From positions 150,047 to 214,046 of the IMG/VR virus record IMGVR_UViG_3300010167_001484: a stretch of 64,000 nt of DNA; one strand, 5' to 3'. Numbering within the stretch: position 1 is the stretch's first letter; each line of letters begins with the position of its first letter. The notes beneath the pieces were generated by a model, which was not told where the DNA came from, did no database searches, and saw only the letters and a program-made list of their open reading frames with translations. This DNA is from a virus. Lineage: Duplodnaviria > Caudoviricetes. The position numbers and the translations under genes were made by a program. Below are positions 1 to 64,000 of the stretch, piece by piece.

Positions 1-1644
1 GATATAACTGCACAACCTCGTGTAATAACATATAACATATTACCTCTTACAAATAGATTTGGTGCTCCTGAATCTAGAAGTCGTAGGCAAGTTAAAGACG
101 AAGGTTTGAATATGTTCACCGATGATGATAGAGTTATACTCGAACCTAATAAGAGTGTAACAAGGGTAGCGATAGAAGGAGAACTTCGTAGTTTTTCTAT
201 ATCTGTTAAAGCTATCAAGGAGAATAATTATATAATCAAATTACCTTCACAACATCTAGATACAACTGCTGTTTGGATTAAAGCTAGACCTTCTACAACT
301 AGTGGTATAGACAATAGTCAATATATTGCAACTCAATGGATACAGGTATTATCTCCTGCAGATTTTATAATACCTGAGCCTAGGTTTGCAGTTACGTATG
401 ATAATTATTCAAATGCTCAAATTCAGATAAGTAATTATCTTAATCAGCTAGATAATTATGATTCAAATTGGTTAGTTATATATTGGGTAGATTGTTCTGG
501 TATAATAGGTTCTGTAGGTTCTAATGTTTTAACAAATTTCTTACCTGCATGGCCAGATAAGAATTCTTTTGTTGCAGAGGATCTGACTATATCTAATTTA
601 TCTAATACAGTAGAATTACCTCATACAAATACAATAACAGGTAGAAGTCCTGAAACCGCTAAACAAGCATATCTTAATAGTAGAAATTATCATAATACTT
701 GGGACAGTTTGATAACATTGCCAGATTTTAATAGGTTTTTAAATAGAGAGCCTGGTATAGATTGTGGATTAGTTATTGATTGCCAGAAAGCTCTAGAAAT
801 AAATCTTGCAATTTATCATGACCCTAATTTAACTTTTGAGCAAAAAGCAAAGATGTATATTGGACCTGGTGATATACCTGCATTAGATGTACCTATGTTT
901 GATTGGAAGAATATATTAGAGCTTGGGTTTGATCCAGAAGATCCTTTGAAATTCATATTTCAAGCTGGATTCAAAACATATGAAGCTTTTTGTTTCGGAA
1001 TTCACAATGATTTTAATAATAGTAATTTTGGTACTAATCTAACAAGTCATGTGATTGTATCTACCTCAAGTGTTACAGTTCCTACAGAATTTAAATCAGA
1101 TATCTGTAAGCATATGAGATCTGAAGATGAACAACATATTAGAACACAAGGTCTACGCAAATCTTCTATAAATATACAAATGAAATCTAAAGATACACAA
1201 TTTATACAATATAGAATGCCTCCAATGTTTGAACAGATGGTTATTAGAGATTATAAACCTTTACAGGCTATGACAGTTAAGTTAAGATTCTGTTTCGCTA
1301 GAATATTTCCATGGTATGTTGTAGGGTTGATATATCCTCATAATCCTGTTTCACCTGATGTTGGTAGAAACATAATTGCTAAGGTTAAAGAAGATCTTGC
1401 GATTCATTTTGCTCCAGCTAATAGGCAGTTTGGTATTAAACCTACAGTTATGGAAGTAGTAGATGTAATTCAAAATGCAGATAGTAGAATCGATTATTTT
1501 GACGCTGGAAGTATAAATAATCCCATCATAAATTATAAAGATTGTGATACGTCTTATTTTAATCCCATCAGTTTTGCTCGATATTTAGACATCGGCGACA
1601 TTTCTCAAAATTTAAGAATTGCACCTGAGTATCTTTTGAAGTGA
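1..1644 (+). CDS. Baseplate wedge protein (T4 gp6 / baseplate J-like), 5'-truncated by the window edge
   Basis: Frame is open from base 1 (track start 106 is not the true start). TGRSPETAKQAY...TWDSLITLPDF resembles the gp6/J-type G-x-x-x-E-T...TxxD signature; lies among tail genes. Confidence 0.7.
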   Translation, partial: DITAQPRVITYNILPLTNRFGAPESRSRRQVKDEGLNMFTDDDRVILEPNKSVTRVAIEGELRSFSISVKAIKENNYIIKLPSQHLDTTAVWIKARPSTTSGIDNSQYIATQWIQVLSPADFIIPEPRFAVTYDNYSNAQIQISNYLNQLDNYDSNWLVIYWVDCSGIIGSVGSNVLTNFLPAWPDKNSFVAEDLTISNLSNTVELPHTNTITGRSPETAKQAYLNSRNYHNTWDSLITLPDFNRFLNREPGIDCGLVIDCQKALEINLAIYHDPNLTFEQKAKMYIGPGDIPALDVPMFDWKNILELGFDPEDPLKFIFQAGFKTYEAFCFGIHNDFNNSNFGTNLTSHVIVSTSSVTVPTEFKSDICKHMRSEDEQHIRTQGLRKSSINIQMKSKDTQFIQYRMPPMFEQMVIRDYKPLQAMTVKLRFCFARIFPWYVVGLIYPHNPVSPDVGRNIIAKVKEDLAIHFAPANRQFGIKPTVMEVVDVIQNADSRIDYFDAGSINNPIINYKDCDTSYFNPISFARYLDIGDISQNLRIAPEYLLK

Positions 1645-1654
1645 GGCTATTTAT

Positions 1655-1855
1655 ATGGAGATGAATGAAAATGAGATATTAGAGTATTTAGATTTTTGTA
1701 TTAATGAATGGCGTGATAGGAATGAAGATATTAACCATATACATCATAATATTTCGTTATATTATATAGATGCCTTTCAGTCTGTGAGAAGTTCCTTATT
1801 TGGATCTACATTACCATTGAGAGTAGAGGAGAAGGTTGATGAAAATTTATGCTAG
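1655..1855 (+). CDS. Small hypothetical protein, paralog of 2707..2910
   Basis: Shares YYIDAFQxVR..xFG and an upstream LD...WR pattern with 2707..2910. Confidence 0.6.
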   Translation: MEMNENEILEYLDFCINEWRDRNEDINHIHHNISLYYIDAFQSVRSSLFGSTLPLRVEEKVDENLC

Positions 1856-2621
1856 TTCAAATGTAAGGGTGAAGAAAATAGATGAGCCCGAATCTATGGA
1901 AATCAGACAACAACTTCTAAAAGAATTTTCAGACTATTCTAATATCATATTCTTAGGTACTTATCAAGATTATCGAGGTCGTCAAGCATATAAATATATT
2001 CTAAAGCACCCTGATTATGAAGATGATATCGAATGGGTTATTCCTGGTGAAGGTGTTCAAATCTTTGATATGGCTAATAATTTTAATGATATCGCTAAGA
2101 GGTTTTTGAATAAGGTGTATCCAAAAATGCCAAGAAGTGTACCTCCTAATGGTTGGGATACTGATAAAACTATTACACTTACAACTGAATGGGGAGATAA
2201 ATCTGATTTTGATATAATTAAATCAAAACAGAAAGCTATTAAATTCTTATATGGTGCATTGTATGATATTAATTTTCCTATGATGCGTCTAAGTTATCAT
2301 CAATATGATGAAACTGAATATATAGAACATATGCAGAAATTCGATACAGATGACGGAGTATATGGTAATGAGGGTGACGAAGATACTGTTACATATTTTT
2401 ATGCAGACGGTGAATTCTATTCAATAGATTATGAAACTACACTTGAAGAAGGTATTAAAATATATTATGCAATACCTAATGTAGAGTCATTACATCAATC
2501 AAATGCTAATAGTGCTGTTATATATAAAGGGTATATCTTCAAAGATGAAACAGGTTACTATTATAGCGAGATGGGTGAATGTGAGAATTCAGATGATTGG
2601 GAAGAAGTTATAGAAGTCTAA
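1839..2621 (+). CDS. Hypothetical acidic protein with a leader variant (MKIYASS); candidate internal head protein
   Basis: ATG at 1839 after AGGAGAAGG; I-Y-A-S motif; TTTCGTTATA motif upstream at 1752. Confidence 0.55.
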   Translation: MKIYASSNVRVKKIDEPESMEIRQQLLKEFSDYSNIIFLGTYQDYRGRQAYKYILKHPDYEDDIEWVIPGEGVQIFDMANNFNDIAKRFLNKVYPKMPRSVPPNGWDTDKTITLTTEWGDKSDFDIIKSKQKAIKFLYGALYDINFPMMRLSYHQYDETEYIEHMQKFDTDDGVYGNEGDEDTVTYFYADGEFYSIDYETTLEEGIKIYYAIPNVESLHQSNANSAVIYKGYIFKDETGYYYSEMGECENSDDWEEVIEV

Positions 2622-2706
2622 TATGGTTTTAGATATGTACGAACTATTTGTTGTAATCTTTATATGTGTTTGTATTAAAATTTATAAGAAACTATTGAAG
2701 AAATAA

Positions 2707-2910
2707 ATGTGTGATATGGTTGAAGTTGTAGATAATATTAGCACAATTGTTGGTGATGATGACTTATTGTATTTTCTGGATACAAAAATAGCTGATTGGA
2801 GAAAGATATTGAAGGATATTAATCATCCTCAATATTCAGTATCAATATATTACATTGATGCATTTCAAGCAGTTAGATGCTTTGTGTTTGGGGAACGGCT
2901 TGAAAATTAG
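2707..2910 (+). CDS. Small hypothetical protein, paralog of 1655..1855
   Basis: Shared YYIDAFQAVR motif. Confidence 0.55.
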   Translation: MCDMVEVVDNISTIVGDDDLLYFLDTKIADWRKILKDINHPQYSVSIYYIDAFQAVRCFVFGERLEN

Positions 2911-2923
2911 TTGAGGTGATAAA

Positions 2924-4606
2924 ATGATTATAAAAGATGTGCCCTTACCTGAAGAGTATTTGGTATCTCAAGATTTTCGATTTTTTGTCGATTGGGTGGC
3001 TCATACACTTGATAGATATAAATACGAGCATGAGAATTTCATGGATCTTTACGATCCGCTCAGAATACCTGAGCATCTGTTATGGGCATTAGCTGATACG
3101 ATGGGTTATAAATTTGATGATAGATTGCCCACATCTTTTAATAGATTAGTTCTTCTATATTTTATTTCTATGATTAAAAATAGGGGATCAAAAGATGGTG
3201 TGACATTAGCAGCTCAAACAAATTTAGCACAATTTAATATATTGATGAAGGCTCAAGGTTTCACCGATATTAATGGTAAAATCTATCCACCTAATGATAT
3301 ATTATATAATAGATTAGAAGATCCTACTATTCCTGTTAATGCAGTTTATGTATCTGTATATACAGAAAAAGGGTATATTGATATTGTTTATTTTTCTGAT
3401 AAAGTACCTTTGGATGCTTGTTTAGAATATGTACGACCTGTAGGAATGTATGCTTTTCAGCATGCAGGTGTGAGATTTGATGCTAAAACAAAGGTTTCTA
3501 TTGATTCCAGATTAACTAATACAAGGGATGCAGGTATGTCTTTTGGTCCTACACATGTTGGTCATTATCGTAGAAAGGATTATGCATCTATGCAATTAAC
3601 TCGTCAAAAATTGAATGATACTATGCCGTTATTCAGAGTTAGGAGAGTTCCAAATACTAGTAGAGGTAAGTGGTTCGTACAAGAATATATTGATAGAGAA
3701 GATAATCTTGGATGGAAATCAGTATATGGTCCATTTGAGTCAGAACGAATAGCAACATCATATTTTGAAGCAAACATGATTGAACCTAGACATACTAGAG
3801 AAAATGTGTGGTATAGAAATCGCGAAGGTGAAAGTGGTGTATTAGAGCCTCCTACAAGTTATGCATCTAATTCTTTCCAATATCAAGTGAATGGTGAAGA
3901 TTATGTGATGAATCCTGGATATAGAACATTATATTCATTGCAACTTTGTAATAATGAGAATATAACTAAATCTTTATTCGATGAGCCGATATTCAGTTTA
4001 GGTTATGGTCCCCAAGATGTTGAAACTAAAAGATATGATGATGATTATATGAAGTATCCTTATCGTGATAAGTATGAAGATGGTACATTTGAAGAACCTG
4101 AATCTTATATAGATAGAGAGGGTATATCAAATCGTCGTGTACTGGGTAGTAAGGTGTATAATTTACGTGTAGATAGGGATTTAGAAGAATCTAGAATAGT
4201 TCCTAATTTGACAACTTATGCTATTGATGGTGAGGGTGATGAATGGTATCTATTAAAAGATGGAAAACGTCTAGAGCCTGGTAAGGTTTATGCTGAGAGA
4301 AGGATAGCAGAGATTAGATTAGCTGTATTGGTTCCTCCAGATGTATACACTGTTGAAGCAAGGCATCCATCTCATCCTGAGAGAACAGATATAGCTGACC
4401 AAGGTACAGCTGATTATGAAGTAGAGCGTATTAATAAACCTAATGTTACTAAACCACGACCTGCAGTTAATCCTATAATGGCATCATTAGGTGACTCATT
4501 GTCAATGGATACGATGAATACAGAGTATATGATGAAAGAACGTAATACTGATGGGATAATCGAGGACGACACTAGTTTTGAGATAAAGCCCAACACAGAG
4601 TTATAA
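2924..4606 (+). CDS. Baseplate wedge / tail protein I-like
   Basis: N-terminal DPLRIPEHLLWALADTMG...KNRGSKDG resembles the P2 gpI family; follows the J-like gene; GAGGTG RBS. Confidence 0.6.
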   Translation: MIIKDVPLPEEYLVSQDFRFFVDWVAHTLDRYKYEHENFMDLYDPLRIPEHLLWALADTMGYKFDDRLPTSFNRLVLLYFISMIKNRGSKDGVTLAAQTNLAQFNILMKAQGFTDINGKIYPPNDILYNRLEDPTIPVNAVYVSVYTEKGYIDIVYFSDKVPLDACLEYVRPVGMYAFQHAGVRFDAKTKVSIDSRLTNTRDAGMSFGPTHVGHYRRKDYASMQLTRQKLNDTMPLFRVRRVPNTSRGKWFVQEYIDREDNLGWKSVYGPFESERIATSYFEANMIEPRHTRENVWYRNREGESGVLEPPTSYASNSFQYQVNGEDYVMNPGYRTLYSLQLCNNENITKSLFDEPIFSLGYGPQDVETKRYDDDYMKYPYRDKYEDGTFEEPESYIDREGISNRRVLGSKVYNLRVDRDLEESRIVPNLTTYAIDGEGDEWYLLKDGKRLEPGKVYAERRIAEIRLAVLVPPDVYTVEARHPSHPERTDIADQGTADYEVERINKPNVTKPRPAVNPIMASLGDSLSMDTMNTEYMMKERNTDGIIEDDTSFEIKPNTEL

Positions 4607-4642
4607 ACCTTTAATATTAATGTATTAAGTAGGTGATTCTGT

Positions 4643-5065
4643 ATGAAAGTAGGACAGTTCGACATATGTCCTGTGTGTAAATTTGTATTAGGACAGGAGA
4701 ATCAATTTCAAATAAGGGAATGTCCTAATTGTAATACACTAATACCTCCTAGAATGGGTCAAGGATATGCTGTTAGATTAGATCATGGTATGTTAGAATC
4801 TAATAGAGATGATTTAGGGTTTATCAACCCTAATCTACATAGAAGAATTATCTATTGTGAATGTATGGAACTGAATAGCTGGATTTGTCCTGTACATAAA
4901 GATGTAGGTGTCTGTAATTGTGAACCTTATGTTATACCTTGTGAATGTGGTGTGCGAAATAGGTCTAATGAAACTTACAAAGTCAGTATAAATGGAATTC
5001 AATCGTATCTTGAAACATCAATAAAAATTCGTGATGAAGATAGTGTTATTTCGGAGATACCTTAA
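4643..5065 (+). CDS. Cys-rich putative zinc-binding protein
   Basis: CPVC, CPNC, CEC, CPVH and CNC motifs; AGGTG RBS. Confidence 0.55.
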   Translation: MKVGQFDICPVCKFVLGQENQFQIRECPNCNTLIPPRMGQGYAVRLDHGMLESNRDDLGFINPNLHRRIIYCECMELNSWICPVHKDVGVCNCEPYVIPCECGVRNRSNETYKVSINGIQSYLETSIKIRDEDSVISEIP

Positions 5066-5301
5066 TGAAATCTAATAGAATTAGAGTAGTAACCAAGCAA
5101 CAAGTTGATTTTGAAACTTTACCTCAATTAAAGAAATATTTGTGGTTGAATATTAAAACCAACAAGCATTATCGTATTGTGAGTGTGTTTAAGGGTTATG
5201 ATGGTAATAGATATGTAGCTTTGATAAATATACCGGATGTTTCTGATAGACGTTTAATTCTATTTTCACAATTCTTGCAGAAATTCCAGTTAATTTTATA
5301 A
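5065..5301 (+). CDS. Hypothetical protein, paralog of 10326..10562
   Basis: F(K/V)G(Y/F)DG..Y(V/I)AL...IL(F/Y)..F...(F/Y)Q pattern shared with 10326..10562. Confidence 0.55.
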   Translation: MKSNRIRVVTKQQVDFETLPQLKKYLWLNIKTNKHYRIVSVFKGYDGNRYVALINIPDVSDRRLILFSQFLQKFQLIL

Positions 5302-5314
5302 AGGTGTTTATATA

Positions 5315-5503
5315 ATGGGAAGTTATTCAAATTCATTTATAGATTATCAGTTTGACAATGATTTTTGGAATTTAAATAAAGTCTCAAATAAGCGCTTATC
5401 TATATTCGTGTCGATACTTGTAATTTCTATAATTGTATTAGGAATACCTATTATAATATATAATGGAATCAGTGTTATATACTATAAGATTCGAGGTCAT
5501 TAG
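5315..5503 (+). CDS. Small membrane protein
   Basis: One long hydrophobic segment (IFVSILVISIIVLGIPIII). Confidence 0.45.
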   Translation: MGSYSNSFIDYQFDNDFWNLNKVSNKRLSIFVSILVISIIVLGIPIIIYNGISVIYYKIRGH

Positions 5504-6977
5504 ATTGATTCATAATAATTTAAAAGGTGAAATTAAGAATCTAGGTCCTATGCAGAATGTTTCAATTCAAGTAATTGATTCTGTTACAGATAGAATTGTT
5601 CATCAACATGTCGGACATAATGCTGCTACTAATGCACTTCTCGTAGGATTAGCACATTATTTGCAAGGAGATGGTGTACTTAATCAAGGTGTGCATCAAC
5701 TTTCAGCATTTGTACCAAGATTTATGTCTCTAGGTACAATGGGACTTGTAAATCAGCTTGAAGATGAAGATGGTTTACCTATGGGATTGGGCTATAAATC
5801 TTATAGAGATTATGACCCTGATAAAAAATGTTGGGTATATAATAGATGTAATCAGTTAACTGGAGAGCAGAGAGATTTTTTAGGTGTATTTAATAGTGAT
5901 CAACCTTTGACAGAAGAACAAGAAGAGGCATTACGATTTAAAGATTATATGGATATGATGCCTGGTTACGGTGCAGATGGTTATGATCTTAATATGAATA
6001 ACAGCCGAACTAGTAGTGCTGACGGTTATATCATGGCAGGTTTAGGTCCACCTTTTAGTAGACGTAGTGAAGTTGGAGCCCCTGCATTGGGGATGTTGCC
6101 TGTAACTAATGTTAAACCTTGTCCAGTGTGTGGTGATGTGAATTGTCCACATAGTCAACACGGTGAAATCACATTTGATCCTTATGATTATGATACAGTT
6201 CGATGTGAGTTGATATCTGATACTTTTCCTCGTCAACATATTTCATATAGAGATATAGTACCTGAGGAACAGGCTGAGTTACCTAAAACAATCGATGTTG
6301 TGTTTAGTTCTATGGTATCTACTGGAGCATTAAGACAATTCAGACGTACTGATCATGATTATGTATTTATAACAGAAGCAGGATTGTGGTCAAGACGTGA
6401 TTGGAACCTTAGTGGTAGTAACGGTCTCCTTGCAGGTTACAGAATTGCTCCTCCTAATAGTGATAATTGGGTGATGTACCCAGATCATTCAATCTTCATA
6501 GATAGATATTATAATGAAAATAATATCACCGGGATACCTACTTCTGATGATAGATTTAATGCTGTGATGCATGCTCGTATGATGATAAGTGAGATTGATT
6601 TTGAACGAGCTAGAGAGAATCGGCTAATTCTAAAGAAGAATATAATCAAAGTTGGTATAAATCAAATTGTTCAAATAATCTGGAAGGTACAACTTGGTGA
6701 AATAGAGCAGTTATTTCCTGGAGCGTATTGTCCAAATTGTCGAACAGAATATATACCAGAATTACCTGGAACATCTCCTAGAGAACCAAGTAATGTATGT
6801 TCATTCTGTTGTAGATTGGATGCAGGAAATATTGATTTAATAGATGAAGAGTTTTGTCCCCGTATTTGTGATATAGATGCTGGAGATTTAGAGATGGATA
6901 TAGCAGGTACAATATTATCTGGACAACATTCTGGTGCAGGAGTAAATAGTACTATTTATATGGAATATTCTGAATGA
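5463..6977 (+). CDS. Putative baseplate / tail-fibre attachment protein (exact start uncertain)
   Basis: GHNAATN near the N-terminus and ITEAGLW resemble tail-fibre anchor domains; lies directly before the long fibre gene. Confidence 0.5.
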   Translation: MESVLYTIRFEVIRLIHNNLKGEIKNLGPMQNVSIQVIDSVTDRIVHQHVGHNAATNALLVGLAHYLQGDGVLNQGVHQLSAFVPRFMSLGTMGLVNQLEDEDGLPMGLGYKSYRDYDPDKKCWVYNRCNQLTGEQRDFLGVFNSDQPLTEEQEEALRFKDYMDMMPGYGADGYDLNMNNSRTSSADGYIMAGLGPPFSRRSEVGAPALGMLPVTNVKPCPVCGDVNCPHSQHGEITFDPYDYDTVRCELISDTFPRQHISYRDIVPEEQAELPKTIDVVFSSMVSTGALRQFRRTDHDYVFITEAGLWSRRDWNLSGSNGLLAGYRIAPPNSDNWVMYPDHSIFIDRYYNENNITGIPTSDDRFNAVMHARMMISEIDFERARENRLILKKNIIKVGINQIVQIIWKVQLGEIEQLFPGAYCPNCRTEYIPELPGTSPREPSNVCSFCCRLDAGNIDLIDEEFCPRICDIDAGDLEMDIAGTILSGQHSGAGVNSTIYMEYSE

Positions 6978-6988
6978 GGTAAGATATA

Positions 6989-9900
6989 ATGGCAGATGTC
7001 ATAATGTTACTAACTAATAAAGGTAAAGAGTTGAAAGCTAAACTCGAAACCACTGGAGATAATCCTCCATTACAGTATACTAGAATAGTATCTGCTAGTG
7101 GTCGTTCTAGTGATCCTGTTAATGCTGTTGCACTCACTAATCCAAAATTACCTTTAAGTATAATTGATTCGTATAATGATGGTGTAGATACAATAATAAA
7201 GTGCCTTATAACAAATGCAGGTAATCCTGATTTGGGTATAGGTCCACTTGAAGAAAAGTATGGTATAGCTCAAATAGGTTTCTTCGCTCTTGATCCTGAT
7301 GAAGGTGAGATATTATATAGACTTTGTCAATATGATATGTCTATTCCTGTACCTAGTATATCTGACGGTATATTTAGATATGAACCCGAATTTAGAATAA
7401 CTACTGATAATGCTAATGTTGTTATATTCCCTCCACCTACAGGATTTATATCTTACGGTGATTTATCTAATGCTATGGATGAAGTAATCAGTAATAATCC
7501 GGAGATGGTTGGTAGAGAGGGTCCTAAGGGTGATAAAGGTGACAAGGGTGATCAAGGTCCTAAAGGTGAAGATGGTATTCAAGGTATTGATGGTAAAGAT
7601 GGCATTCAAGGTATTGATGGTAAAGATGGTCCAGCCGGTCCTAAAGGTGATAAAGGTGATAAAGGAGACAAAGGTGATAAGGGCGATAAAGGCGATACGG
7701 GACCTCCTGGTGAGTTAGGGCCTCCCGAAGGTTCTAGTAAGTTCTCTTTAGATTTTATATATCCAATTGGAGCTATATATTCATCTGTAGATCCTACACA
7801 TCCTTCAGAATTATTTGGTGGAGAGTGGATAGAATGGGGGCAAGGTAGAGTACCTGTTAGTGTTTCAACGTCAGGTACATTCAATACAGTTGAAAAAATT
7901 GGTGGTTCTGAAACAGAATCTTTGACAACAGCACAATTAGCACAACATAATCATACATTTGATGGTACATCTGATCAAACTACTAGTTCATCTGGTACTA
8001 ATAATACTAGCAGTACAACTCCAGGAGTAACAGGTGGAGTTAATACAGCTAATACAGGTAATCCTACCTCTAATCCAGCATCAGGTTCAACATCTGGAGT
8101 AACCGACGGAATGAGTGCTAATTCGACTGGTAGTTTTCACTTTAGAACAGTTGCTACAGACAGTCATGGTACAGGTAACTTTGGTATGCTCATTAATCCT
8201 GTAGGTGCATTTGGACCTCATCAATGGATACCTCCTATGGTTACTAGTGGTACTGGATATGGGAATAGTTTAATTGGTATAACTCCTGTAAGATTATCAC
8301 CTACAGGTACTGGAAATATTGGAGGAACACCAGTTCATAGTCATAGGATGGATCTTAATGTATCTCATACTCATAATTTCGGTAGTCATACTCACTCTAT
8401 TAGTAACCATGTACATACACAAGCACATACACATAATAGTGCTGCTCATACTCATACTGGTCCAAGTCATACACATACATTAACTCCTGCTGGTACTATC
8501 GGTAATACCGGTACTGGGATAGATCATAATAATTTACAGCCTTACATTACTTGTTATATGTGGAAACGTACTGGTGGGGTTATGAATGATGTAGCTGTTG
8601 GTGGAGAAGGATTTCAAGGTGAAACAGGTGAACAAGGACCTAAAGGTGATAAAGGTGATCAAGGAATTCAAGGCGAAGAGGGTATACAAGGTCCTAAAGG
8701 TGATAAAGGGGATAAGGGTGATAAGGGAGATCCAGGTATACAAGGACCTCCTGGTGAATTAGGACCTCCGGAAGGTTCTAGTAAATTCTCTCTTGATAAG
8801 ATATATCCTATCGGTGCTATATATTCTTCAGTAGATCCTACATCTCCTGAAACATTATTTGGTGGAGATTGGGTAGAATGGGGTCAAGGTCGTGTTCCAG
8901 TTGGTATAGCAGATTCGGGAACATTTGATACAGTTGAAAAAACAGGTGGAGCTGAAACACATACACATACAATAAGCAACCATATTCATACTATGGCACA
9001 TACACATACATTTGCACATACTCATACAATGGCTCATACTCATACCGGACCTTCACATACACATACTAGTGCAGCTCATACTCATACCGGACCATCTCAT
9101 TCCCATGTTTTAGGTAATTCAAGTTATGCTAAAATTGATATATCCGGAGGAGCTCATAAATATATAGCTAGTAAACTTATAAAAACTCCATCATATACTT
9201 TTGATTTGGCTACTTCTAGTATATCTTCTGCACCAGCTGCAAATATTAGTAATACTGACGGTACAGGGTTAGGTGGTAATACTGATGCAGCGGGTACAGG
9301 TGCAACAGGATCTACAACTCCAGGGGCAACAGGTTCAGCTGGTAATGGAGCTACAGGTGCAGCAAGTGTTGCCGATACAGGTGCAGCTAGTACAACTACT
9401 ACTAGTGATGTAAGTACAGCTAATACAGGTAATTCAACTACTAATCCAGTAAGTGGTTCTGAATCAAATTTACAGCCTTACATTACTTGTTATATGTGGA
9501 AACGTGTAGGCGGAGTGATGAAAGATGTAGATGTTGGTGGAACTGGAAATGTTGATATTCCTGAACTTGTTAATGAAATAAAAGAAACACTTTATTTAGA
9601 GATTCTAGATGAGATTACATCTTCTGTTAAAGCAAGTATATATCCTATAGGTTCAATATATATGTCATCTAGTCCAACTAATCCTTCTGTACAATTTGGA
9701 GGTACTTGGGTAGAATGGGGTCAAGGTAAAGTACCAATAGGTGTTGCAGATTCTGGTATATTCGATACGGTTGAAGTAACTGGTGGAGCTGAAACTCACA
9801 CACATACAATAAGTAACCATGTACATTCACAAGCACATACACATACATTAGCACATACACATGCAGGACCATCTCATACACATACTAGTGCAGCTCATAC

Positions 9901-10303
9901 TCATACTGGACCTAATCATACACATGGTTTAGTTGCAGGTTATGCTCGTCTAGATATTTCTTCAACTAGTGCTAACTTATATGTAGATTTACATGCAACT
10001 AAGTCCTTTAGAGCTACATATGGTGCTACACTTGCCAGTACAGGTTGGGGTGCAAATCGAAATAGTCCTAATGCACTTAATTTAGATGGTACTACAGATG
10101 CGGCAGGTACAGGTGCAACAGGATCTACAACCCCAGGGGCAACAGGTTCAGCAGGTAATGGAGCTACTGGTGGTGCAAGTGTTGAAACTACTAGCGGTGT
10201 AAGTACTGCTAACACAGGTAATCCAACAACTAATCCGGCAAGTGGTTCCGAGTCTACACTTCCTCCTTATATCACATGTTATATGTGGAAGAAGGTTGCA
10301 TAA
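6989..10303 (+). CDS. Long tail fibre: N-terminal anchor, two collagen segments, three gp10-C/collar-like modules with HxH-rich needles
   Basis: LTNKGKELKAK anchor; G-x-y runs (GPKGDKGDKG); three copies of IYPIG(A/S)IY...WGQG(R/K)VP and PYITCYMWK; many HTH/HSH motifs. Confidence 0.85.
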   Translation: MADVIMLLTNKGKELKAKLETTGDNPPLQYTRIVSASGRSSDPVNAVALTNPKLPLSIIDSYNDGVDTIIKCLITNAGNPDLGIGPLEEKYGIAQIGFFALDPDEGEILYRLCQYDMSIPVPSISDGIFRYEPEFRITTDNANVVIFPPPTGFISYGDLSNAMDEVISNNPEMVGREGPKGDKGDKGDQGPKGEDGIQGIDGKDGIQGIDGKDGPAGPKGDKGDKGDKGDKGDKGDTGPPGELGPPEGSSKFSLDFIYPIGAIYSSVDPTHPSELFGGEWIEWGQGRVPVSVSTSGTFNTVEKIGGSETESLTTAQLAQHNHTFDGTSDQTTSSSGTNNTSSTTPGVTGGVNTANTGNPTSNPASGSTSGVTDGMSANSTGSFHFRTVATDSHGTGNFGMLINPVGAFGPHQWIPPMVTSGTGYGNSLIGITPVRLSPTGTGNIGGTPVHSHRMDLNVSHTHNFGSHTHSISNHVHTQAHTHNSAAHTHTGPSHTHTLTPAGTIGNTGTGIDHNNLQPYITCYMWKRTGGVMNDVAVGGEGFQGETGEQGPKGDKGDQGIQGEEGIQGPKGDKGDKGDKGDPGIQGPPGELGPPEGSSKFSLDKIYPIGAIYSSVDPTSPETLFGGDWVEWGQGRVPVGIADSGTFDTVEKTGGAETHTHTISNHIHTMAHTHTFAHTHTMAHTHTGPSHTHTSAAHTHTGPSHSHVLGNSSYAKIDISGGAHKYIASKLIKTPSYTFDLATSSISSAPAANISNTDGTGLGGNTDAAGTGATGSTTPGATGSAGNGATGAASVADTGAASTTTTSDVSTANTGNSTTNPVSGSESNLQPYITCYMWKRVGGVMKDVDVGGTGNVDIPELVNEIKETLYLEILDEITSSVKASIYPIGSIYMSSSPTNPSVQFGGTWVEWGQGKVPIGVADSGIFDTVEVTGGAETHTHTISNHVHSQAHTHTLAHTHAGPSHTHTSAAHTHTGPNHTHGLVAGYARLDISSTSANLYVDLHATKSFRATYGATLASTGWGANRNSPNALNLDGTTDAAGTGATGSTTPGATGSAGNGATGGASVETTSGVSTANTGNPTTNPASGSESTLPPYITCYMWKKVA

Positions 10304-10325
10304 TATTTATATAGGTGGTAGAATA

Positions 10326-10562
10326 ATGAAAAAATTAATAAAAGCTGATAACAATTCTAGAAGTATACCTGCATTTGATGATATTGAACATGATAGTAGT
10401 GGATATATCTATACTAGAGGTGGAGGTATACAGTTTCAACTTGTAGGTAAATTTGTAGGGTTTGATGGTGAACAGTATATAGCTTTAGAAAAGCTAGGAT
10501 ATGGTGATAAAACTTATATATTGTATGATAAGTTTGTTAAACAATATCAAATTTTAGAATAG
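10326..10562 (+). CDS. Small protein with MKKLIKA leader; candidate internal head protein
   Basis: True start is likely the ATG at 10326 after AGGTGG, not 10242; paralog of 5065..5301. Confidence 0.65.
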   Translation: MKKLIKADNNSRSIPAFDDIEHDSSGYIYTRGGGIQFQLVGKFVGFDGEQYIALEKLGYGDKTYILYDKFVKQYQILE

Positions 10563-10575
10563 AGAGGTAAATATT

Positions 10576-10926
10576 GTGGAGATATTATTCACGCCTGCAG
10601 CAGTGTTAGATCTATTAAGTAGAGTAGAAGAATTCAATGATTATCATCTAGGTATAACGGAAACATTAGATGGTCAACTTCAATTACAAGTTGGAGAATC
10701 TTTCTATATAATAGATGATCAAGAAGCTACAAATATTGATGTAACTGATGATGTTGTCGAAACAATTGAAGAAGTTAATCTTGAAGCTTATGAGCAACTT
10801 GCTGATAATGATGTTATAGATCTGCAAGAGCCTGTAGAGTCAGGTATTTTAAGTGGGATGGCTAAAGCACTTGCTATAGGTGGCCTTGTTATGGTCGGTA
10901 GTAAGATGGCTAAGAAGTGGTTATAA
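10576..10926 (+). CDS. Acidic protein with a C-terminal hydrophobic helix; head-module associated
   Basis: GTG start after GAGGT; VES-G motif precedes a hydrophobic/basic tail. Confidence 0.55.
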   Translation: MEILFTPAAVLDLLSRVEEFNDYHLGITETLDGQLQLQVGESFYIIDDQEATNIDVTDDVVETIEEVNLEAYEQLADNDVIDLQEPVESGILSGMAKALAIGGLVMVGSKMAKKWL

Positions 10927-10935
10927 GGAGATATT

Positions 10936-11316
10936 ATGAAAAAATTAGTAAGAGCATTCACAGGTACGAAACAATATGAAGGGTTCAAATTACTTGATCC
11001 TAAAACAAAAGAACTTCATTACTTTCCATATAAATCTGGTAGAAAAAATACAGATGTTGAGAATGAAGCAATAAGTAAATTGAAAGAAGAAACAGGTTAT
11101 GGTGGCTTCATGGTATATGAACTTGTTAAGTCGAGTACAGATGCTAAAGTAACTGCAGCAAGTGGAGAGGATGTTTGTTTCAAAGTAACATTAGAAGTAA
11201 CTATGTCGGGAGAAGTGTTTGATAGATATTCTGATGATAGTGATGATATCCAAGAACAGATAATTCATCTGATAGAAATAGGTCAATTTGAATTTATTGA
11301 TTCAGAATATTGTTAA
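10936..11316 (+). CDS. Protein with MKKLVRA leader; candidate internal head protein
   Basis: AGGAG RBS; internal VKSS and VTAAS motifs. Confidence 0.65.
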   Translation: MKKLVRAFTGTKQYEGFKLLDPKTKELHYFPYKSGRKNTDVENEAISKLKEETGYGGFMVYELVKSSTDAKVTAASGEDVCFKVTLEVTMSGEVFDRYSDDSDDIQEQIIHLIEIGQFEFIDSEYC

Positions 11317-11346
11317 TAAAGTCGTATTAATTGGAGGTATTATAAA

Positions 11347-12795
11347 ATGGCTGCAAAAGTTAAATCTGCAAATATAACAAATTCAACTATTTTAGGAGTA
11401 TTCGATGGTGAAACAATGGATACAACTATAACTAATCTTAATGGATTGGATATCACTGCGGAAGTTATGGATGCTGTATTTGAGTCAGATGAATACAAAC
11501 AAGGTATAGATAAGGGTTGGTATATTGGTTTCTTAGGTCATCCTGAAGATCCTAATGAAATGGGATTCCAGGATGGTTGTATTGTGATGACTGAAGGTCA
11601 TATGGATGATAGTGGGAAGGTATATGGTAAATTTAATCTCATTGATACTCCTGTTGGTCGTGTTGTCAAGACATTCATAGATGCTGGAGTTAAATTCGGA
11701 ATATCTATTCGTGGTGCAGGAGATATTGAGAATAATTCTGTAGATCCCGAAACATTTGTATTCAGAGGATTTGATTTAGTATCTTTTCCTGCTTATCCTG
11801 ACTCAGTTCCAAAATTTACTGAAATTGCAGCAAGTACTGATGCTAAAGATAGAGCCAAGTATAAGAAAATCTGTGCTTCAATTGCAACCAACCTTCAAGA
11901 TATTAATAGTATTGAAGCTTTAGATATAATTCAAAGTAATTTTGCACCACAATCAAAAGAATTTAAAATGTTAGAAGATAGACGTAAGTCCATTGAAGCA
12001 TCTGATATAATATCTATAAATGACGCAAAGATAACCGGTATGACTGAGTTATATATAGAAGCAGTTGAAGCTAATAAGAATTTATTACTTGAAATTGAAT
12101 CACTCAAAAAACAAGTGTCAAAATACTCAGTTACGGCTAATCAGCGTCTAGCTAAAATTAGACGTATTGTAGGTAATCAACTTTCTGTTGTAACTACTAA
12201 TAGAGATGAGCTAGTTACTGCTAATGAAGAATTGGTTCAAGCTGCGTCTGAGTCTAAGTTGTATCAAAGAGAGTTAGAAAGAAACAATAGATTATTAGAA
12301 CAATCTATTGGAGAATTAGAAGCATATATTAAAGAATTAGAGTTAGATAATAAGAAATTATCTAAGAGAATAGCCTCTTCAGAGAATTCTAACCTTATAT
12401 ATAGTGATAAGATAGAAAGTCACAAAGCCGAAATTAGAAAACAAGCCGATGTTATCGCTAGTCTGAGAGCAGAGCTCGATGAAACTGTCAACGGTGCATC
12501 TGATTTGGAAGACCAGACATCAAACCTTGATGAAAGAAACAAAGACTTAGATTCTAAGATTAAAGCTTCAAATCGCCTTCTTAGAGCATACCAGAATGCT
12601 TATAGCAAATTGTATGCTTCTGCTATAGGTAGTGACTATCATCTTGATTCATTGTCTATAACAGCGTCAACATCTGTACCTGAGCTTCAGAAAATAATTT
12701 CTGCAAGTTCTAATAATCTATCTGGTATTTTCGCAGAACCTGAACAGATTGATCTAGTAGATGGTGACCTAGACAATAATGTTATCATTTTATAA
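11347..12795 (+). CDS. Prohead maturation protease (T4 gp21-like) fused to a coiled-coil scaffold domain
   Basis: GFLGHP, FGISIRGAG and FDLVSFPA match gp21-type catalytic His/Ser/Asp motifs; long heptad-rich C-terminus; immediately upstream of the capsid gene. Confidence 0.9.
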   Translation: MAAKVKSANITNSTILGVFDGETMDTTITNLNGLDITAEVMDAVFESDEYKQGIDKGWYIGFLGHPEDPNEMGFQDGCIVMTEGHMDDSGKVYGKFNLIDTPVGRVVKTFIDAGVKFGISIRGAGDIENNSVDPETFVFRGFDLVSFPAYPDSVPKFTEIAASTDAKDRAKYKKICASIATNLQDINSIEALDIIQSNFAPQSKEFKMLEDRRKSIEASDIISINDAKITGMTELYIEAVEANKNLLLEIESLKKQVSKYSVTANQRLAKIRRIVGNQLSVVTTNRDELVTANEELVQAASESKLYQRELERNNRLLEQSIGELEAYIKELELDNKKLSKRIASSENSNLIYSDKIESHKAEIRKQADVIASLRAELDETVNGASDLEDQTSNLDERNKDLDSKIKASNRLLRAYQNAYSKLYASAIGSDYHLDSLSITASTSVPELQKIISASSNNLSGIFAEPEQIDLVDGDLDNNVIIL

Positions 12796-12821
12796 AATAG
12801 AAGAATAGGAGTGTAAATACA

Positions 12822-14264
12822 ATGGCAATTATAACAAAGCGCAAATCTAAAACTCCTGTGACTGCTGCCCGTAAACCTGTTCAAGCTAGTAATAATATCA
12901 CATCAGGTGTACGTAGTAGATCTAATTCACAGCGAGTTGCTGCTAATTTTGCTAAGTTAGATCCGAATCAGCAAGCTTTTGCTCGTCAACTTCAGGCTAA
13001 CTGCCGCAAACATTCAGCAATAATGGGCGCAACAAATACATCGAATATTGCAGCGCGTCCTGATTTTATTGAACTGCTTCCGTTGTTCGTCCAGAAATTA
13101 CTCATTCTTGATGTATTCGGCTCAGTAGCGATGAAATCACGTCAACAAATTATCCCTTACTTCAAAGTAGTGAGTGAAACAACTAAAGGTGAAACGAATA
13201 AAGGCGATGTTTTCAATACACCGTTTGTTAACCGTCAAGGTTTAGACGGTAACTTCACAGGCCGTGTTGTAAAGAACGAAGTCATGGCTGCAGAAGGTGG
13301 ATTTACATCTGGTGCAGTTAATTATATCCCCGTACTTCCTGGTTCTGTAACAATCAATGCTAACATTAGTGGAGTTACTAATATCTATACAGATGATGGT
13401 GCTGGTACTATCCTTGGTGCTGATGGTTCCGAAGAAGGTACAATTGCATATGATACTGGACTTATCACAATGGGTGATCCTATCGACACAAATGTAGGTG
13501 ATACCGTTAAAGCTACTTACCAGTATGACAATGAGACTGTTGGTCCGGATGTCAATGGAGACTATGGCGCTAGAATGGGTAAAGTCTATCTCCAGTTAGA
13601 TGAATTCAATCTAGTAGCAACTGCCCACGAACTCGCAAGCTATTGGTCAATTTTCTCCGCGTTTGCAGCCCAGAATGAATGGGGTACAAACATCGGTGAT
13701 ATGGCTAAAGAAGCAGCTTTCTCCGAATTGACAGCTGAGATCAATACAAAAGGTTTCAAAGCTCTTGAAAAAGCAGCGACCTATAAACCTCAGTACAACT
13801 GGGATGCTTCTCCTGTTTTGTCAGGTAGCGTTGTACCGTCAGATTACTTGAACATGTTTAAACTTAAACTCGGTCAAGCGTCAGCTTCTATATATCAGGC
13901 AACAAGACTTACCCGTCCGAACCGACTTACAATGGGTGCTAATGCTGCAGAATATATGAAAATGATCAATGGATTCTCTGCTGATAATATTGACGATACG
14001 GTTGGTCCATATAAGCTTGGTACACTTGATAACTTCGAATGCTATGTTGAGCCTTCGTATGACCCGAACAAGTGGGTAATGTCCTGTAAGAGTACAGACA
14101 TTCGCAGGAATAGCGGATTGTTTGGGGAGTATATGCCCTTCACAGCTACTGATGCAATCGGCCTTGCGAACGCTAGTGTGCAGCAAGGATATGCTACGAT
14201 GTATTGCATGGAAGTGGTCAACCCGGCAACAATCGTTTCTGGAAAGATTGTTGGAGTATTCTAA
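12822..14264 (+). CDS. Major capsid protein (T4 gp23-like, HK97 fold) with a basic N-terminal propeptide
   Basis: Follows the protease; ELTAEIN and GEYMP motifs and an insertion domain (VLPGSVTI...GTIAYDTG) as in large T4-like myoviruses; visibly more GC-rich codons, consistent with high expression. Confidence 0.88.
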   Translation: MAIITKRKSKTPVTAARKPVQASNNITSGVRSRSNSQRVAANFAKLDPNQQAFARQLQANCRKHSAIMGATNTSNIAARPDFIELLPLFVQKLLILDVFGSVAMKSRQQIIPYFKVVSETTKGETNKGDVFNTPFVNRQGLDGNFTGRVVKNEVMAAEGGFTSGAVNYIPVLPGSVTINANISGVTNIYTDDGAGTILGADGSEEGTIAYDTGLITMGDPIDTNVGDTVKATYQYDNETVGPDVNGDYGARMGKVYLQLDEFNLVATAHELASYWSIFSAFAAQNEWGTNIGDMAKEAAFSELTAEINTKGFKALEKAATYKPQYNWDASPVLSGSVVPSDYLNMFKLKLGQASASIYQATRLTRPNRLTMGANAAEYMKMINGFSADNIDDTVGPYKLGTLDNFECYVEPSYDPNKWVMSCKSTDIRRNSGLFGEYMPFTATDAIGLANASVQQGYATMYCMEVVNPATIVSGKIVGVF

Positions 14265-14296
14265 ACAATATTCTATATCTCATTAATAATCACAAC

Positions 14297-14325
14297 CTCC
14301 CAATTGCAGTAATTGTAATTGGGAG
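14297..14325 (+). terminator. Stem-loop after the capsid gene
   Basis: CTCCCAATTGCAG / TTGTAATTGGGAG inverted repeat followed by T-rich sequence. Confidence 0.6.
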
Positions 14326-14374
14326 TTCTCATATTTCTTATAAATAATTTATTTTTATATAGGTGGAGTATTTT

Positions 14375-14385
14375 AACCTTATATA
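14375..14385 (+). promoter_or_regulatory. Phage-specific promoter-like motif, class B (AACCTTWWATA, putative late); representative copy
   Basis: Copies at 4606, 12391, 14375, 18553, 20428, 30329, 40591 and 50677, mostly before structural or lysis genes. Confidence 0.7.
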
Positions 14386-14500
14386 TGTATGTGATAAGAT
14401 AAGCCTGAGAACCTTATCTATTGATGAGATAGAATCGCAAAAGATGTTATTCTATCTATTACTTGTGTAATAGTAAAAATTTAAATGGAGGTAAAACACA

Positions 14501-14884
14501 ATGGCGTACAAAGTAACTATAACTTATGCTGGTGTAACTGCTGATGTTGAAGCGTTTGTAGCTCCTGTAATGCGACTTTACAGACCTAATCCTTCATACG
14601 TTGATACACTTGCATATGAAGGTACAGTGTATGACACAAATACACCAGGTATGGGCAGTCCGGAAGGTATATGGAATTATACGCTTGATCAAATGGAGCC
14701 GTTTGCAACTACATCTATTCCGTTCCCAGTGTCGTTGGCGCAGTTTAAACTTGCAGTTGTTGGGAAGGATAATGAGGTGTCGTTTGAAGTTGCAGATTAT
14801 AAGGAAGCGTTCTACTATATGCAGATCGGTGAGTCTATGGCAGATCAAGGTTTCAGCGTAAAAGTCGAAGAGATTGCAGCTTAA
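14501..14884 (+). CDS. Putative head decoration / virion protein
   Basis: Strong GGAGGT RBS, own AACCTTATATA motif upstream, position between capsid and neck genes. Confidence 0.5.
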   Translation: MAYKVTITYAGVTADVEAFVAPVMRLYRPNPSYVDTLAYEGTVYDTNTPGMGSPEGIWNYTLDQMEPFATTSIPFPVSLAQFKLAVVGKDNEVSFEVADYKEAFYYMQIGESMADQGFSVKVEEIAA

Positions 14885-14921
14885 TTTGAAAGGTGTGAGT
14901 GTGTAAGGAGGGTCTAGACTG

Positions 14922-15632
14922 GTGACTATGCAAGAAATTGTAGCAGAAATCAATTTTTCATTAGGTCTTCCTGCACATGATAATATTGAGGAAATTCAGA
15001 TTGATTTAGCTGTAATTAAAGCTTTTAGAGAACTTAAAAGGTATATGCGAACTCCTGTAGATAAAACCGTTCCGTTTTCAACACGAGTGAAACTTTCAGA
15101 TGTTGGAATAATTACCAGACGAGTAATCTATTGTTTTGCAGCTAGGCCTAGAGTAGGATTACATCTGAGCACCATTGAAGCGGGTACACCTTTTCAGATA
15201 GGCGCTGCTATTAATACCCAAGGTATGGTTGGTCAAACACGTAGACTTAATATTGATCCGATAATGACGGAAATGGCAATGGCTCAAGTAAGGAATACAC
15301 TTCAAACTGACTATCAGTGGCATTATGATCAACTTAACGATTGTGTGAGCATTACTCATAGAGATCCGAAACCTGCAATGGTTACAATCAGATATGTTCC
15401 AGAGTATAAGGATGTATCTGAAATAGTTAATCAAGCTTATATTGATTATCTTATACGGATGAGTGAAGCTTATGTTAAGAAAGCCCAAGGTCAAACGAGA
15501 TCTAAATATAGTATTGAAGGATCTAATGTTAAACTTAACGGTCCAGAATTATTAGCAGAAGCTAATGCAGAACTTGAAGCAATTCGTGCAGAGCTTGAAG
15601 GTAAACGAAATAAGCTAGTTGTATTAAATTAA
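14922..15632 (+). CDS. Neck / head-completion protein (T4 gp13-like)
   Basis: C-terminal RSKY...VKLNGPELLAEANAELEAIRAEL resembles the gp13 KY...LNG..I..EA..E...L pattern. Confidence 0.65.
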   Translation: MTMQEIVAEINFSLGLPAHDNIEEIQIDLAVIKAFRELKRYMRTPVDKTVPFSTRVKLSDVGIITRRVIYCFAARPRVGLHLSTIEAGTPFQIGAAINTQGMVGQTRRLNIDPIMTEMAMAQVRNTLQTDYQWHYDQLNDCVSITHRDPKPAMVTIRYVPEYKDVSEIVNQAYIDYLIRMSEAYVKKAQGQTRSKYSIEGSNVKLNGPELLAEANAELEAIRAELEGKRNKLVVLN

Positions 15633-15659
15633 AATTCAAATTGTAAAGGAGTATGTATA

Positions 15660-15992
15660 ATGGTTATCCAGAAGAAAACAGTTAGACCGATTAAAGCTGA
15701 AACAGAAGTAGCACCGGAAGTTACCGAGCTTCTATTTGAAGCTGAAGATGTAGCACAACTTATCGCTGAGGTAACAGGTGAAGATGTAACAGTTAGCGCA
15801 GAGCCTGATGCTGATGTTATTACATTCGAGGTTGCTGGCGAAGAATTCTCAGTTGAACCTGAAGGTGAAGAAGAAATGCTTGAAGCATCTACTCGTTTCA
15901 AGAAAGGTAAGAAGCCCGTAGCGGCATCAACAAGAAATCGCCGTCCAGCAGCTCCTGCTAGTCGTCCTGTCAAGAAAGTTGGACGTAGATAA
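15660..15992 (+). CDS. Acidic protein with basic tail; candidate core/internal head protein
   Basis: IKA, LEAS and VAAS motifs; Lys/Arg-rich C-terminus similar in character to the capsid propeptide. Confidence 0.6.
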   Translation: MVIQKKTVRPIKAETEVAPEVTELLFEAEDVAQLIAEVTGEDVTVSAEPDADVITFEVAGEEFSVEPEGEEEMLEASTRFKKGKKPVAASTRNRRPAAPASRPVKKVGRR

Positions 15993-16015
15993 TATTTTAG
16001 CATTGCAGAATGACT

Positions 16016-16054
16016 GAAGGAACTTGCTGGACTAATATTCCGGTAAGTTCCTTC
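16016..16054 (+). terminator. Long intergenic stem-loop (terminator or RNA-processing site)
   Basis: GAAGGAACTTGCTGGA / TTCCGGTAAGTTCCTTC inverted repeat. Confidence 0.55.
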
Positions 16055-16079
16055 TGTTAAATATTGTGGAGGTTTGATA

Positions 16080-17441
16080 ATGAAGATACAAGTTAATTCA
16101 TCTGCAGTTGAAGGTAAAGGTGAAATTAGAAACTTCTTTCGTAAATTGGCTGGTATAGTTGATACAGTTTTTAAAACATTAGATGATTGGTCTGTAGAAC
16201 AGCAGAAAGAAACAGATACAGGATGTAAGGTTCGTATTCGTAATACTGATTCTGATGATCTTCTAGATGTTGAATATATAAGAATTGAAGATGGTACACT
16301 TACTATCAAAATAAGAGATGAAGAAGGTAAAGAAACTATAAAGGAAGATGTACCTGACGATAAGGAGAGTGCATCAAATGCTCTTAAAGATATGTTAGAT
16401 AATATTGGTAATATAACTTCTAATACAGAATTGGATATTAATGATAATCCAATAGGTGATGATGACGTTGTCGAAGGTCTTGAAGGTATATTAGAAAAAT
16501 TATCAGGTATGTTGAATACTTTCTTCGACAGTACAGAAAACATTGAAGAAATTGATCATAAAGATATAACTAACGGTATTAAATATAGAGCTCAGCATAA
16601 TGATATATATGCAGATATTTCTATAACAAGTGAAGATGCTGGGGAATTGTGTAAAATTGAAGTTAAAGCGTCTACAGGTGATATACTTAGTTTAGATAAT
16701 ATTCCTAGAATAAAGGTGCTCAGTACTGTGAAGACTATGCTATGGCAGGTGTTTACAGGTTCTACTTCAGATGTTGATGCTTCTAGAGAGCTTCTAGTTA
16801 CTCTAAAACGTGTTGTAGGTAGTCGAGAAGATAGTATAGAACTTGTTGCAATCAATGCTAATTATTCTATAGAGGCTGCATTAGATACATTGGACGAAGT
16901 ATTAGAAGATGAAGAGATATTAGATCTTATTGATGAAGAACCTTTGAGTCTAGCAATCACTGATTTAGATGAATCCGATATGTTTGATGTAGAACAAATT
17001 GAGAGTGAAGAAGTTACTCAAGATAGTTCTTGTACTATCAATAATATACTTTCTGCTGTTTCAATATTTGCAAATAACATATTAATGATACATTGGAATG
17101 CTAAAGGTGATGATTTTAGTACAATTCATAATTTGACGGATTCCTGGTATTGGTCTGCTAGAAATGATTTAGATACAATAGGTGAATTGTCTGTTGAATT
17201 GTGTGGCTCTGCCCCCAATCCTGCTATGAGTTTAGATGATGTAGCTTTATTACAATCTAATACAGAATATACTATAGATGATGTCTATGTAGTTGTTGCT
17301 GCTCAGATGGATTCACTCATAACTACACTTGAAACATATTATGTTAATTTTGATCATGATGTTCAAAGTACTTTAGATAATATTATCCGTTATTGGAAGA
17401 AAGAGCGAGATTACAAGGTATTTCGTGTACTAAAAGATTAA
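16080..17441 (+). CDS. Acidic multidomain protein with a C-terminal Dps/ferritin-like domain
   Basis: IHWNAKGDDFSTIH...DTIGE resembles the Dps HWN-x-x-G-x-x-F-x-x-x-H...D-x-x-x-E signature; leader variant MKIQVNSS. Confidence 0.65.
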   Translation: MKIQVNSSAVEGKGEIRNFFRKLAGIVDTVFKTLDDWSVEQQKETDTGCKVRIRNTDSDDLLDVEYIRIEDGTLTIKIRDEEGKETIKEDVPDDKESASNALKDMLDNIGNITSNTELDINDNPIGDDDVVEGLEGILEKLSGMLNTFFDSTENIEEIDHKDITNGIKYRAQHNDIYADISITSEDAGELCKIEVKASTGDILSLDNIPRIKVLSTVKTMLWQVFTGSTSDVDASRELLVTLKRVVGSREDSIELVAINANYSIEAALDTLDEVLEDEEILDLIDEEPLSLAITDLDESDMFDVEQIESEEVTQDSSCTINNILSAVSIFANNILMIHWNAKGDDFSTIHNLTDSWYWSARNDLDTIGELSVELCGSAPNPAMSLDDVALLQSNTEYTIDDVYVVVAAQMDSLITTLETYYVNFDHDVQSTLDNIIRYWKKERDYKVFRVLKD

Positions 17442-17482
17442 TTTAGATATCTACCATAACCACTAAACTTTGGAGGTATGGT

Positions 17483-17896
17483 ATGTCATTGTTATATGAC
17501 GCTGAGATAAGAGAACGTATAATTAGATCAGAAAATCCATTCCAACATGTAATAGATATTGCTATATTAGCTAGGAAGAAAGCTAAAGAATCTGAGTATC
17601 ATATATTAGATTCTGAAGCACTTACATGGGTCATTCAAGGTATTGAACCTGTAGAAGATTCAACTTTGAATTTAAGTAGGACAATAACAAATTATGAAGA
17701 GAAATATCTTGATGATATGTTATGTTGTATTGATGATGCTCAAGTAAGAAATGCATTACAAGAATCATTCTATCAAAGTAAATCTGCAAATAAGCTTATA
17801 TATGAATATGGTAATATTACAGATAAACCACGTCAAACTAGAGTAAGAATTTTACTTAGAATGATCTGGTACAATACTGTATTAAAAGAAATATAA
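17483..17896 (+). CDS. Hypothetical protein; N-terminus resembles RNA polymerase omega subunit
   Basis: ENPFQHVIDIAILARK...ALTWVIQG resembles omega N-x-Y/F..V...A..AR....AL.E...G; weak similarity. Confidence 0.35.
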   Translation: MSLLYDAEIRERIIRSENPFQHVIDIAILARKKAKESEYHILDSEALTWVIQGIEPVEDSTLNLSRTITNYEEKYLDDMLCCIDDAQVRNALQESFYQSKSANKLIYEYGNITDKPRQTRVRILLRMIWYNTVLKEI

Positions 17897-17913
17897 TTTA
17901 AGGAGTGTATAAA

Positions 17914-18492
17914 ATGCCTAGAGGAGTAAGGAATCCTAAACCTGTAGAAGTTGAAGACGTAGTTGAAGAAGCAAAAGTTGAAGATGTGATAGTTGAAGAA
18001 GCAAAAGTTGAAGATGTAATAGTTGAAGAAGCAAAAGTTGAAGATGTAATAGTTGAAGAAGTAGTTAAGGAAGAGATTGAGTCTTTACAAGATGAGGTTG
18101 AAGAAGTTGTTGAAGAAATTGTTGAGGAAGTAGAAGTAGTTGTTGAAGATGTTGTTGAAGATGTAGTCGAAGAAGTTGTTGAACCTGAAGTAGAAGCTGA
18201 AATTATTGAGGTAGAGCCTGAGGTTGTTGAAGTAACACCTGAACCTGAAGTTGTTGAAATAATATCTGAATCTAAGGTTGTTGATGATGAATATAAGATT
18301 GGTCAAGAAATAACATTTAGATTACCCACGATAAGGACCTATGATACAAGTGTTGCTAAGCTACCTAGCCGTAAACCTGGACCCTTATATATTTACGATA
18401 CATTAGTGCAGAACGATCGCATAAGGGTATCTAATAGAGTTAATGGTGAGTATCTTGGATGGGTTTCATTGAATGATTTATCTAAGAATTAG
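17914..18492 (+). CDS. Glu/Val-rich low-complexity protein with a possible C-terminal SH3-like domain
   Basis: VEEAKVEDVI repeats; C-terminal RIRV...YLGWV. Confidence 0.55.
   Translation: MPRGVRNPKPVEVEDVVEEAKVEDVIVEEAKVEDVIVEEAKVEDVIVEEVVKEEIESLQDEVEEVVEEIVEEVEVVVEDVVEDVVEEVVEPEVEAEIIEVEPEVVEVTPEPEVVEIISESKVVDDEYKIGQEITFRLPTIRTYDTSVAKLPSRKPGPLYIYDTLVQNDRIRVSNRVNGEYLGWVSLNDLSKN
17961..18060 (+). repeat. 30-bp coding tandem repeat, ~3.3 copies
   Basis: Unit AGTTGAAGAAGCAAAAGTTGAAGATGTRAT. Confidence 0.85.
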
Positions 18493-18516
18493 ATAATATA
18501 CTTTAGTTTTAGATTA

Positions 18517-18546
18517 TGATGCAGAGCTGTAAGAAGTTCTGCATCA
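18517..18546 (+). terminator. Intrinsic terminator-like hairpin
   Basis: TGATGCAGAGCT / AGTTCTGCATCA, followed by GTTTGT. Confidence 0.6.
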
Positions 18547-18594
18547 GTTTGTAACCTTATATATTTTTATACTATACCTAGGTGGTGTGATACT

Positions 18595-19506
18595 ATGGAT
18601 AAAATACAGATACCTTCTAATATCAAATTAATAGATTCGGGTGAATTCCCTACAACGGAAAATTTACCAAAAGGTAATTTAGCTTTCGGTAAAATAACTG
18701 AGACTGATATGTACCATTTATTCGGTAATTCTGATGATAATATTGTAGATTATATGATGCAGGGTGAGCAAGGTGAACAAGGGGAATCTGCTTATCAATC
18801 ATGGTTGAATACGGGAAATAATGGGGATGAATCTGATTTCATTCGATGGGTAAAAGCTTCATCTGGAGGTCAAGCAAATGTAGGCGAAATATTTTGGTGG
18901 CCTTTATCTAACCCTCCTGGAGATTCTTTATATTGCAATGGAGATGAAATTAGTAGAATAGAATATTCTAAATTATTTGAAGTAATAGGAACTATGTTTG
19001 GTACAGGTAATGGATCTACTACATTCAATTTACCTGATATGCGATATAAGAAAGCTGATTTATATCCATGTATAAGATATAAAGTTGAAGCATTTCCTTA
19101 TGTTAAAGGTTATTTTGGTGATTCTAGTTTAGCTGCAAATGTACATAATATACCTACACCTATTATTACTAATGGTGATTCTAGTTTAATTGTAAATAAA
19201 AATTTTATAGTATCTGAAGATGGAGTATGGGCCTTAAGTTTCTCTGGTACTACTACTAATCAAAGTACTCCCTTTTCGGGTACTTTAAATTCTTATATTA
19301 CTGTTGATTGGACATTACCGTCACAACGTTGTATTACACAGTTGCAATCATCTCAATCTACAATGATATTACATGCATTAGGTATAGATACATTGTTAGC
19401 TAATGATATCATGAATGTCACTTTACTTCCATCTGTATCGATGACATCTTGGCAACATCCAATTTATGGTGCAGAACCCTCCTTCTGGTTTGGTAGAATA
19501 GTATAG
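18595..19506 (+). CDS. Short fibre protein with a tail-collar domain and a C-terminal C1q/TNF-like beta head
   Basis: VGEIFWW...CNG..ISR.EYSKLFEVIGT.FG.GNGSTTFNLPD is a collar motif; EDGVWALSF is typical of C1q-like heads; N-terminus paralogous to 20472..21971. Confidence 0.8.
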   Translation: MDKIQIPSNIKLIDSGEFPTTENLPKGNLAFGKITETDMYHLFGNSDDNIVDYMMQGEQGEQGESAYQSWLNTGNNGDESDFIRWVKASSGGQANVGEIFWWPLSNPPGDSLYCNGDEISRIEYSKLFEVIGTMFGTGNGSTTFNLPDMRYKKADLYPCIRYKVEAFPYVKGYFGDSSLAANVHNIPTPIITNGDSSLIVNKNFIVSEDGVWALSFSGTTTNQSTPFSGTLNSYITVDWTLPSQRCITQLQSSQSTMILHALGIDTLLANDIMNVTLLPSVSMTSWQHPIYGAEPSFWFGRIV

Positions 19507-19514
19507 GAGATAAT

Positions 19515-19961
19515 ATGAATATATCTTATCTAGGTATTGTAAATCCTGAATTTCCTTATGTAACAGGTTTACTTATCCCTAAGTCTTTAGCAGCATATAC
19601 ATTCAATATTATGACACCTGATATTACTACGCTTGATGGAAATATCAATATGGTGAATGGTGATAAATTTATAGCTCCTGAAAATGGGGTTTATAGATTT
19701 TGTTTTAGTGGAGCGAAGCTTAGTGTAGTTCATACTGCAGAAACTCAAACATTTGTTGTTTATAATAGTGAATCTGTTGGAAGTAATTTTAAAAATGTAG
19801 CTGTGAATCTTGGTAAATTCGGATTGGTATCATCTGTATCAGTAGAATTAACTTTGGAAACAGAGGATTTTCTAACACTTCATGTTTTCACTGATATTGC
19901 AACACATGGAATAAACTATGCCGAAATGATACCTGTATTTGCATTCGGACGTATATTTTAG
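19515..19961 (+). CDS. Stand-alone C1q/TNF-like receptor-binding subunit
   Basis: FIAPENGVYRF motif; N-terminal ISYLG...PEFP(Y/W) shared with the next gene. Confidence 0.6.
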   Translation: MNISYLGIVNPEFPYVTGLLIPKSLAAYTFNIMTPDITTLDGNINMVNGDKFIAPENGVYRFCFSGAKLSVVHTAETQTFVVYNSESVGSNFKNVAVNLGKFGLVSSVSVELTLETEDFLTLHVFTDIATHGINYAEMIPVFAFGRIF

Positions 19962-19970
19962 GAGTTTATT

Positions 19971-20411
19971 ATGGATATATCTTATTTAGGGATTACACAT
20001 CCCGAATTTCCTTGGTGTAGAGGCACGTTTGAGAATAGAAGTATTCCCGTTAGTGTAATAACAGAACTTAAACCTATTATTATGAACGGTAATATGACGC
20101 TAGATTCTACCTCTGTTAATGGCATTAAAATACCAGAAGATGGCATATATGCGTTTTATGTTAAAGCAGGTGGTCTTTCGATAAATAAATTTATCTTAGA
20201 GCGCACTGTGTATGGTGGAACTTATATAATGGGCGCTCAAGATGTAGTTATTAGAGATGATAATATGGCTGTACCGTCTTTATGCATTGTAAATCACTTT
20301 TCAAAAGGCGGATTATTTACTTATACTTATGCTTTAAATGTAGCCTCGACTACGATTACTTGGATGGACGCTGGTTATAATATGGCGTTCTTTTTTGGTA
20401 GAATAGCATAG
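19971..20411 (+). CDS. Stand-alone C1q/TNF-like receptor-binding subunit
   Basis: IKIPEDGIYAF motif; ends FFFGRI like its two upstream neighbours. Confidence 0.6.
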   Translation: MDISYLGITHPEFPWCRGTFENRSIPVSVITELKPIIMNGNMTLDSTSVNGIKIPEDGIYAFYVKAGGLSINKFILERTVYGGTYIMGAQDVVIRDDNMAVPSLCIVNHFSKGGLFTYTYALNVASTTITWMDAGYNMAFFFGRIA

Positions 20412-20471
20412 ATAAGATATGGGGTACAACCTTTTATATAGTTGTATATTACATTTAAGGGTGTGATGGTG

Positions 20472-21971
<1,500 letters not shown>

Positions 21972-21985
21972 TTGGAGGTAATTAT

Positions 21986-22408
21986 ATGAATAAGGCGTAT
22001 TTAGGTAACATTTCTACAGGATTACCTTATTGTTATGGAACATTTGTCAATAAAAGTATGGCAGCTAATGCATGGACAACTTTTGCTCCTAATATATTAG
22101 ATAGTAATTTTAATTTTGTAGTATCTGGCAATGATATAATTATTCCTAGTAAGGGGAGATGGAGTGTTAATGTATGGAGTATGAATCTTACTACAGCACC
22201 TGCAGCTAATTCTCAAAATGTTTATAGATGTGTTATGGGTATGAGATATCAATTACCGTTTTCTACTCCTAATCTTAGTTTAACACCTGATTTATATTTT
22301 GAACATGATGTTCCATCAGGAACTGTATTCAATTTTTCAGTATATCTACAAGCAGCTCAAACAGGCTTTTCACAGATACCGCAATTTATTCTTAAACGTA
22401 TTTTATAA
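21986..22408 (+). CDS. C1q/TNF-like receptor-binding subunit
   Basis: ATG after GGAGGT; MNKAYLG...LPY start and IIIPSKGRWSV motif parallel those of 19515 and 19971. Confidence 0.55.
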   Translation: MNKAYLGNISTGLPYCYGTFVNKSMAANAWTTFAPNILDSNFNFVVSGNDIIIPSKGRWSVNVWSMNLTTAPAANSQNVYRCVMGMRYQLPFSTPNLSLTPDLYFEHDVPSGTVFNFSVYLQAAQTGFSQIPQFILKRIL

Positions 22409-22413
22409 AGAAG

Positions 22414-22665
22414 GTGATTTTAATGAGAAAAGAGATAAGTTATTTTGATCCGCGTTGTCCTGAACTTGAAGTAGTAGATGGTCGTAATATTTTTGGAATA
22501 ATTGCTAATAGTCAAGAAGACTATGATAATATTATGGCGATTATTACTAATCCTGAACGAGAGATAACAAATATTGTTGAAGAAGATTTACCTCCAGCAG
22601 AGGGTTATACGGAAGAAGAAAAAGATGATTTTTTAACTAATGTTATGAAAGGGTTGGGATTATGA
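22414..22665 (+). CDS. Hypothetical protein (possible fibre chaperone)
   Basis: Short acidic ORF in the fibre operon. Confidence 0.45.
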   Translation: MILMRKEISYFDPRCPELEVVDGRNIFGIIANSQEDYDNIMAIITNPEREITNIVEEDLPPAEGYTEEEKDDFLTNVMKGLGL

Positions 22666-23117
22666 ATAAATACCAAGAAGCGGGATTTGGTATAGGTGAA
22701 GGTATGCGTATGGGTAGATATCATACGTCTGAAGGTAATGGTAGAATGTTATTACGTTTTCCTGCTACTGCATTTGATGAGTATGTACCTAATCCCAATA
22801 CAGAATATCCTGCTGGCTATGTATTGAAGATGTCTGATGATCCTGTTAGTAAATATATGTTTACACGTGATGGTAAACTTGATGTATCCCCATCCCAGAG
22901 TAATATGTGTAAGTTGTTTCGTAATGGTAATCGTTATCCATACGTTGAAGAAGAATTTCTTGAAAGTGGTTTTGAGCGCTATTGGGAGAATCCTAATAGG
23001 CCTGAAGAGGATGGGTGGTACAGAGTTAAACTAAGGAATGATGGAGAAGTAATGATTGTTTCTGATAAGACATCTCCACCTAATGCTCCAGATAGATGGG
23101 AGAAACTAGCTGAATAG
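22662..23117 (+). CDS. Hypothetical fibre-associated protein, possibly a carbohydrate-binding module
   Basis: C-terminal PPNAPDRWEKL resembles CBM5/12-like ends; overlaps the previous stop codon. Confidence 0.45.
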   Translation: MNKYQEAGFGIGEGMRMGRYHTSEGNGRMLLRFPATAFDEYVPNPNTEYPAGYVLKMSDDPVSKYMFTRDGKLDVSPSQSNMCKLFRNGNRYPYVEEEFLESGFERYWENPNRPEEDGWYRVKLRNDGEVMIVSDKTSPPNAPDRWEKLAE

Positions 23118-23126
23118 GAGTAAATT

Positions 23127-24746
23127 ATGGGTACTTATATCGGATCAGGTATTCTAAATATTGTTATGAATAATCTAAATATGTCTACAGATAATCATGA
23201 ATTTATTTGTGGTGAATTTACATATCCAGTTGAAGTAATAAATTATGATGACGATGTAGAATGGTCTACAAATCAAAATTTAGGTAATTCTACTGCAGAT
23301 GCAAGAATGTTGATTGTTATAGTTCAAGGTGATTTAGTAATAGATACAAATGTAATTATAATACCTCAAACACGTAAACGAGGTTTCTTGATATATGTAA
23401 CAGGTACACTCACTAATAACGGAACAATTAGTATGACTGCTAGGGGAGCTAGTGCACCTAATCAGATTGTATATTTATGGGCTCATAATAATAGAAATCT
23501 TGAATTAATTGAGGGATCTACACTAGGTGGAGTGAATAATGTTACTACAGCTCATAATGGTGTTGTTGGAGGACATGGTTCTAATAGAAGATGTGGCGGA
23601 GGAGGTTCAGGGGGAAGAAATGCAAATGGGAATGTACCAGGTACTACGGCTAAAGGAGGCAATTCTACATCTTATTCAGGTGGAACTGGTGGAGCAGGAT
23701 TATATGGAGCCGGAACTGTAGCATCTGATACAGGTGGAGTAGGTGGAAGTAGTACTGGAAGTGATGGTGGAGGCGCAGGTGGTGGAGGTGTAGGTAATCC
23801 TGGAGGTACAGGAGGTCTTCCTGCAGCAAATGGTGCAAATGGTACAGGAGGTCTATTAATAATTTATGCTAAAACTTTCATTAATGCTGGTTCTTTATTA
23901 TCCCAAGGTATAAGTAACAATACTTATACAAATGCTGCTGTTAGATGTGGAGGCTCTTCAGGTGGAGGTTCTATAAATCTATTTTATAGTGATATTATTT
24001 ATAATGTTGGAGTATGTAATGTGAATGGAGGACCTGCTGGAGCAACAGGTGCAGGAGTGAGTAATATTAGTGGTGCTGGAGGGAATGGATCTTTAACTAC
24101 AACTCAAATAGAACCTTATCTATTTGGAGATTTAGATTTTAGACGATTGCATGTTAGCGGTCGTTCATTAATTCATACTATCACTGAGAATCTATATCTA
24201 GTAACTACTGGAAATAGTTTCTTGAATTTCAATGGAGATTTAATTCATTCTGCAGAAACAATAGTATATGAAGGTAACCATGTATGGAGTGAAGATAAAT
24301 TATTAGGTCAAAACATATCAGATCATAGAATGTTAATAGTTATAGTTAAAGGCAATCTAAGAATAGATCCAGGAGTAACTATAAAATCTACAGCTACAAG
24401 AAGAGCATTTTTATTATTTGTATTAGGTAATTTAGAAAATTATGGTACCATTAATATGACTACTAGTGGTCAGATATTGGGTGGAATTATCAAAGTATTT
24501 CAAAATAATAATGAATCTTATGAAACTGTCGGATTAGCTCAGAAGAATGGAATAGCTCTAATAAGTACGGTTCGATTGATAAATAAAGGTGACATCTATA
24601 TGAAAGGTGATACACTTCAATTATATTATCAAGGATTATTAGAATTAGGTACTACAGAATTTAGAAAAATAGATGGTAATAAAAATAGTTTAATGGCGAA
24701 TAGAATAGTAGATGCAGATGAGGTTGAAACGCGAACATTTGTGTAG
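23127..24746 (+). CDS. Glycine-rich virion/fibre protein, paralog A
   Basis: GGxGG-rich core; duplicated RMLIVIV.G.L.I...GT(I)xM domain; closely paralogous to the next gene. Confidence 0.7.
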   Translation: MGTYIGSGILNIVMNNLNMSTDNHEFICGEFTYPVEVINYDDDVEWSTNQNLGNSTADARMLIVIVQGDLVIDTNVIIIPQTRKRGFLIYVTGTLTNNGTISMTARGASAPNQIVYLWAHNNRNLELIEGSTLGGVNNVTTAHNGVVGGHGSNRRCGGGGSGGRNANGNVPGTTAKGGNSTSYSGGTGGAGLYGAGTVASDTGGVGGSSTGSDGGGAGGGGVGNPGGTGGLPAANGANGTGGLLIIYAKTFINAGSLLSQGISNNTYTNAAVRCGGSSGGGSINLFYSDIIYNVGVCNVNGGPAGATGAGVSNISGAGGNGSLTTTQIEPYLFGDLDFRRLHVSGRSLIHTITENLYLVTTGNSFLNFNGDLIHSAETIVYEGNHVWSEDKLLGQNISDHRMLIVIVKGNLRIDPGVTIKSTATRRAFLLFVLGNLENYGTINMTTSGQILGGIIKVFQNNNESYETVGLAQKNGIALISTVRLINKGDIYMKGDTLQLYYQGLLELGTTEFRKIDGNKNSLMANRIVDADEVETRTFV

Positions 24747-24757
24747 GAGTTTGAGAT

Positions 24758-26392
24758 ATGTCAAAGTATTATGAATCAAGCATAATAAATATTGTTATGA
24801 GTAATATAGATATGCCCAACGGTGACCATGAATTTATTTGTGGAGAATTCACATATCCTGTTGAAGTGCTTAGTTATGATGGTGATGAAGATGGTAATGT
24901 TGTATGGTCATCTAATCAAAATCTTGGTAGTGCTATAGCAGATGCTAGAATGCTAGTAGTTATTGTACGAGGTAGTCTTATAATAAATACAGGAGTGACA
25001 GTTACACCTCAAACACGTAAGAGAGGGTTCTTATTATATGTGACAGATGTTCTGACAAATAGTGGAACAATCAGTATGACAGCTAGGGGAGCTAGTGCAC
25101 CTAATCAACCTGTTTGGTTATGGTCTCATGAAAATAGAGAAATTGAGATTATAAATGGAATATCTCTTGGAGGTGTGCATCCAAATACTGCTAATAATAC
25201 ACCAGGTGTTAGCGGTCAAGTAGGTTTGAATCGTAAATTAGGTGGAGGCGGTTCAGGAGGACGAAGTAGTAACGTCACAGGTCGTGGAGGTAATTCTACA
25301 TCTTATTCTGGAGGTCCTGGAGGGGGCGGCGGTCATGCCGGAACCGCTACTCAAGGTTCAGATACAGGTGGACCTGGTGGTAATGGATCAGGTAGTGATG
25401 GTGCAGGAACTAGTGGAGGTGGAGCAGGTAATCCTGGGGGAAGTGGTCCAGGAGGAGCTGGGAGTGCTGGAACAGGAGGATTACTTATTATAGCTTGTGA
25501 TGAATTCTATAACATTGGTACAATATCATCTAATGGTTCTAATGGTGCTAATACTTTCTGGTATAGTAATCCAGGAGGAGCTGCTGGTGGAGGTTCCGGT
25601 GGAGGTTCTATCAATATATTCTATATTAAAACCTTTCAACAATATGGTACAATATTGGCAAACGGAGGCCTTGGAGGTAATGCTCTTACAACATCAAATT
25701 CAAGAGGTGGAAATGGTGGAAATGGCTCTATAACACATACTCAGATCGATCCTTATAAATTTTCTACCTTTGAATATAATCGTAGATTTCTTGAAGGAAG
25801 GAGTTTACTTCAAACTATAACAGAAAATTTAAATAAGTTATTAACAGGAAATAGCTTTCTTGATTTCAATGAAGATGTTATATATTCTGCAGAAACTGTT
25901 GTGTATGAAGGAAACTATACATGGGATAATGATAAACTATTTGGAGAAGTACAACCTCAAGGAGTAGATCATAGAATATTAATTGTTTTAATTAAAGGTA
26001 ATTTGAAGATAAATGAAGGTGTGACAATATCAGCAAGAGATTCACGAAGAGCATTCATGTTGGTTGTATTAGGAACATTAGAAAATTATGGAACAATCAA
26101 TATGAAAACAACTGGTTCAATTTTAGGTGGAGATGTTAGAGTATTTCAGAATAATAATAAATCTTATGAAACAATATCAACTGTACAGAAGAATGGAATA
26201 GTTATTATTAGTACGGTACGTTTAATCAATGAAGGGAATCTTATTTTACAGGGAGATTCTATTAATTTATATTATCAAGGTCTTATGAAGTTAGGTAATC
26301 GTGTACTTAAAAAACAAGATGGTTCACCAAATGCGCTAATAGCTCATAGAATAATAGATGCAGATAGAGTAGATAAACTAACATTTGGCTAA
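24758..26392 (+). CDS. Glycine-rich virion/fibre protein, paralog B
   Basis: Same architecture as 23127..24746 (HEFICGEFTYPVEV, GTISMTARGASAPNQ). Confidence 0.7.
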   Translation: MSKYYESSIINIVMSNIDMPNGDHEFICGEFTYPVEVLSYDGDEDGNVVWSSNQNLGSAIADARMLVVIVRGSLIINTGVTVTPQTRKRGFLLYVTDVLTNSGTISMTARGASAPNQPVWLWSHENREIEIINGISLGGVHPNTANNTPGVSGQVGLNRKLGGGGSGGRSSNVTGRGGNSTSYSGGPGGGGGHAGTATQGSDTGGPGGNGSGSDGAGTSGGGAGNPGGSGPGGAGSAGTGGLLIIACDEFYNIGTISSNGSNGANTFWYSNPGGAAGGGSGGGSINIFYIKTFQQYGTILANGGLGGNALTTSNSRGGNGGNGSITHTQIDPYKFSTFEYNRRFLEGRSLLQTITENLNKLLTGNSFLDFNEDVIYSAETVVYEGNYTWDNDKLFGEVQPQGVDHRILIVLIKGNLKINEGVTISARDSRRAFMLVVLGTLENYGTINMKTTGSILGGDVRVFQNNNKSYETISTVQKNGIVIISTVRLINEGNLILQGDSINLYYQGLMKLGNRVLKKQDGSPNALIAHRIIDADRVDKLTFG

Positions 26393-26409
26393 AATCAATT
26401 TATATATTG

Positions 26410-26439
26410 TAGAGTCGCATATGTGGCTCTATTTTTATT
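26410..26439 (+). terminator. Intrinsic terminator ending the fibre operon
   Basis: TAGAGTCGCAT / ATGTGGCTCTA followed by TTTTTATT. Confidence 0.75.
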
Positions 26440-26447
26440 GTTAAAAA

Positions 26448-26457
26448 TTTCGTTATA
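26448..26457 (+). promoter_or_regulatory. Phage-specific promoter-like motif, class A (TTTCGTTATA); representative copy
   Basis: Copies at 1752, 26448, 30513, 45278, 45793, 47445, 49130, 53760 (variant), 57182 and 61521, each shortly upstream of a gene or RNA start. Confidence 0.75.
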
Positions 26458-26495
26458 TATAATATAATCAAAATAATCAAAAAGGAGTATGTATA

Positions 26496-27032
26496 ATGAG
26501 AAAGACTTCAAGTATAAATCAATTTCCATATAAACATACATCTATATGTTACATAGAAGTATTCAAAGATGGTAAAATTGAAAATCCGTTACATGCAAAT
26601 GAATGTGATCGTCACCAGTTGAAAGAAGCTTATGAAAGGGCAAAGTCTAAAGAAACTAAGTTATATTGTACATACTTGGGTACATATGCAGGCCATTTAT
26701 TTATTGTAGATGATTTAGATTCTCTTGCTAATGCATTCAAATTTAAAGAAGAATCAGAAAGAATTGAAGAAGCTTTATTACCTCAAGGTCGTAAAACATA
26801 TATTTCTAAGAATGAATTAATTCAAGGAGATACATATGATGTTAAAATTGTAACCTGTAATAGAGTTAATTCTTTAGATAATCTAAATATTGTTACCAGG
26901 ACATTCAGTAAATTTGAGGATGCTAAAGCTTACGTAGAGTTGAGATCGTCAAAAGTATCTGATAAATATTGGGTAGATGGTATGGTAAATTCTAAAACAA
27001 CTGGAGAGATCTGGTTTAGTATATCAAGATAG
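26496..27032 (+). CDS. Hypothetical protein; C-terminal domain paralogous to 27077..27493
   Basis: Shared Y(D/E)V(K/R)IVTC.RV...F..F.DA..Y...Y(W/Y)V.G pattern. Confidence 0.65.
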   Translation: MRKTSSINQFPYKHTSICYIEVFKDGKIENPLHANECDRHQLKEAYERAKSKETKLYCTYLGTYAGHLFIVDDLDSLANAFKFKEESERIEEALLPQGRKTYISKNELIQGDTYDVKIVTCNRVNSLDNLNIVTRTFSKFEDAKAYVELRSSKVSDKYWVDGMVNSKTTGEIWFSISR

Positions 27033-27076
27033 TAATCAAATTAATATCAAATTAATATCAATAGGAGGGCATATCA

Positions 27077-27493
27077 ATGAAATTCGAAGTAATAGGACCT
27101 AAAGGTAAAGTGAAGTTAATAACATGGGATGCAAATTGTGTTTATGATTTCCTTACATTAAAAAGAAAGGAAGCTCTTGGTTATACTTTTCGTCTTAATA
27201 AAAAAGTAGCAACCGCTGATATTGTGAATAACTATCTAAGACCTAAGTCTATCACTAAATTCGGTAAGGTAGATACAAGAGATATTTATGAAGTTAGGAT
27301 TGTAACTTGCACACGTGTTCGAAATATCCAGAGCGGTATATCTGAATCTGTTAAGGTTTTTGATACTTTCATCGATGCAGAATATTATCTTAAACAGAAG
27401 GTAGCCAAGATTGATAAAAACTATTATGTCAGTGGTGTTATCACATTGTTTAAGAAGGGTGAAGTAGCTTTAGAAATAGCTAGAGAGTGGTGA
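27077..27493 (+). CDS. Hypothetical protein, paralog of 26496..27032
   Basis: AGGAGG RBS; shared C-terminal domain. Confidence 0.65.
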   Translation: MKFEVIGPKGKVKLITWDANCVYDFLTLKRKEALGYTFRLNKKVATADIVNNYLRPKSITKFGKVDTRDIYEVRIVTCTRVRNIQSGISESVKVFDTFIDAEYYLKQKVAKIDKNYYVSGVITLFKKGEVALEIAREW

Positions 27494-27500
27494 GAGTCTA

Positions 27501-27656
27501 ATGTATTGTTCAAATTGTAAGGAAGTAGTGAAACCTAACGGACATTTAAGAAGTGGTATGCTATACTACACTTGTCCTCATTGTGGAGATATATTGACAG
27601 ATGTCAATAAAGTAGAGAAAATAGAAGATAATTCGGAGGTGAAAATTAGTTGTTAA
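27501..27656 (+). CDS. Small zinc-ribbon protein (51 aa, not in the ORF track)
   Basis: Read by hand: MYCSNCKE...YTCPHCGD. Confidence 0.55.
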   Translation: MYCSNCKEVVKPNGHLRSGMLYYTCPHCGDILTDVNKVEKIEDNSEVKISC

Positions 27657-30325
27657 ATATTATCCAAGAAGGTAAGTTATATAAGATTTCGTTCAAGTAT
27701 GACCCTCAGATAGTTTATTTTGTAAAAAATGTTCCAGGTAGAAGGTATAGTTCAAATCCCAAATCTTGGACAATTCCTATGGAGAACCTAGGTTTCTTCT
27801 TAAATGAGATCAAGGGTACAGAATATGAGAAGATAGTTAATATACAGTCTACAGAAGACCTCAATGTGAATCCAAAAATCGATACAACACATGTGATACC
27901 GAATATTGATATATCTAATGTGAATTTCAAGGTTAAAGAAGGTGCTACACCATTTGCACATCAATTAGATTTCATGAAATTTGCTATTCATAGATATAAT
28001 AAGGGTAATCATAATGGTTTCATACTCACTGACGAAATGGGGTGTGTTTCTGGGGATGCTGTTATATCTTTTAAAAAAGGGGGAGCTTCAAGTAAACTAT
28101 CGTTAAGGCAGTTTTATAATAGATATTATGGACCTAATATATCAGATAGTGTTGTATCTAGCCTTATAGAGGTTAGATGTTTAGACGAAATTTCTAAGTT
28201 ATTCCGGCATCGTACATGTGAAAATGTAATATATAGTGGCATCAAATCTGTGATTAGATTATCTTTAGATGATGGTAAGATTGTTGATTTAACTCCTGAT
28301 CATTTAGTACGTATAACTATAGAGGGAGATTATAAGGAGGCAGGTGAATTAGTTGTTGGTGACGAAGTAGTGATTAATGGGGAACCTGTATGTAGAAGGT
28401 GTGGTTCTAATGAAGATATGGTTGTGAGAACGGATGCTAAATTCTATGGTTATTGTCGAAGGTGTATGTATACTCTACGTGAGGGTACACGCCATAAACA
28501 TGGTGGAGGAATACATAGACGAATTGATTATGATGGTTATGTATTACTTAGTGGTCCAGAACTTAGAGATCATCCAAATTACAACTATCTTTGTGGTGTA
28601 CTGGAACATCATTATGTTATGTCTAAACATATTGGAAGAGGGATCAATACACCTTATGAAGTAGTTCATCATAAAGATCGAAATAAAACTAATAATGATA
28701 TAACTAATCTAGAATTGCTAACTACAGATAAACATTGGTTGGAACATTGTAATTCTGTTGATTATATAGGTAAGGGTGGACTAGTTGTAATGCGCCCAAA
28801 ATACGCTAAGATTATAGCTATTGAAGATGCCGGTAGTATTGATACCTATGATATACAGATGGAAGCTCCTCATCATAATTTTATAGCTAATGGGGTAGTT
28901 GTACATAATTGTGGTAAAACTGTTGAAGTTATGAATCTTGCTTTATATAGACGAGAGCATCAGAATTATAAACATTGTTTAGTTATTGTTTGTATAAATG
29001 GTGCTAAATATAACTGGGTAGAAGATATATTCTTACATACTAATGGTGAAGAATTACCTTATATCCTTGGTACAAGAATTAAACGCGATGGTAGATTAAA
29101 TCATGATGCAGGAAGTAAAGCTAAACTTGAAGATCTAAAATCTGGTTATTGTTATGGTAAAGAAGATATTAAATTACCTTATTTTCTTGTTATGAATATT
29201 GAAGCAATTAGGATGAAATCTGCGAGAAAAATGCCTATAATGGAAGAAATTATAAGATTGTGTAGATGTGGATACATTAATATGATTGCAATAGACGAAA
29301 TCCATCTTAATATGTCCCCTACTTCATTACAAGGTAAAACCATTCTTAAGATTAAACAACAAACATCTAATTTAGTTGAATGGCTACCTATGACAGGTAC
29401 ACCTATAATAAATAGACCTACAGATGTATTTACACCTCTTAAACTTGTTGGAGGACATGAATTCAGTAATTATTGGGTTTGGAATCAACATTTTGTAGTT
29501 TATGGAGGATTTCAAGGTCATGATATACTTGGATATAAGAATATCCCTCAATTAAAAACTATGCTTCAAACGAATATGCTTCGTAGATTAAAAAGAGATG
29601 TTTTAGATCTTCCTCCTAAGATATATTTTACAGAATATGTAGAGAATACATCTTATCAAAGAAGGTTATATCAAGATATTCAAATTGAACTTAAACAGAA
29701 GAAGGATGAAATAATAAATCAGATGAATCCTCTAGTTGCACTTCTTAGATTACGTCAAGTTAACGGTGCACCTGAATTAGTGGATGATAAACTGGTTATA
29801 GATAAAGATTATTTGAAGAAAAATGCTAAGATTTTAAGAATTCTGGAGATTTTAGCTGATATTCATGAGCGAGGAGAAAAGGTCATCATATATAGCAATT
29901 GGATTGAACCTCTCAAGACTCTCTATAGATTTATTTCTAAAAAATATAAAGTATGTTGTTACACAGGTACAATGAAGAGTTCTGAACGTGAACAGCATAA
30001 ACAAACATTCATTAATAATCCAGAATATACAATCATGATTGGTACAATCGGTGCTTTAGGTACAAGTCATACATTAACTGTAGCAAGAAATGTTATATTC
30101 TTCGATGAATGTTGGACACCTGCTCAGAAGATTCAGGCTGAAGATCGTATCCATCGCCCCGGCACAACACATAGTGTGAACATACATACAATTATAACAA
30201 AAGATACAATTGATGAAGTAGTTCATAATATATTAGCTGATAAGAAGGTGATGGCAGATTATATTGTAGATGGTAGTCTAAATCTTCGCCATAATTCTCA
30301 ATTGTTTGATAGATTGTTGATGTGA
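27650..30325 (+). CDS. SNF2-family helicase with an N-terminal HARP-like domain, interrupted by an intein
   Basis: DEMG/CGKT Walker A split by the intein; DEIH, MTGTP and QAEDRIHRPG motifs; N-terminal FKYDP...VPGRRY...W. Confidence 0.92.
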   Translation: MLNIIQEGKLYKISFKYDPQIVYFVKNVPGRRYSSNPKSWTIPMENLGFFLNEIKGTEYEKIVNIQSTEDLNVNPKIDTTHVIPNIDISNVNFKVKEGATPFAHQLDFMKFAIHRYNKGNHNGFILTDEMGCVSGDAVISFKKGGASSKLSLRQFYNRYYGPNISDSVVSSLIEVRCLDEISKLFRHRTCENVIYSGIKSVIRLSLDDGKIVDLTPDHLVRITIEGDYKEAGELVVGDEVVINGEPVCRRCGSNEDMVVRTDAKFYGYCRRCMYTLREGTRHKHGGGIHRRIDYDGYVLLSGPELRDHPNYNYLCGVLEHHYVMSKHIGRGINTPYEVVHHKDRNKTNNDITNLELLTTDKHWLEHCNSVDYIGKGGLVVMRPKYAKIIAIEDAGSIDTYDIQMEAPHHNFIANGVVVHNCGKTVEVMNLALYRREHQNYKHCLVIVCINGAKYNWVEDIFLHTNGEELPYILGTRIKRDGRLNHDAGSKAKLEDLKSGYCYGKEDIKLPYFLVMNIEAIRMKSARKMPIMEEIIRLCRCGYINMIAIDEIHLNMSPTSLQGKTILKIKQQTSNLVEWLPMTGTPIINRPTDVFTPLKLVGGHEFSNYWVWNQHFVVYGGFQGHDILGYKNIPQLKTMLQTNMLRRLKRDVLDLPPKIYFTEYVENTSYQRRLYQDIQIELKQKKDEIINQMNPLVALLRLRQVNGAPELVDDKLVIDKDYLKKNAKILRILEILADIHERGEKVIIYSNWIEPLKTLYRFISKKYKVCCYTGTMKSSEREQHKQTFINNPEYTIMIGTIGALGTSHTLTVARNVIFFDECWTPAQKIQAEDRIHRPGTTHSVNIHTIITKDTIDEVVHNILADKKVMADYIVDGSLNLRHNSQLFDRLLM
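28043..28909 (+). mobile_element. Intein (289 aa) with an HNH homing endonuclease
   Basis: Starts CVSGDA, has block B LTPDH, ends HNFIANGVVVHN followed by Cys; internal VVHHKDRNKTNNDITNL is an HNH motif. Confidence 0.93.
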
Positions 30326-30345
30326 TTAAACCTTTAATATATTGT

Positions 30346-30498
30346 ATGGATAAAAATCAAGTATTCAAAGGTAAGGATCTGATGCATTGGGCATGGATTG
30401 TATTGATATCAATAGGAAGTTTTATATTATTAATAATTATAGCTTGGTTTGTAATGGGATGTATATTTGCTTATCTAAGAGGTAAATATGGAGAGTAA
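30346..30498 (+). CDS. Small membrane protein (50 aa, not in the ORF track)
   Basis: Read by hand: MDKNQ...WAWIVLISIGSFILLIIIAWFVMG. Confidence 0.4.
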   Translation: MDKNQVFKGKDLMHWAWIVLISIGSFILLIIIAWFVMGCIFAYLRGKYGE

Positions 30499-30598
30499 AA
30501 ATATGTATTAAATTCGTTATAGTATATTGTCATACTTAATTGTATGTGGATTGAAATTAGTATATAAAATTATGCTATATAAGAAGGAGTAAATTAAG

Positions 30599-31450
30599 AT
30601 GAAAATATTAGTCAGTTCAGCAAGAAAAGATGATCTTATTAAACAAAGAGACCAATGGGAATCTGATAATGCTGCCCAGAAATCTAAATATGAAGCACAA
30701 AGTAAACAATTCTATGAAAAACAACAAGAAGTATTTGATGATATAAAAAATCAAGTACTTGGATATTTATCTGAGTGTAAGATAGATATTGTTGTTAATA
30801 TCATGCAGGCACTTTCATTTCAAGGTGGGGGTATAGAAGTTAGAGTCGAATCTAATGAACGCAACGTGCACGGTAAAGATAAAGCACTCAGTTGGAATTG
30901 GAGGGTTTCTTTAGATAGTGGAGGTGAGGTTGTTAAGGAAACATCATCTTGGTCAGGTTTACAAGCTACTACTCCTGCTCAACTTGATTCATTGAGAGAA
31001 ACTGTAAAAGCTTTAGAAATATTGAATGATATTGATTGGTCACATATGTTAAATGTAACTCTTCCTGATTATCGTGAATACGTGACTGAACCGTCTAGTA
31101 TTGGTCAACGTCCTAAATTTGAATCAGATATTCTTGATGAAGAATTGAAGGCTCTGATTGGTACTAATACACTAGTTAAGGGTATGTATAAGCCTGATGG
31201 TGATAGACATTCACGAGGTATGAATAAAAATTACTATCAATATTATCTGATATTGAAGGATTCTGGTAGTCAATATACAATAGCTGACGTATCTCGAGAT
31301 CAAGTTGAAAATGAGGAGTATCGTAGAGGTAAGACTCTTGCTGAACTTGTTGAAAGTGCTAAAAAGTATTCAAATAGAATCAGAAAAGATACATTCCAAC
31401 AGATGTTATTCAAACCTCTTGAAACTGTTGATGTTGGTGGTGTTGAATAA
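30599..31450 (+). CDS. Leader-bearing protein (MKILVSS); candidate internal head protein
   Basis: AGGAG RBS; first gene of the leader array. Confidence 0.65.
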   Translation: MKILVSSARKDDLIKQRDQWESDNAAQKSKYEAQSKQFYEKQQEVFDDIKNQVLGYLSECKIDIVVNIMQALSFQGGGIEVRVESNERNVHGKDKALSWNWRVSLDSGGEVVKETSSWSGLQATTPAQLDSLRETVKALEILNDIDWSHMLNVTLPDYREYVTEPSSIGQRPKFESDILDEELKALIGTNTLVKGMYKPDGDRHSRGMNKNYYQYYLILKDSGSQYTIADVSRDQVENEEYRRGKTLAELVESAKKYSNRIRKDTFQQMLFKPLETVDVGGVE

Positions 31451-31462
31451 AGGAGATATATA

Positions 31463-31828
31463 ATGAAGAGATTAATCAAAGCTGCAGATAATAATGATGT
31501 AATACTTTCATCTGAATATTTTGATTTAGTGTCTAGATCAGGTACAGGTATGGGTAATGTACCTTGGAGTAGTTATGAAATTTATTCTAAAGGTCTAGCT
31601 GAAGATTTGATAGTTAGAATTGATTTAAATAATCAAAATATTGATTTCAATAGTTGGAAAGAAGGTGAACCTCCTTTAAAATATATACCATATAGTATAT
31701 GTATTAATTGGGGATTTTCTTCTCAAGGTGATCCTGATGTAATTGGGATGATAACAGTACTTCAAGAAGCCATGAAATTTGGTAATGAAGTTGCTGAGCA
31801 TTTTGGTATTAAAACTATTAATTTTTAA
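31463..31828 (+). CDS. Leader-bearing protein (MKRLIKA)
   Basis: AGGAG RBS; leader motif. Confidence 0.7.
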   Translation: MKRLIKAADNNDVILSSEYFDLVSRSGTGMGNVPWSSYEIYSKGLAEDLIVRIDLNNQNIDFNSWKEGEPPLKYIPYSICINWGFSSQGDPDVIGMITVLQEAMKFGNEVAEHFGIKTINF

Positions 31829-31855
31829 TCAATTTAGAAGAAGGATAGATGTATC

Positions 31856-32068
31856 ATGAAGAAAGTTGTAAAATCTGAAATTGAAATATCTGATGATATG
31901 CTTAAGCGGTTGCTTAGAGAAGTTGCTAGATTGTCTAATAAGATATTAGATGATAAAAATTATGATGAGATTTATCATATGTCTGAAGAAACACGCAAAA
32001 AAGTTAAAACTCTTTGTAATAATTTCTTGGATACTATCATATATGAACTTGAATTAGATAGAGGCTGA
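31856..32068 (+). CDS. Leader-bearing protein (MKKVVKS)
   Basis: Leader motif; tight packing. Confidence 0.65.
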   Translation: MKKVVKSEIEISDDMLKRLLREVARLSNKILDDKNYDEIYHMSEETRKKVKTLCNNFLDTIIYELELDRG

Positions 32069-32070
32069 AT

Positions 32071-32334
32071 ATGAAAAAATTAATTAAATCATCCTCTTAT
32101 CCAGGAGAAACTTCTCTGGATAAACTTTCTTATATGTTAGGAGATTTAAGTAATCATATAACCGAAGTAAATCGTATAGTAAATGATATGTATGCAATAT
32201 CCACTGAATATAGTGAATTGAATGATATATTGGATAAAAGTACAATTCCATTTATTCAAAGTATGATTGAAGATGATAGGCCTGGAAGTATTCCTAGATT
32301 ACGTCAAGCAATTAAAGATGCAAAGTATTTATAA
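32071..32334 (+). CDS. Leader-bearing protein (MKKLIKS)
   Basis: Leader motif. Confidence 0.65.
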   Translation: MKKLIKSSSYPGETSLDKLSYMLGDLSNHITEVNRIVNDMYAISTEYSELNDILDKSTIPFIQSMIEDDRPGSIPRLRQAIKDAKYL

Positions 32335-32382
32335 GACTTTGTCATATTAATGTAGTATGTTGATTGAAGAAGGAGATATAAG

Positions 32383-32754
32383 ATGAAGAAGATCATAAGA
32401 GCGTCAGATGAAGCAAAATCATACAGAAAATTAATTAAATCTTCAACTATTGAAGATGAGGATGAAGAAGATCTTGAAGCATGTGACAGTGTTATGGGTG
32501 AAGATGGTGCTGATCAGTATGTAGAAGATGATATAATGGGTGCCGAAGGTGGTGGCTCTAAAGAAGAGGCTTTTGATGAGGGTCTATCTGATTTAAAATC
32601 TGATTTTGATTATGCTATGGATGGATTAGATAAGATGGCTCGCGATGGTAATACAGATGAAGCACTTTCTCTAGTACTTGAATTTAGTTCAGGTGTTGCA
32701 GGTATAATAAGTAAAATAGTAGATGGAATATCTGGAGAAGTTACTGAAGAGTAA
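32383..32754 (+). CDS. Acidic protein with a doubled leader (MKKIIRAS...RKLIKSS)
   Basis: Two leader copies plus LEA, VMG and IMGA motifs. Confidence 0.7.
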   Translation: MKKIIRASDEAKSYRKLIKSSTIEDEDEEDLEACDSVMGEDGADQYVEDDIMGAEGGGSKEEAFDEGLSDLKSDFDYAMDGLDKMARDGNTDEALSLVLEFSSGVAGIISKIVDGISGEVTEE

Positions 32755-32765
32755 GGAGATATATT

Positions 32766-33113
32766 GTGAAGAGATTAATAAGGGCTACGTCTGTAAAAGA
32801 TTGGGATTATAAGAAAGAAAATAGCATTGTAGATCCTTCTTATCTTGAATCTCAACTTCCTAATAGTATGAGATATAAAGAGTGGCATCTTGAGCCTAAA
32901 CGTGCTGACGAATCCACAATTGTTTTTACATGGATAACACAGGGAGAAGTTACAGATGAAGGATATATGTATATAGAACATTATGCAGATCAGATAGCAG
33001 ATGATCTTAGATACTATTATGAGGATGCTAAAACATTAGAAGTTGAAATATATCAAAAGGATTATCGCAATGATAAAACTAAATGGCACACCTTTAGTCA
33101 GCCCATTAGATAG
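32766..33113 (+). CDS. Leader-bearing protein (MKRLIRA)
   Basis: GTG start after AGGAG; leader motif. Confidence 0.65.
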   Translation: MKRLIRATSVKDWDYKKENSIVDPSYLESQLPNSMRYKEWHLEPKRADESTIVFTWITQGEVTDEGYMYIEHYADQIADDLRYYYEDAKTLEVEIYQKDYRNDKTKWHTFSQPIR

Positions 33114-33121
33114 GAGATATT

Positions 33122-35593
33122 ATGAGAAAAACAATATATGGAAAAAGGAGTACACCTGAAGATTTCTTAAATGCACTTGGTGATAAGATAACTGAATTGG
33201 AAGGAGGTATAACTTCTGCTCATAGAGCTGGAGATCCTTTTGATGATGAACTAGATGATTCAGATGAAATTACACTTCATGCACATTACACTTTACCTGA
33301 AGATGTTTATATGGAGATATTAAATCTAGAGTCTGAACAATCACAATATTCTGATAAGATTAGCAAAGCTGCTCAATTAGTATCAGAATATGATAGTCAT
33401 GCTTTCAATATATGGCAAAGGAATGTTGGTGAAGTAGGTAGTCCTGCATATCAATATAAAGAACTTACGGATTTACTTGTTATGAAGTATGAAGATATGT
33501 ATGGAGTACCAGATATAACTGCTGCAACAAATGTGAATACATCTACTAAGCGAATTATTCGTGCTACTAAGAAGGGTTCGCCTCAAGATTTTGAAGAAGC
33601 ACTTCATAGTCGTATATCTGAACTTGAGGGTGGAGTTCAATCTGCAGAATATGTAGAAGGTGTATTTCTTGATCAAAATGATGCGTATAATGCAAGTACA
33701 GGTCAATGGGATGATTATGAATCCGAAGAGCGAGGAGATAATTTCGAATATAAAGGATTCAATGTTCATAGAGATTGTTGGGATGGTGATGGTGAAACTG
33801 GTCCACAAGCCCCTCAAATATATTTTGAAATATATGGTCCTGAAGGTAATGATTATACAAATGAGGTAAATTTATCAGCATATTATGATGATAATAGTAT
33901 AACTGGATATAATTTTGATATATTCAAAGATGATGAAGTTAAACGTGTAATTGATGAACTTATATCAAATGGATATAGTTATGAAGAAGTATGTCCTAAC
34001 TGTCATGGTGGAGGTTGTCCAGATTGTATAGGATTAGATGATATAGATTCATCTGTGAAAGCCTCATCTGGTGGAGATATAGATCATATAACTGAAGACG
34101 ATATTCAGTTATGGATAGATGATGAATTGAATGCACTTGAAGATGATGATTGGGAAGGTTTACAGGATGTTATATGGGCTTGTCCAGATAGTGTTCTTGA
34201 GGATGATCTTCAACTTATGTATGATAGTTGTTTACATGATGGTGATTTTGATGATTGTGTATCATCCTTAGATGGTATTGCAAGTGATTATATAGATAAT
34301 TATATTACCTCTAGTGCAGATATAAATGATAAAATTCAAGGTCCTCAAACAAATGAAGATTTAGTTGGACTTGCAACAAAATATGGTTTGAATTATGATT
34401 ACGATGAAGCTGGTAATCTCATTGTATTTGATGAAACATATGATCTCAATCTTGCAGGATTAGAAGATGGTTACGGCCCTAATATAGATGCTTTCTTTGA
34501 TGAAGCAAGTCAGAACCCTTCATTCCATTATGAAGATTATGATGGTGAATTCGGTGTAGGATTCAAGGGAATAAGAGGTATAGCAGATGTGATGGGTGCT
34601 GATACATCTAATATTAATTACAATGTAGGTGATTTGTTTGAATTGACAGATACATCTCATCCTTATACTTTCGAGATATTGGAAATAACTGATGAACATG
34701 TTCAAATACAAAACTTCACCACAGGAGTTACACCTAGCCCTATATCTAAAGATGAATTTGATTCAAGATGGGGCTCAGGATATTATACTTATACTGGTAA
34801 TAAGGATACCGCATATGGTCCTATAGAATCTAGTGAATCCATATATGGTACAGGTGAAGGCGAAGTTGTTTTAAATAATACAAATACAGATGCAGAAGGT
34901 ATTCTAGCAGCTGATTTACTTAATGATAAAGATTATGTTGAAAGACTTGCATCTGAAACCGTTGATTGGGTCGCAAATTTTGGATATCAAGCAGGGTATC
35001 AAATACAGCCAGATGAAAATTATTTATACTTTGAAGTATTTGATGTAGATGATGTAGTTATACATGAATATCTTCAATCTATAGCTGATATTGAACCAAT
35101 TGAAGCCGATCTTTTTGATGATTCTAGAAAACTTGCAGAAGCTATAATGGAGGGTATACCTGGTTGGGAAGATAATATTGCTAATGATGAGGGTCTAGCA
35201 CTTGATCGTTCAGAATCTGGTTATGATAAATTTGGTATGCCTTTTGACGGAGTCGAAAGTTCTCAAGAAATTGTAGCAGATGATTATCCTGTTGAAGATG
35301 AATTCAATTCTGCAGTTCAAAGACCTAAGAAATTTAGAAAGTATGAAGCATTTCTTGATGAGTTAACAGCTATAGCATTTGATTGTGTAGATGTTGATGG
35401 TCTCAATTTTGAAAGTACTGCAGTTGATTGGCTTAGTAGTGAATTAAATAATCGTGATTTAGCTGAAAAATATGTCCGTCGTTTCATTAAAGAGAATGAT
35501 ATGGAGAATTCAGATACTGACTATGATATTGGAACTGATCATTATGGTGAACCTGAAATTCCTTATACTCCTCCTAACAGATATAGATATTAG
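33122..35593 (+). CDS. Large, very acidic modular protein; candidate processed internal-head polyprotein
   Basis: Duplicated P(E/Q)DF..AL...I.ELEGG(I/V)xSA module, internal KRIIRAT leader, more than 10 [IV]-x-[ASG] motifs. Confidence 0.7.
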   Translation: MRKTIYGKRSTPEDFLNALGDKITELEGGITSAHRAGDPFDDELDDSDEITLHAHYTLPEDVYMEILNLESEQSQYSDKISKAAQLVSEYDSHAFNIWQRNVGEVGSPAYQYKELTDLLVMKYEDMYGVPDITAATNVNTSTKRIIRATKKGSPQDFEEALHSRISELEGGVQSAEYVEGVFLDQNDAYNASTGQWDDYESEERGDNFEYKGFNVHRDCWDGDGETGPQAPQIYFEIYGPEGNDYTNEVNLSAYYDDNSITGYNFDIFKDDEVKRVIDELISNGYSYEEVCPNCHGGGCPDCIGLDDIDSSVKASSGGDIDHITEDDIQLWIDDELNALEDDDWEGLQDVIWACPDSVLEDDLQLMYDSCLHDGDFDDCVSSLDGIASDYIDNYITSSADINDKIQGPQTNEDLVGLATKYGLNYDYDEAGNLIVFDETYDLNLAGLEDGYGPNIDAFFDEASQNPSFHYEDYDGEFGVGFKGIRGIADVMGADTSNINYNVGDLFELTDTSHPYTFEILEITDEHVQIQNFTTGVTPSPISKDEFDSRWGSGYYTYTGNKDTAYGPIESSESIYGTGEGEVVLNNTNTDAEGILAADLLNDKDYVERLASETVDWVANFGYQAGYQIQPDENYLYFEVFDVDDVVIHEYLQSIADIEPIEADLFDDSRKLAEAIMEGIPGWEDNIANDEGLALDRSESGYDKFGMPFDGVESSQEIVADDYPVEDEFNSAVQRPKKFRKYEAFLDELTAIAFDCVDVDGLNFESTAVDWLSSELNNRDLAEKYVRRFIKENDMENSDTDYDIGTDHYGEPEIPYTPPNRYRY

Positions 35594-35607
35594 AAAGAAG
35601 CTAGATT

Positions 35608-36291
35608 ATGAAGGTATTGGTTAGAGCTGCAGTAGAAGATAATGATGATTATAGACAAGATGAATCTATTGAATCTAGATTAAATGATATTTATTTAATC
35701 TTCAATGATAAGCCTAATAAAGCTCTAGAAGCTAAATGGGAGAAAGCTTGGGATCTGTATGAATCTTGGCAAAGACACGGTGATGATAATGATTTACAAG
35801 CTGTTATTTCAATAATTTCAAAGGTAGAAAAGTCTAAGAAACAAACTGAGAGAGTTATCAAGAAAAAACGAGAGGCTGATCCTAATCATCCTGTAGATAC
35901 AATAGAATATATAGGTGATTTCTTCTATGATGGTAAGCATCTAACATTTAGGACTTTTGGTGCTTCTTATAGCTATCAGAATACTTATATATTACGTAAT
36001 GGTACTAAGATTGATATACCTGCTGCAAAAGATGCGATATCTAATGGAAATATTAGTGGGGACTATTTTCAAAAAGATGATAAGGTTGCCGAAGTATTGG
36101 AATCTATTGGATGGTTTTCACGTGAAAATTTAATCAAAGAATTTGCAAAACAATATCAAGGTTGGAGCAAAGAAGAGTTAGTTACAGAATTGAAGAGTAG
36201 AGATTCTAATAGATATAAGAAAGCAGAAGATTATAGTTCTACAGTTATTAGAGAGTGGTTAGCAGAATGTGATATAGGGAGTCAATGGTAA
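35608..36291 (+). CDS. Leader-bearing protein (MKVLVRA)
   Basis: Leader motif. Confidence 0.65.
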   Translation: MKVLVRAAVEDNDDYRQDESIESRLNDIYLIFNDKPNKALEAKWEKAWDLYESWQRHGDDNDLQAVISIISKVEKSKKQTERVIKKKREADPNHPVDTIEYIGDFFYDGKHLTFRTFGASYSYQNTYILRNGTKIDIPAAKDAISNGNISGDYFQKDDKVAEVLESIGWFSRENLIKEFAKQYQGWSKEELVTELKSRDSNRYKKAEDYSSTVIREWLAECDIGSQW

Positions 36292-36295
36292 TATA

Positions 36296-36592
36296 ATGAA
36301 ACGTGTTATTAGATCTGCATGGAAATCATCTTGGAATGATAAATTTGATGAAAATATTGCTGGTTCAATAATTCCAATTGAAGTAGCTCAAGAAATTGAT
36401 GATGCTGGTGGATATATAACACAAGAGAATAATCATACTTTTATTAGTTGTTCAAATGATGTGAATATCTTTAGATTATTAGATGATGCAGATATTGAAT
36501 ATTCTTGGAAACATGATTCTAGAGGTGATTTCAATTATAAAGATATGCCAGGATTTTATGATATAATAATTACAATTGATAATAATCAATAA
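36296..36592 (+). CDS. Leader-bearing protein (MKRVIRS)
   Basis: Leader motif. Confidence 0.65.
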   Translation: MKRVIRSAWKSSWNDKFDENIAGSIIPIEVAQEIDDAGGYITQENNHTFISCSNDVNIFRLLDDADIEYSWKHDSRGDFNYKDMPGFYDIIITIDNNQ

Positions 36593-36619
36593 ATACATTT
36601 TAAGGTAAGGTGAAGTAGT

Positions 36620-37756
36620 ATGAAAATATTGATAAAAGCTTCAGATAATAAATATAATGCAGGTCCATATAAATATATAACGACACATGGTATAGGTCCA
36701 GGCACATTACCTAAAGATGTTGAACTTGTTAAGGTTGTAGATCTTCCGAATTTTAGGTGTGAATTATATCTGGATAGACCTTTGACATCTGAAGAGCTTG
36801 ATTATTATGATATTCGTAGTGAAACAGGTGAAAGAGGTGGAGTCCAAGCATCTATTGGACTAAATACTGCGTTGAATGCAGCAATTAGAGCTATAACCTG
36901 TGATGATGACGATTATCGTTATAAAATTATGAATAAACTTGCAAGAGGTACTTATAAAATTCCTGAGGATATCTCCAGAAGAATTCATGATATCGTAGAT
37001 AGTTGTGATTCAATGCCTGATGAGTCTAATAATTATCACGGAGATTGTGTAGATAAATTGAAAAATATGATGGAAAATTCTGTTGAAGCGAGTCAACAAT
37101 ATATAAAATCAGATGAAACTTCTGATATAGTAGGGGATAGATATACTGGATCTGGTCTATATTCAGATAGGACTTGGAAAATATTGCCTGTAGATTTATT
37201 TAAAAGATTAGCGGAAGCTTTAGCTGATCCTCAAATTGTTGAAACTAAACCTAAGCACCCAAATCGAAGTGATCTGTATAAGAATAGATTTGAAGCATTT
37301 TCTAAAATAATTAATCTTCCAGAAGAATTCACCTCTGAAATTACTCAAACTTGGGATAGTGGATCACCTAGTGTTAAGATTAGTATAAAGTATGAAGATC
37401 AATCTGCTGGATATACTTATGAAGGGATTAGCCGTGAAGGTGAAGCAGGTATTAAAGATGCTATAAGTGTTATATATGAACGTATGTTAAGATACAGCGA
37501 ACCTGGTTTATTAGACGAAGATTCTGTAGAGCGTTGGATAATAGTTGACAAAGATGGTAAACAGACGTCTGATAAAGAATTTATCAGTGAAGAATCTGCT
37601 AACCAATGGAAAGAAGATGCAATCAGAACATGTTTACCTAACTTCAAATTGTCTTACTTATCAGAATATTATAATAGAGTTGTAAAAACATCTGATTCTA
37701 CTGTCAAAAGTTCTGTAGATATCGATGATAGTATGCATGTGGGGGTTACTTTATGA
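36620..37756 (+). CDS. Leader-bearing multidomain protein with an N-terminal DarA C-terminal-like domain
   Basis: MKILIKAS; HGIGPGTLPK...LDRPLTSEELDYYDI resembles the DarA_C pattern; VQAS and VEAS motifs separate domains. Confidence 0.65.
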   Translation: MKILIKASDNKYNAGPYKYITTHGIGPGTLPKDVELVKVVDLPNFRCELYLDRPLTSEELDYYDIRSETGERGGVQASIGLNTALNAAIRAITCDDDDYRYKIMNKLARGTYKIPEDISRRIHDIVDSCDSMPDESNNYHGDCVDKLKNMMENSVEASQQYIKSDETSDIVGDRYTGSGLYSDRTWKILPVDLFKRLAEALADPQIVETKPKHPNRSDLYKNRFEAFSKIINLPEEFTSEITQTWDSGSPSVKISIKYEDQSAGYTYEGISREGEAGIKDAISVIYERMLRYSEPGLLDEDSVERWIIVDKDGKQTSDKEFISEESANQWKEDAIRTCLPNFKLSYLSEYYNRVVKTSDSTVKSSVDIDDSMHVGVTL

Positions 37757-38445
37757 AAAGATTAGTCAGGACATCTAATGAAATTTTAGGAGTATCTGGA
37801 ACAATTCGTAGTCAGATTGTATCTAGAATAAGAGAAAGATTATCTTCTGAGCTTGAAGGTAAATTCAAACTTGCGGATATAGATTGTTATGACGATTACT
37901 TCTATTGTAAAGTCATATATTATATTCCTGGTGTTAAAGATGAATTTGTAAATAAATCAATATCAATTGAATGGGATGATAATAATTCCTCTGATACTAT
38001 TGATATGATTGATATTGAAGTTGATGCTGTAGTAGAATATTTTAATACTAAGTCTGGAGAAATTTCAGCTAGATATGATAAATATGCTAAAATTAATCCT
38101 CGTACAGAGAAAGCTATTGAAGATAGATTCCGTCTGCATAAAACTTTCAAAGAAGAGGATGAAGCGGTAGATGCTGCAATAAATATATTATCTAAATTCA
38201 ATTTTGAAGTTGATATTTCTTCTAGAAAAGAACGGGAAGAATTAGATAAAGGTATTGAGCCTAGTTCCTATGAACAGAGGATAAATTATGATGTATATCA
38301 TAATGATAAGTTAGTTAATGGAGGATTACAAGTTAAGAGATGTTTCCGGGATAAAGAGATGCCTTCGTTAAGTTGGGCTGTTAATGGGGCACCTTTCAAT
38401 TATTATCTTATACAAATGTATATGTTTGATAAAGCTTATAGATGA
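37753..38445 (+). CDS. Leader-bearing protein (MKRLVRTS)
   Basis: Leader motif; ATGA overlap with the previous stop. Confidence 0.65.
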   Translation: MKRLVRTSNEILGVSGTIRSQIVSRIRERLSSELEGKFKLADIDCYDDYFYCKVIYYIPGVKDEFVNKSISIEWDDNNSSDTIDMIDIEVDAVVEYFNTKSGEISARYDKYAKINPRTEKAIEDRFRLHKTFKEEDEAVDAAINILSKFNFEVDISSRKEREELDKGIEPSSYEQRINYDVYHNDKLVNGGLQVKRCFRDKEMPSLSWAVNGAPFNYYLIQMYMFDKAYR

Positions 38446-38459
38446 TGAGAGATGTTTTA

Positions 38460-38693
38460 ATGAAAAGATTAATACGTGCAGATAATAATATTTCACCTTA
38501 TAGTGTAGGTGATAGAGTTTCTTATGATGCTAATATAAGAGGAGTTACACCAAGATTAGGTGAGGGTGAAATTGTTAAAGTAAGTAGAGGTTATGCTACA
38601 AGTGGTCATTCTACATCTTGGGAATATTCTATAAAAGAAGACGATGGTCATATATGGGTAGCTGATGAACTTATGATAATAGACAAATTATAA
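38460..38693 (+). CDS. Leader-bearing small SH3/KOW-like protein (MKRLIRA)
   Basis: Start reassigned to the ATG at 38460; YSVGDRV...GEIVKV beta-barrel pattern. Confidence 0.6.
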   Translation: MKRLIRADNNISPYSVGDRVSYDANIRGVTPRLGEGEIVKVSRGYATSGHSTSWEYSIKEDDGHIWVADELMIIDKL

Positions 38694-38719
38694 TTTATAG
38701 GAATTGTGAGATTAGAATT

Positions 38720-39040
38720 ATGAAAAAATTAATTCGAGCTAGTGCAGATTATCGTAAATGTAGTAGATGTAGAGATTTATTACATATGGAGGAATTCGAT
38801 GGAGATAATCAAATATGTAACAGATGTATTGATTTACCTGATATAGAGGATGCCCCTGAATTAAGAATGTGTCAATATTGTCATAAAGAATTTCCTAAAG
38901 AAGATATGACTTGGACTATTGACTGTCAAGGTATAAATTACAGATATGTTGATGATAGTTGTTATGATAAATTGATGGCTAAAGGGTATGATGGGCAATA
39001 TTACGATGAGCGAGATGAAAATCTTGATTATGACTATTGA
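38720..39040 (+). CDS. Leader-bearing zinc-finger protein (MKKLIRAS)
   Basis: CSRC, CNRC and CQYC motifs. Confidence 0.65.
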   Translation: MKKLIRASADYRKCSRCRDLLHMEEFDGDNQICNRCIDLPDIEDAPELRMCQYCHKEFPKEDMTWTIDCQGINYRYVDDSCYDKLMAKGYDGQYYDERDENLDYDY

Positions 39041-39062
39041 TATATGTGAAATGAGGTAAATT

Positions 39063-39302
39063 ATGAAATTAGTTATTAAAGCAAATGCAGGTATCTCAGC
39101 TAATGGTAGATATTATGATTTGATAGATGATAATACTCAAACTGAATCTATAAGAATATTACGTGATGAGGGCTATTCTAATAATGAGATATTTGATGGA
39201 ATAGTTAATTATGAAGGTGGATTAGCATCTGGTTGGGAAATACGTAATCTGATTGAAAGCGTATATAATGTCAAAGTTGATATAATTGCTATGAAGAGTT
39301 AA
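39063..39302 (+). CDS. Leader-bearing protein (MKLVIKA)
   Basis: GAGGT RBS; leader motif. Confidence 0.6.
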   Translation: MKLVIKANAGISANGRYYDLIDDNTQTESIRILRDEGYSNNEIFDGIVNYEGGLASGWEIRNLIESVYNVKVDIIAMKS

Positions 39303-39316
39303 TATAGAATTTTGGG

Positions 39317-39796
39317 TTGATAAATATGCTAGATAATAGTCTCGGTAAAAAAGCAGAAAAGAAAATTAAAGAATGGTTAGATATACCTGAAGATGGTTAT
39401 TGTTTCGATCGTCTAAAGGATCAACAAACAGGTTTCTATGGTTCTAAGAATATATGTGATTTTACATTATTTAAATCACCATATTTTTATTATATAGAAT
39501 CTAAAAGTACTTGGGAGAATCGTATAGATTTCAGTGTGATAAGTGATTATCAATATGATAACCTTCTTAGAAAATCTAAGATAGAGAATGTATACGGTGT
39601 TGTTATAGTGTTATTTGCCACAGAGAAAAGGGCTTTTATTCTAGATATACAGGATATACATAAGGTTAAACAAGAAGGAACCAAATCATTGAATATCACA
39701 AAAATAGATAAGTGGTCAATTAAATATAGAGAAATACAAACAATACCAAATAATCGTAAAGAATTATTAGATTATATAGGTGAATTTGAGGTATGA
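39317..39796 (+). CDS. recU: RecU-like Holliday junction resolvase (PD-(D/E)xK nuclease)
   Basis: E near the N-terminus, CDF, IESKST and the Q...L motif of RecU. Confidence 0.8.
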   Translation: MINMLDNSLGKKAEKKIKEWLDIPEDGYCFDRLKDQQTGFYGSKNICDFTLFKSPYFYYIESKSTWENRIDFSVISDYQYDNLLRKSKIENVYGVVIVLFATEKRAFILDIQDIHKVKQEGTKSLNITKIDKWSIKYREIQTIPNNRKELLDYIGEFEV

Positions 39797-40011
39797 AGAG
39801 ATTAATTAGGGCATCTAAGACGATAGATCTTGAAGCTCAAGATGTTAAGCCTGGAGATCAATTGATTTTAGATAATCCGAGTGATGTAGAAGAGGTTATA
39901 GAATCTTTCACCAAAAATTCTAATAAGGGTTTAGAAACTACAATAATCACTTCTGGTAATATATATCATACATATGATTGTAATACATATGTATCAGTGA
40001 TACGAACTTAA
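39793..40011 (+). CDS. Leader-bearing protein (MKRLIRAS)
   Basis: Leader motif. Confidence 0.65.
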   Translation: MKRLIRASKTIDLEAQDVKPGDQLILDNPSDVEEVIESFTKNSNKGLETTIITSGNIYHTYDCNTYVSVIRT

Positions 40012-40031
40012 ACAGAAAGGGAATTCATATT

Positions 40032-40367
40032 ATGAAAAAATTAATTAAAACAGCTGAAGAGTTGAATCCTGTATTTAATCAGTTAGCTGATTCGGCAATT
40101 GCTGCTGGATATGATTTAAATGTTGATGGTCATGATATTATATTGACAACTGATAATGAGATGTTTCCAACTCTCGATGTTATATCTGAACCCTTTAAAG
40201 ATGGTTTCACATATGATGTTACTATGTCATTTCCTGTGTTGAATGCAGATAATATGGAATATGTTGATTCAGCTGAATATTATATAAAATTGTGGTTACA
40301 GATTGCAAAATTTGTTACACAAATACATAAATTTACATATTCTGAAACTGAGGAATCTGAAATATGA
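40032..40367 (+). CDS. Leader-bearing protein (MKKLIKTA)
   Basis: Leader motif. Confidence 0.65.
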   Translation: MKKLIKTAEELNPVFNQLADSAIAAGYDLNVDGHDIILTTDNEMFPTLDVISEPFKDGFTYDVTMSFPVLNADNMEYVDSAEYYIKLWLQIAKFVTQIHKFTYSETEESEI

Positions 40368-40561
40368 AGATATTTGTTAAAGCTAGTATGAAAAGTCGTT
40401 CAGGTGTATTCTTCAGATTAGATACCAGATTACAAGGATTTTTAACAGATCTGGAATATCTCAAACATCTATTTGATGAAGGAGAACTCACAGAAGAGGA
40501 TGCATATGAAATATTGAATTTAATCCAAGGTGCACATACTCAAATTCAAGAATATGTATAA
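40364..40561 (+). CDS. Leader-bearing protein (MKIFVKAS)
   Basis: Leader motif; overlaps the previous stop. Confidence 0.6.
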   Translation: MKIFVKASMKSRSGVFFRLDTRLQGFLTDLEYLKHLFDEGELTEEDAYEILNLIQGAHTQIQEYV

Positions 40562-40584
40562 ATAGAATATAGTATAAGAATATC

Positions 40585-40628
40585 TATTATAACCTTTTAT
40601 AGTTCTGTAAAGGGTTATAATAATTTTT
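40585..40628 (+). terminator. Hairpin terminator that overlaps an AACCTTTTATA motif
   Basis: TATTATAACCTTTTATAG / CTGTAAAGGGTTATAATA followed by ATTTTT. Confidence 0.55.
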
Positions 40629-40656
40629 GTAAATTATTAGGAAAGTAGTTACTATA

Positions 40657-40971
40657 ATAAAGAAATTAATTAAATCTGCATCAGCCAGTACATATCAAGG
40701 AACAATATCAATTAATACTGGTAATATCATGTCTGCTATGGAGAAGTTGTATGAATTTAGTGAGGATAATGTTAATTTAAGTGATGAATATGCATTTTTG
40801 ACAAGACAAGAACAAGTTGAATTATTTTCTATGTGTGCAAATGCGTCACAAGATATATATGATTTAGTCATTAAATTGAATAATGAGATTTATGACTATC
40901 TTAATGGGAAATACCAACAAAGTGATGAACATGATGATTCTTTAAATTTTAAACTTATGGGAGATCTATAA
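40657..40971 (+). CDS. Leader-bearing protein with a probable ATA start ((M)KKLIKSASAS)
   Basis: The 24 in-frame codons upstream of the track start (40729) begin ATA AAG AAA TTA ATT AAA TCT GCA. Confidence 0.55.
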   Translation: MKKLIKSASASTYQGTISINTGNIMSAMEKLYEFSEDNVNLSDEYAFLTRQEQVELFSMCANASQDIYDLVIKLNNEIYDYLNGKYQQSDEHDDSLNFKLMGDL

Positions 40972-40973
40972 TT

Positions 40974-43286
40974 ATGAGTACTACATTATCCGTTATACAG
41001 AATTCTATAGTTAAAGCGAATCTCAAGGGGATGTCAGATAGATTAGAACATATTGCAGGTATCATAGCTAATCTATTAGCAGAAGCTGGTAAGAATTTAT
41101 GTCCATTTCAACAAGAAATCAAAGCTAAAGTAGGATTAGGTTTGATGCAATGGAGTTATGGTCGTAGAGAATCATTAGAAGCATTCATGTGGAGTAATGG
41201 TATTGATAAGAATCAATTTATAGCTGAAATGAATAGACATCTTGATAAAGGATGTGCAGATACTTCAATACATCCAACAGAATTCTTCAATAAGGTTTTA
41301 GATGTTCAAATAAAATTCATGTTACATGAACTTACAACAACTTGGGAGAAGTTCTATTTCAATTTTGTTGATTATCCTACAAACAAAACAGGTGAAGCTG
41401 GAGCTAAAGCTTATGCAGAATTATTCTGCGTATTATCCTTACGTCCAAGTCAAGGAGGTACTAATGATAATATTCAAGATTTGGGAGTACAAAAAGCACT
41501 CAAAGAAAGCGATTTCGGTGGTAAAGGTGTACTCGGTAGAATAAATTATTCTCAATTAAATGTAAGACGTAATAATGCTGTTGATGTTCTTAAACAATTA
41601 ACTACTGTCCAAACTACTGTCCAAACTACTACACAACCCAGTGTACAAACTAATATATCAGGAGGAACAACTATAATGCAAGGTACAGCTATGACAAGAG
41701 CACAGGCGATAGCTAAATGGCCATCTAATTGCGATTTAACTATGGTCGATTTGAGAACAGGTAACACATTCAAAATTAGAGGAGGTCCGCCTAAAAATTA
41801 TAGCCATTCAGATTGGATGTATAAAGCAAAAACTGATTTTGATTTGCATCGTAGATTGAATGGTAGAGCTTGGACTGCTAGACCTGGATTGATTAAAGAA
41901 GTTGGATGTATAGTATCTTTTCATAGTTTCAATCATTCAATTCCTGTAGCATCTAATGTTTATATGATTGTATCTCCGACAATAACAAGAGCTACTGAAA
42001 GAAGTAACGGAGCATGGGTACCAGGTCATCATATGTGTATGCATTTTATTGATTCTCTTTCAGTTATGTCAAATACAGATTATAATAGAAAAATGAATGC
42101 CGCAATATATGAAGGTATCAAGCTTGTTCAAGCTCTTCCAGGTCAAGAATCTCATCCTAATATGCCGTTGTTGACGAATGGCAGTAAAGGTACATTTGTA
42201 ACTGAAGCTCAGAATTTAATCAATAAACATGGTTATACTCCTGCTTTGAATTCTGATGGTTCATTTGGTAATCTAACTAAAGCAGGTGTAGAGTGGTTCC
42301 AGAAACAGAACAAGTTAACAGTGAATGGTATGGTCACTGTTGAAACATGGAAAGTACTTCGTGGAGAATCAGTTTCTACTGTTGTACAAGTTGTTAATAC
42401 TACTCCTCTTCTTAAAAGTGGAGATAAAGGAACATATGTATTAGAAGCACAGAAAGCTATTAATAAATTGGGTTATGCACCTACATTAGATCTAGATAGT
42501 AGTTTTGGACCTAAAACTAAATCAGGTGTTGATTGGGTACAGAAGCAGCATAAACTCACAGTAACTGGTACAGTAACTCCTGAAACTTGGAAAGTACTTC
42601 GTGGACAGGTTACAGTATTAGATAAACCTGATACTGATATGCCGCTTCTAAAGAATGGAGATAAAGGTAGTTTTGTAAATGAAGCTCAGATGCACATAAA
42701 CAAAGCTGGATATACTCCTCCGTTGAATGTTGATGGTGGATTTGGACCATTGACTAAAGCTGGTGTAGAGTGGTTCCAGCAGCGATTTGGTTTAGCTGTC
42801 TCAGGTACAATTACTGAAGCTACATGGAAGATGATGCGTTCAGATAGAAATATTAATACACCTGATCTTAAACAAGGTGATAAAGGTGACTTTGTAAGAG
42901 AGATTCAAAAATTAATCAATGATGCAGGTTATGCACCTAAATTGAATATTGACGGTAGTTTCGGTGCTTTAACTAAAGCAGGTGTCGAATGGGTACAATC
43001 TAAGAATGGTTTAACAGTGAATGGTATAGTTGGTTATGCTGTTTGGTGTGTACTTAAGGGTATGCCTCTACTTAAACAAGGAGACAAGAATCCTTCTGTA
43101 GGGCAGGCACAAGGTTTGATTAATAGATTAGGTTACAAACCTCAACTTAATGTAGATAATAGTTTCGGTGCTTTAACTAAAGCAGGTGTCGAATGGGTAC
43201 AGAAACAAAGTAAATTACCTATCACAGGTACTGTAACATTAGATACTTGGTATATACTTAGAAGTGAAGAGGGCAACCCAATATAA
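40974..43286 (+). CDS. Endolysin / cell-wall hydrolase: phage-tail-lysozyme-like domain, second putative catalytic domain, five peptidoglycan-binding repeats
   Basis: IAGIIANLLAE...GLMQWS lysozyme motif; central GHHMCMHF His/Cys motif; five P.L..G.KG..V...Q...DG.FG..T..GV.W.Q...G.V...W..L repeats. Confidence 0.85.
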   Translation: MSTTLSVIQNSIVKANLKGMSDRLEHIAGIIANLLAEAGKNLCPFQQEIKAKVGLGLMQWSYGRRESLEAFMWSNGIDKNQFIAEMNRHLDKGCADTSIHPTEFFNKVLDVQIKFMLHELTTTWEKFYFNFVDYPTNKTGEAGAKAYAELFCVLSLRPSQGGTNDNIQDLGVQKALKESDFGGKGVLGRINYSQLNVRRNNAVDVLKQLTTVQTTVQTTTQPSVQTNISGGTTIMQGTAMTRAQAIAKWPSNCDLTMVDLRTGNTFKIRGGPPKNYSHSDWMYKAKTDFDLHRRLNGRAWTARPGLIKEVGCIVSFHSFNHSIPVASNVYMIVSPTITRATERSNGAWVPGHHMCMHFIDSLSVMSNTDYNRKMNAAIYEGIKLVQALPGQESHPNMPLLTNGSKGTFVTEAQNLINKHGYTPALNSDGSFGNLTKAGVEWFQKQNKLTVNGMVTVETWKVLRGESVSTVVQVVNTTPLLKSGDKGTYVLEAQKAINKLGYAPTLDLDSSFGPKTKSGVDWVQKQHKLTVTGTVTPETWKVLRGQVTVLDKPDTDMPLLKNGDKGSFVNEAQMHINKAGYTPPLNVDGGFGPLTKAGVEWFQQRFGLAVSGTITEATWKMMRSDRNINTPDLKQGDKGDFVREIQKLINDAGYAPKLNIDGSFGALTKAGVEWVQSKNGLTVNGIVGYAVWCVLKGMPLLKQGDKNPSVGQAQGLINRLGYKPQLNVDNSFGALTKAGVEWVQKQSKLPITGTVTLDTWYILRSEEGNPI

Positions 43287-43400
43287 TTTAGTTGTATCGT
43301 CTAGACCGTGAGATATATAAAAGTATATTCCACGGTGTAACAAATAAAGCAGCAATAAGCGAATTAAGTGAGATATTATAGATCATTAGGAGGGATAATA

Positions 43401-44852
43401 ATGAGTAAAGTACATTTAAACTGTAAGCACAATTTTAGTTCAGATCAAACTTATTTGATTACAACTACTCTATTAGAAGAAGGTTGGAACGAAGATAGTA
43501 GTAAATTCTTACAACAGATTGAAGTAGAAGATTTTGGTAAGTTAAATTTTATTGCGAAAGCTCTACCTGGAATTGATTTAGCTGTAGGGGTCTGGTTCTT
43601 AGATGAAGAAAAAGAAGAGATTGTTTGTACACTTATAATACCTGAAGGTGCTGATAAGCAAGTTATTGAAGAAGCTTTTGAAAACATAACAGAGGTTGAA
43701 GCTATTCCTGAAGAACCAGAGATAATGATACCGGATGCAATTTTCTTGAAGATTACATTGAATGATGAAAGTGTAGTGTATGCACTAAATGAAGATGATG
43801 TTAAGGCATGTTGTATTTCAGGAGGAGCAACTACTAATCTAACTATAAATGGAACTACATTCGTAAAAAATCAAGTAGTTTCAGTTGAATTTGGGGAAGA
43901 TTGGAATTTAACAACAGTATTTGATGATTTCTTTAGTAGTTGTAGTAATTTAGTATCATTATCAGAAATACCTAGTATGATTACAAATATGGGAATGTCT
44001 TTTCTCTCATATTGTACTTCATTCAATCAACCTATAAATATACCTGAAGGTGTTAAAGGTAATTATTGTCTTAATGGTTTCCTTAAGGGCTGTACTTCAT
44101 TCAATCAACCTATAACTATACCTAATGGAGTAACAGGAGAAGGTTGTCTTGGTGAGTTCCTATCACATTGTACTTCATTCAACCAATCTATTACTATATC
44201 TAATAGTGTAACTGGTGAATATTGTCTCTATAGATTTTTATTTTATTGTACTTCATTCAATCAACCTATAACTATACCTAATGGAGTAACAGGAGAAGGT
44301 TGTCTTGACAGTTTCCTATCACATTGTACTTCATTCAACCAATCTATTGTTATACCAAGTGGAGTAGCTGGTAATTACTGTCTTTATAATTTCCTTTGGG
44401 GCTGTACTTCATTCAATCAACCTATAACTATACCTAATGGAGTAACAGGTACTTATTGTCTTAGAGATTTCCTTAGGGGTTGTACATCATTCAATAGATC
44501 TATTAATATACCAGATGATCTAAATGGTGGTAATTGCCTCCAAGGTTTCCTTCGTGATTGTATATCCTTTAATCAATCATTAACTATATATGGTAGACCT
44601 GGTGGGTTTCCTTTTGTAGATTTCCTATATAATTGTAATAATTTCACAAATACTTTAACAGTGTATCCAGGTATAGAGACTATTAGTATTAGCAGTTTTT
44701 CTAATAATACATTAGCTACAGATTCTAATACAGCTCCAATGTATGTACAAGGAGTGAAGATAGCAGGATTAGATCAAACTCAGTTTAATACATTATTAAC
44801 TAAGGTACCTGATAGAACTACAAGTCCATTTAGAAAATTAGTAAGAGTGTAA
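43401..44852 (+). CDS. BspA/DUF285-like leucine-rich-repeat protein
   Basis: ATG after AGGAGG; eight 26-aa repeats FLxxCTSFNQ(P/S)IxIPxGVxGxxCL. Confidence 0.75.
   Translation: MSKVHLNCKHNFSSDQTYLITTTLLEEGWNEDSSKFLQQIEVEDFGKLNFIAKALPGIDLAVGVWFLDEEKEEIVCTLIIPEGADKQVIEEAFENITEVEAIPEEPEIMIPDAIFLKITLNDESVVYALNEDDVKACCISGGATTNLTINGTTFVKNQVVSVEFGEDWNLTTVFDDFFSSCSNLVSLSEIPSMITNMGMSFLSYCTSFNQPINIPEGVKGNYCLNGFLKGCTSFNQPITIPNGVTGEGCLGEFLSHCTSFNQSITISNSVTGEYCLYRFLFYCTSFNQPITIPNGVTGEGCLDSFLSHCTSFNQSIVIPSGVAGNYCLYNFLWGCTSFNQPITIPNGVTGTYCLRDFLRGCTSFNRSINIPDDLNGGNCLQGFLRDCISFNQSLTIYGRPGGFPFVDFLYNCNNFTNTLTVYPGIETISISSFSNNTLATDSNTAPMYVQGVKIAGLDQTQFNTLLTKVPDRTTSPFRKLVRV
44001..44590 (+). repeat. 78-bp coding tandem repeat, ~8 copies
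   Basis: Recurrent TGTACTTCATTCAAYCAA core at 78-bp spacing. Confidence 0.85.
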
Positions 44853-44865
44853 GGAAGGTACAAAA

Positions 44866-45255
44866 ATGAAGAGATTAATTATAGCTTCAACACAATCTGC
44901 ACCAGATTTAGGTAAGTGGTCTGAATTCTATAAGTATGCATCTCTACAAGATATAGATGATTTGGGAGATGATACATCTAACTATATTTCTAAATATACA
45001 GGAGCGTTCTTTCATATTGAAGATGAAACGATGTGTGTAGAGAGTGGGTTAGATCTTATAGGTGTTGTGGTTCCTTATGATCATCTTCAGGAAGATTTAG
45101 AGAATAATGGATTAGATGTTTTGATTGCCGTTTTCTCTTCTAGAGGTGAATTGGAATTAGTAATTCAACATCAAGATAGATTACTTCCTGTAAGTTTGAG
45201 TGAGGTTACAAGATCTATTCCAGGTTATGGTTTAGAGCCTGATTTAGAATCTTAG
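44866..45255 (+). CDS. Leader-bearing protein (MKRLIIAS)
   Basis: Leader motif; AGGAAGGT RBS. Confidence 0.6.
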   Translation: MKRLIIASTQSAPDLGKWSEFYKYASLQDIDDLGDDTSNYISKYTGAFFHIEDETMCVESGLDLIGVVVPYDHLQEDLENNGLDVLIAVFSSRGELELVIQHQDRLLPVSLSEVTRSIPGYGLEPDLES

Positions 45256-45330
45256 AGTATCAAGAATTTGTAATATATTTCGTTATAGTATATAGCTAAT
45301 AACTATATACTATATTTTTGGAGGTGTATT

Positions 45331-45792
45331 ATGAGAGAAGGATTCGTTTATAGTGATGGAGGAAGGGTTGAAGCAGGTTATAAAGGTAGAGCAGGAGATT
45401 GTGTATGCAGGTCTATTGCAATAGCAACAAATCAACCTTATAAAGAGGTTTATACTGCTTTAGGTAAATTGTATAAAGCATTACCTAAAGGTAGAGGTGT
45501 AAGTTCTGCTCGTGATGGTGTACCTAGAGAGGTGTATCAGCCTTATCTTGAGTCAATTGGTTGGAAGTGGGTACCTACTATGGGAATTGGTACAGGTTGT
45601 AAAATACATCTTGATGCTGATGAACTTCCTGAAGGTAGAATAATATGTAGGCTCACTAAACATCTTACAGCTGTAATTGATGGAGTTATATATGATACAC
45701 ATGATCCTAGACGTTACGGAGTAGAATATATAGATGGAGTTAAGAAAAAGTTACCTCAAAGATGCGTTTACGGATATTTTATTCAAAAATAA
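45331..45792 (+). CDS. Hypothetical phage protein, possible papain-like Cys-His-Asp fold
   Basis: GDCVCRSIAIA...HLTAVIDG..YDT pattern; GGAGGT RBS. Confidence 0.55.
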   Translation: MREGFVYSDGGRVEAGYKGRAGDCVCRSIAIATNQPYKEVYTALGKLYKALPKGRGVSSARDGVPREVYQPYLESIGWKWVPTMGIGTGCKIHLDADELPEGRIICRLTKHLTAVIDGVIYDTHDPRRYGVEYIDGVKKKLPQRCVYGYFIQK

Positions 45793-45844
45793 TTTCGTTA
45801 TATATTATATCAATAATCAATTAATCCAAAAGGAGAGTAGAATA

Positions 45845-46216
45845 ATGAATAAGGTAAGACGTACATTAATCACAGAATATGAAGGTCATTTCGGTGAATT
45901 TTTTCAGAAAGAAGCTCAGAAAGATGTTCAAAAATTTGATGAAACTGTTGTTATAAATGATATTCCTCGCTGGTCTTCAAATAATCATATACCTCCTGAA
46001 GATTTACTTCAACTTTGGAATCATGTTGGTAAGAATTTTAATCTTGATGCAGCTATAGTTCAACAAGATATTGAAGTAAGGGAATCTATAGAGCAGTATA
46101 AAATTCATCGGAGAAATCATCCACTTAATGATGAAGAGCTTCAAGAAATTGTAGCAACATTTGGTGTAGGTGCCGAAGTTGTAGATATACTTACAGGAGA
46201 AAGAATCCCAATATAA
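45845..46216 (+). CDS. Hypothetical protein
   Basis: ATG after AGGAG, downstream of a TTTCGTTATA motif. Confidence 0.6.
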   Translation: MNKVRRTLITEYEGHFGEFFQKEAQKDVQKFDETVVINDIPRWSSNNHIPPEDLLQLWNHVGKNFNLDAAIVQQDIEVRESIEQYKIHRRNHPLNDEELQEIVATFGVGAEVVDILTGERIPI

Positions 46217-46276
46217 AACTAATAAGATACAATATGATATACTGCAAAATAATTTACTAGTTATTAAAGAAAAGTC

Positions 46277-46305
46277 TTGACTTTTGACTTAGAATATATT
46301 ATAAT
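46277..46305 (+). promoter_or_regulatory. Host sigma70/sigmaA-type (early) promoter
   Basis: TTGACT-17 nt-TATAAT in an intergenic region. Confidence 0.8.
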
Positions 46306-46352
46306 AAGTATGAGATCAAAAATATATCAAAAAATCCAAAAGGAGAATTATT

Positions 46353-47102
46353 ATGAAAGAGATCAGAGGAATCACATTCGAAGAGCTTCGCAATAAATGT
46401 ATTGTAAATGTAGAGATTGATACAGGTAACGGTAGACATTGGAAACGCGGTACTATGGCGGAGATGGAATCTGTTATAGATGCTGCACAACATGAAGGTA
46501 CTTTAAGTGATATAGATTTTGCCGTAATAGAAAATCAACCAGAAGAAATTCGTGCATGTCTTACCGCATTAGATGAACTTGAAGATGAAGGTAAGATAAA
46601 TGGTATGCCGATAGAGAAAGTATTCGAGACCTACGGTTTTGATTATGAAAATGATAGTCATATAGAGGATAGGGAATATTTAACTCATAGACTGCCGAAA
46701 GATAATCTGCTAGATATAGTTAAGGCTGGAAGGGCTACAATCACTTTACAGAGTGGTGATACTGGTGTATATTACACATATAAGATTACAAAGTATACAG
46801 AAGCTGATGTATGGTTTGTTTCGTTATTGATTGGTACTAACAATGATGAAGATTTTGTATATATAGGTTGGTTTAATAATTGTAATAAATTTAGGACCTC
46901 GTCTAAATCCTATATGGGATTAGATGCAACTCCAGTTAAAGCATTTATCTATTTCATGCAACATATTGATAATATTCCTGAGAAATTAGGTGTATTCCAT
47001 GCAGGTAAATGTTGTCGATGTGGTAGAACTCTTACAACACCTACTTCCGTGAGCTTGGGAATAGGTCCGGAATGTATAAAGATGATGGGAGGTGTAGCGT
47101 AA
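46353..47102 (+). CDS. DUF6011-like protein with a C-terminal zinc finger
   Basis: CCRCGRTLTTPTSVSLGIGPEC motif. Confidence 0.7.
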   Translation: MKEIRGITFEELRNKCIVNVEIDTGNGRHWKRGTMAEMESVIDAAQHEGTLSDIDFAVIENQPEEIRACLTALDELEDEGKINGMPIEKVFETYGFDYENDSHIEDREYLTHRLPKDNLLDIVKAGRATITLQSGDTGVYYTYKITKYTEADVWFVSLLIGTNNDEDFVYIGWFNNCNKFRTSSKSYMGLDATPVKAFIYFMQHIDNIPEKLGVFHAGKCCRCGRTLTTPTSVSLGIGPECIKMMGGVA

Positions 47103-47299
47103 TGATGGTAAACAAGTTAGATTTACTCGTTACTATATATGATATGTTAGATAAATATAGTACGAAATTCATTGAAGCAACTTTATGTGAAGATGATTAT
47201 GATAGAGGTAGAAATTTTGGTAAGGTTGAAGCTATCAGTGAAGTATTGATTCTGCTAAAGGGTTGGAAAGCTGATGACAAAATGGATGAAAAAACATAA
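47102..47299 (+). CDS. Hypothetical protein
   Basis: ATG after GGAGGT, overlapping the previous stop. Confidence 0.5.
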   Translation: MMVNKLDLLVTIYDMLDKYSTKFIEATLCEDDYDRGRNFGKVEAISEVLILLKGWKADDKMDEKT

Positions 47300-47489
47300 G
47301 GATAGAGAATATGTAGATAACATAGTTGGCACACAGGGTGCTTCTTTTACATATTATGGTGAAAACAAGAATTGTAGAATAAAGATCACATCTGTTTATG
47401 GAAAATCTTTTTTGTTTCTATTAAAACATAATATTGTTTTATATTTTCGTTATAGAAGACGTAGGAGGATGATGAAAAATGGAAGATAG
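47274..47489 (+). CDS. Hypothetical protein
   Basis: ORF fits the packing; no recognisable motif. Confidence 0.35.
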   Translation: MTKWMKKHKDREYVDNIVGTQGASFTYYGENKNCRIKITSVYGKSFLFLLKHNIVLYFRYRRRRRMMKNGR

Positions 47490-47799
47490 TTGGTACGGTT
47501 ATATACATATTGATTGCGATAAGGGTGATCCTTATATGAATGTTAAAACTGAGTATAAGAATATGAATTTTACTGATATGATTAACATAGTTGCTGCGAT
47601 GTTTAAGGCTTTAGAAGCTGAATTAGATATAATACTGCCAGTCACAATATTAGCTATGAAGGAATTGTTTGAACGAGATGAGTGTTCATGTGACAATTGT
47701 GTTGAAAGGAGAAATCAAGGATTGAAGATTGAGTTTGATTTAAATGGAATGATAAGACAGATTAAACAGATGTTAGATGAAAAACTTGAGGGTAATTGA
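47479..47799 (+). CDS. Hypothetical protein
   Basis: AGGAGG RBS; TTTCGTTATA upstream; CSCDNC motif. Confidence 0.55.
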   Translation: MEDSWYGYIHIDCDKGDPYMNVKTEYKNMNFTDMINIVAAMFKALEAELDIILPVTILAMKELFERDECSCDNCVERRNQGLKIEFDLNGMIRQIKQMLDEKLEGN

Positions 47800-48122
47800 G
47801 TTTGGAGATAATAAATTTACAAATATTCACAGGTATAATGAGAATACTTCTATGTAATATAGTATCAAAAGATACAGTAGATTTCATGGTAAAAGATGCT
47901 ATACAATCTCAATTTGTTAAGAAAGATATTGTATTGAATTTAATAGATGGTAGATTATTATTCATAGTGAATAGAGATAATGGAAATAGTGAATTACTTG
48001 AAGCGATGGCTAAAACATATAATGATGCATTACAACAAATGATAGAATCAGGTATAATAACTATGCAGAGAGGTTCAAGTAAAGATATATTCAGGTTGAA
48101 GGGGTTTGAAAATGGATTTTAA
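47796..48122 (+). CDS. Hypothetical protein
   Basis: Overlapping operon packing. Confidence 0.45.
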   Translation: MSLEIINLQIFTGIMRILLCNIVSKDTVDFMVKDAIQSQFVKKDIVLNLIDGRLLFIVNRDNGNSELLEAMAKTYNDALQQMIESGIITMQRGSSKDIFRLKGFENGF

Positions 48123-48657
48123 AAATATGACGGATGTAGAATTAGAATCTACACTACAATTAATTGAAGTAGAGCGAGCTAATAGAGATGAAGCTAATAA
48201 GTTGCTGAAAAGACGTAAAGAGGGCTACTGTTTAAAAATACCTGAAGTTGTATACGAATATAATTATGAAGGTATGTGGACATCTGTATTTGCTAGAGTT
48301 TCAGAAGGTCAAACTGTTACAGCACCTATTGTAGATGAGATATTAAATAAATATTCATATAGAACTCAATTGAAATATGAAGAAATATATCCTTGCCCTG
48401 AATGTAATAGATTATATTTACGTATTGGTAATTTCGGTGATTTTCATTTACCTAAATATGCTGTGACTTGTAATAATTGTAATTTTGAGATGGGACATAA
48501 GAAGTCCGATGAGTTGAGTGCATGGAAGGTATTTCACAAATGGTTATGGAAAAGTAAGTATCTTCTAGACTATAAAGGTCAAGCGAAATATCCTGAAGAT
48601 TTCTCTAAACTAGATGCTTTCATATGGACGCTTCAGGATGGAGGAGTTGTAATATGA
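48112..48657 (+). CDS. Protein with a Lar-like (restriction-alleviation) zinc ribbon
   Basis: YPCPEC...VTCNNC...AW pattern; weak similarity. Confidence 0.45.
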   Translation: MDFKNMTDVELESTLQLIEVERANRDEANKLLKRRKEGYCLKIPEVVYEYNYEGMWTSVFARVSEGQTVTAPIVDEILNKYSYRTQLKYEEIYPCPECNRLYLRIGNFGDFHLPKYAVTCNNCNFEMGHKKSDELSAWKVFHKWLWKSKYLLDYKGQAKYPEDFSKLDAFIWTLQDGGVVI

Positions 48658-48681
48658 TAGTAGGGTTGGAGGAATCTTAAT

Positions 48682-49125
48682 ATGCTTGAAGTTAATGCAG
48701 CAACATCATCAATAAGAGAGATTAATTCTCAATTAGATACTATGCAAGAATTAGCACAAATTACTCAAAAGTTTGAATTCTTAGAATTATCTATGGGATT
48801 AACTGGTAGAATTGATGGGTTGTTGGATATAGAAGTAGAAGATATATCAATATTATTTGATATGATGAAGACATCTACAGCATATACAAAATGTTTTCAG
48901 ATGTTAGCAGGTATAACAGTAGATGGAATAGCTGGTAAACACACAGAATATTGTTTTAATCGTCTATTTAGGAGAATTGAATTGGAAGTTTCTAGGTTAT
49001 TGAAAACTGAATCTAAATCTTCTGATATACACTATGTATCAGATATACACTATGTATCAGATATACACTATGTATCAGATATGCCAGAATTACCTGATAT
49101 GCCAGAATTACCTAAATTATCTTAG
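48682..49125 (+). CDS. Hypothetical protein with a partial peptidoglycan-binding motif and a repetitive tail
   Basis: FQ...GITVDGIAG..T motif; SDIHYV x3 and DMPELP x2. Confidence 0.5.
   Translation: MLEVNAATSSIREINSQLDTMQELAQITQKFEFLELSMGLTGRIDGLLDIEVEDISILFDMMKTSTAYTKCFQMLAGITVDGIAGKHTEYCFNRLFRRIELEVSRLLKTESKSSDIHYVSDIHYVSDIHYVSDMPELPDMPELPKLS
49024..49113 (+). repeat. Two adjacent 18-bp tandem repeats
   Basis: GATATACACTATGTATCA x3, then GATATGCCAGAATTACCT x2. Confidence 0.9.
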
Positions 49126-49181
49126 ATTATTTCGTTATAATATATGGATAATATATATTATATTGAAGGAGGAATTTTACA

Positions 49182-50120
49182 ATGTTTGATTTCAATGATA
49201 TGAAAGCTACTATCATACCTCTTGAGGAATTCAAGTATAGATTCATAGGTGATATTCATAATGAATATTGGTATGTGAGTCGTAAAGATGTTGTAATTGA
49301 GGGTGAATGTGAAACTCAAGTTAAGCGAACTAATATGTACTTCATAGCTAGAGTTAAGGAAATTGTAATCAATGAAGTGATAGAACTTCAAGAAGACAAC
49401 GGTACACTCTTGGATAAGGATATAGTAGAAGAATTCATTAAATTCAAGGAAACTCGTCCAGAATATTATTATACTAAGCCTGTACTAAATACTATATCTG
49501 TTTTTGAAGATCTTATTAAAGTTTATGATATAATATTTGCTGGTGCTATACTTGTAAGAGCAAATACAGATGAAGCTATTCCTCAAATTGAGAAATGCCT
49601 TAAATGGCTTCACAGTACTGATTTCTATTCAGCTCCAGGTTCAACTATATATCATGATGCTTTTTTAGGTGGTTTACTTTCACACACTTTAGATGTTGTT
49701 GAGCGTATAAGAGATCTTTTGAATACAACATCATTCAGCACAGTTAATCCTGAAGATGCTATCATTGTTGCACTCGTTCACGATTGGTGTAAAATTGGTT
49801 CATATGAATCTTATATGAGGAATGTGAAAGATGATATCACAAAGAAATGGAATGAAGTTCCTGCATTTAGAGTGAAAGATGTTACTACTTTACCAACAGA
49901 TTTATTACTTCTCAAATCACAAGGTCATGGAGAAGCTTCAGAAGCTATTGCAAGTAGATATATAAGATTATCTCCTGAACAATCTCTTGCAATCCGTTGG
50001 CACATGGGTGAGTATCAATGCGTAAATGAATTATATAATCAATTACAGTGTGCTAATGAAAATTTTCCATTAGTACATCTAATACAGTTTGCTGACAGAT
50101 TAGCGATTACAAATTATTAG
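49182..50120 (+). CDS. HD-domain phosphohydrolase (YhaM-like)
   Basis: YHDA..GGLLSHT, LVHDWCK, GHG, IRWHMG and ADR motifs. Confidence 0.85.
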   Translation: MFDFNDMKATIIPLEEFKYRFIGDIHNEYWYVSRKDVVIEGECETQVKRTNMYFIARVKEIVINEVIELQEDNGTLLDKDIVEEFIKFKETRPEYYYTKPVLNTISVFEDLIKVYDIIFAGAILVRANTDEAIPQIEKCLKWLHSTDFYSAPGSTIYHDAFLGGLLSHTLDVVERIRDLLNTTSFSTVNPEDAIIVALVHDWCKIGSYESYMRNVKDDITKKWNEVPAFRVKDVTTLPTDLLLLKSQGHGEASEAIASRYIRLSPEQSLAIRWHMGEYQCVNELYNQLQCANENFPLVHLIQFADRLAITNY

Positions 50121-50131
50121 GAGGGTAATCT

Positions 50132-50614
50132 ATGACAATTTCTATTAGTATTCTTATTTTTGCTATAATCTTTGCAGTTATACATTTCATAGCGTTTAGA
50201 CCTAGATTTGTAGATTTTGGAGATATGTGTAACAGATACAGAGAAAAATTGAATAAAGGTATATTACTTCTAGAGTCTAGAGGTATTCCTTATACTGATA
50301 ATGTAAGATATCTTCATAGACGATTTGCACTTGTAATAACTACTATAATATATTTTATATTTATATCTTTCTATGTGATATCAGGTATATGGTTTTCTGA
50401 ACTATGGTTTTGGATAATTGTTATAACTCAAGTTGTAACAACTTTAATTTCTATATATTTTACATTTAAAAGACACAAGTTTGGTGTTGAAATAACTGAT
50501 TGGGAACCTGAATTTATTGATAGTAAAGATTATAAATTCTTATTCAATTTTCTAGTTGATATCTTATATTATAGTATTTTGATATTCTTCGCTATACATA
50601 GAATTTTTAGTTAA
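50132..50614 (+). CDS. Multi-pass membrane protein
   Basis: About four hydrophobic segments. Confidence 0.6.
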   Translation: MTISISILIFAIIFAVIHFIAFRPRFVDFGDMCNRYREKLNKGILLLESRGIPYTDNVRYLHRRFALVITTIIYFIFISFYVISGIWFSELWFWIIVITQVVTTLISIYFTFKRHKFGVEITDWEPEFIDSKDYKFLFNFLVDILYYSILIFFAIHRIFS

Positions 50615-50635
50615 TTCATTTCTTATATAAACTAA

Positions 50636-50679
50636 GTTGTAGTAGGTATCTGATTTTTTCAGATACCTATTCCTACAAC
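50636..50679 (+). terminator. Intergenic stem-loop
   Basis: TAGGTATCTGA / TCAGATACCTA core, extended by GTTGTAG / CTACAAC. Confidence 0.55.
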
Positions 50680-50716
50680 CTTTTATATTTATAGTACTAG
50701 TAAATAAGGAGATACT

Positions 50717-51136
50717 GTGATGAATTCTCATAAAGCTGTTAGATATACTGTTAAAGCTAGTAAAGGTAATACTTCTAGATCATTTAAACGTAGAATTGTA
50801 GCTGCAGATGGTGATGAAGATGATTTCGGAGAAGATGAAGGTTTTGGCGATGAAGGTGATTTCGGAGAAGAAGGTCTAGAAGAAGATATTGATGATATTT
50901 CTGATACTGTTGATGATATGCAAGATTGGCTCGATGATGTTGAAGAAGATGACATTGATATTGAATTAGATGCTAATATTGCAAATCATTATATTGTACA
51001 GTGTGATGGTTGTCATGATATATTTATATCAGCTTTAGTTGAAACAGATCAAGATGTAGAAAAATTATCCGGAGTTTGTCCTTGTTGTAATAAACCGACG
51101 GATCAGTATATAAAATGGATTGTAAGAGAGCTGTAG
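50717..51136 (+). CDS. Acidic zinc-ribbon protein with a basic leader (VKAS, RRIVAA)
   Basis: CDGC...CPCC; AACCTTTTATA motif upstream. Confidence 0.6.
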   Translation: MMNSHKAVRYTVKASKGNTSRSFKRRIVAADGDEDDFGEDEGFGDEGDFGEEGLEEDIDDISDTVDDMQDWLDDVEEDDIDIELDANIANHYIVQCDGCHDIFISALVETDQDVEKLSGVCPCCNKPTDQYIKWIVREL

Positions 51137-51151
51137 AAGGAGTTTCTAATT

Positions 51152-51910
51152 TTGACTTCATTGGAAAGATTACTCAATTTCTTAGAACAATTTCAACTTG
51201 TTATATATCCTTCATTGATAGGACTGTATGTTGTTGGATATAATCTATATAAGAAATTTCGTGAGAAACACAATGAACTTGTAGCTAAAGATAAAGCTAA
51301 AGAGATAAAAAATAAACAGGATAAATATACTGCTTGGGAACATGCCGCTTCACTTGAAATAATAGTGAGAATTAAAAACATGTGTAACTTATATAGAGAT
51401 AAAAGTTCGGCAGATAGAGTTTCTTATGTACAAATTGAGAATGTTTCAAATCAATCATCCAATATGGGTAATATATTTATATCTTGTTTAGCTGAAGATG
51501 ATAGATATGGTAAATTACCTAAAGATATAAGAAGATTACAGCGAATTGCATATAGCCATCTAGCCGAATGGGTAGATAAATTAAAAGTTATACATGAAGA
51601 GGGAAACGATGATGTATTAGAAATAACTAGTAACGATGATCTACTTAGAATTGTTAATTTTATATATACAATTCCTATAGGTAGTCAATTAGCTGTTTCT
51701 GTATATGATAATCACCATATATTCATTGGAGTATGTATATTTGAGTATGCTAAGGCGGATTTCAATAATGCTGAATCATCTGAAGAAAGAAGACATCTTA
51801 AAGATTTCAAAGCTGCTGTAGAAGCGGTTCTGTATAATTATCATATGATGCGTGAAGATCAAAGAGCTCAATATAGTATAACATCTGATTCAGATACATC
51901 AAAATCATAG
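51152..51910 (+). CDS. Putative holin-like protein (single N-terminal TM plus GAF-like soluble domain, T4 gpT-like topology)
   Basis: One TM followed by basic residues; SADRV...IGVCIFEY GAF-like pattern; adjacent to a second holin-like gene. Confidence 0.45.
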   Translation: MTSLERLLNFLEQFQLVIYPSLIGLYVVGYNLYKKFREKHNELVAKDKAKEIKNKQDKYTAWEHAASLEIIVRIKNMCNLYRDKSSADRVSYVQIENVSNQSSNMGNIFISCLAEDDRYGKLPKDIRRLQRIAYSHLAEWVDKLKVIHEEGNDDVLEITSNDDLLRIVNFIYTIPIGSQLAVSVYDNHHIFIGVCIFEYAKADFNNAESSEERRHLKDFKAAVEAVLYNYHMMREDQRAQYSITSDSDTSKS

Positions 51911-51936
51911 TAAATTTTTTAAAAGGAGATATTATA

Positions 51937-52347
51937 ATGGATATGGTCTTACAGTGGGTTCTAGGTGTTTTAGCTACAATAATCACAGCGATTATTTCAG
52001 GTGTTCTAATTCCTATGGTAGTCAAATATCTTAATGCTAAAACTAACAATGAGAATGTTCAAGCAGTAATAACAGAATTGGGTGAAACAGTTTCAACTAG
52101 TGTAGGTTACATCAATAAAACAATTGTTGATCAAGCTAAAGAAGGCGGTACATGGAATGATGAGGCTAAGAGTTTAGCACTTAAAGAAGCTGTGAAGAAT
52201 GTAATTGAAGGTTTATCTCTTACAACTAAGGAAATCATTGGACATGATAAACTTGATTTAGAAAATATTGTGATAAGGCGTATTGAGGCTGAATTAGATG
52301 CAAGAAATGCTACTAAAGAGCAATGGAAACTATTTGGTAATAACTAG
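51937..52347 (+). CDS. Holin (LL-H-like)
   Basis: Single N-terminal TM followed by an amphipathic region ending IEA, as in Bacillota phage holins. Confidence 0.6.
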   Translation: MDMVLQWVLGVLATIITAIISGVLIPMVVKYLNAKTNNENVQAVITELGETVSTSVGYINKTIVDQAKEGGTWNDEAKSLALKEAVKNVIEGLSLTTKEIIGHDKLDLENIVIRRIEAELDARNATKEQWKLFGNN

Positions 52348-52375
52348 CTCTTTAGATTAAGGAGGGTTAAGATAG

Positions 52376-53221
52376 ATGAAAATAAAAAGAAGTATAAAGT
52401 CGTCTAATTATGAATGGAATTATGAGGATATTCCGGAGGATATTAGTCGCAATGTTGATCCTGATGGTTATATTGATACTATAGGTGCAAGTATAACTGC
52501 TAATTGTATGTCTAGAGCTGCAGAGATGGGATATACTCTAAAAGATCTTGTTGATACATATAGAGATGAAACAGGTGAAGAACCTATGAGTGATGATCAA
52601 GGTGTTATGCGTAGATTTCGTCGATGGTGTGATGAATATGTTGGTGAAGATGAACCTATAGCAAGCTCTATTGATTGGGATGAAGATGATTTGAACTATA
52701 CAGATATTCCTGAAGATGTTAGCACTTTAGTTGATCCTGATGGTTATATAGATGAAATAACAGCTTCAGAAGCTCCTTATTACTGTTATAAAGATGGACC
52801 TACATATAATCCTGTAGGTATTCGGGAAGATGGTACATATGGTGATTTATCTCCTAATTATGATGAAGATGATCCTGACTATGATTCATCACCATTGGAT
52901 GACGATGAGATATATGGTGCTTATGAAGATGATAACATGGAGATGTGTAAACGGTGTGGAATTGCGTATGTTTCACCTGGAGTATTCTATTGCGATGAGT
53001 GTGAATCCACAATGAGTCCTGAAGAGCGTGAATATTTTGATGCTACATCAATCGATGTGTATGATAAAGATATATATAATGATGATTATGACGATGATTA
53101 TGAAACCCGAGATGATAGTAGTTATTACGGTGATGCCGAAGATCAGTATACTAGAATAATGGAAGATTACGATGACGAGGGCTATAATTATTATGATGAT
53201 TATGGTCTTGTAACAATGTGA
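52376..53221 (+). CDS. Very acidic leader-bearing protein (MKIKRSIKSS) with an internal duplication
   Basis: NY.DIPED.S..VDPDGYID twice; ITAN, IASS, ITAS and IYGA motifs; CKRC/CDEC finger. Confidence 0.65.
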   Translation: MKIKRSIKSSNYEWNYEDIPEDISRNVDPDGYIDTIGASITANCMSRAAEMGYTLKDLVDTYRDETGEEPMSDDQGVMRRFRRWCDEYVGEDEPIASSIDWDEDDLNYTDIPEDVSTLVDPDGYIDEITASEAPYYCYKDGPTYNPVGIREDGTYGDLSPNYDEDDPDYDSSPLDDDEIYGAYEDDNMEMCKRCGIAYVSPGVFYCDECESTMSPEEREYFDATSIDVYDKDIYNDDYDDDYETRDDSSYYGDAEDQYTRIMEDYDDEGYNYYDDYGLVTM

Positions 53222-53237
53222 AATAGGGAGTATTATT

Positions 53238-53669
53238 TTGAAAATACTTATTAGATCGTCAATTGAATCTTTAAATAGTGCTACAAATACTGTTAATATG
53301 GCAGCGTTTTCTGATATACCTGAACCTAATTTGAATCCTCCAGAATATGATGATGAAGATACTGATACATATGCAGAAATTGTAATCAATTTCACTGGAG
53401 ATGTATTAATAGAAGATAATACAAGTATAGATGACTCAGAAGTTTCTTATGATGTTGAAACAAACACTATCATGGACGATAATAGCATTATTGAAGATTT
53501 CTATGAAGTGTTATTTCGTAATTATGCTGATCAGATCCCAGGACCTGGTATTTATTTGATGTCAGGTGATGCAACAATTAAATATGTAATATCTGGTTTT
53601 GATTATGATATTAATACTGATTTAGATATGAATGGTTCAGAAATTAATGTAGGTTTCTCCCGTAAGTGA
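53238..53669 (+). CDS. Leader-bearing acidic protein (MKILIRSS)
   Basis: TTG start after GGGAG; leader motif. Confidence 0.6.
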   Translation: MKILIRSSIESLNSATNTVNMAAFSDIPEPNLNPPEYDDEDTDTYAEIVINFTGDVLIEDNTSIDDSEVSYDVETNTIMDDNSIIEDFYEVLFRNYADQIPGPGIYLMSGDATIKYVISGFDYDINTDLDMNGSEINVGFSRK

Positions 53670-53699
53670 ATGTACCTCAGCTGCATTCATTCTTTCCTT

Positions 53700-53751
53700 A
53701 TTATAGCGTTTGATGGTTGCGTCCGCCGTCAGGCGCTATAATTTTTTTTTT
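53700..53751 (+). terminator. Intrinsic terminator
   Basis: ATTATAGCGTTTGATGGT / GCCGTCAGGCGCTATAAT followed by a long T run. Confidence 0.85.
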
Positions 53752-53800
53752 GTAAAAAATTCGTTAAAGTATGTAATAAATCATATAAGGAGATAAAATC

Positions 53801-54061
53801 ATGGAGATGTTTATAGGTACAGGATTTTTAATAACTTGTATAGCTACTGTATGTATTCTGTTTGGTTATATTGTATGGGAAGCTGTTAGAGATTTTCCTG
53901 AAGTCCAGAATGTAATTGATAAATTACAAAAATTGCCGAAGGTAGGTCAAAATTGTCATAAATGTAGAAGTGGTTCCATCATATGTACGGAAGGACCTTC
54001 CACTTTTGTATTTGAATGTACGTATTGTAGTTATATTAGAGTATATGATAAGAAGAGGTGA
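53801..54061 (+). CDS. Membrane-anchored zinc-ribbon protein
   Basis: N-terminal TM; CHKC and CTYC motifs. Confidence 0.55.
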   Translation: MEMFIGTGFLITCIATVCILFGYIVWEAVRDFPEVQNVIDKLQKLPKVGQNCHKCRSGSIICTEGPSTFVFECTYCSYIRVYDKKR

Positions 54062-54064
54062 ATA

Positions 54065-54265
54065 ATGCAGTATTCTTATGCATCTACGAGGTTCAAAGAT
54101 AGATTTGCTTATATCGGCGAAACTTATGCTAGTAAACCTAATGGTAGGTTACCATTTCAGGTGTATGAAGGTTCAATATTTGTTAAAGATTTTGGTACAT
54201 TTAAGGGTGCAGATAGATATCTCAGAAATAAGGGTTTTGTTTCGATGACAAAAGATGAGGAGTAG
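54065..54265 (+). CDS. Hypothetical protein
   Basis: GAGGTG RBS. Confidence 0.5.
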   Translation: MQYSYASTRFKDRFAYIGETYASKPNGRLPFQVYEGSIFVKDFGTFKGADRYLRNKGFVSMTKDEE

Positions 54266-54273
54266 TAATTATT

Positions 54274-54504
54274 ATGGATGAGTTAACTTATAAGGCGTGT
54301 ATGAAAGAGTGGAAAGGTTGTCTATGTGAAGCATGTGATCCTGATGATACTTACTCCGAAGATGATACTATAAGTTTTATAACTATATTCACATGTAAAT
54401 ATAGACTTTATTATACGTTTACAGGTAAGTGTGAGTATTTCCGATGTAATCAGATATGTAGAAATTGTGATCCTGACTGTCCTCAGATGAAAGGGATAAA
54501 TTAG
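54274..54504 (+). CDS. Cys-rich hypothetical protein
   Basis: GAGGAG RBS; many Cys residues. Confidence 0.5.
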   Translation: MDELTYKACMKEWKGCLCEACDPDDTYSEDDTISFITIFTCKYRLYYTFTGKCEYFRCNQICRNCDPDCPQMKGIN

Positions 54505-56097
54505 ATGCTGAATAAACAACAACAAAAAGTAGTTGATTCTAAGTCAAAGAATTTATTAGTACTTGCTGGCGCCGGGACAGGGAAAACACACGTGATGCTA
54601 TCTCGTGTAAGTAGATTAGTTAAGGATGGAGTCAATCCTCATAATATTTTAGTATTAACTTTTACAAATGCGGCTGCTTTTGAAATGGAAGATAGATATA
54701 AATCCCAGCATAAGCGTAGAATACCACCTACATTCAATACTTTTCATGCATTTTGTTATAAATTAATTGTAGATAATGAGAAAATCAGAAAATTGATAGG
54801 ATATACAGATGTACCTACTATTCCAGATGAAGGTCAATTAAAGAATATAGATATAAAAGTTAGACAACAATTAGGTACTAAATTATCTAATGATAAGCTA
54901 CAAGGTAAGAAAACATTAAGTATGAAGGAGCAGTTTGATTATGATTTGTATTGGAAAAAATTCAAACAACTCCTCAAAATTGATAATTTCATAACATTTG
55001 ATATAATGTGTTATGATGTATGTATTCTATTTGCAGAGGATAATCCTATAATTGAAGAATATAAATCTAGATTCAAATATATATTTGTTGATGAGTTTCA
55101 AGATACGGATTCAAAACAGTGGGATTTTGTTCATAGTTTTAATGATGCTAATATCTGTGTGGTGGGTGATATATTTCAAGGAATATATGCTTTCCGTGGC
55201 GGTGACAGTTCTATAATCAAATCGTTAGCAACGGATAAGAATTGGGAAACAATTCGTTTAATTGAAAATTATAGATCAACTATACAAATATGTAATTTTG
55301 CTAATCAGATAAATATTGATGCTTATGATGCTTATAGATTAGATCTTGAAAGTATTAAAGAAGGCGATGATGTTGTTGTATTAGATTCACCTCAAACATC
55401 ATTCCCAAATCCTAAATTGTTTTCACTTATATCTGAAATTACATCTGATACATCTAATGAAATTGCTATTATTGTTAGAACTAATGCAGAAGTGTATGCA
55501 ATCAAACATATATTAGATTCATTAGAAGTAGTTTACAATACAAATAATGATACTACAGTCCAAGATTGTATCAATATTTTGAAGAGTGTATTAGATGATG
55601 ACTATATGGTCGGTTGGTTATCTACTAAATTAAATGTGTCTAAATATACAGAGTGGGTAAAGTTGTGTTCGTGGGATGAAGATTATAAAAAATTCGAGAA
55701 ATTTCATGAATTATACTATAATCAGATGTATATTCATAATATAATCAATAAAGTATCAATTATTAGAAAGATACTTCGTACTGAAGATTTATTAACATAT
55801 CAGAAATGTATGGAAATTATAAAAGAATTAGGTTTACCTAACATTGTTATTAATACTACAGCAATTGATCCAATAGATATCGTTAATTATCTTATAGGTA
55901 TTGCAGAGAATTCTAAAGAGTCAAATATCTATTGTGGAACTATACATTCGGTCAAAGGATTGGAGTATGATATAGTACATGTATTAGGTGTAGATGGAGA
56001 TTCTTTCTCAATCAGAAGTGAAGAGATGAGAAATCTGTATTATGTAGCTTGTACAAGGGCTAAATCTAAATTGTATGTATATAGAGGAGGTAATTAG
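54505..56097 (+). CDS. uvrD: UvrD/PcrA/Rep-family SF1 DNA helicase
   Basis: AGAGTGKT, TFTNAAA, VDEFQD, VGD..Q.IY.FRG, NYRS, TIHSVKGLEY and LYYVACTRAK motifs. Confidence 0.93.
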   Translation: MLNKQQQKVVDSKSKNLLVLAGAGTGKTHVMLSRVSRLVKDGVNPHNILVLTFTNAAAFEMEDRYKSQHKRRIPPTFNTFHAFCYKLIVDNEKIRKLIGYTDVPTIPDEGQLKNIDIKVRQQLGTKLSNDKLQGKKTLSMKEQFDYDLYWKKFKQLLKIDNFITFDIMCYDVCILFAEDNPIIEEYKSRFKYIFVDEFQDTDSKQWDFVHSFNDANICVVGDIFQGIYAFRGGDSSIIKSLATDKNWETIRLIENYRSTIQICNFANQINIDAYDAYRLDLESIKEGDDVVVLDSPQTSFPNPKLFSLISEITSDTSNEIAIIVRTNAEVYAIKHILDSLEVVYNTNNDTTVQDCINILKSVLDDDYMVGWLSTKLNVSKYTEWVKLCSWDEDYKKFEKFHELYYNQMYIHNIINKVSIIRKILRTEDLLTYQKCMEIIKELGLPNIVINTTAIDPIDIVNYLIGIAENSKESNIYCGTIHSVKGLEYDIVHVLGVDGDSFSIRSEEMRNLYYVACTRAKSKLYVYRGGN

Positions 56098-56099
56098 AA

Positions 56100-56453
56100 A
56101 TGGACGAAGTATTGGATAAGGTAGTATATAATGTATCTTTGAATAAAGGTACAAATGTTAGCATTAGTTCACTTGATTTAATTGATAAGGTTGTAGCTCA
56201 ATTTAATAAAAATATCATGATCTATTATTATAGGGGTGAGAGTCTTAATGAACAGGTATCTATACGTGATTATGAACTAGATAAACTAGTTTGTAAGAAT
56301 AATCGTGTGATTTGTAGAGAATCTGATATACCTGAGGCATTAAGGTTAATTAAAGAGTATAATGAAAATAAGTTGAAGAAAGAAAAAGCTAGTATAATTA
56401 GACGTGAAGAAATTATTCGGAATATTATATGTAAGATGGGTGAAAAATCTTGA
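56100..56453 (+). CDS. Hypothetical protein, paralog of 56450..56797
   Basis: N(N/G)RV(I/V)CR..DI..A...(I/L)...N...L.KE shared with the next gene. Confidence 0.6.
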   Translation: MDEVLDKVVYNVSLNKGTNVSISSLDLIDKVVAQFNKNIMIYYYRGESLNEQVSIRDYELDKLVCKNNRVICRESDIPEALRLIKEYNENKLKKEKASIIRREEIIRNIICKMGEKS

Positions 56454-56797
56454 TGATAGGTGAACCATTATATTCAGTATCTGTACGTGATGATGAAATT
56501 AAAATATTAGAATTAGAATATTTTGAGGAGTATTATAGATTTGTAGATATTAAGATCAAAGGATATCGTTCAGTATTACCTCCTCATAATAAACAGCACA
56601 ATATCAATGAAAATACATTGAACACGTATTTGAATGGGAGAGTTGTTTGTAGACAGTGTGATATAGGTAAGGCAATTGATATATTATATCAACATAATCT
56701 TAGAGAGTTGAGGAAAGAAGAACGATTAGTAGATATGCGTAAGAATAAGTTGAAGTTACTCAAATATGCAATTGATGAAAGTGGTGAGTTTGGATGA
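56450..56797 (+). CDS. Hypothetical protein, paralog of 56100..56453
   Basis: Shared motif with the previous gene. Confidence 0.6.
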   Translation: MMIGEPLYSVSVRDDEIKILELEYFEEYYRFVDIKIKGYRSVLPPHNKQHNINENTLNTYLNGRVVCRQCDIGKAIDILYQHNLRELRKEERLVDMRKNKLKLLKYAIDESGEFG

Positions 56798-57168
56798 TAT
56801 TAGGTAGTTTGCAATTAAGCGATAGGCTTGAGCTAACGAAGAAAGTATTGTATAGTATATCTTACCACCTATCTCGCAATAAAGATAGCAAAAGTCAGAT
56901 ATATAGAGTCATAATAGAGGAAGCAAAGTATACTGATATAATAACTCTAGAAACTGATGCGACATTTTGTTTTTGTACAGGTGGTAAGAGAACAAAAAGA
57001 AAAATATCTGCTATTCATCATATAATATTTAATCATTTTCCTGACTTACAGGAATTTGCAATGCAGAATAATAGATTCGAGATAAAGAGAAATACCTTAG
57101 AACATGGTATATATGAATATAGACCATCTATTACAGGTAAGAATAGAAGATGGTTTAAGATAGGTTGA
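56794..57168 (+). CDS. Hypothetical protein
   Basis: ATGA overlap packing. Confidence 0.5.
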   Translation: MILGSLQLSDRLELTKKVLYSISYHLSRNKDSKSQIYRVIIEEAKYTDIITLETDATFCFCTGGKRTKRKISAIHHIIFNHFPDLQEFAMQNNRFEIKRNTLEHGIYEYRPSITGKNRRWFKIG

Positions 57169-57267
57169 AAATTTACTAAATTTTCGTTATAGTAGATAGA
57201 GCTAAATTGTCGTGCTTATATCCTGTGATTTAAAAAATCAGTATAGGATACAAGAAAGGTATAGTAC

Positions 57268-57741
57268 ATGAAGATATTGAGACGTAATACATCTATATTT
57301 TGTATGGCAACGATAGGTAGAGATGAGGAATTGGGATTAAAACAAGTTATGGTTAATCCTGAACGACTTCATATTGGAGATACCTATTTTAAATCAATCA
57401 TAGAAGTATCTAAAGATAAGAAAGGTTATAAATTAGGTAGATTCAGTTTCACTGATTCAAGAGTATTCGTTCATAATAGTAATAATATGGGGTATCGTCC
57501 CCTGAAATCTAACGAAGTTAATTCAAAGATGGTTAAACGTTTACGTGAATTCATGAGTAATCAGAATAAGGATTTCCTTAAATATACAAATTGGGATGTG
57601 GCGAAATATTATTGGAATTATGAATATGATTTGATACCTCAAGGTATTGATGATTATATGGAAGGTATACATGATAATATTAGTCATGGATCTTATGTTC
57701 CATCTACACAAGAAATTCAAATCACTTGGGGTTTGAATTAA
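57268..57741 (+). CDS. Protein with a leader ending IFC-MA; possibly DUF4160-related
   Basis: MKILRR...IFC|MATIGR; architecture similar to the next gene (TNW.....WN vs NNW.....WN). Confidence 0.55.
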   Translation: MKILRRNTSIFCMATIGRDEELGLKQVMVNPERLHIGDTYFKSIIEVSKDKKGYKLGRFSFTDSRVFVHNSNNMGYRPLKSNEVNSKMVKRLREFMSNQNKDFLKYTNWDVAKYYWNYEYDLIPQGIDDYMEGIHDNISHGSYVPSTQEIQITWGLN

Positions 57742-57766
57742 TTTAAATAGAAGGAGTTCACTTGTT

Positions 57767-58192
57767 TTGAAGAAACTAGTATATACAGATAATCATAATA
57801 TATATGGAATGGCGTCTATAGGTCGTTTATCTGATACATTAACTATACGAGTATTTGAAGAACGTGAAAAAGTAGAACCTCATTTTCATCTAACAAAAGG
57901 TAAAGGACCTAATTTTGATTTTGAATGTTGTGTTAGTTTAAATGATAACAAATATTATGTACATACATTCAAAGGTGAACCTGTGAAGAGTAAGAATGGT
58001 AAATTAACTAAATCTCAGATGAACGAATTAGATGAATTCTTGAACGAAGTTAGATCTGATTTGAATGTAAACAATTGGAAATATCTTCTCGTTGAATGGA
58101 ATAACAATAATCTAGATAGTGTATATACATTAAGTATAGATAATAAACAACCTGATTATACAAAAATCTCAGGTAATATATCAGAAAAATAA
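57767..58192 (+). CDS. DUF4160-like protein with a leader ending IYG-MA
   Basis: IRVFEERE..EPHFHL and NNW...EWN resemble DUF4160. Confidence 0.6.
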   Translation: MKKLVYTDNHNIYGMASIGRLSDTLTIRVFEEREKVEPHFHLTKGKGPNFDFECCVSLNDNKYYVHTFKGEPVKSKNGKLTKSQMNELDEFLNEVRSDLNVNNWKYLLVEWNNNNLDSVYTLSIDNKQPDYTKISGNISEK

Positions 58193-58205
58193 AGGAGTCA
58201 AGAAA

Positions 58206-60194
58206 ATGTCAAAGATGCAATTATCATCAGTAAGAATTCAAGGTATGCACAACGTAAAAGATAAGACGTATGATCTCAATAATTTCAATTATCTTCATGG
58301 TATGAACGGCGCTGGGAAGACTACAATTATGCAAGCTATTCAGCTTTCACTTCTCGGATATATACCTGGTACAGATAAGGGTAAGACTGCAATATTCAAG
58401 CATGCAGGTGAGCCTGAAATGAGGGTTACACTTAGAATCAGTAGATCTGATGATACAGATATTCAAATAATTCGAGGATGGTCTAAAACATCTAAGGATA
58501 TTATATCTATGGTAGATATTCAACCTGACAATTTGTGTGTTGAAAATATCAGTGATTTAATGCAAGGTTTAGAGTTGCCTGTATTCAATTTCAATGAATT
58601 TGTTGGAATGACCTCTAATAAACTTAAAGATTGGTTTATGTGGTTCTTACCTGCAGCCGATTCAGATTTTGTTTGGGAAACAGTACTTCGTGATGCAATC
58701 AAAGAATATGGTAAAATTCTTGATCCTGAATTTGTCACAGAGATTGTAGATTATACTAAAGATTTACCAACAGGACTCGAAGGTATTCGTAAATTGAATG
58801 AATATTTGAAATCAGTTCAATCATTCAAGAAAAGTGAATCTTCGAGAGTACAAAGTACTATTCAAAGTCTTGTATTCTATGATGATTGTGAAGAAGGTTT
58901 AGATTCTAGTAAATTTCAAGCTGAAATTGCTGAGAATGTGATTCAAAGAGATAAATTGAATAAAGATAGACTTCTTGCTAGACAGAATAGGCAGATTAGA
59001 AGTGAGATTGATGGATTGAAATTATCTGCTAACTCTTTATTAGAAGATAGTGCTTATAACGATATGTCTGAAAGGTTCAAGGAACTTTCTGCTAAGGTTT
59101 TTGAATCTCCTGAATTTGAATCGCCCGATACTGTTGAATTAGAGGTTACTATAGAGGGATTGATAGGTCAACTTTCTAGTAAAGGGAATGAAATTACACG
59201 AAGGAGAGTTCTCATTGAGGAACGTCAGAAAGTATTGAAAGGACAAGGTATTTGCCCATATACTCAAGGTAAATGTGCTGAAATATCTAAACTTGTAGAA
59301 CAATATAAGCAAGATGTTATTCAATATGAAGAAGAGATTGATAATCTGACTACTGAAAGTGCAGATATAAATAATCAGATAACTTCTATAAAAGAGGAAA
59401 TAAATAAGATTCAATATGAATTTGATGTTGAAAGACGTAAAATTCAACAAGATTTTGATAAGGAAAGACGTGATCATGAAAAAGAATTAGCAAATGTTAA
59501 TCAGGTGATAAGAACTCTTGAATCTGCTTATGCTAGGTTACAGAGTTTAACATCAAAAATTGTTGATGGTGTTGAAGATAGAGATGATAGTTATTTTGCA
59601 ATTGAAATAGATAAATTACTTGAATCTTCTAATGATAAACAGGCCTTGATTACAAAGATTGCCGCTAATAAGAAATATAATGAATTGACGGAGACGTTAA
59701 CAAAGCAGAAATATCAAGTTGAGCAGAATATTGAAATACTCAAAGATTGGATAAGATTGACAGATGTTAATGGTCTTCAATCGAGAGTGATGGATAAACC
59801 TTTTGAACATCTTGCTACAGATATGACGATGTATTTACAGCAATTATTAAATGATAAGAACATTAAAGCTAGATTTTATCTTTCAGAGAAAGTTAATAGT
59901 TTTAGTTTCGGTATAGATACAAATGATATGAGTATTGGATATCGTCCATTTGATCTCTTGTCTACTGGTGAGCAGTGTATGTATACATTATCATTACTTC
60001 TTAGTATTGTTAAGAGCGGTGGAGTAGATATGCCATTGATTCTCGCAGATGATATATTAGACCATCTAGATAAAAACAATATTAAGAATCTATTTAAAAC
60101 CTTGTATGAAATAGAAGACATTCAAATATTACTTGCAGGTGTTCAAGGCTGTGCACATCCTAATGCAAAAGATTTTGTAATAGAAGTGAAATGA
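58206..60194 (+). CDS. Rad50/SbcC/gp46-like SMC ATPase
   Basis: GMNGAGKT Walker A, long coiled coil with a central CPY...C hook, LSTGE signature, LADD...LD Walker B/D-loop. Confidence 0.88.
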   Translation: MSKMQLSSVRIQGMHNVKDKTYDLNNFNYLHGMNGAGKTTIMQAIQLSLLGYIPGTDKGKTAIFKHAGEPEMRVTLRISRSDDTDIQIIRGWSKTSKDIISMVDIQPDNLCVENISDLMQGLELPVFNFNEFVGMTSNKLKDWFMWFLPAADSDFVWETVLRDAIKEYGKILDPEFVTEIVDYTKDLPTGLEGIRKLNEYLKSVQSFKKSESSRVQSTIQSLVFYDDCEEGLDSSKFQAEIAENVIQRDKLNKDRLLARQNRQIRSEIDGLKLSANSLLEDSAYNDMSERFKELSAKVFESPEFESPDTVELEVTIEGLIGQLSSKGNEITRRRVLIEERQKVLKGQGICPYTQGKCAEISKLVEQYKQDVIQYEEEIDNLTTESADINNQITSIKEEINKIQYEFDVERRKIQQDFDKERRDHEKELANVNQVIRTLESAYARLQSLTSKIVDGVEDRDDSYFAIEIDKLLESSNDKQALITKIAANKKYNELTETLTKQKYQVEQNIEILKDWIRLTDVNGLQSRVMDKPFEHLATDMTMYLQQLLNDKNIKARFYLSEKVNSFSFGIDTNDMSIGYRPFDLLSTGEQCMYTLSLLLSIVKSGGVDMPLILADDILDHLDKNNIKNLFKTLYEIEDIQILLAGVQGCAHPNAKDFVIEVK

Positions 60195-60370
60195 TGAAAA
60201 AGTATAATTTAACTCCAACGGAAGCAGAGCTCCTACAAGAGGTTAGAGATTTTAAATCAGGTTTGTTACGTAGAGCCACATATGGCGATTATGAAAAATT
60301 CAAACAGAAATTTATATCATTCGGTTGTTATGGTTGGGAAATTAAAATTTCAGATATATTAGAGGTATAA
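60191..60370 (+). CDS. Small hypothetical protein (not in the ORF track)
   Basis: Read by hand: MMKKYNLTPTEAELLQEV...; fills the gap with an ATGA overlap. Confidence 0.45.
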   Translation: MMKKYNLTPTEAELLQEVRDFKSGLLRRATYGDYEKFKQKFISFGCYGWEIKISDILEV

Positions 60371-60371
60371 A

Positions 60372-60968
60372 ATGGATAGTAAAGATATACGAGAATTTGA
60401 CAAGGAAATTTATACACAATTAGATACCGTTGATCATAATATTGTATATAGTGGGAATAAGATCAAACGAGCTGTTATAAAGATGGCGTATGTGAATATT
60501 GAACCTATAATACAATATTCTAGTGATGAATTATTATATGTATGTGTAATGAATGGTGCAGTCCAATTATTCTGTAATGTAACAAAACTTCTACCTCCAG
60601 CATATTGTCATTATATACGTGCATCAAGTTATCATGAAAACGAACAAAGTAGTGAAGTTAAAATTATACAACCTACAGATATGTATCTTGCAGCAGATAT
60701 TAAACAGATAATTATATTTGATGATATTTGTGATTCTGGTAAAACATTACAAGCAGTAGTTAAATATTATCAGAATACATATCCTAATACAGCTATAACT
60801 ACTGCAGTTCTTCTACACAGATTACGAGATGATGCAATATATAAACCTAATTTTGCTGCCATTCAAACAGATTCTACTGAATGGTTTGCAGGTTATGGTT
60901 TAGATAATAAAGGTAAAGATAGAACTTTAGATTACATTTATAGTATACCGCAGGATATAGGAGGATAG
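60372..60968 (+). CDS. hpt: Hypoxanthine/guanine phosphoribosyltransferase-like protein
   Basis: VCVMNGA, ASSY, PRPP-binding IIIFDDICDSGKTL, and WFAGYGLD. Confidence 0.85.
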   Translation: MDSKDIREFDKEIYTQLDTVDHNIVYSGNKIKRAVIKMAYVNIEPIIQYSSDELLYVCVMNGAVQLFCNVTKLLPPAYCHYIRASSYHENEQSSEVKIIQPTDMYLAADIKQIIIFDDICDSGKTLQAVVKYYQNTYPNTAITTAVLLHRLRDDAIYKPNFAAIQTDSTEWFAGYGLDNKGKDRTLDYIYSIPQDIGG

Positions 60969-60972
60969 TGAT

Positions 60973-61344
60973 ATGAGTCCGTATCGTATATTAGTTAAAT
61001 CAGAAGGTAAATCATATCGTCTACTTGTAGCAATGTTATCTGTAGATAAAATAACAAAGAGGCGAAAGATCTTCATCTGTGAAAAAGCTTTACCTGCTAT
61101 GTGGCATGCTACACGAGATGAAATGAAACAATTAGCCCACATGACGGTAACAAGGAAAAACTCTCTCATGTTAGCTGAATATGAGATATATAAAGATTTC
61201 TCCGGTCTCAAATATAAGATTGTAAGACGTAGTGGTGATTTTGATACATTACTTAAACAGGAATTAATTCAGTCAGATTGTCTTATAACTGCTATGGAGG
61301 ATTATCTTAGTTTGAATAAACTCAAGATGGAGCAGAGGTTGTAA
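60973..61344 (+). CDS. Hypothetical protein
   Basis: AGGAGG RBS. Confidence 0.55.
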   Translation: MSPYRILVKSEGKSYRLLVAMLSVDKITKRRKIFICEKALPAMWHATRDEMKQLAHMTVTRKNSLMLAEYEIYKDFSGLKYKIVRRSGDFDTLLKQELIQSDCLITAMEDYLSLNKLKMEQRL

Positions 61345-61520
61345 TGGAGAAAGAACAAGCTGCAGATATTATTCAAGAATATATTAATACTAGTAAAATT
61401 GATGATATAGAAATTTTAGGAGCATTACAAATGTCTGTAGTAGCTCTAAGAATAATGGGATGTGGTTGTGATTTATGTTTATCTCACAATAATATGAGAT
61501 GCCCAAAATATTTTAAATGA
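61344..61520 (+). CDS. Small Cys-containing protein (not in the ORF track)
   Basis: Read by hand: MEKEQAADII...GCGCDLC...RCPKYFK; GAGGT RBS. Confidence 0.45.
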   Translation: MEKEQAADIIQEYINTSKIDDIEILGALQMSVVALRIMGCGCDLCLSHNNMRCPKYFK

Positions 61521-61537
61521 TTTCGTTATAATATAGT

Positions 61538-61897
61538 GAATAGAGTGTGAACCTGTACAGTAAACTAGCGTCAGGGTGGAGTGATTATTTGTCGAACATT
61601 CGGCCGTCAGCCTTGAAAGCAATGCCGGAGAACGCCGCTTCTTGCACCAGTAGACCGGGCTTGTACAATCCGGAATAATCTACGCAAGATATTCGAGATG
61701 CGAATTAGAATGGGAATAGCATTAGCTGGAGCCTTCTGTACAGTGAAGCCCAAGGGAGATAAATAGGAGTACTTGGAGAATAGACTTAGTGAGCTATTCC
61801 GTTGATTAACCATTTTGAGTTCATGGTTATACATCGAGAATCTATGATTGAGGACACAAGTGAAATTAAACCTCATAAAAACAACTTCTATCTATTC
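61538..61897 (+). ncRNA. Candidate ~360-nt structured non-coding RNA of unknown family
   Basis: GC-richer than its surroundings, no plausible + strand ORF, starts just after TTTCGTTATA (61521); terminal GAATAGA / TCTATTC pairing and at least six internal stems. Confidence 0.65.
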
Positions 61898-61927
61898 TTC
61901 CTTGTAAAAAATATTTTTAATTTGGTA

Positions 61928-61956
61928 TTGACTTTTAGTTAGTTTTATTATACAAT
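61928..61956 (+). promoter_or_regulatory. sigma70/sigmaA-type promoter of the Ro60 gene
   Basis: TTGACT-17 nt-TACAAT. Confidence 0.75.
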
Positions 61957-61989
61957 GTAATACTTGATTCATTTCTAGTAGGAGTGTAT

Positions 61990-63633
61990 ATGATGAGTAA
62001 GATATCTAAAGTAGTAGCGGATATGGTCGAAGTACAATCTTTGCAACCAGATAAAATTGTAGAAAATTTTATGTGTGGTGATTCATATGTAATGACTGCA
62101 TTGACAACATTGAAGATGGTTTCTGCAAGTTCAATATTTGGTGAACCTGCTTATTATAGAGATGGATTATTCGGAAGAGCTAAGGTAAAAGATGCTATGT
62201 ATGATGTACATCATCTAATTGGTGAATTTGATTTGTTATCAGAATTTGATAATAAAACTACTTCTGAAATAATGGAAAAAGTTATAGATAACGCTCTCGA
62301 TGAGGATTTTGGTGCAGTGTTATATTGGGCAATTAAACTTCGTCATGAATATAATATGCGTTTGAATCCTCAAGTAATAATGGTTCGTGCAGCCATGCAT
62401 CCAAGAAGGAAAGAATGGACAGATAATAATCCAGGTAAATTTAATGAGATTCAAATGCAAGTTATGTCACGTGCTGATGAGCCTGCTACACAACTTACAT
62501 ACTATCTATTTAAACATGAAGGAAAGAAGAATAATATTCCATCTATTCTTAAACGTTCAATAGCGAAACGTCTTTCTGAGTTCGGTTTTTATCAGATTGC
62601 TAAATATAAGAATCATGAAATAGGTATTATAAATGCAGTTCGTTTGACTCATGCAAATTCTAAAGTTATCGATGAGTTAATGCAGAAGGGTACAATTGAA
62701 CTCAACACTGAGCAAAAAACATGGGAGAATCTACGTTCTGAAGGTAAATCTTGGATAGAAATTTATAATACTATAAATATCGGTCATATGGCCTTACTTA
62801 GAAATATCCGAGGAGTATTTGAAGAAGTTGATGATATCGATTTTTGTAAAGTTTATATGGAGAAACTTAAATCAGGTGTATTAGATGGAAAACAATTTCC
62901 GTTTAGATATTTATCAGCTATGAAAGCAATAACTAATTCTAATGTCAACCATAAAATTATAATAATGGATGAATTAGAGATTTGTATGGATATCGCAGTA
63001 AATAATATGCCTAAGATCAAAGGTAAAACAATGTGTTTATCTGATAACTCAGGCTCAGCTTGGGGTACATTTAATTCTGAATACGGTACAATTACAATAG
63101 CTGAAATTGATAATCTTTCATCAGTGATAGTTGCAGCATGTTCAGATGAAGGATATGTTGGAAAATTTGGAAATCGTTTAATTATCACACCTATAACTAA
63201 ACGTAGCGGTATATTGAATCATACAAAGAGTATTAATGATAATGAATCTGAAGATGTTGGTGGCAATACTGAAGGAGGTATATGGGAATTCTTTCGAGAT
63301 GCTATAGCTGATAAAGAACATTGGGATAATATATGTATTTTCAGTGATATGCAGTGTGGACATGGTCAACTTTATGGTACAAGTTACCAGAAATCAGAAT
63401 ATGAAAAAGCTGGATTTGATGAAGTAGGTCATATAAATGTTTTTGCACTTGTTAGAGAATATCGCAAGAAAGTTAACCCTAAAGTTAATGTATTCTGTAT
63501 ACAAACTGCAGGTTATGATAATTCATCAATACCTGAATTAGCTTACAGAACTCATCTGATGTATGGGTGGACTGGACGAGAATTAGTATATATGGATTCT
63601 GTTATAAAACTTTGGGATGAATCAGAAAATTGA
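61990..63633 (+). CDS. Ro60 / TROVE-domain RNA-binding protein with a vWA domain
   Basis: FGEPAYY, MRLNP, YQIAKY, TWE, MALLRN, QFPFRY, MIDAS-like DNSGS, SDMQ and YGW motifs typical of Ro60/Rsr. Start is 61984, 61990 or 61993. Confidence 0.92.
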   Translation: MMSKISKVVADMVEVQSLQPDKIVENFMCGDSYVMTALTTLKMVSASSIFGEPAYYRDGLFGRAKVKDAMYDVHHLIGEFDLLSEFDNKTTSEIMEKVIDNALDEDFGAVLYWAIKLRHEYNMRLNPQVIMVRAAMHPRRKEWTDNNPGKFNEIQMQVMSRADEPATQLTYYLFKHEGKKNNIPSILKRSIAKRLSEFGFYQIAKYKNHEIGIINAVRLTHANSKVIDELMQKGTIELNTEQKTWENLRSEGKSWIEIYNTINIGHMALLRNIRGVFEEVDDIDFCKVYMEKLKSGVLDGKQFPFRYLSAMKAITNSNVNHKIIIMDELEICMDIAVNNMPKIKGKTMCLSDNSGSAWGTFNSEYGTITIAEIDNLSSVIVAACSDEGYVGKFGNRLIITPITKRSGILNHTKSINDNESEDVGGNTEGGIWEFFRDAIADKEHWDNICIFSDMQCGHGQLYGTSYQKSEYEKAGFDEVGHINVFALVREYRKKVNPKVNVFCIQTAGYDNSSIPELAYRTHLMYGWTGRELVYMDSVIKLWDESEN

Positions 63634-63729
63634 GTACTGATGCAGCTAGATCGGTTACTTCATATAATGAATAAGACTGCTAATCTTACACCCGGAAGGG
63701 TTTACCGATCTAATTATTCTCAGTACTCA
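63631..63729 (+). ncRNA. Y-RNA-like RNA with a tRNA-like cloverleaf head (Ser GCU anticodon-type loop)
   Basis: Perfect stems TGAGTACTGA/TCAGTACTCA and TAGATCGGT/ACCGATCTA enclose three hairpins; directly follows the Ro60 gene. Confidence 0.8.
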
Positions 63730-63751
63730 GAATTTAAGAAGGAGTTATTTT

Positions 63752-64000
63752 GTGAAGAGATTATTAGGTATTTTACTTATTTTAATCTTAGTTGGAGTAT
63801 TGTTAAGTTTAGTGTATTATGATATTTCAAGTCATGCATCAGTTGATAGTCATTCTATATTTGATGAAATAATCCATTATGTGATACACATAGTAATTTG
63901 TGTTATATTCTGTACGTTATTTCATAATTCAATGCATAAATTCTTAAATTGGGTTATAAAACTTGTAGGTTTCAAAATCCAAGATAGTCATAAAGATTAG
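63752..64000 (+). CDS. Small membrane protein
   Basis: GTG start after AGGAG; two hydrophobic segments. Confidence 0.55.
   Translation: MKRLLGILLILILVGVLLSLVYYDISSHASVDSHSIFDEIIHYVIHIVICVIFCTLFHNSMHKFLNWVIKLVGFKIQDSHKD

What the first reader, a model, noticed from the sequence alone, without database searches (positions are those of the whole stretch)
63631..63729. Y-RNA-like tRNA mimic with a Ser(GCU) anticodon loop, starting at the Ro60 stop codon
Seen: a 10-bp perfect stem (63631-40 / 63720-29), an internal loop, then a 9-bp perfect stem (63647-55 / 63704-12) closing a junction with three arms. The arms are TTCAT-ata-ATGAA (63659-71), TAAGA-CTGCTAA-TCTTA (63672-88) and ACCC-GGAA-GGGT (63690-701, GNRA loop). 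The middle arm has anticodon-arm geometry: a 5-bp stem and a 7-nt loop CU-GCU-AA, as in tRNA-Ser(GCU). There is no TTCRA T-loop and no CCA, so it is not a tRNA. Established: bacterial Ro60/Rsr genes lie next to Y RNAs, and YrlA-type Y RNAs mimic tRNA mainly through D- and T-like arms. Inference: this is a Y-RNA variant that displays an anticodon instead, possibly a Ro-stabilised decoy for host anticodon nucleases or tRNA-targeting toxins. It would be co-expressed early from the sigmaA-type promoter at 61928.
Basis: partly seen in the sequence, partly recalled or inferred. Interest (0 to 1): 0.88.

Follow-up and report, generated by a model that had tools for sequence, protein, structure and literature searches.

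The report
Phage Y RNA with anticodon-like hairpin
The 99-base element right behind this termite-gut phage's Ro60 gene is a genuine Y RNA, the small RNA partner of Ro60; it belongs to a large, uncatalogued phage family that shares one conserved "handle" and carries variable tRNA-derived tops, and its anticodon-like hairpin is typical of the family although what that hairpin does is untested.

Summary
Observation confirmed.

Interpretation partly supported. A covariance model built only from 51 relatives (window excluded) finds this element at 68 bits (E 5e-12). It is the only hit in the 214-kb phage genome. The model finds 273 more copies beside TROVE/Ro60 genes in about 110 phage loci, all on the Ro60 strand, in arrays of 1 to 9, and the two basal stems covary. 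The neighbouring protein folds like Ro60. Syntenic relatives of this phage lack a 2-kb cassette (promoter, Ro60, Y RNA) whose right end falls 3-7 nt after the RNA.

Rfam YrlA and tRNA models do not match. There are no D or T arms, so it is not an L-shaped tRNA mimic. The 5-bp/7-nt hairpin with a CU-NNN-AA loop is about six-fold enriched in the family and is present in 16 of 29 unique RNAs at the same position, with ten different stem sequences. The triplet varies (UUU, UGA, GUU, GCU and others), so GCU itself is not conserved.

The decoy role is untested, and a similar idea is already in print for YrlA. Earlier notes of this scan report similar Ro60-like/handle-RNA systems in other phages. Verdict: new variant of a known kind.

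The parts
61735..63732 (+). About 2-kb inserted cassette (5' region with promoter-like site, Ro60 gene, Y RNA). It is absent from syntenic relatives of this phage.
   Evidence: BLASTN and alignment against L250/L251/L252. Homology runs up to window 61734 and resumes at about 63733. In L252 the two flanks lie 16 nt apart. There is no TROVE gene and no R1 hit in L250 or L252.
61928..61956 (+). Sigma-70-like promoter candidate TTGACT-17-TACAAT inside the cassette
   Evidence: 10 of 12 matches. This is consensus only; the number of such sites in the region is not above the shuffle expectation.
61990..63633 (+). Ro60/TROVE+vWA protein gene (547 aa)
   Evidence: Pfam TROVE scores 22.1 bits, just under the cutoff of 23. 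It is 53% identical to Bacillus phage G gp540, annotated as a 'TROVE domain ribonucleoprotein'. The AF2 model (pLDDT 69) matches Thermus phage phiLo Ro60 9KOP (E 2.7e-12), Xenopus and human Ro60, and D. radiodurans Rsr 2NVO.
63631..63729 (+). Y RNA (the finding)
   Evidence: Covariance model R1, built without the window, matches 63633-63727 at 68 bits, E 4.6e-12. It is the only hit in the whole 214-kb genome.
63631..63640 (+). Handle stem 1, 5' strand (pairs with 63720-63729); it contains the TGA stop codon
   Evidence: In the family all 8 modelled pairs show compensatory changes.
63639..63645 (+). Conserved 5' handle motif GAUGCAG (family consensus GA-W-GC-R-G). GA closes stem 1 and UGCAG opens the internal loop. 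It is the likely Ro60 contact and resembles the YrlA motif GNCGAAN0-1G.
   Evidence: G, A, G, C and G are invariant in 51 diverse relatives. The comparison with the YrlA motif uses PMC4201824 and the Rfam YrlA consensus shown, and was made by eye.
63647..63655 (+). Handle stem 2, 5' strand (pairs with 63704-63712)
   Evidence: In the family stem 2 was not used to select members, yet 75-88% of cells pair against about 40% in slid controls, and 9-10 of 10 pairs change on both sides.
63655..63661 (+). Conserved UUACUUC motif at the top of stem 2 (corresponds to the YUAY of YrlA)
   Evidence: Nearly invariant in alignment A2. The YUAY feature is described in PMC4201824.
63659..63671 (+). Apical arm A: 5-bp stem, 3-nt loop (D-arm position, not D-arm-like)
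   Evidence: No counterpart was found in relatives.
63672..63688 (+). Apical arm B: anticodon-stem-loop-like hairpin, 5 bp plus 7-nt loop CUGCUAA (triplet GCU at 63679-63681)
   Evidence: This hairpin class occurs in 29 of 133 unique apical modules against 4.8 +/- 2.2 in shuffles, and in 16 of 29 unique RNAs at the first position after the Ro60 stop.
63690..63701 (+). Apical arm C: ACCC-GGAA-GGGU GNRA hairpin (T-arm position, not T-arm-like)
   Evidence: The same ACCC-GAAA-GGGU hairpin follows an anticodon-like hairpin in L004:5366-5463.
63713..63721 (+). Conserved 3' handle motif AUUAUUCUC; the final UC pairs with GA of the 5' motif
   Evidence: TCT is invariant and A, T and C nearly invariant in A2.
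63739..63754 (+). RBS AAGGAG and GTG start of the resident downstream 82-aa membrane-like gene, where homology to relatives resumes

Best explanation
The element is a phage Y RNA, the non-coding partner of the Ro60 (TROVE+vWA) protein encoded immediately upstream. It consists of a conserved 'handle' and a variable top. The handle is the outer stem, an internal loop carrying GAUGCAG on the 5' side and AUUAUUC on the 3' side, the second stem, and UUACUUC. This handle is what the phage Ro60 ring recognises (inferred). The top is here three small hairpins: a reduced, tRNA-derived module that keeps a canonical anticodon-stem-loop shape but has lost D- and T-arm character. Gene and RNA travel together as a 2-kb cassette and are most likely transcribed together, with the RNA released by processing (inferred; the stop codon lies inside the RNA and no terminator follows). 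By analogy with Rsr/Y RNA/PNPase in Deinococcus and Salmonella and with phage phiLo Ro60/Yrl/PNPase, the handle would gate or load Ro60 and the top would dock a host factor, so that the particle redirects host RNA turnover or tRNA-directed enzymes during infection. Shown here: family membership, covariation of the handle stems, linkage to Ro60, the cassette boundaries, and enrichment of anticodon-like hairpins. Inferred: binding, processing, and what the top does.
For: (1) Model R1 was built from 51 diverse relatives with only the two handle stems as structure. It hits window 63633-63727 at 68 bits, E 4.6e-12; the next window hit scores 21.9 bits, and this is the only hit in the 214-kb genome. 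(2) R1 finds 175 hits in 80 metagenomic TROVE loci and 98 in 29 further loci, every one on the TROVE strand and clustered within about 1.5 kb of the gene. A motif-plus-stem heuristic gave 203 on the + strand and 0 on the - strand in 589 kb. (3) Covariation: 86.5% of cells pair in A2 and 91.2% in A3, against 31-45% in slid controls, and all 18 modelled pairs show double-sided changes. Stem 2 played no part in the selection. (4) The protein has the Ro60 fold and is 53% identical to phage G gp540; Chen et al. 2014 reported Y-like RNAs in phages, including phage G according to PMC12135203. (5) In other phages, array members with the same handle carry the T-acceptor-D module of YrlA and hit Rfam YrlA at 37 bits, E 2e-6. 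This ties the handle family to YrlA-type Y RNAs. (6) Cassette: syntenic relatives L250 and L252 lack 61735-63732, and the right junction lies 3-7 nt after the RNA. Those relatives have no R1 hit. (7) In relatives the RNA starts 4-10 nt after the Ro60 stop in most of the 46 loci that have one downstream.
Against: There is no transcript, processing or binding data for any family member. Pfam TROVE scores just under its cutoff (22.1 against 23), and the structure model is of moderate confidence (pLDDT 69). The handle motif is only loosely similar to the published GNCGAAN0-1G motif, and the Rfam YrlA model did not align to the handle part in relatives, so homology of the handle to YrlA/YrlB handles is a judgement made by eye. 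Alignment A3 was fitted to the model, which inflates its pair counts, and stem 1 pairing in A2 was a selection criterion. The closest Ro60 homologues (65-69% identity) carry different tops, so the three apical arms of this particular RNA cannot be tested by covariation. Only L004:5366-5463 shares two of them.
Confidence: 0.82

Rival explanations
1. The Ro60-bound RNA displays a tRNA-Ser(GCU)-like anticodon loop as a decoy or competitive inhibitor that soaks up a host anticodon nuclease or another tRNA-targeting toxin. Alternatively, it brings such an enzyme to Ro60/PNPase.
For: Anticodon-like hairpins (5 bp plus a 7-nt Y-U-NNN-R-H loop, T-loops excluded) occur in 29 of 133 unique tops, against 4.8 +/- 2.2 (maximum 11) in shuffles and 3 on the reverse complement. 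They occur in 16 of 29 unique first-position RNAs, with ten different stem sequences and constant geometry. Loops are overwhelmingly C32-U33-NNN-A37-A38. The triplets include UUU and GUA, anticodons of tRNAs that known defence nucleases cut (my own knowledge, not tested here). The phage has no RtcB, Rnl1 or Rnl2 tRNA-repair ligase (the Rnl1 search had no positive control). A competitive-inhibitor role for YrlA has been proposed in print (PMC7790460).
Against: No functional data exist. The triplet is not conserved between homologous loci (UUU and GUU occur on identical stems in L049 and L051; GCU occurs only here and in the L028 group). About half of first-position RNAs, and most other family members, lack such a hairpin. 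UUU-rich loops are favoured by AT-rich composition, and related sequences were counted without phylogenetic correction. The hairpins may simply be what remains of tRNA ancestors. The host, its tRNA-Ser and its defence nucleases are unknown.
Confidence: 0.12
2. The top is a decayed tRNA remnant with no sequence-specific role. Only the handle matters (gating Ro60's cavity), and the hairpins merely stabilise the RNA against nucleases.
For: Tops are hypervariable even between close Ro60 homologues. Some family members have almost no top (70-76 nt). Other members embed complete cloverleaves or YrlA modules, consistent with repeated capture and erosion of tRNA sequence.
Against: Anticodon-like geometry is retained with many different stem sequences, which indicates selection on the shape and not mere inheritance. 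The ACCC-GNRA-GGGU hairpin recurs in L004 next to an anticodon-like hairpin.
Confidence: 0.3
3. It is not a stand-alone RNA but a cis-acting 3' element of the Ro60 mRNA (a stabiliser or terminator), or a regulator of the downstream gene whose RBS lies 10 nt away.
For: It overlaps the stop codon, has no promoter of its own, and sits directly before the RBS of the next gene.
Against: No U-tract follows and no terminator is predicted. The same handle occurs in tandem arrays of up to 8-9 copies, upstream as well as downstream of Ro60 genes and amid tRNA genes, which is inconsistent with a 3'-UTR role. The conserved nucleotides lie in loops, not only in stems.
Confidence: 0.05

Closest known systems
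YrlB-type bacterial Y RNAs (Salmonella Typhimurium and M. smegmatis YrlB; Chen et al. 2013/2014, PMC4201824)
   Same: A short Ro60-adjacent RNA on the same strand. It has a long terminal stem with a conserved purine-rich 5' motif at an internal loop and lacks the D/T tRNA-like domain.
   Different: The handle sequence is GA-W-GC-R-G ... UUACUUC ... AUUCUC, not GNCGAAN0-1G. The RNA is phage-encoded within a 2-kb cassette. The top contains a canonical 7-nt anticodon-like loop. No Rfam family covers it.
YrlA (Rfam RF02553; Chen et al. 2014; structure in Wang et al. 2018, 10.1101/312249)
   Same: Partner RNA of bacterial and phage Ro60, with a handle plus a tRNA-derived effector module. Sister RNAs with the same handle in related phages carry the YrlA V-T-acceptor-D module and hit RF02553 weakly. 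YUAY follows the handle.
   Different: This RNA has no T arm, no D arm and no acceptor hairpin, and gives no RF02553 hit. YrlA lacks an anticodon loop, as stated in 10.1101/312249, whereas this RNA has only that.
Deinococcus radiodurans Yrn1
   Same: Chen et al. model Yrn1 in the non-permuted orientation with a 5-bp 'anticodon arm' between D-like and T-like elements. This RNA has the same arm order.
   Different: The Yrn1 loop has 6 nt, Yrn1 retains a T stem-loop, and its Ro-binding helix is metazoan-like. Here the loop has the canonical 7 nt and there is no T loop.
Thermus phage phiLo Ro60 with Yrl1/Yrl2 (PMC12135203; PDB 9KOP, 9L5Y)
   Same: A phage Ro60 with adjacent Y-like RNAs (stem, bulge, stem). 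It is the best structural match to this protein. Binding and a ternary complex with host PNPase have been shown there.
   Different: The phiLo RNAs lie upstream and use a CGAA bulge. No tRNA-part display is described. The proteins are only about 20% identical in the structural alignment.
Phage Ro60-like (DUF2828-type) proteins with arrays of 'UACAGCAA-handle' RNAs, noted earlier in this scan (e1-272486, e1-5459201, e1-5679549)
   Same: The same design: a Ro60-fold protein plus tandem RNAs that share one handle and carry interchangeable tRNA-like or hairpin tops, placed beside tRNA arrays.
   Different: The handle sequence and the protein branch differ. Those notes are unchecked AI findings and I did not test them.

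Membership tests
Y RNA (Ro60/Rsr-associated ncRNA, bacterial/phage Yrl type) | Encoded next to a Ro60 orthologue and on the same strand | tested here: met
   The RNA starts at the Ro60 stop codon. The protein has the Ro60 fold. All 274 family hits lie on the TROVE strand.
Y RNA (Ro60/Rsr-associated ncRNA, bacterial/phage Yrl type) | The 5' and 3' ends pair into a long stem interrupted by a bulge or internal loop | tested here: met
   10-bp and 9-bp stems flank a 6/7-nt internal loop, and both stems covary in the family.
Y RNA (Ro60/Rsr-associated ncRNA, bacterial/phage Yrl type) | Conserved Ro-binding motif on the 5' strand (GGUCCGA in metazoa; GNCGAAN0-1G in YrlA/YrlB) | tested here: inconclusive
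   A conserved 5' motif exists at the equivalent place (GAUGCAG; family consensus GA-W-GC-R-G, with some members reading GGCGAAGCGG). It is a variant of the published motif, and the equivalence was judged by eye.
Y RNA (Ro60/Rsr-associated ncRNA, bacterial/phage Yrl type) | Exists as a discrete small RNA bound by Ro60 | not testable with these tools
   This needs RNA-seq or northern blots and a pull-down or EMSA.
YrlA (Rfam RF02553) | tRNA-like domain with conserved T and D stem-loops flanking an acceptor-like hairpin; score at or above the gathering threshold of 69 bits | tested here: not met
   No RF02553 hit at gathering threshold or at E<=10, and there is no GTTCRA or AGCTCA motif in the sequence. 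Sister RNAs in L013 score 37 bits.
tRNA | Cloverleaf with D loop, T loop and a 7-bp acceptor stem with a free 3' end | tested here: not met
   ARAGORN finds none in the window. Rfam tRNA gives no match at E<=10. Only the anticodon-arm geometry is present.
Phage 'GAUGCAG/UUACUUC/AUUCUC-handle' RNA family defined here (model R1) | Match to a covariance model built from relatives without the window | tested here: met
   68 bits, E 4.6e-12, full model length. This is among the top-scoring members.
Anticodon stem-loop mimic | 5-bp stem and 7-nt loop with Y32, U33, R37 | tested here: met
   TAAGA-CUGCUAA-UCUUA has pair probability 0.77-0.94. The class is enriched in the family.
Anticodon stem-loop mimic | Recognised by an anticodon-directed enzyme (nuclease or modification enzyme) | not testable with these tools
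   No data. The host is unknown.

The most novel reading that the evidence does not exclude
Phage Ro60 genes come with a 'library' of handle RNAs whose tops present chosen tRNA parts. This one is a minimal version: one Ro60 and one RNA that displays only an anticodon stem-loop. In this reading the Ro60-bound anticodon loop is a programmable bait that traps host anticodon-directed enzymes (defence nucleases or modification enzymes) or delivers them to a nuclease such as PNPase. The triplet would then set which host enzyme is countered.
Probability: 0.12. Interest if true: 0.85.

Novelty: new variant of a known kind. Interest (0 to 1): 0.6.

Why it matters
Ro60 and Y RNAs are conserved from bacteria to humans, and Ro60 is a major lupus and Sjogren autoantigen, yet what the variable part of a Y RNA does is known in only a few cases (tethering PNPase). 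This phage family offers hundreds of natural variants in which one constant handle carries very different tRNA-derived tops. The present phage is the simplest case I saw: a 2-kb cassette with one Ro60 gene and one 99-nt RNA, gained by insertion relative to sister phages. That makes it a convenient test system. One can express the pair, ask what the RNA top binds, and ask whether the anticodon-like loop matters for infection in hosts with tRNA-cleaving defences. The family is also missing from Rfam, so these RNAs currently go unannotated, or are mis-annotated as odd tRNAs, in phage genomes.

Tried and rejected
- **Rfam.** The whole window at gathering threshold and 63400-64000 at E<=10 gave only noise hits to snoRNA models.
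- **ARAGORN.** No tRNA in the window.
- **Megablast against phage records.** No match.
- **phmmer of the protein against PDB sequences.** Nothing. The fold search was needed to see Ro60.
- **Nearest named phages.** In Bacillus phage G and Desulfovibrio phage SRB7757 only a terminator hairpin follows the Ro60 gene. I first read this as absence of the RNA. In phage G the RNAs turned out to lie upstream, in an unannotated 1-kb gap. SRB7757 (33% identity) has no R1 hit within 1.5 kb.
- **Protein-pattern scans of IMG/VR.** Scans with the single protein and with the neighbouring PRTase found nothing. An alignment query was needed.
- **DNA pattern for this RNA's subtype.** ACTTC...ACCCGRAAGGGT...TTCTC in IMG/VR gave six unrelated GC-rich hits. 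No close orthologue of the apical module was found, so covariation of the three arms could not be tested.
- **Handle pattern in 185,579 prokaryote genomes.** It gave 120+ hits, about the number expected by chance. Among the 80 of these loci that I searched with R1, only one (L204, a Eubacterium MAG contig from yak) holds real members.
- **Terminator or 3'-UTR reading.** Rejected: there is no U-tract, and the family occurs in arrays.
- **tRNA pseudogene reading.** Rejected for the RNA as a whole because of the conserved handle. It is retained as a possible origin of the top.
- **Papers not held.** Sim and Wolin 2018 and Sim et al. 2020 could not be read, and the supplementary tables of Chen et al. 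2014 are not held. I therefore could not check which phage G RNA they listed.
Full report
**1.

- The three hairpins are TTCAT-ATA-ATGAA, TAAGA-CTGCTAA-TCTTA and ACCC-GGAA-GGGT.
- The TGA stop of the 547-aa ORF 61990-63633 forms the first three bases of the outer stem.
- RNAfold gives this structure as both MFE and centroid, at -33.5 kcal/mol against -17.9 +/- 3.0 for shuffles (z -5.15). Every helix has high pair probability.
- ARAGORN finds no tRNA in the window. Rfam finds nothing at the gathering threshold, and nothing but noise at E<=10.
- The opposite strand folds equally well, so folding alone does not settle the strand.

**2. The neighbouring protein is a Ro60**

- Pfam TROVE is just below its cutoff (22.1 against 23 bits), and sequence search of the PDB finds nothing.
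- The protein is 53% identical to Bacillus phage G gp540, which is annotated as a TROVE ribonucleoprotein.
- It has more than 3,300 metagenomic relatives, the closest at about 64-66% identity.
- An AlphaFold model from 18 homologues (pLDDT 69) has its best structural matches in Thermus phage phiLo Ro60 (9KOP, E 2.7e-12), Xenopus and human Ro60, and D. radiodurans Rsr. The layout is a helical repeat region followed by a vWA domain.

**3. The RNA belongs to a large family tied to this protein**

I first looked at the DNA just after the stop codon in homologous loci. Many carry an RNA with the same frame:

- an outer stem that ends in GA;
- then (U/A)GC(A/G)G;
- a second stem;
- (G)UUACUUC;
- a variable insert of 20-120 nt;
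- the return strand of stem 2;
- AUUAUUCUC;
- the return strand of stem 1.

A simple motif-plus-stem scan found 203 such frames on the Ro60 strand and none on the other strand in 589 kb of loci.

I then aligned 51 mutually dissimilar members, leaving out the window (A2). From that alignment I built covariance model R1 with only the two handle stems as structure.

| Search with R1 | Result |
|---|---|
| The window | 63633-63727, 68 bits, E 4.6e-12; next best 21.9 bits with unpaired stems |
| The whole 214-kb genome | this is the only hit |
| 80 metagenomic TROVE loci | 175 hits |
| 29 further loci | 98 hits |

- All hits are on the TROVE strand. They lie in arrays of one to eight or nine, usually packed 10-20 nt apart, downstream or upstream of the gene and often next to tRNA arrays.
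- The handle stems covary. In A2, 86.5% of cells pair against 35-44% when the partner is slid. In the 135 distinct rows of A3, 91% pair against 31-45%, and all 18 pairs change on both sides.
- Two caveats apply. Stem 1 pairing was a selection criterion for A2, and A3 is fitted to the model. Stem 2 in A2 is free of both problems and still pairs in 75% of cells, with nine of ten pairs changing on both sides.

**4. Relation to known Y RNAs**

- Chen et al. 2014 (PMC4201824) defined bacterial YrlA by three features: a 5' motif GNCGAAN0-1G, a YUAY that follows the stem, and a permuted tRNA-like domain in the order V, T, acceptor hairpin, D.
- They reported such RNAs in 22 phages. According to PMC12135203 these include Bacillus phage G.
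- In the present family the 5' motif (C/U)GA(A/U)GC(A/G)G sits at the same place as in YrlA. Some members read GGCGAAGCGG, which fits the published motif. UUAC after stem 2 fits YUAY.
- Of 153 unique members (152 from related loci plus the window RNA), 27 carry a T-then-D module. Two of these in L013 hit Rfam YrlA at 37 bits (E 2e-6, below the gathering score of 69).
- Another 27 have a T loop only. Some of these are complete non-permuted cloverleaves that ARAGORN and the Rfam tRNA model call tRNAs (Ser-GCU, Ser-UGA, Lys-UUU, Thr-GGU and a 'stop' UUA).
- The 'Ser' ones are only 69-73 nt long and so lack the long variable arm of a genuine bacterial tRNA-Ser. That inference rests on general knowledge of class II tRNAs.
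- The remaining 93, including the window RNA, have hairpin-only tops (6 sequences had no recognisable UACUUC motif).
- The family is therefore a branch of the YrlA/YrlB type of Y RNA with its own handle, and it is not covered by Rfam. The window RNA is closest in kind to YrlB.

**5. The anticodon-like arm**

- The window RNA has no D or T arm, so it cannot form a tRNA elbow. Calling it a 'tRNA mimic' overstates the case. What it has is an anticodon-stem-loop shape.
- That shape is not a one-off. Hairpins with a 5-bp stem and a 7-nt Y-U-NNN-R-H loop (T loops excluded) occur in 29 of 133 unique tops. Dinucleotide-type shuffles give 4.8 +/- 2.2 (maximum 11), and the reverse complements give 3.
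- 24 of the 33 loops are C-U-NNN-A-A.
- At the homologous position, meaning the first RNA directly after the Ro60 stop, 46 of 104 loci have a family RNA. Of the 29 unique RNAs there, 16 carry such a hairpin, on ten different stem sequences.
- The triplet is not conserved. It is UUU, UGA, GUU, AAU or GGA, and GCU only in the L028 group and here. Identical stems carry UUU in L049 and GUU in L051.
- The nearest structural analogue, L004:5366-5463, has CATAT-CTGTTAA-ATATG followed by ACCC-GAAA-GGGT. That is two of the three arms, with a different stem and a different triplet.
- No closer orthologue exists in the collections I could search. The closest Ro60 homologue with downstream DNA (L086, 69% identity) has a different top.
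- Published YrlA lacks an anticodon loop (10.1101/312249). D. radiodurans Yrn1 was modelled with a 5-bp 'anticodon arm' and a 6-nt loop.

**6. Ro60 and the RNA form one cassette**

I tested this.
- The 123-aa protein upstream has relatives at 69-70% identity on a 218-kb contig (L250) and on a termite-gut contig (L252).
- These are syntenic with the window: UvrD-like helicase, SMC-like ATPase, small genes, leader RNA, then an 82-103-aa membrane-like protein. They contain no TROVE gene.
- BLASTN and alignment show homology up to window 61734 and again from about 63733. The two flanks lie 16 nt apart in L252.
- The inserted block, 61735 to about 63732, contains the promoter-like site TTGACT-17-TACAAT, the Ro60 gene and the Y RNA. 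It ends 3-7 nt after the last base of the RNA, just before the RBS of the resident gene.
- L250 and L252 have no R1 hit.
- The protein and the RNA were therefore gained together, and the RNA is the last element of the unit.

**7. How it most likely works**

- Shown: family membership, handle covariation, linkage to Ro60 and the cassette structure.
- Inferred: the RNA is transcribed with the Ro60 mRNA and cut out. There is no terminator and no separate promoter, and in relatives the RNAs are packed like the genes of a tRNA operon.
- Inferred: the handle binds the phage Ro60.
- Inferred: the top docks something else. The precedents are PNPase tethering by Yrn1 and YrlA (PMC4201824) and the phiLo Ro60-Yrl-PNPase complex (PMC12135203).
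- The decoy idea is reasonable but untested. Hughes et al. 2020 already suggested that YrlA might competitively inhibit an anticodon nuclease (PMC7790460).
- The phage shows no RtcB, Rnl1 or Rnl2, so it has no obvious tRNA-repair route. The Rnl1 search had no positive control.
- A plainer alternative is that the tops are eroding tRNA captures and only the handle matters.

**8. Verdict**

- This is a real Y RNA of a phage-specific, uncatalogued handle family. It is a minimal variant whose only tRNA-like feature is an anticodon stem-loop.
- Phage Ro60 with adjacent Y RNAs is known. The handle, the arrays, the recurrent anticodon-like hairpins and the clean 2-kb cassette are, as far as I could find in the papers searched, not described.
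- Earlier notes of this scan describe analogous systems with a different handle in other phages. I did not test those.

Noticed in passing
L002:759-1438 (= NC_023719.1 about 406669-407348), Bacillus phage G: Five tandem handle RNAs (R1 scores 38-61 bits) fill the unannotated 1-kb gap upstream of gp540 (TROVE). The record annotates nothing there. A genuine 88-nt tRNA-Ser(gct) lies 1 kb downstream of gp540.
   Followed up: partly
L028:4245-4317, L013:4181-4251, L020:4168-4240, L025:4201-4273, L026:1826-1898: Complete cloverleaves that ARAGORN and Rfam call tRNAs (Ser-GCU, Ser-UGA, Lys-UUU, a 'stop' UUA) are embedded inside Y-RNA handles directly after the Ro60 gene. The 'Ser' ones are 71-73 nt and so lack the long variable arm. 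It is open whether RNase P/Z frees them as working tRNAs or whether they stay caged in the handle.
   Followed up: partly
L096:12-1371, L099:1-1375, L102:175-1361: Arrays of eight or nine handle RNAs with different tops lie upstream of a single TROVE gene. These are the largest arrays seen.
   Followed up: no
L013:4529-4660, L012:4487-4646, L023:4303-4435, L052:3291-3440: In YrlA-type members, the 'V' hairpin between UUACUUC and the T arm is itself a 4-5-bp stem with a 7-nt CUGNUAA loop (GUU, GGU or GAU). The Rfam tRNA model aligns it as an anticodon arm. These look like tRNAs permuted at the junction between the D arm and the anticodon arm.
   Followed up: partly
L019:381-1024; L018:1877-2281; L023:5631-6031; L011:6484-6607; L012:5577-5623: Related phage loci carry a ROOL RNA, phage tmRNAs and DUF3800-I/XI RNAs close to the Ro60/Y-RNA/tRNA region (Rfam gathering-level hits).
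   Followed up: no
G000:C1:1125-1920 (just beyond the window end if the genome is circularly permuted): The phage's seven tRNA genes (Gly x2, Trp, Leu, Arg x2, Gln) lie about 1.4-2.2 kb past the Y RNA. There is no tRNA-Ser. The layout of Ro60, Y RNA, then tRNA array is therefore as in relatives.
   Followed up: partly
window 30206-30305 and 25787-25873 (+): Weak R1 matches (21.9 and 19.4 bits; E 0.02 and 0.08) keep the end motifs but not stem 2. They are probably chance and were not examined.
   Followed up: no
L145, L149, L152, L153, L169, L174, L175, L179, L182, L187, L193 (Gastranaerophilales / Melainabacteria genomes): The handle DNA pattern matched at a constant 80-nt span in eleven Gastranaerophilales/Melainabacteria genomes, but R1 does not recognise them. 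Some other conserved sequence is shared by these genomes.
   Followed up: no
window 61735-61927: The first ~190 nt of the inserted cassette, ahead of the promoter-like site, has no assigned function. It overlaps the region flagged by another finding as a leader RNA (61521-61897).
   Followed up: no
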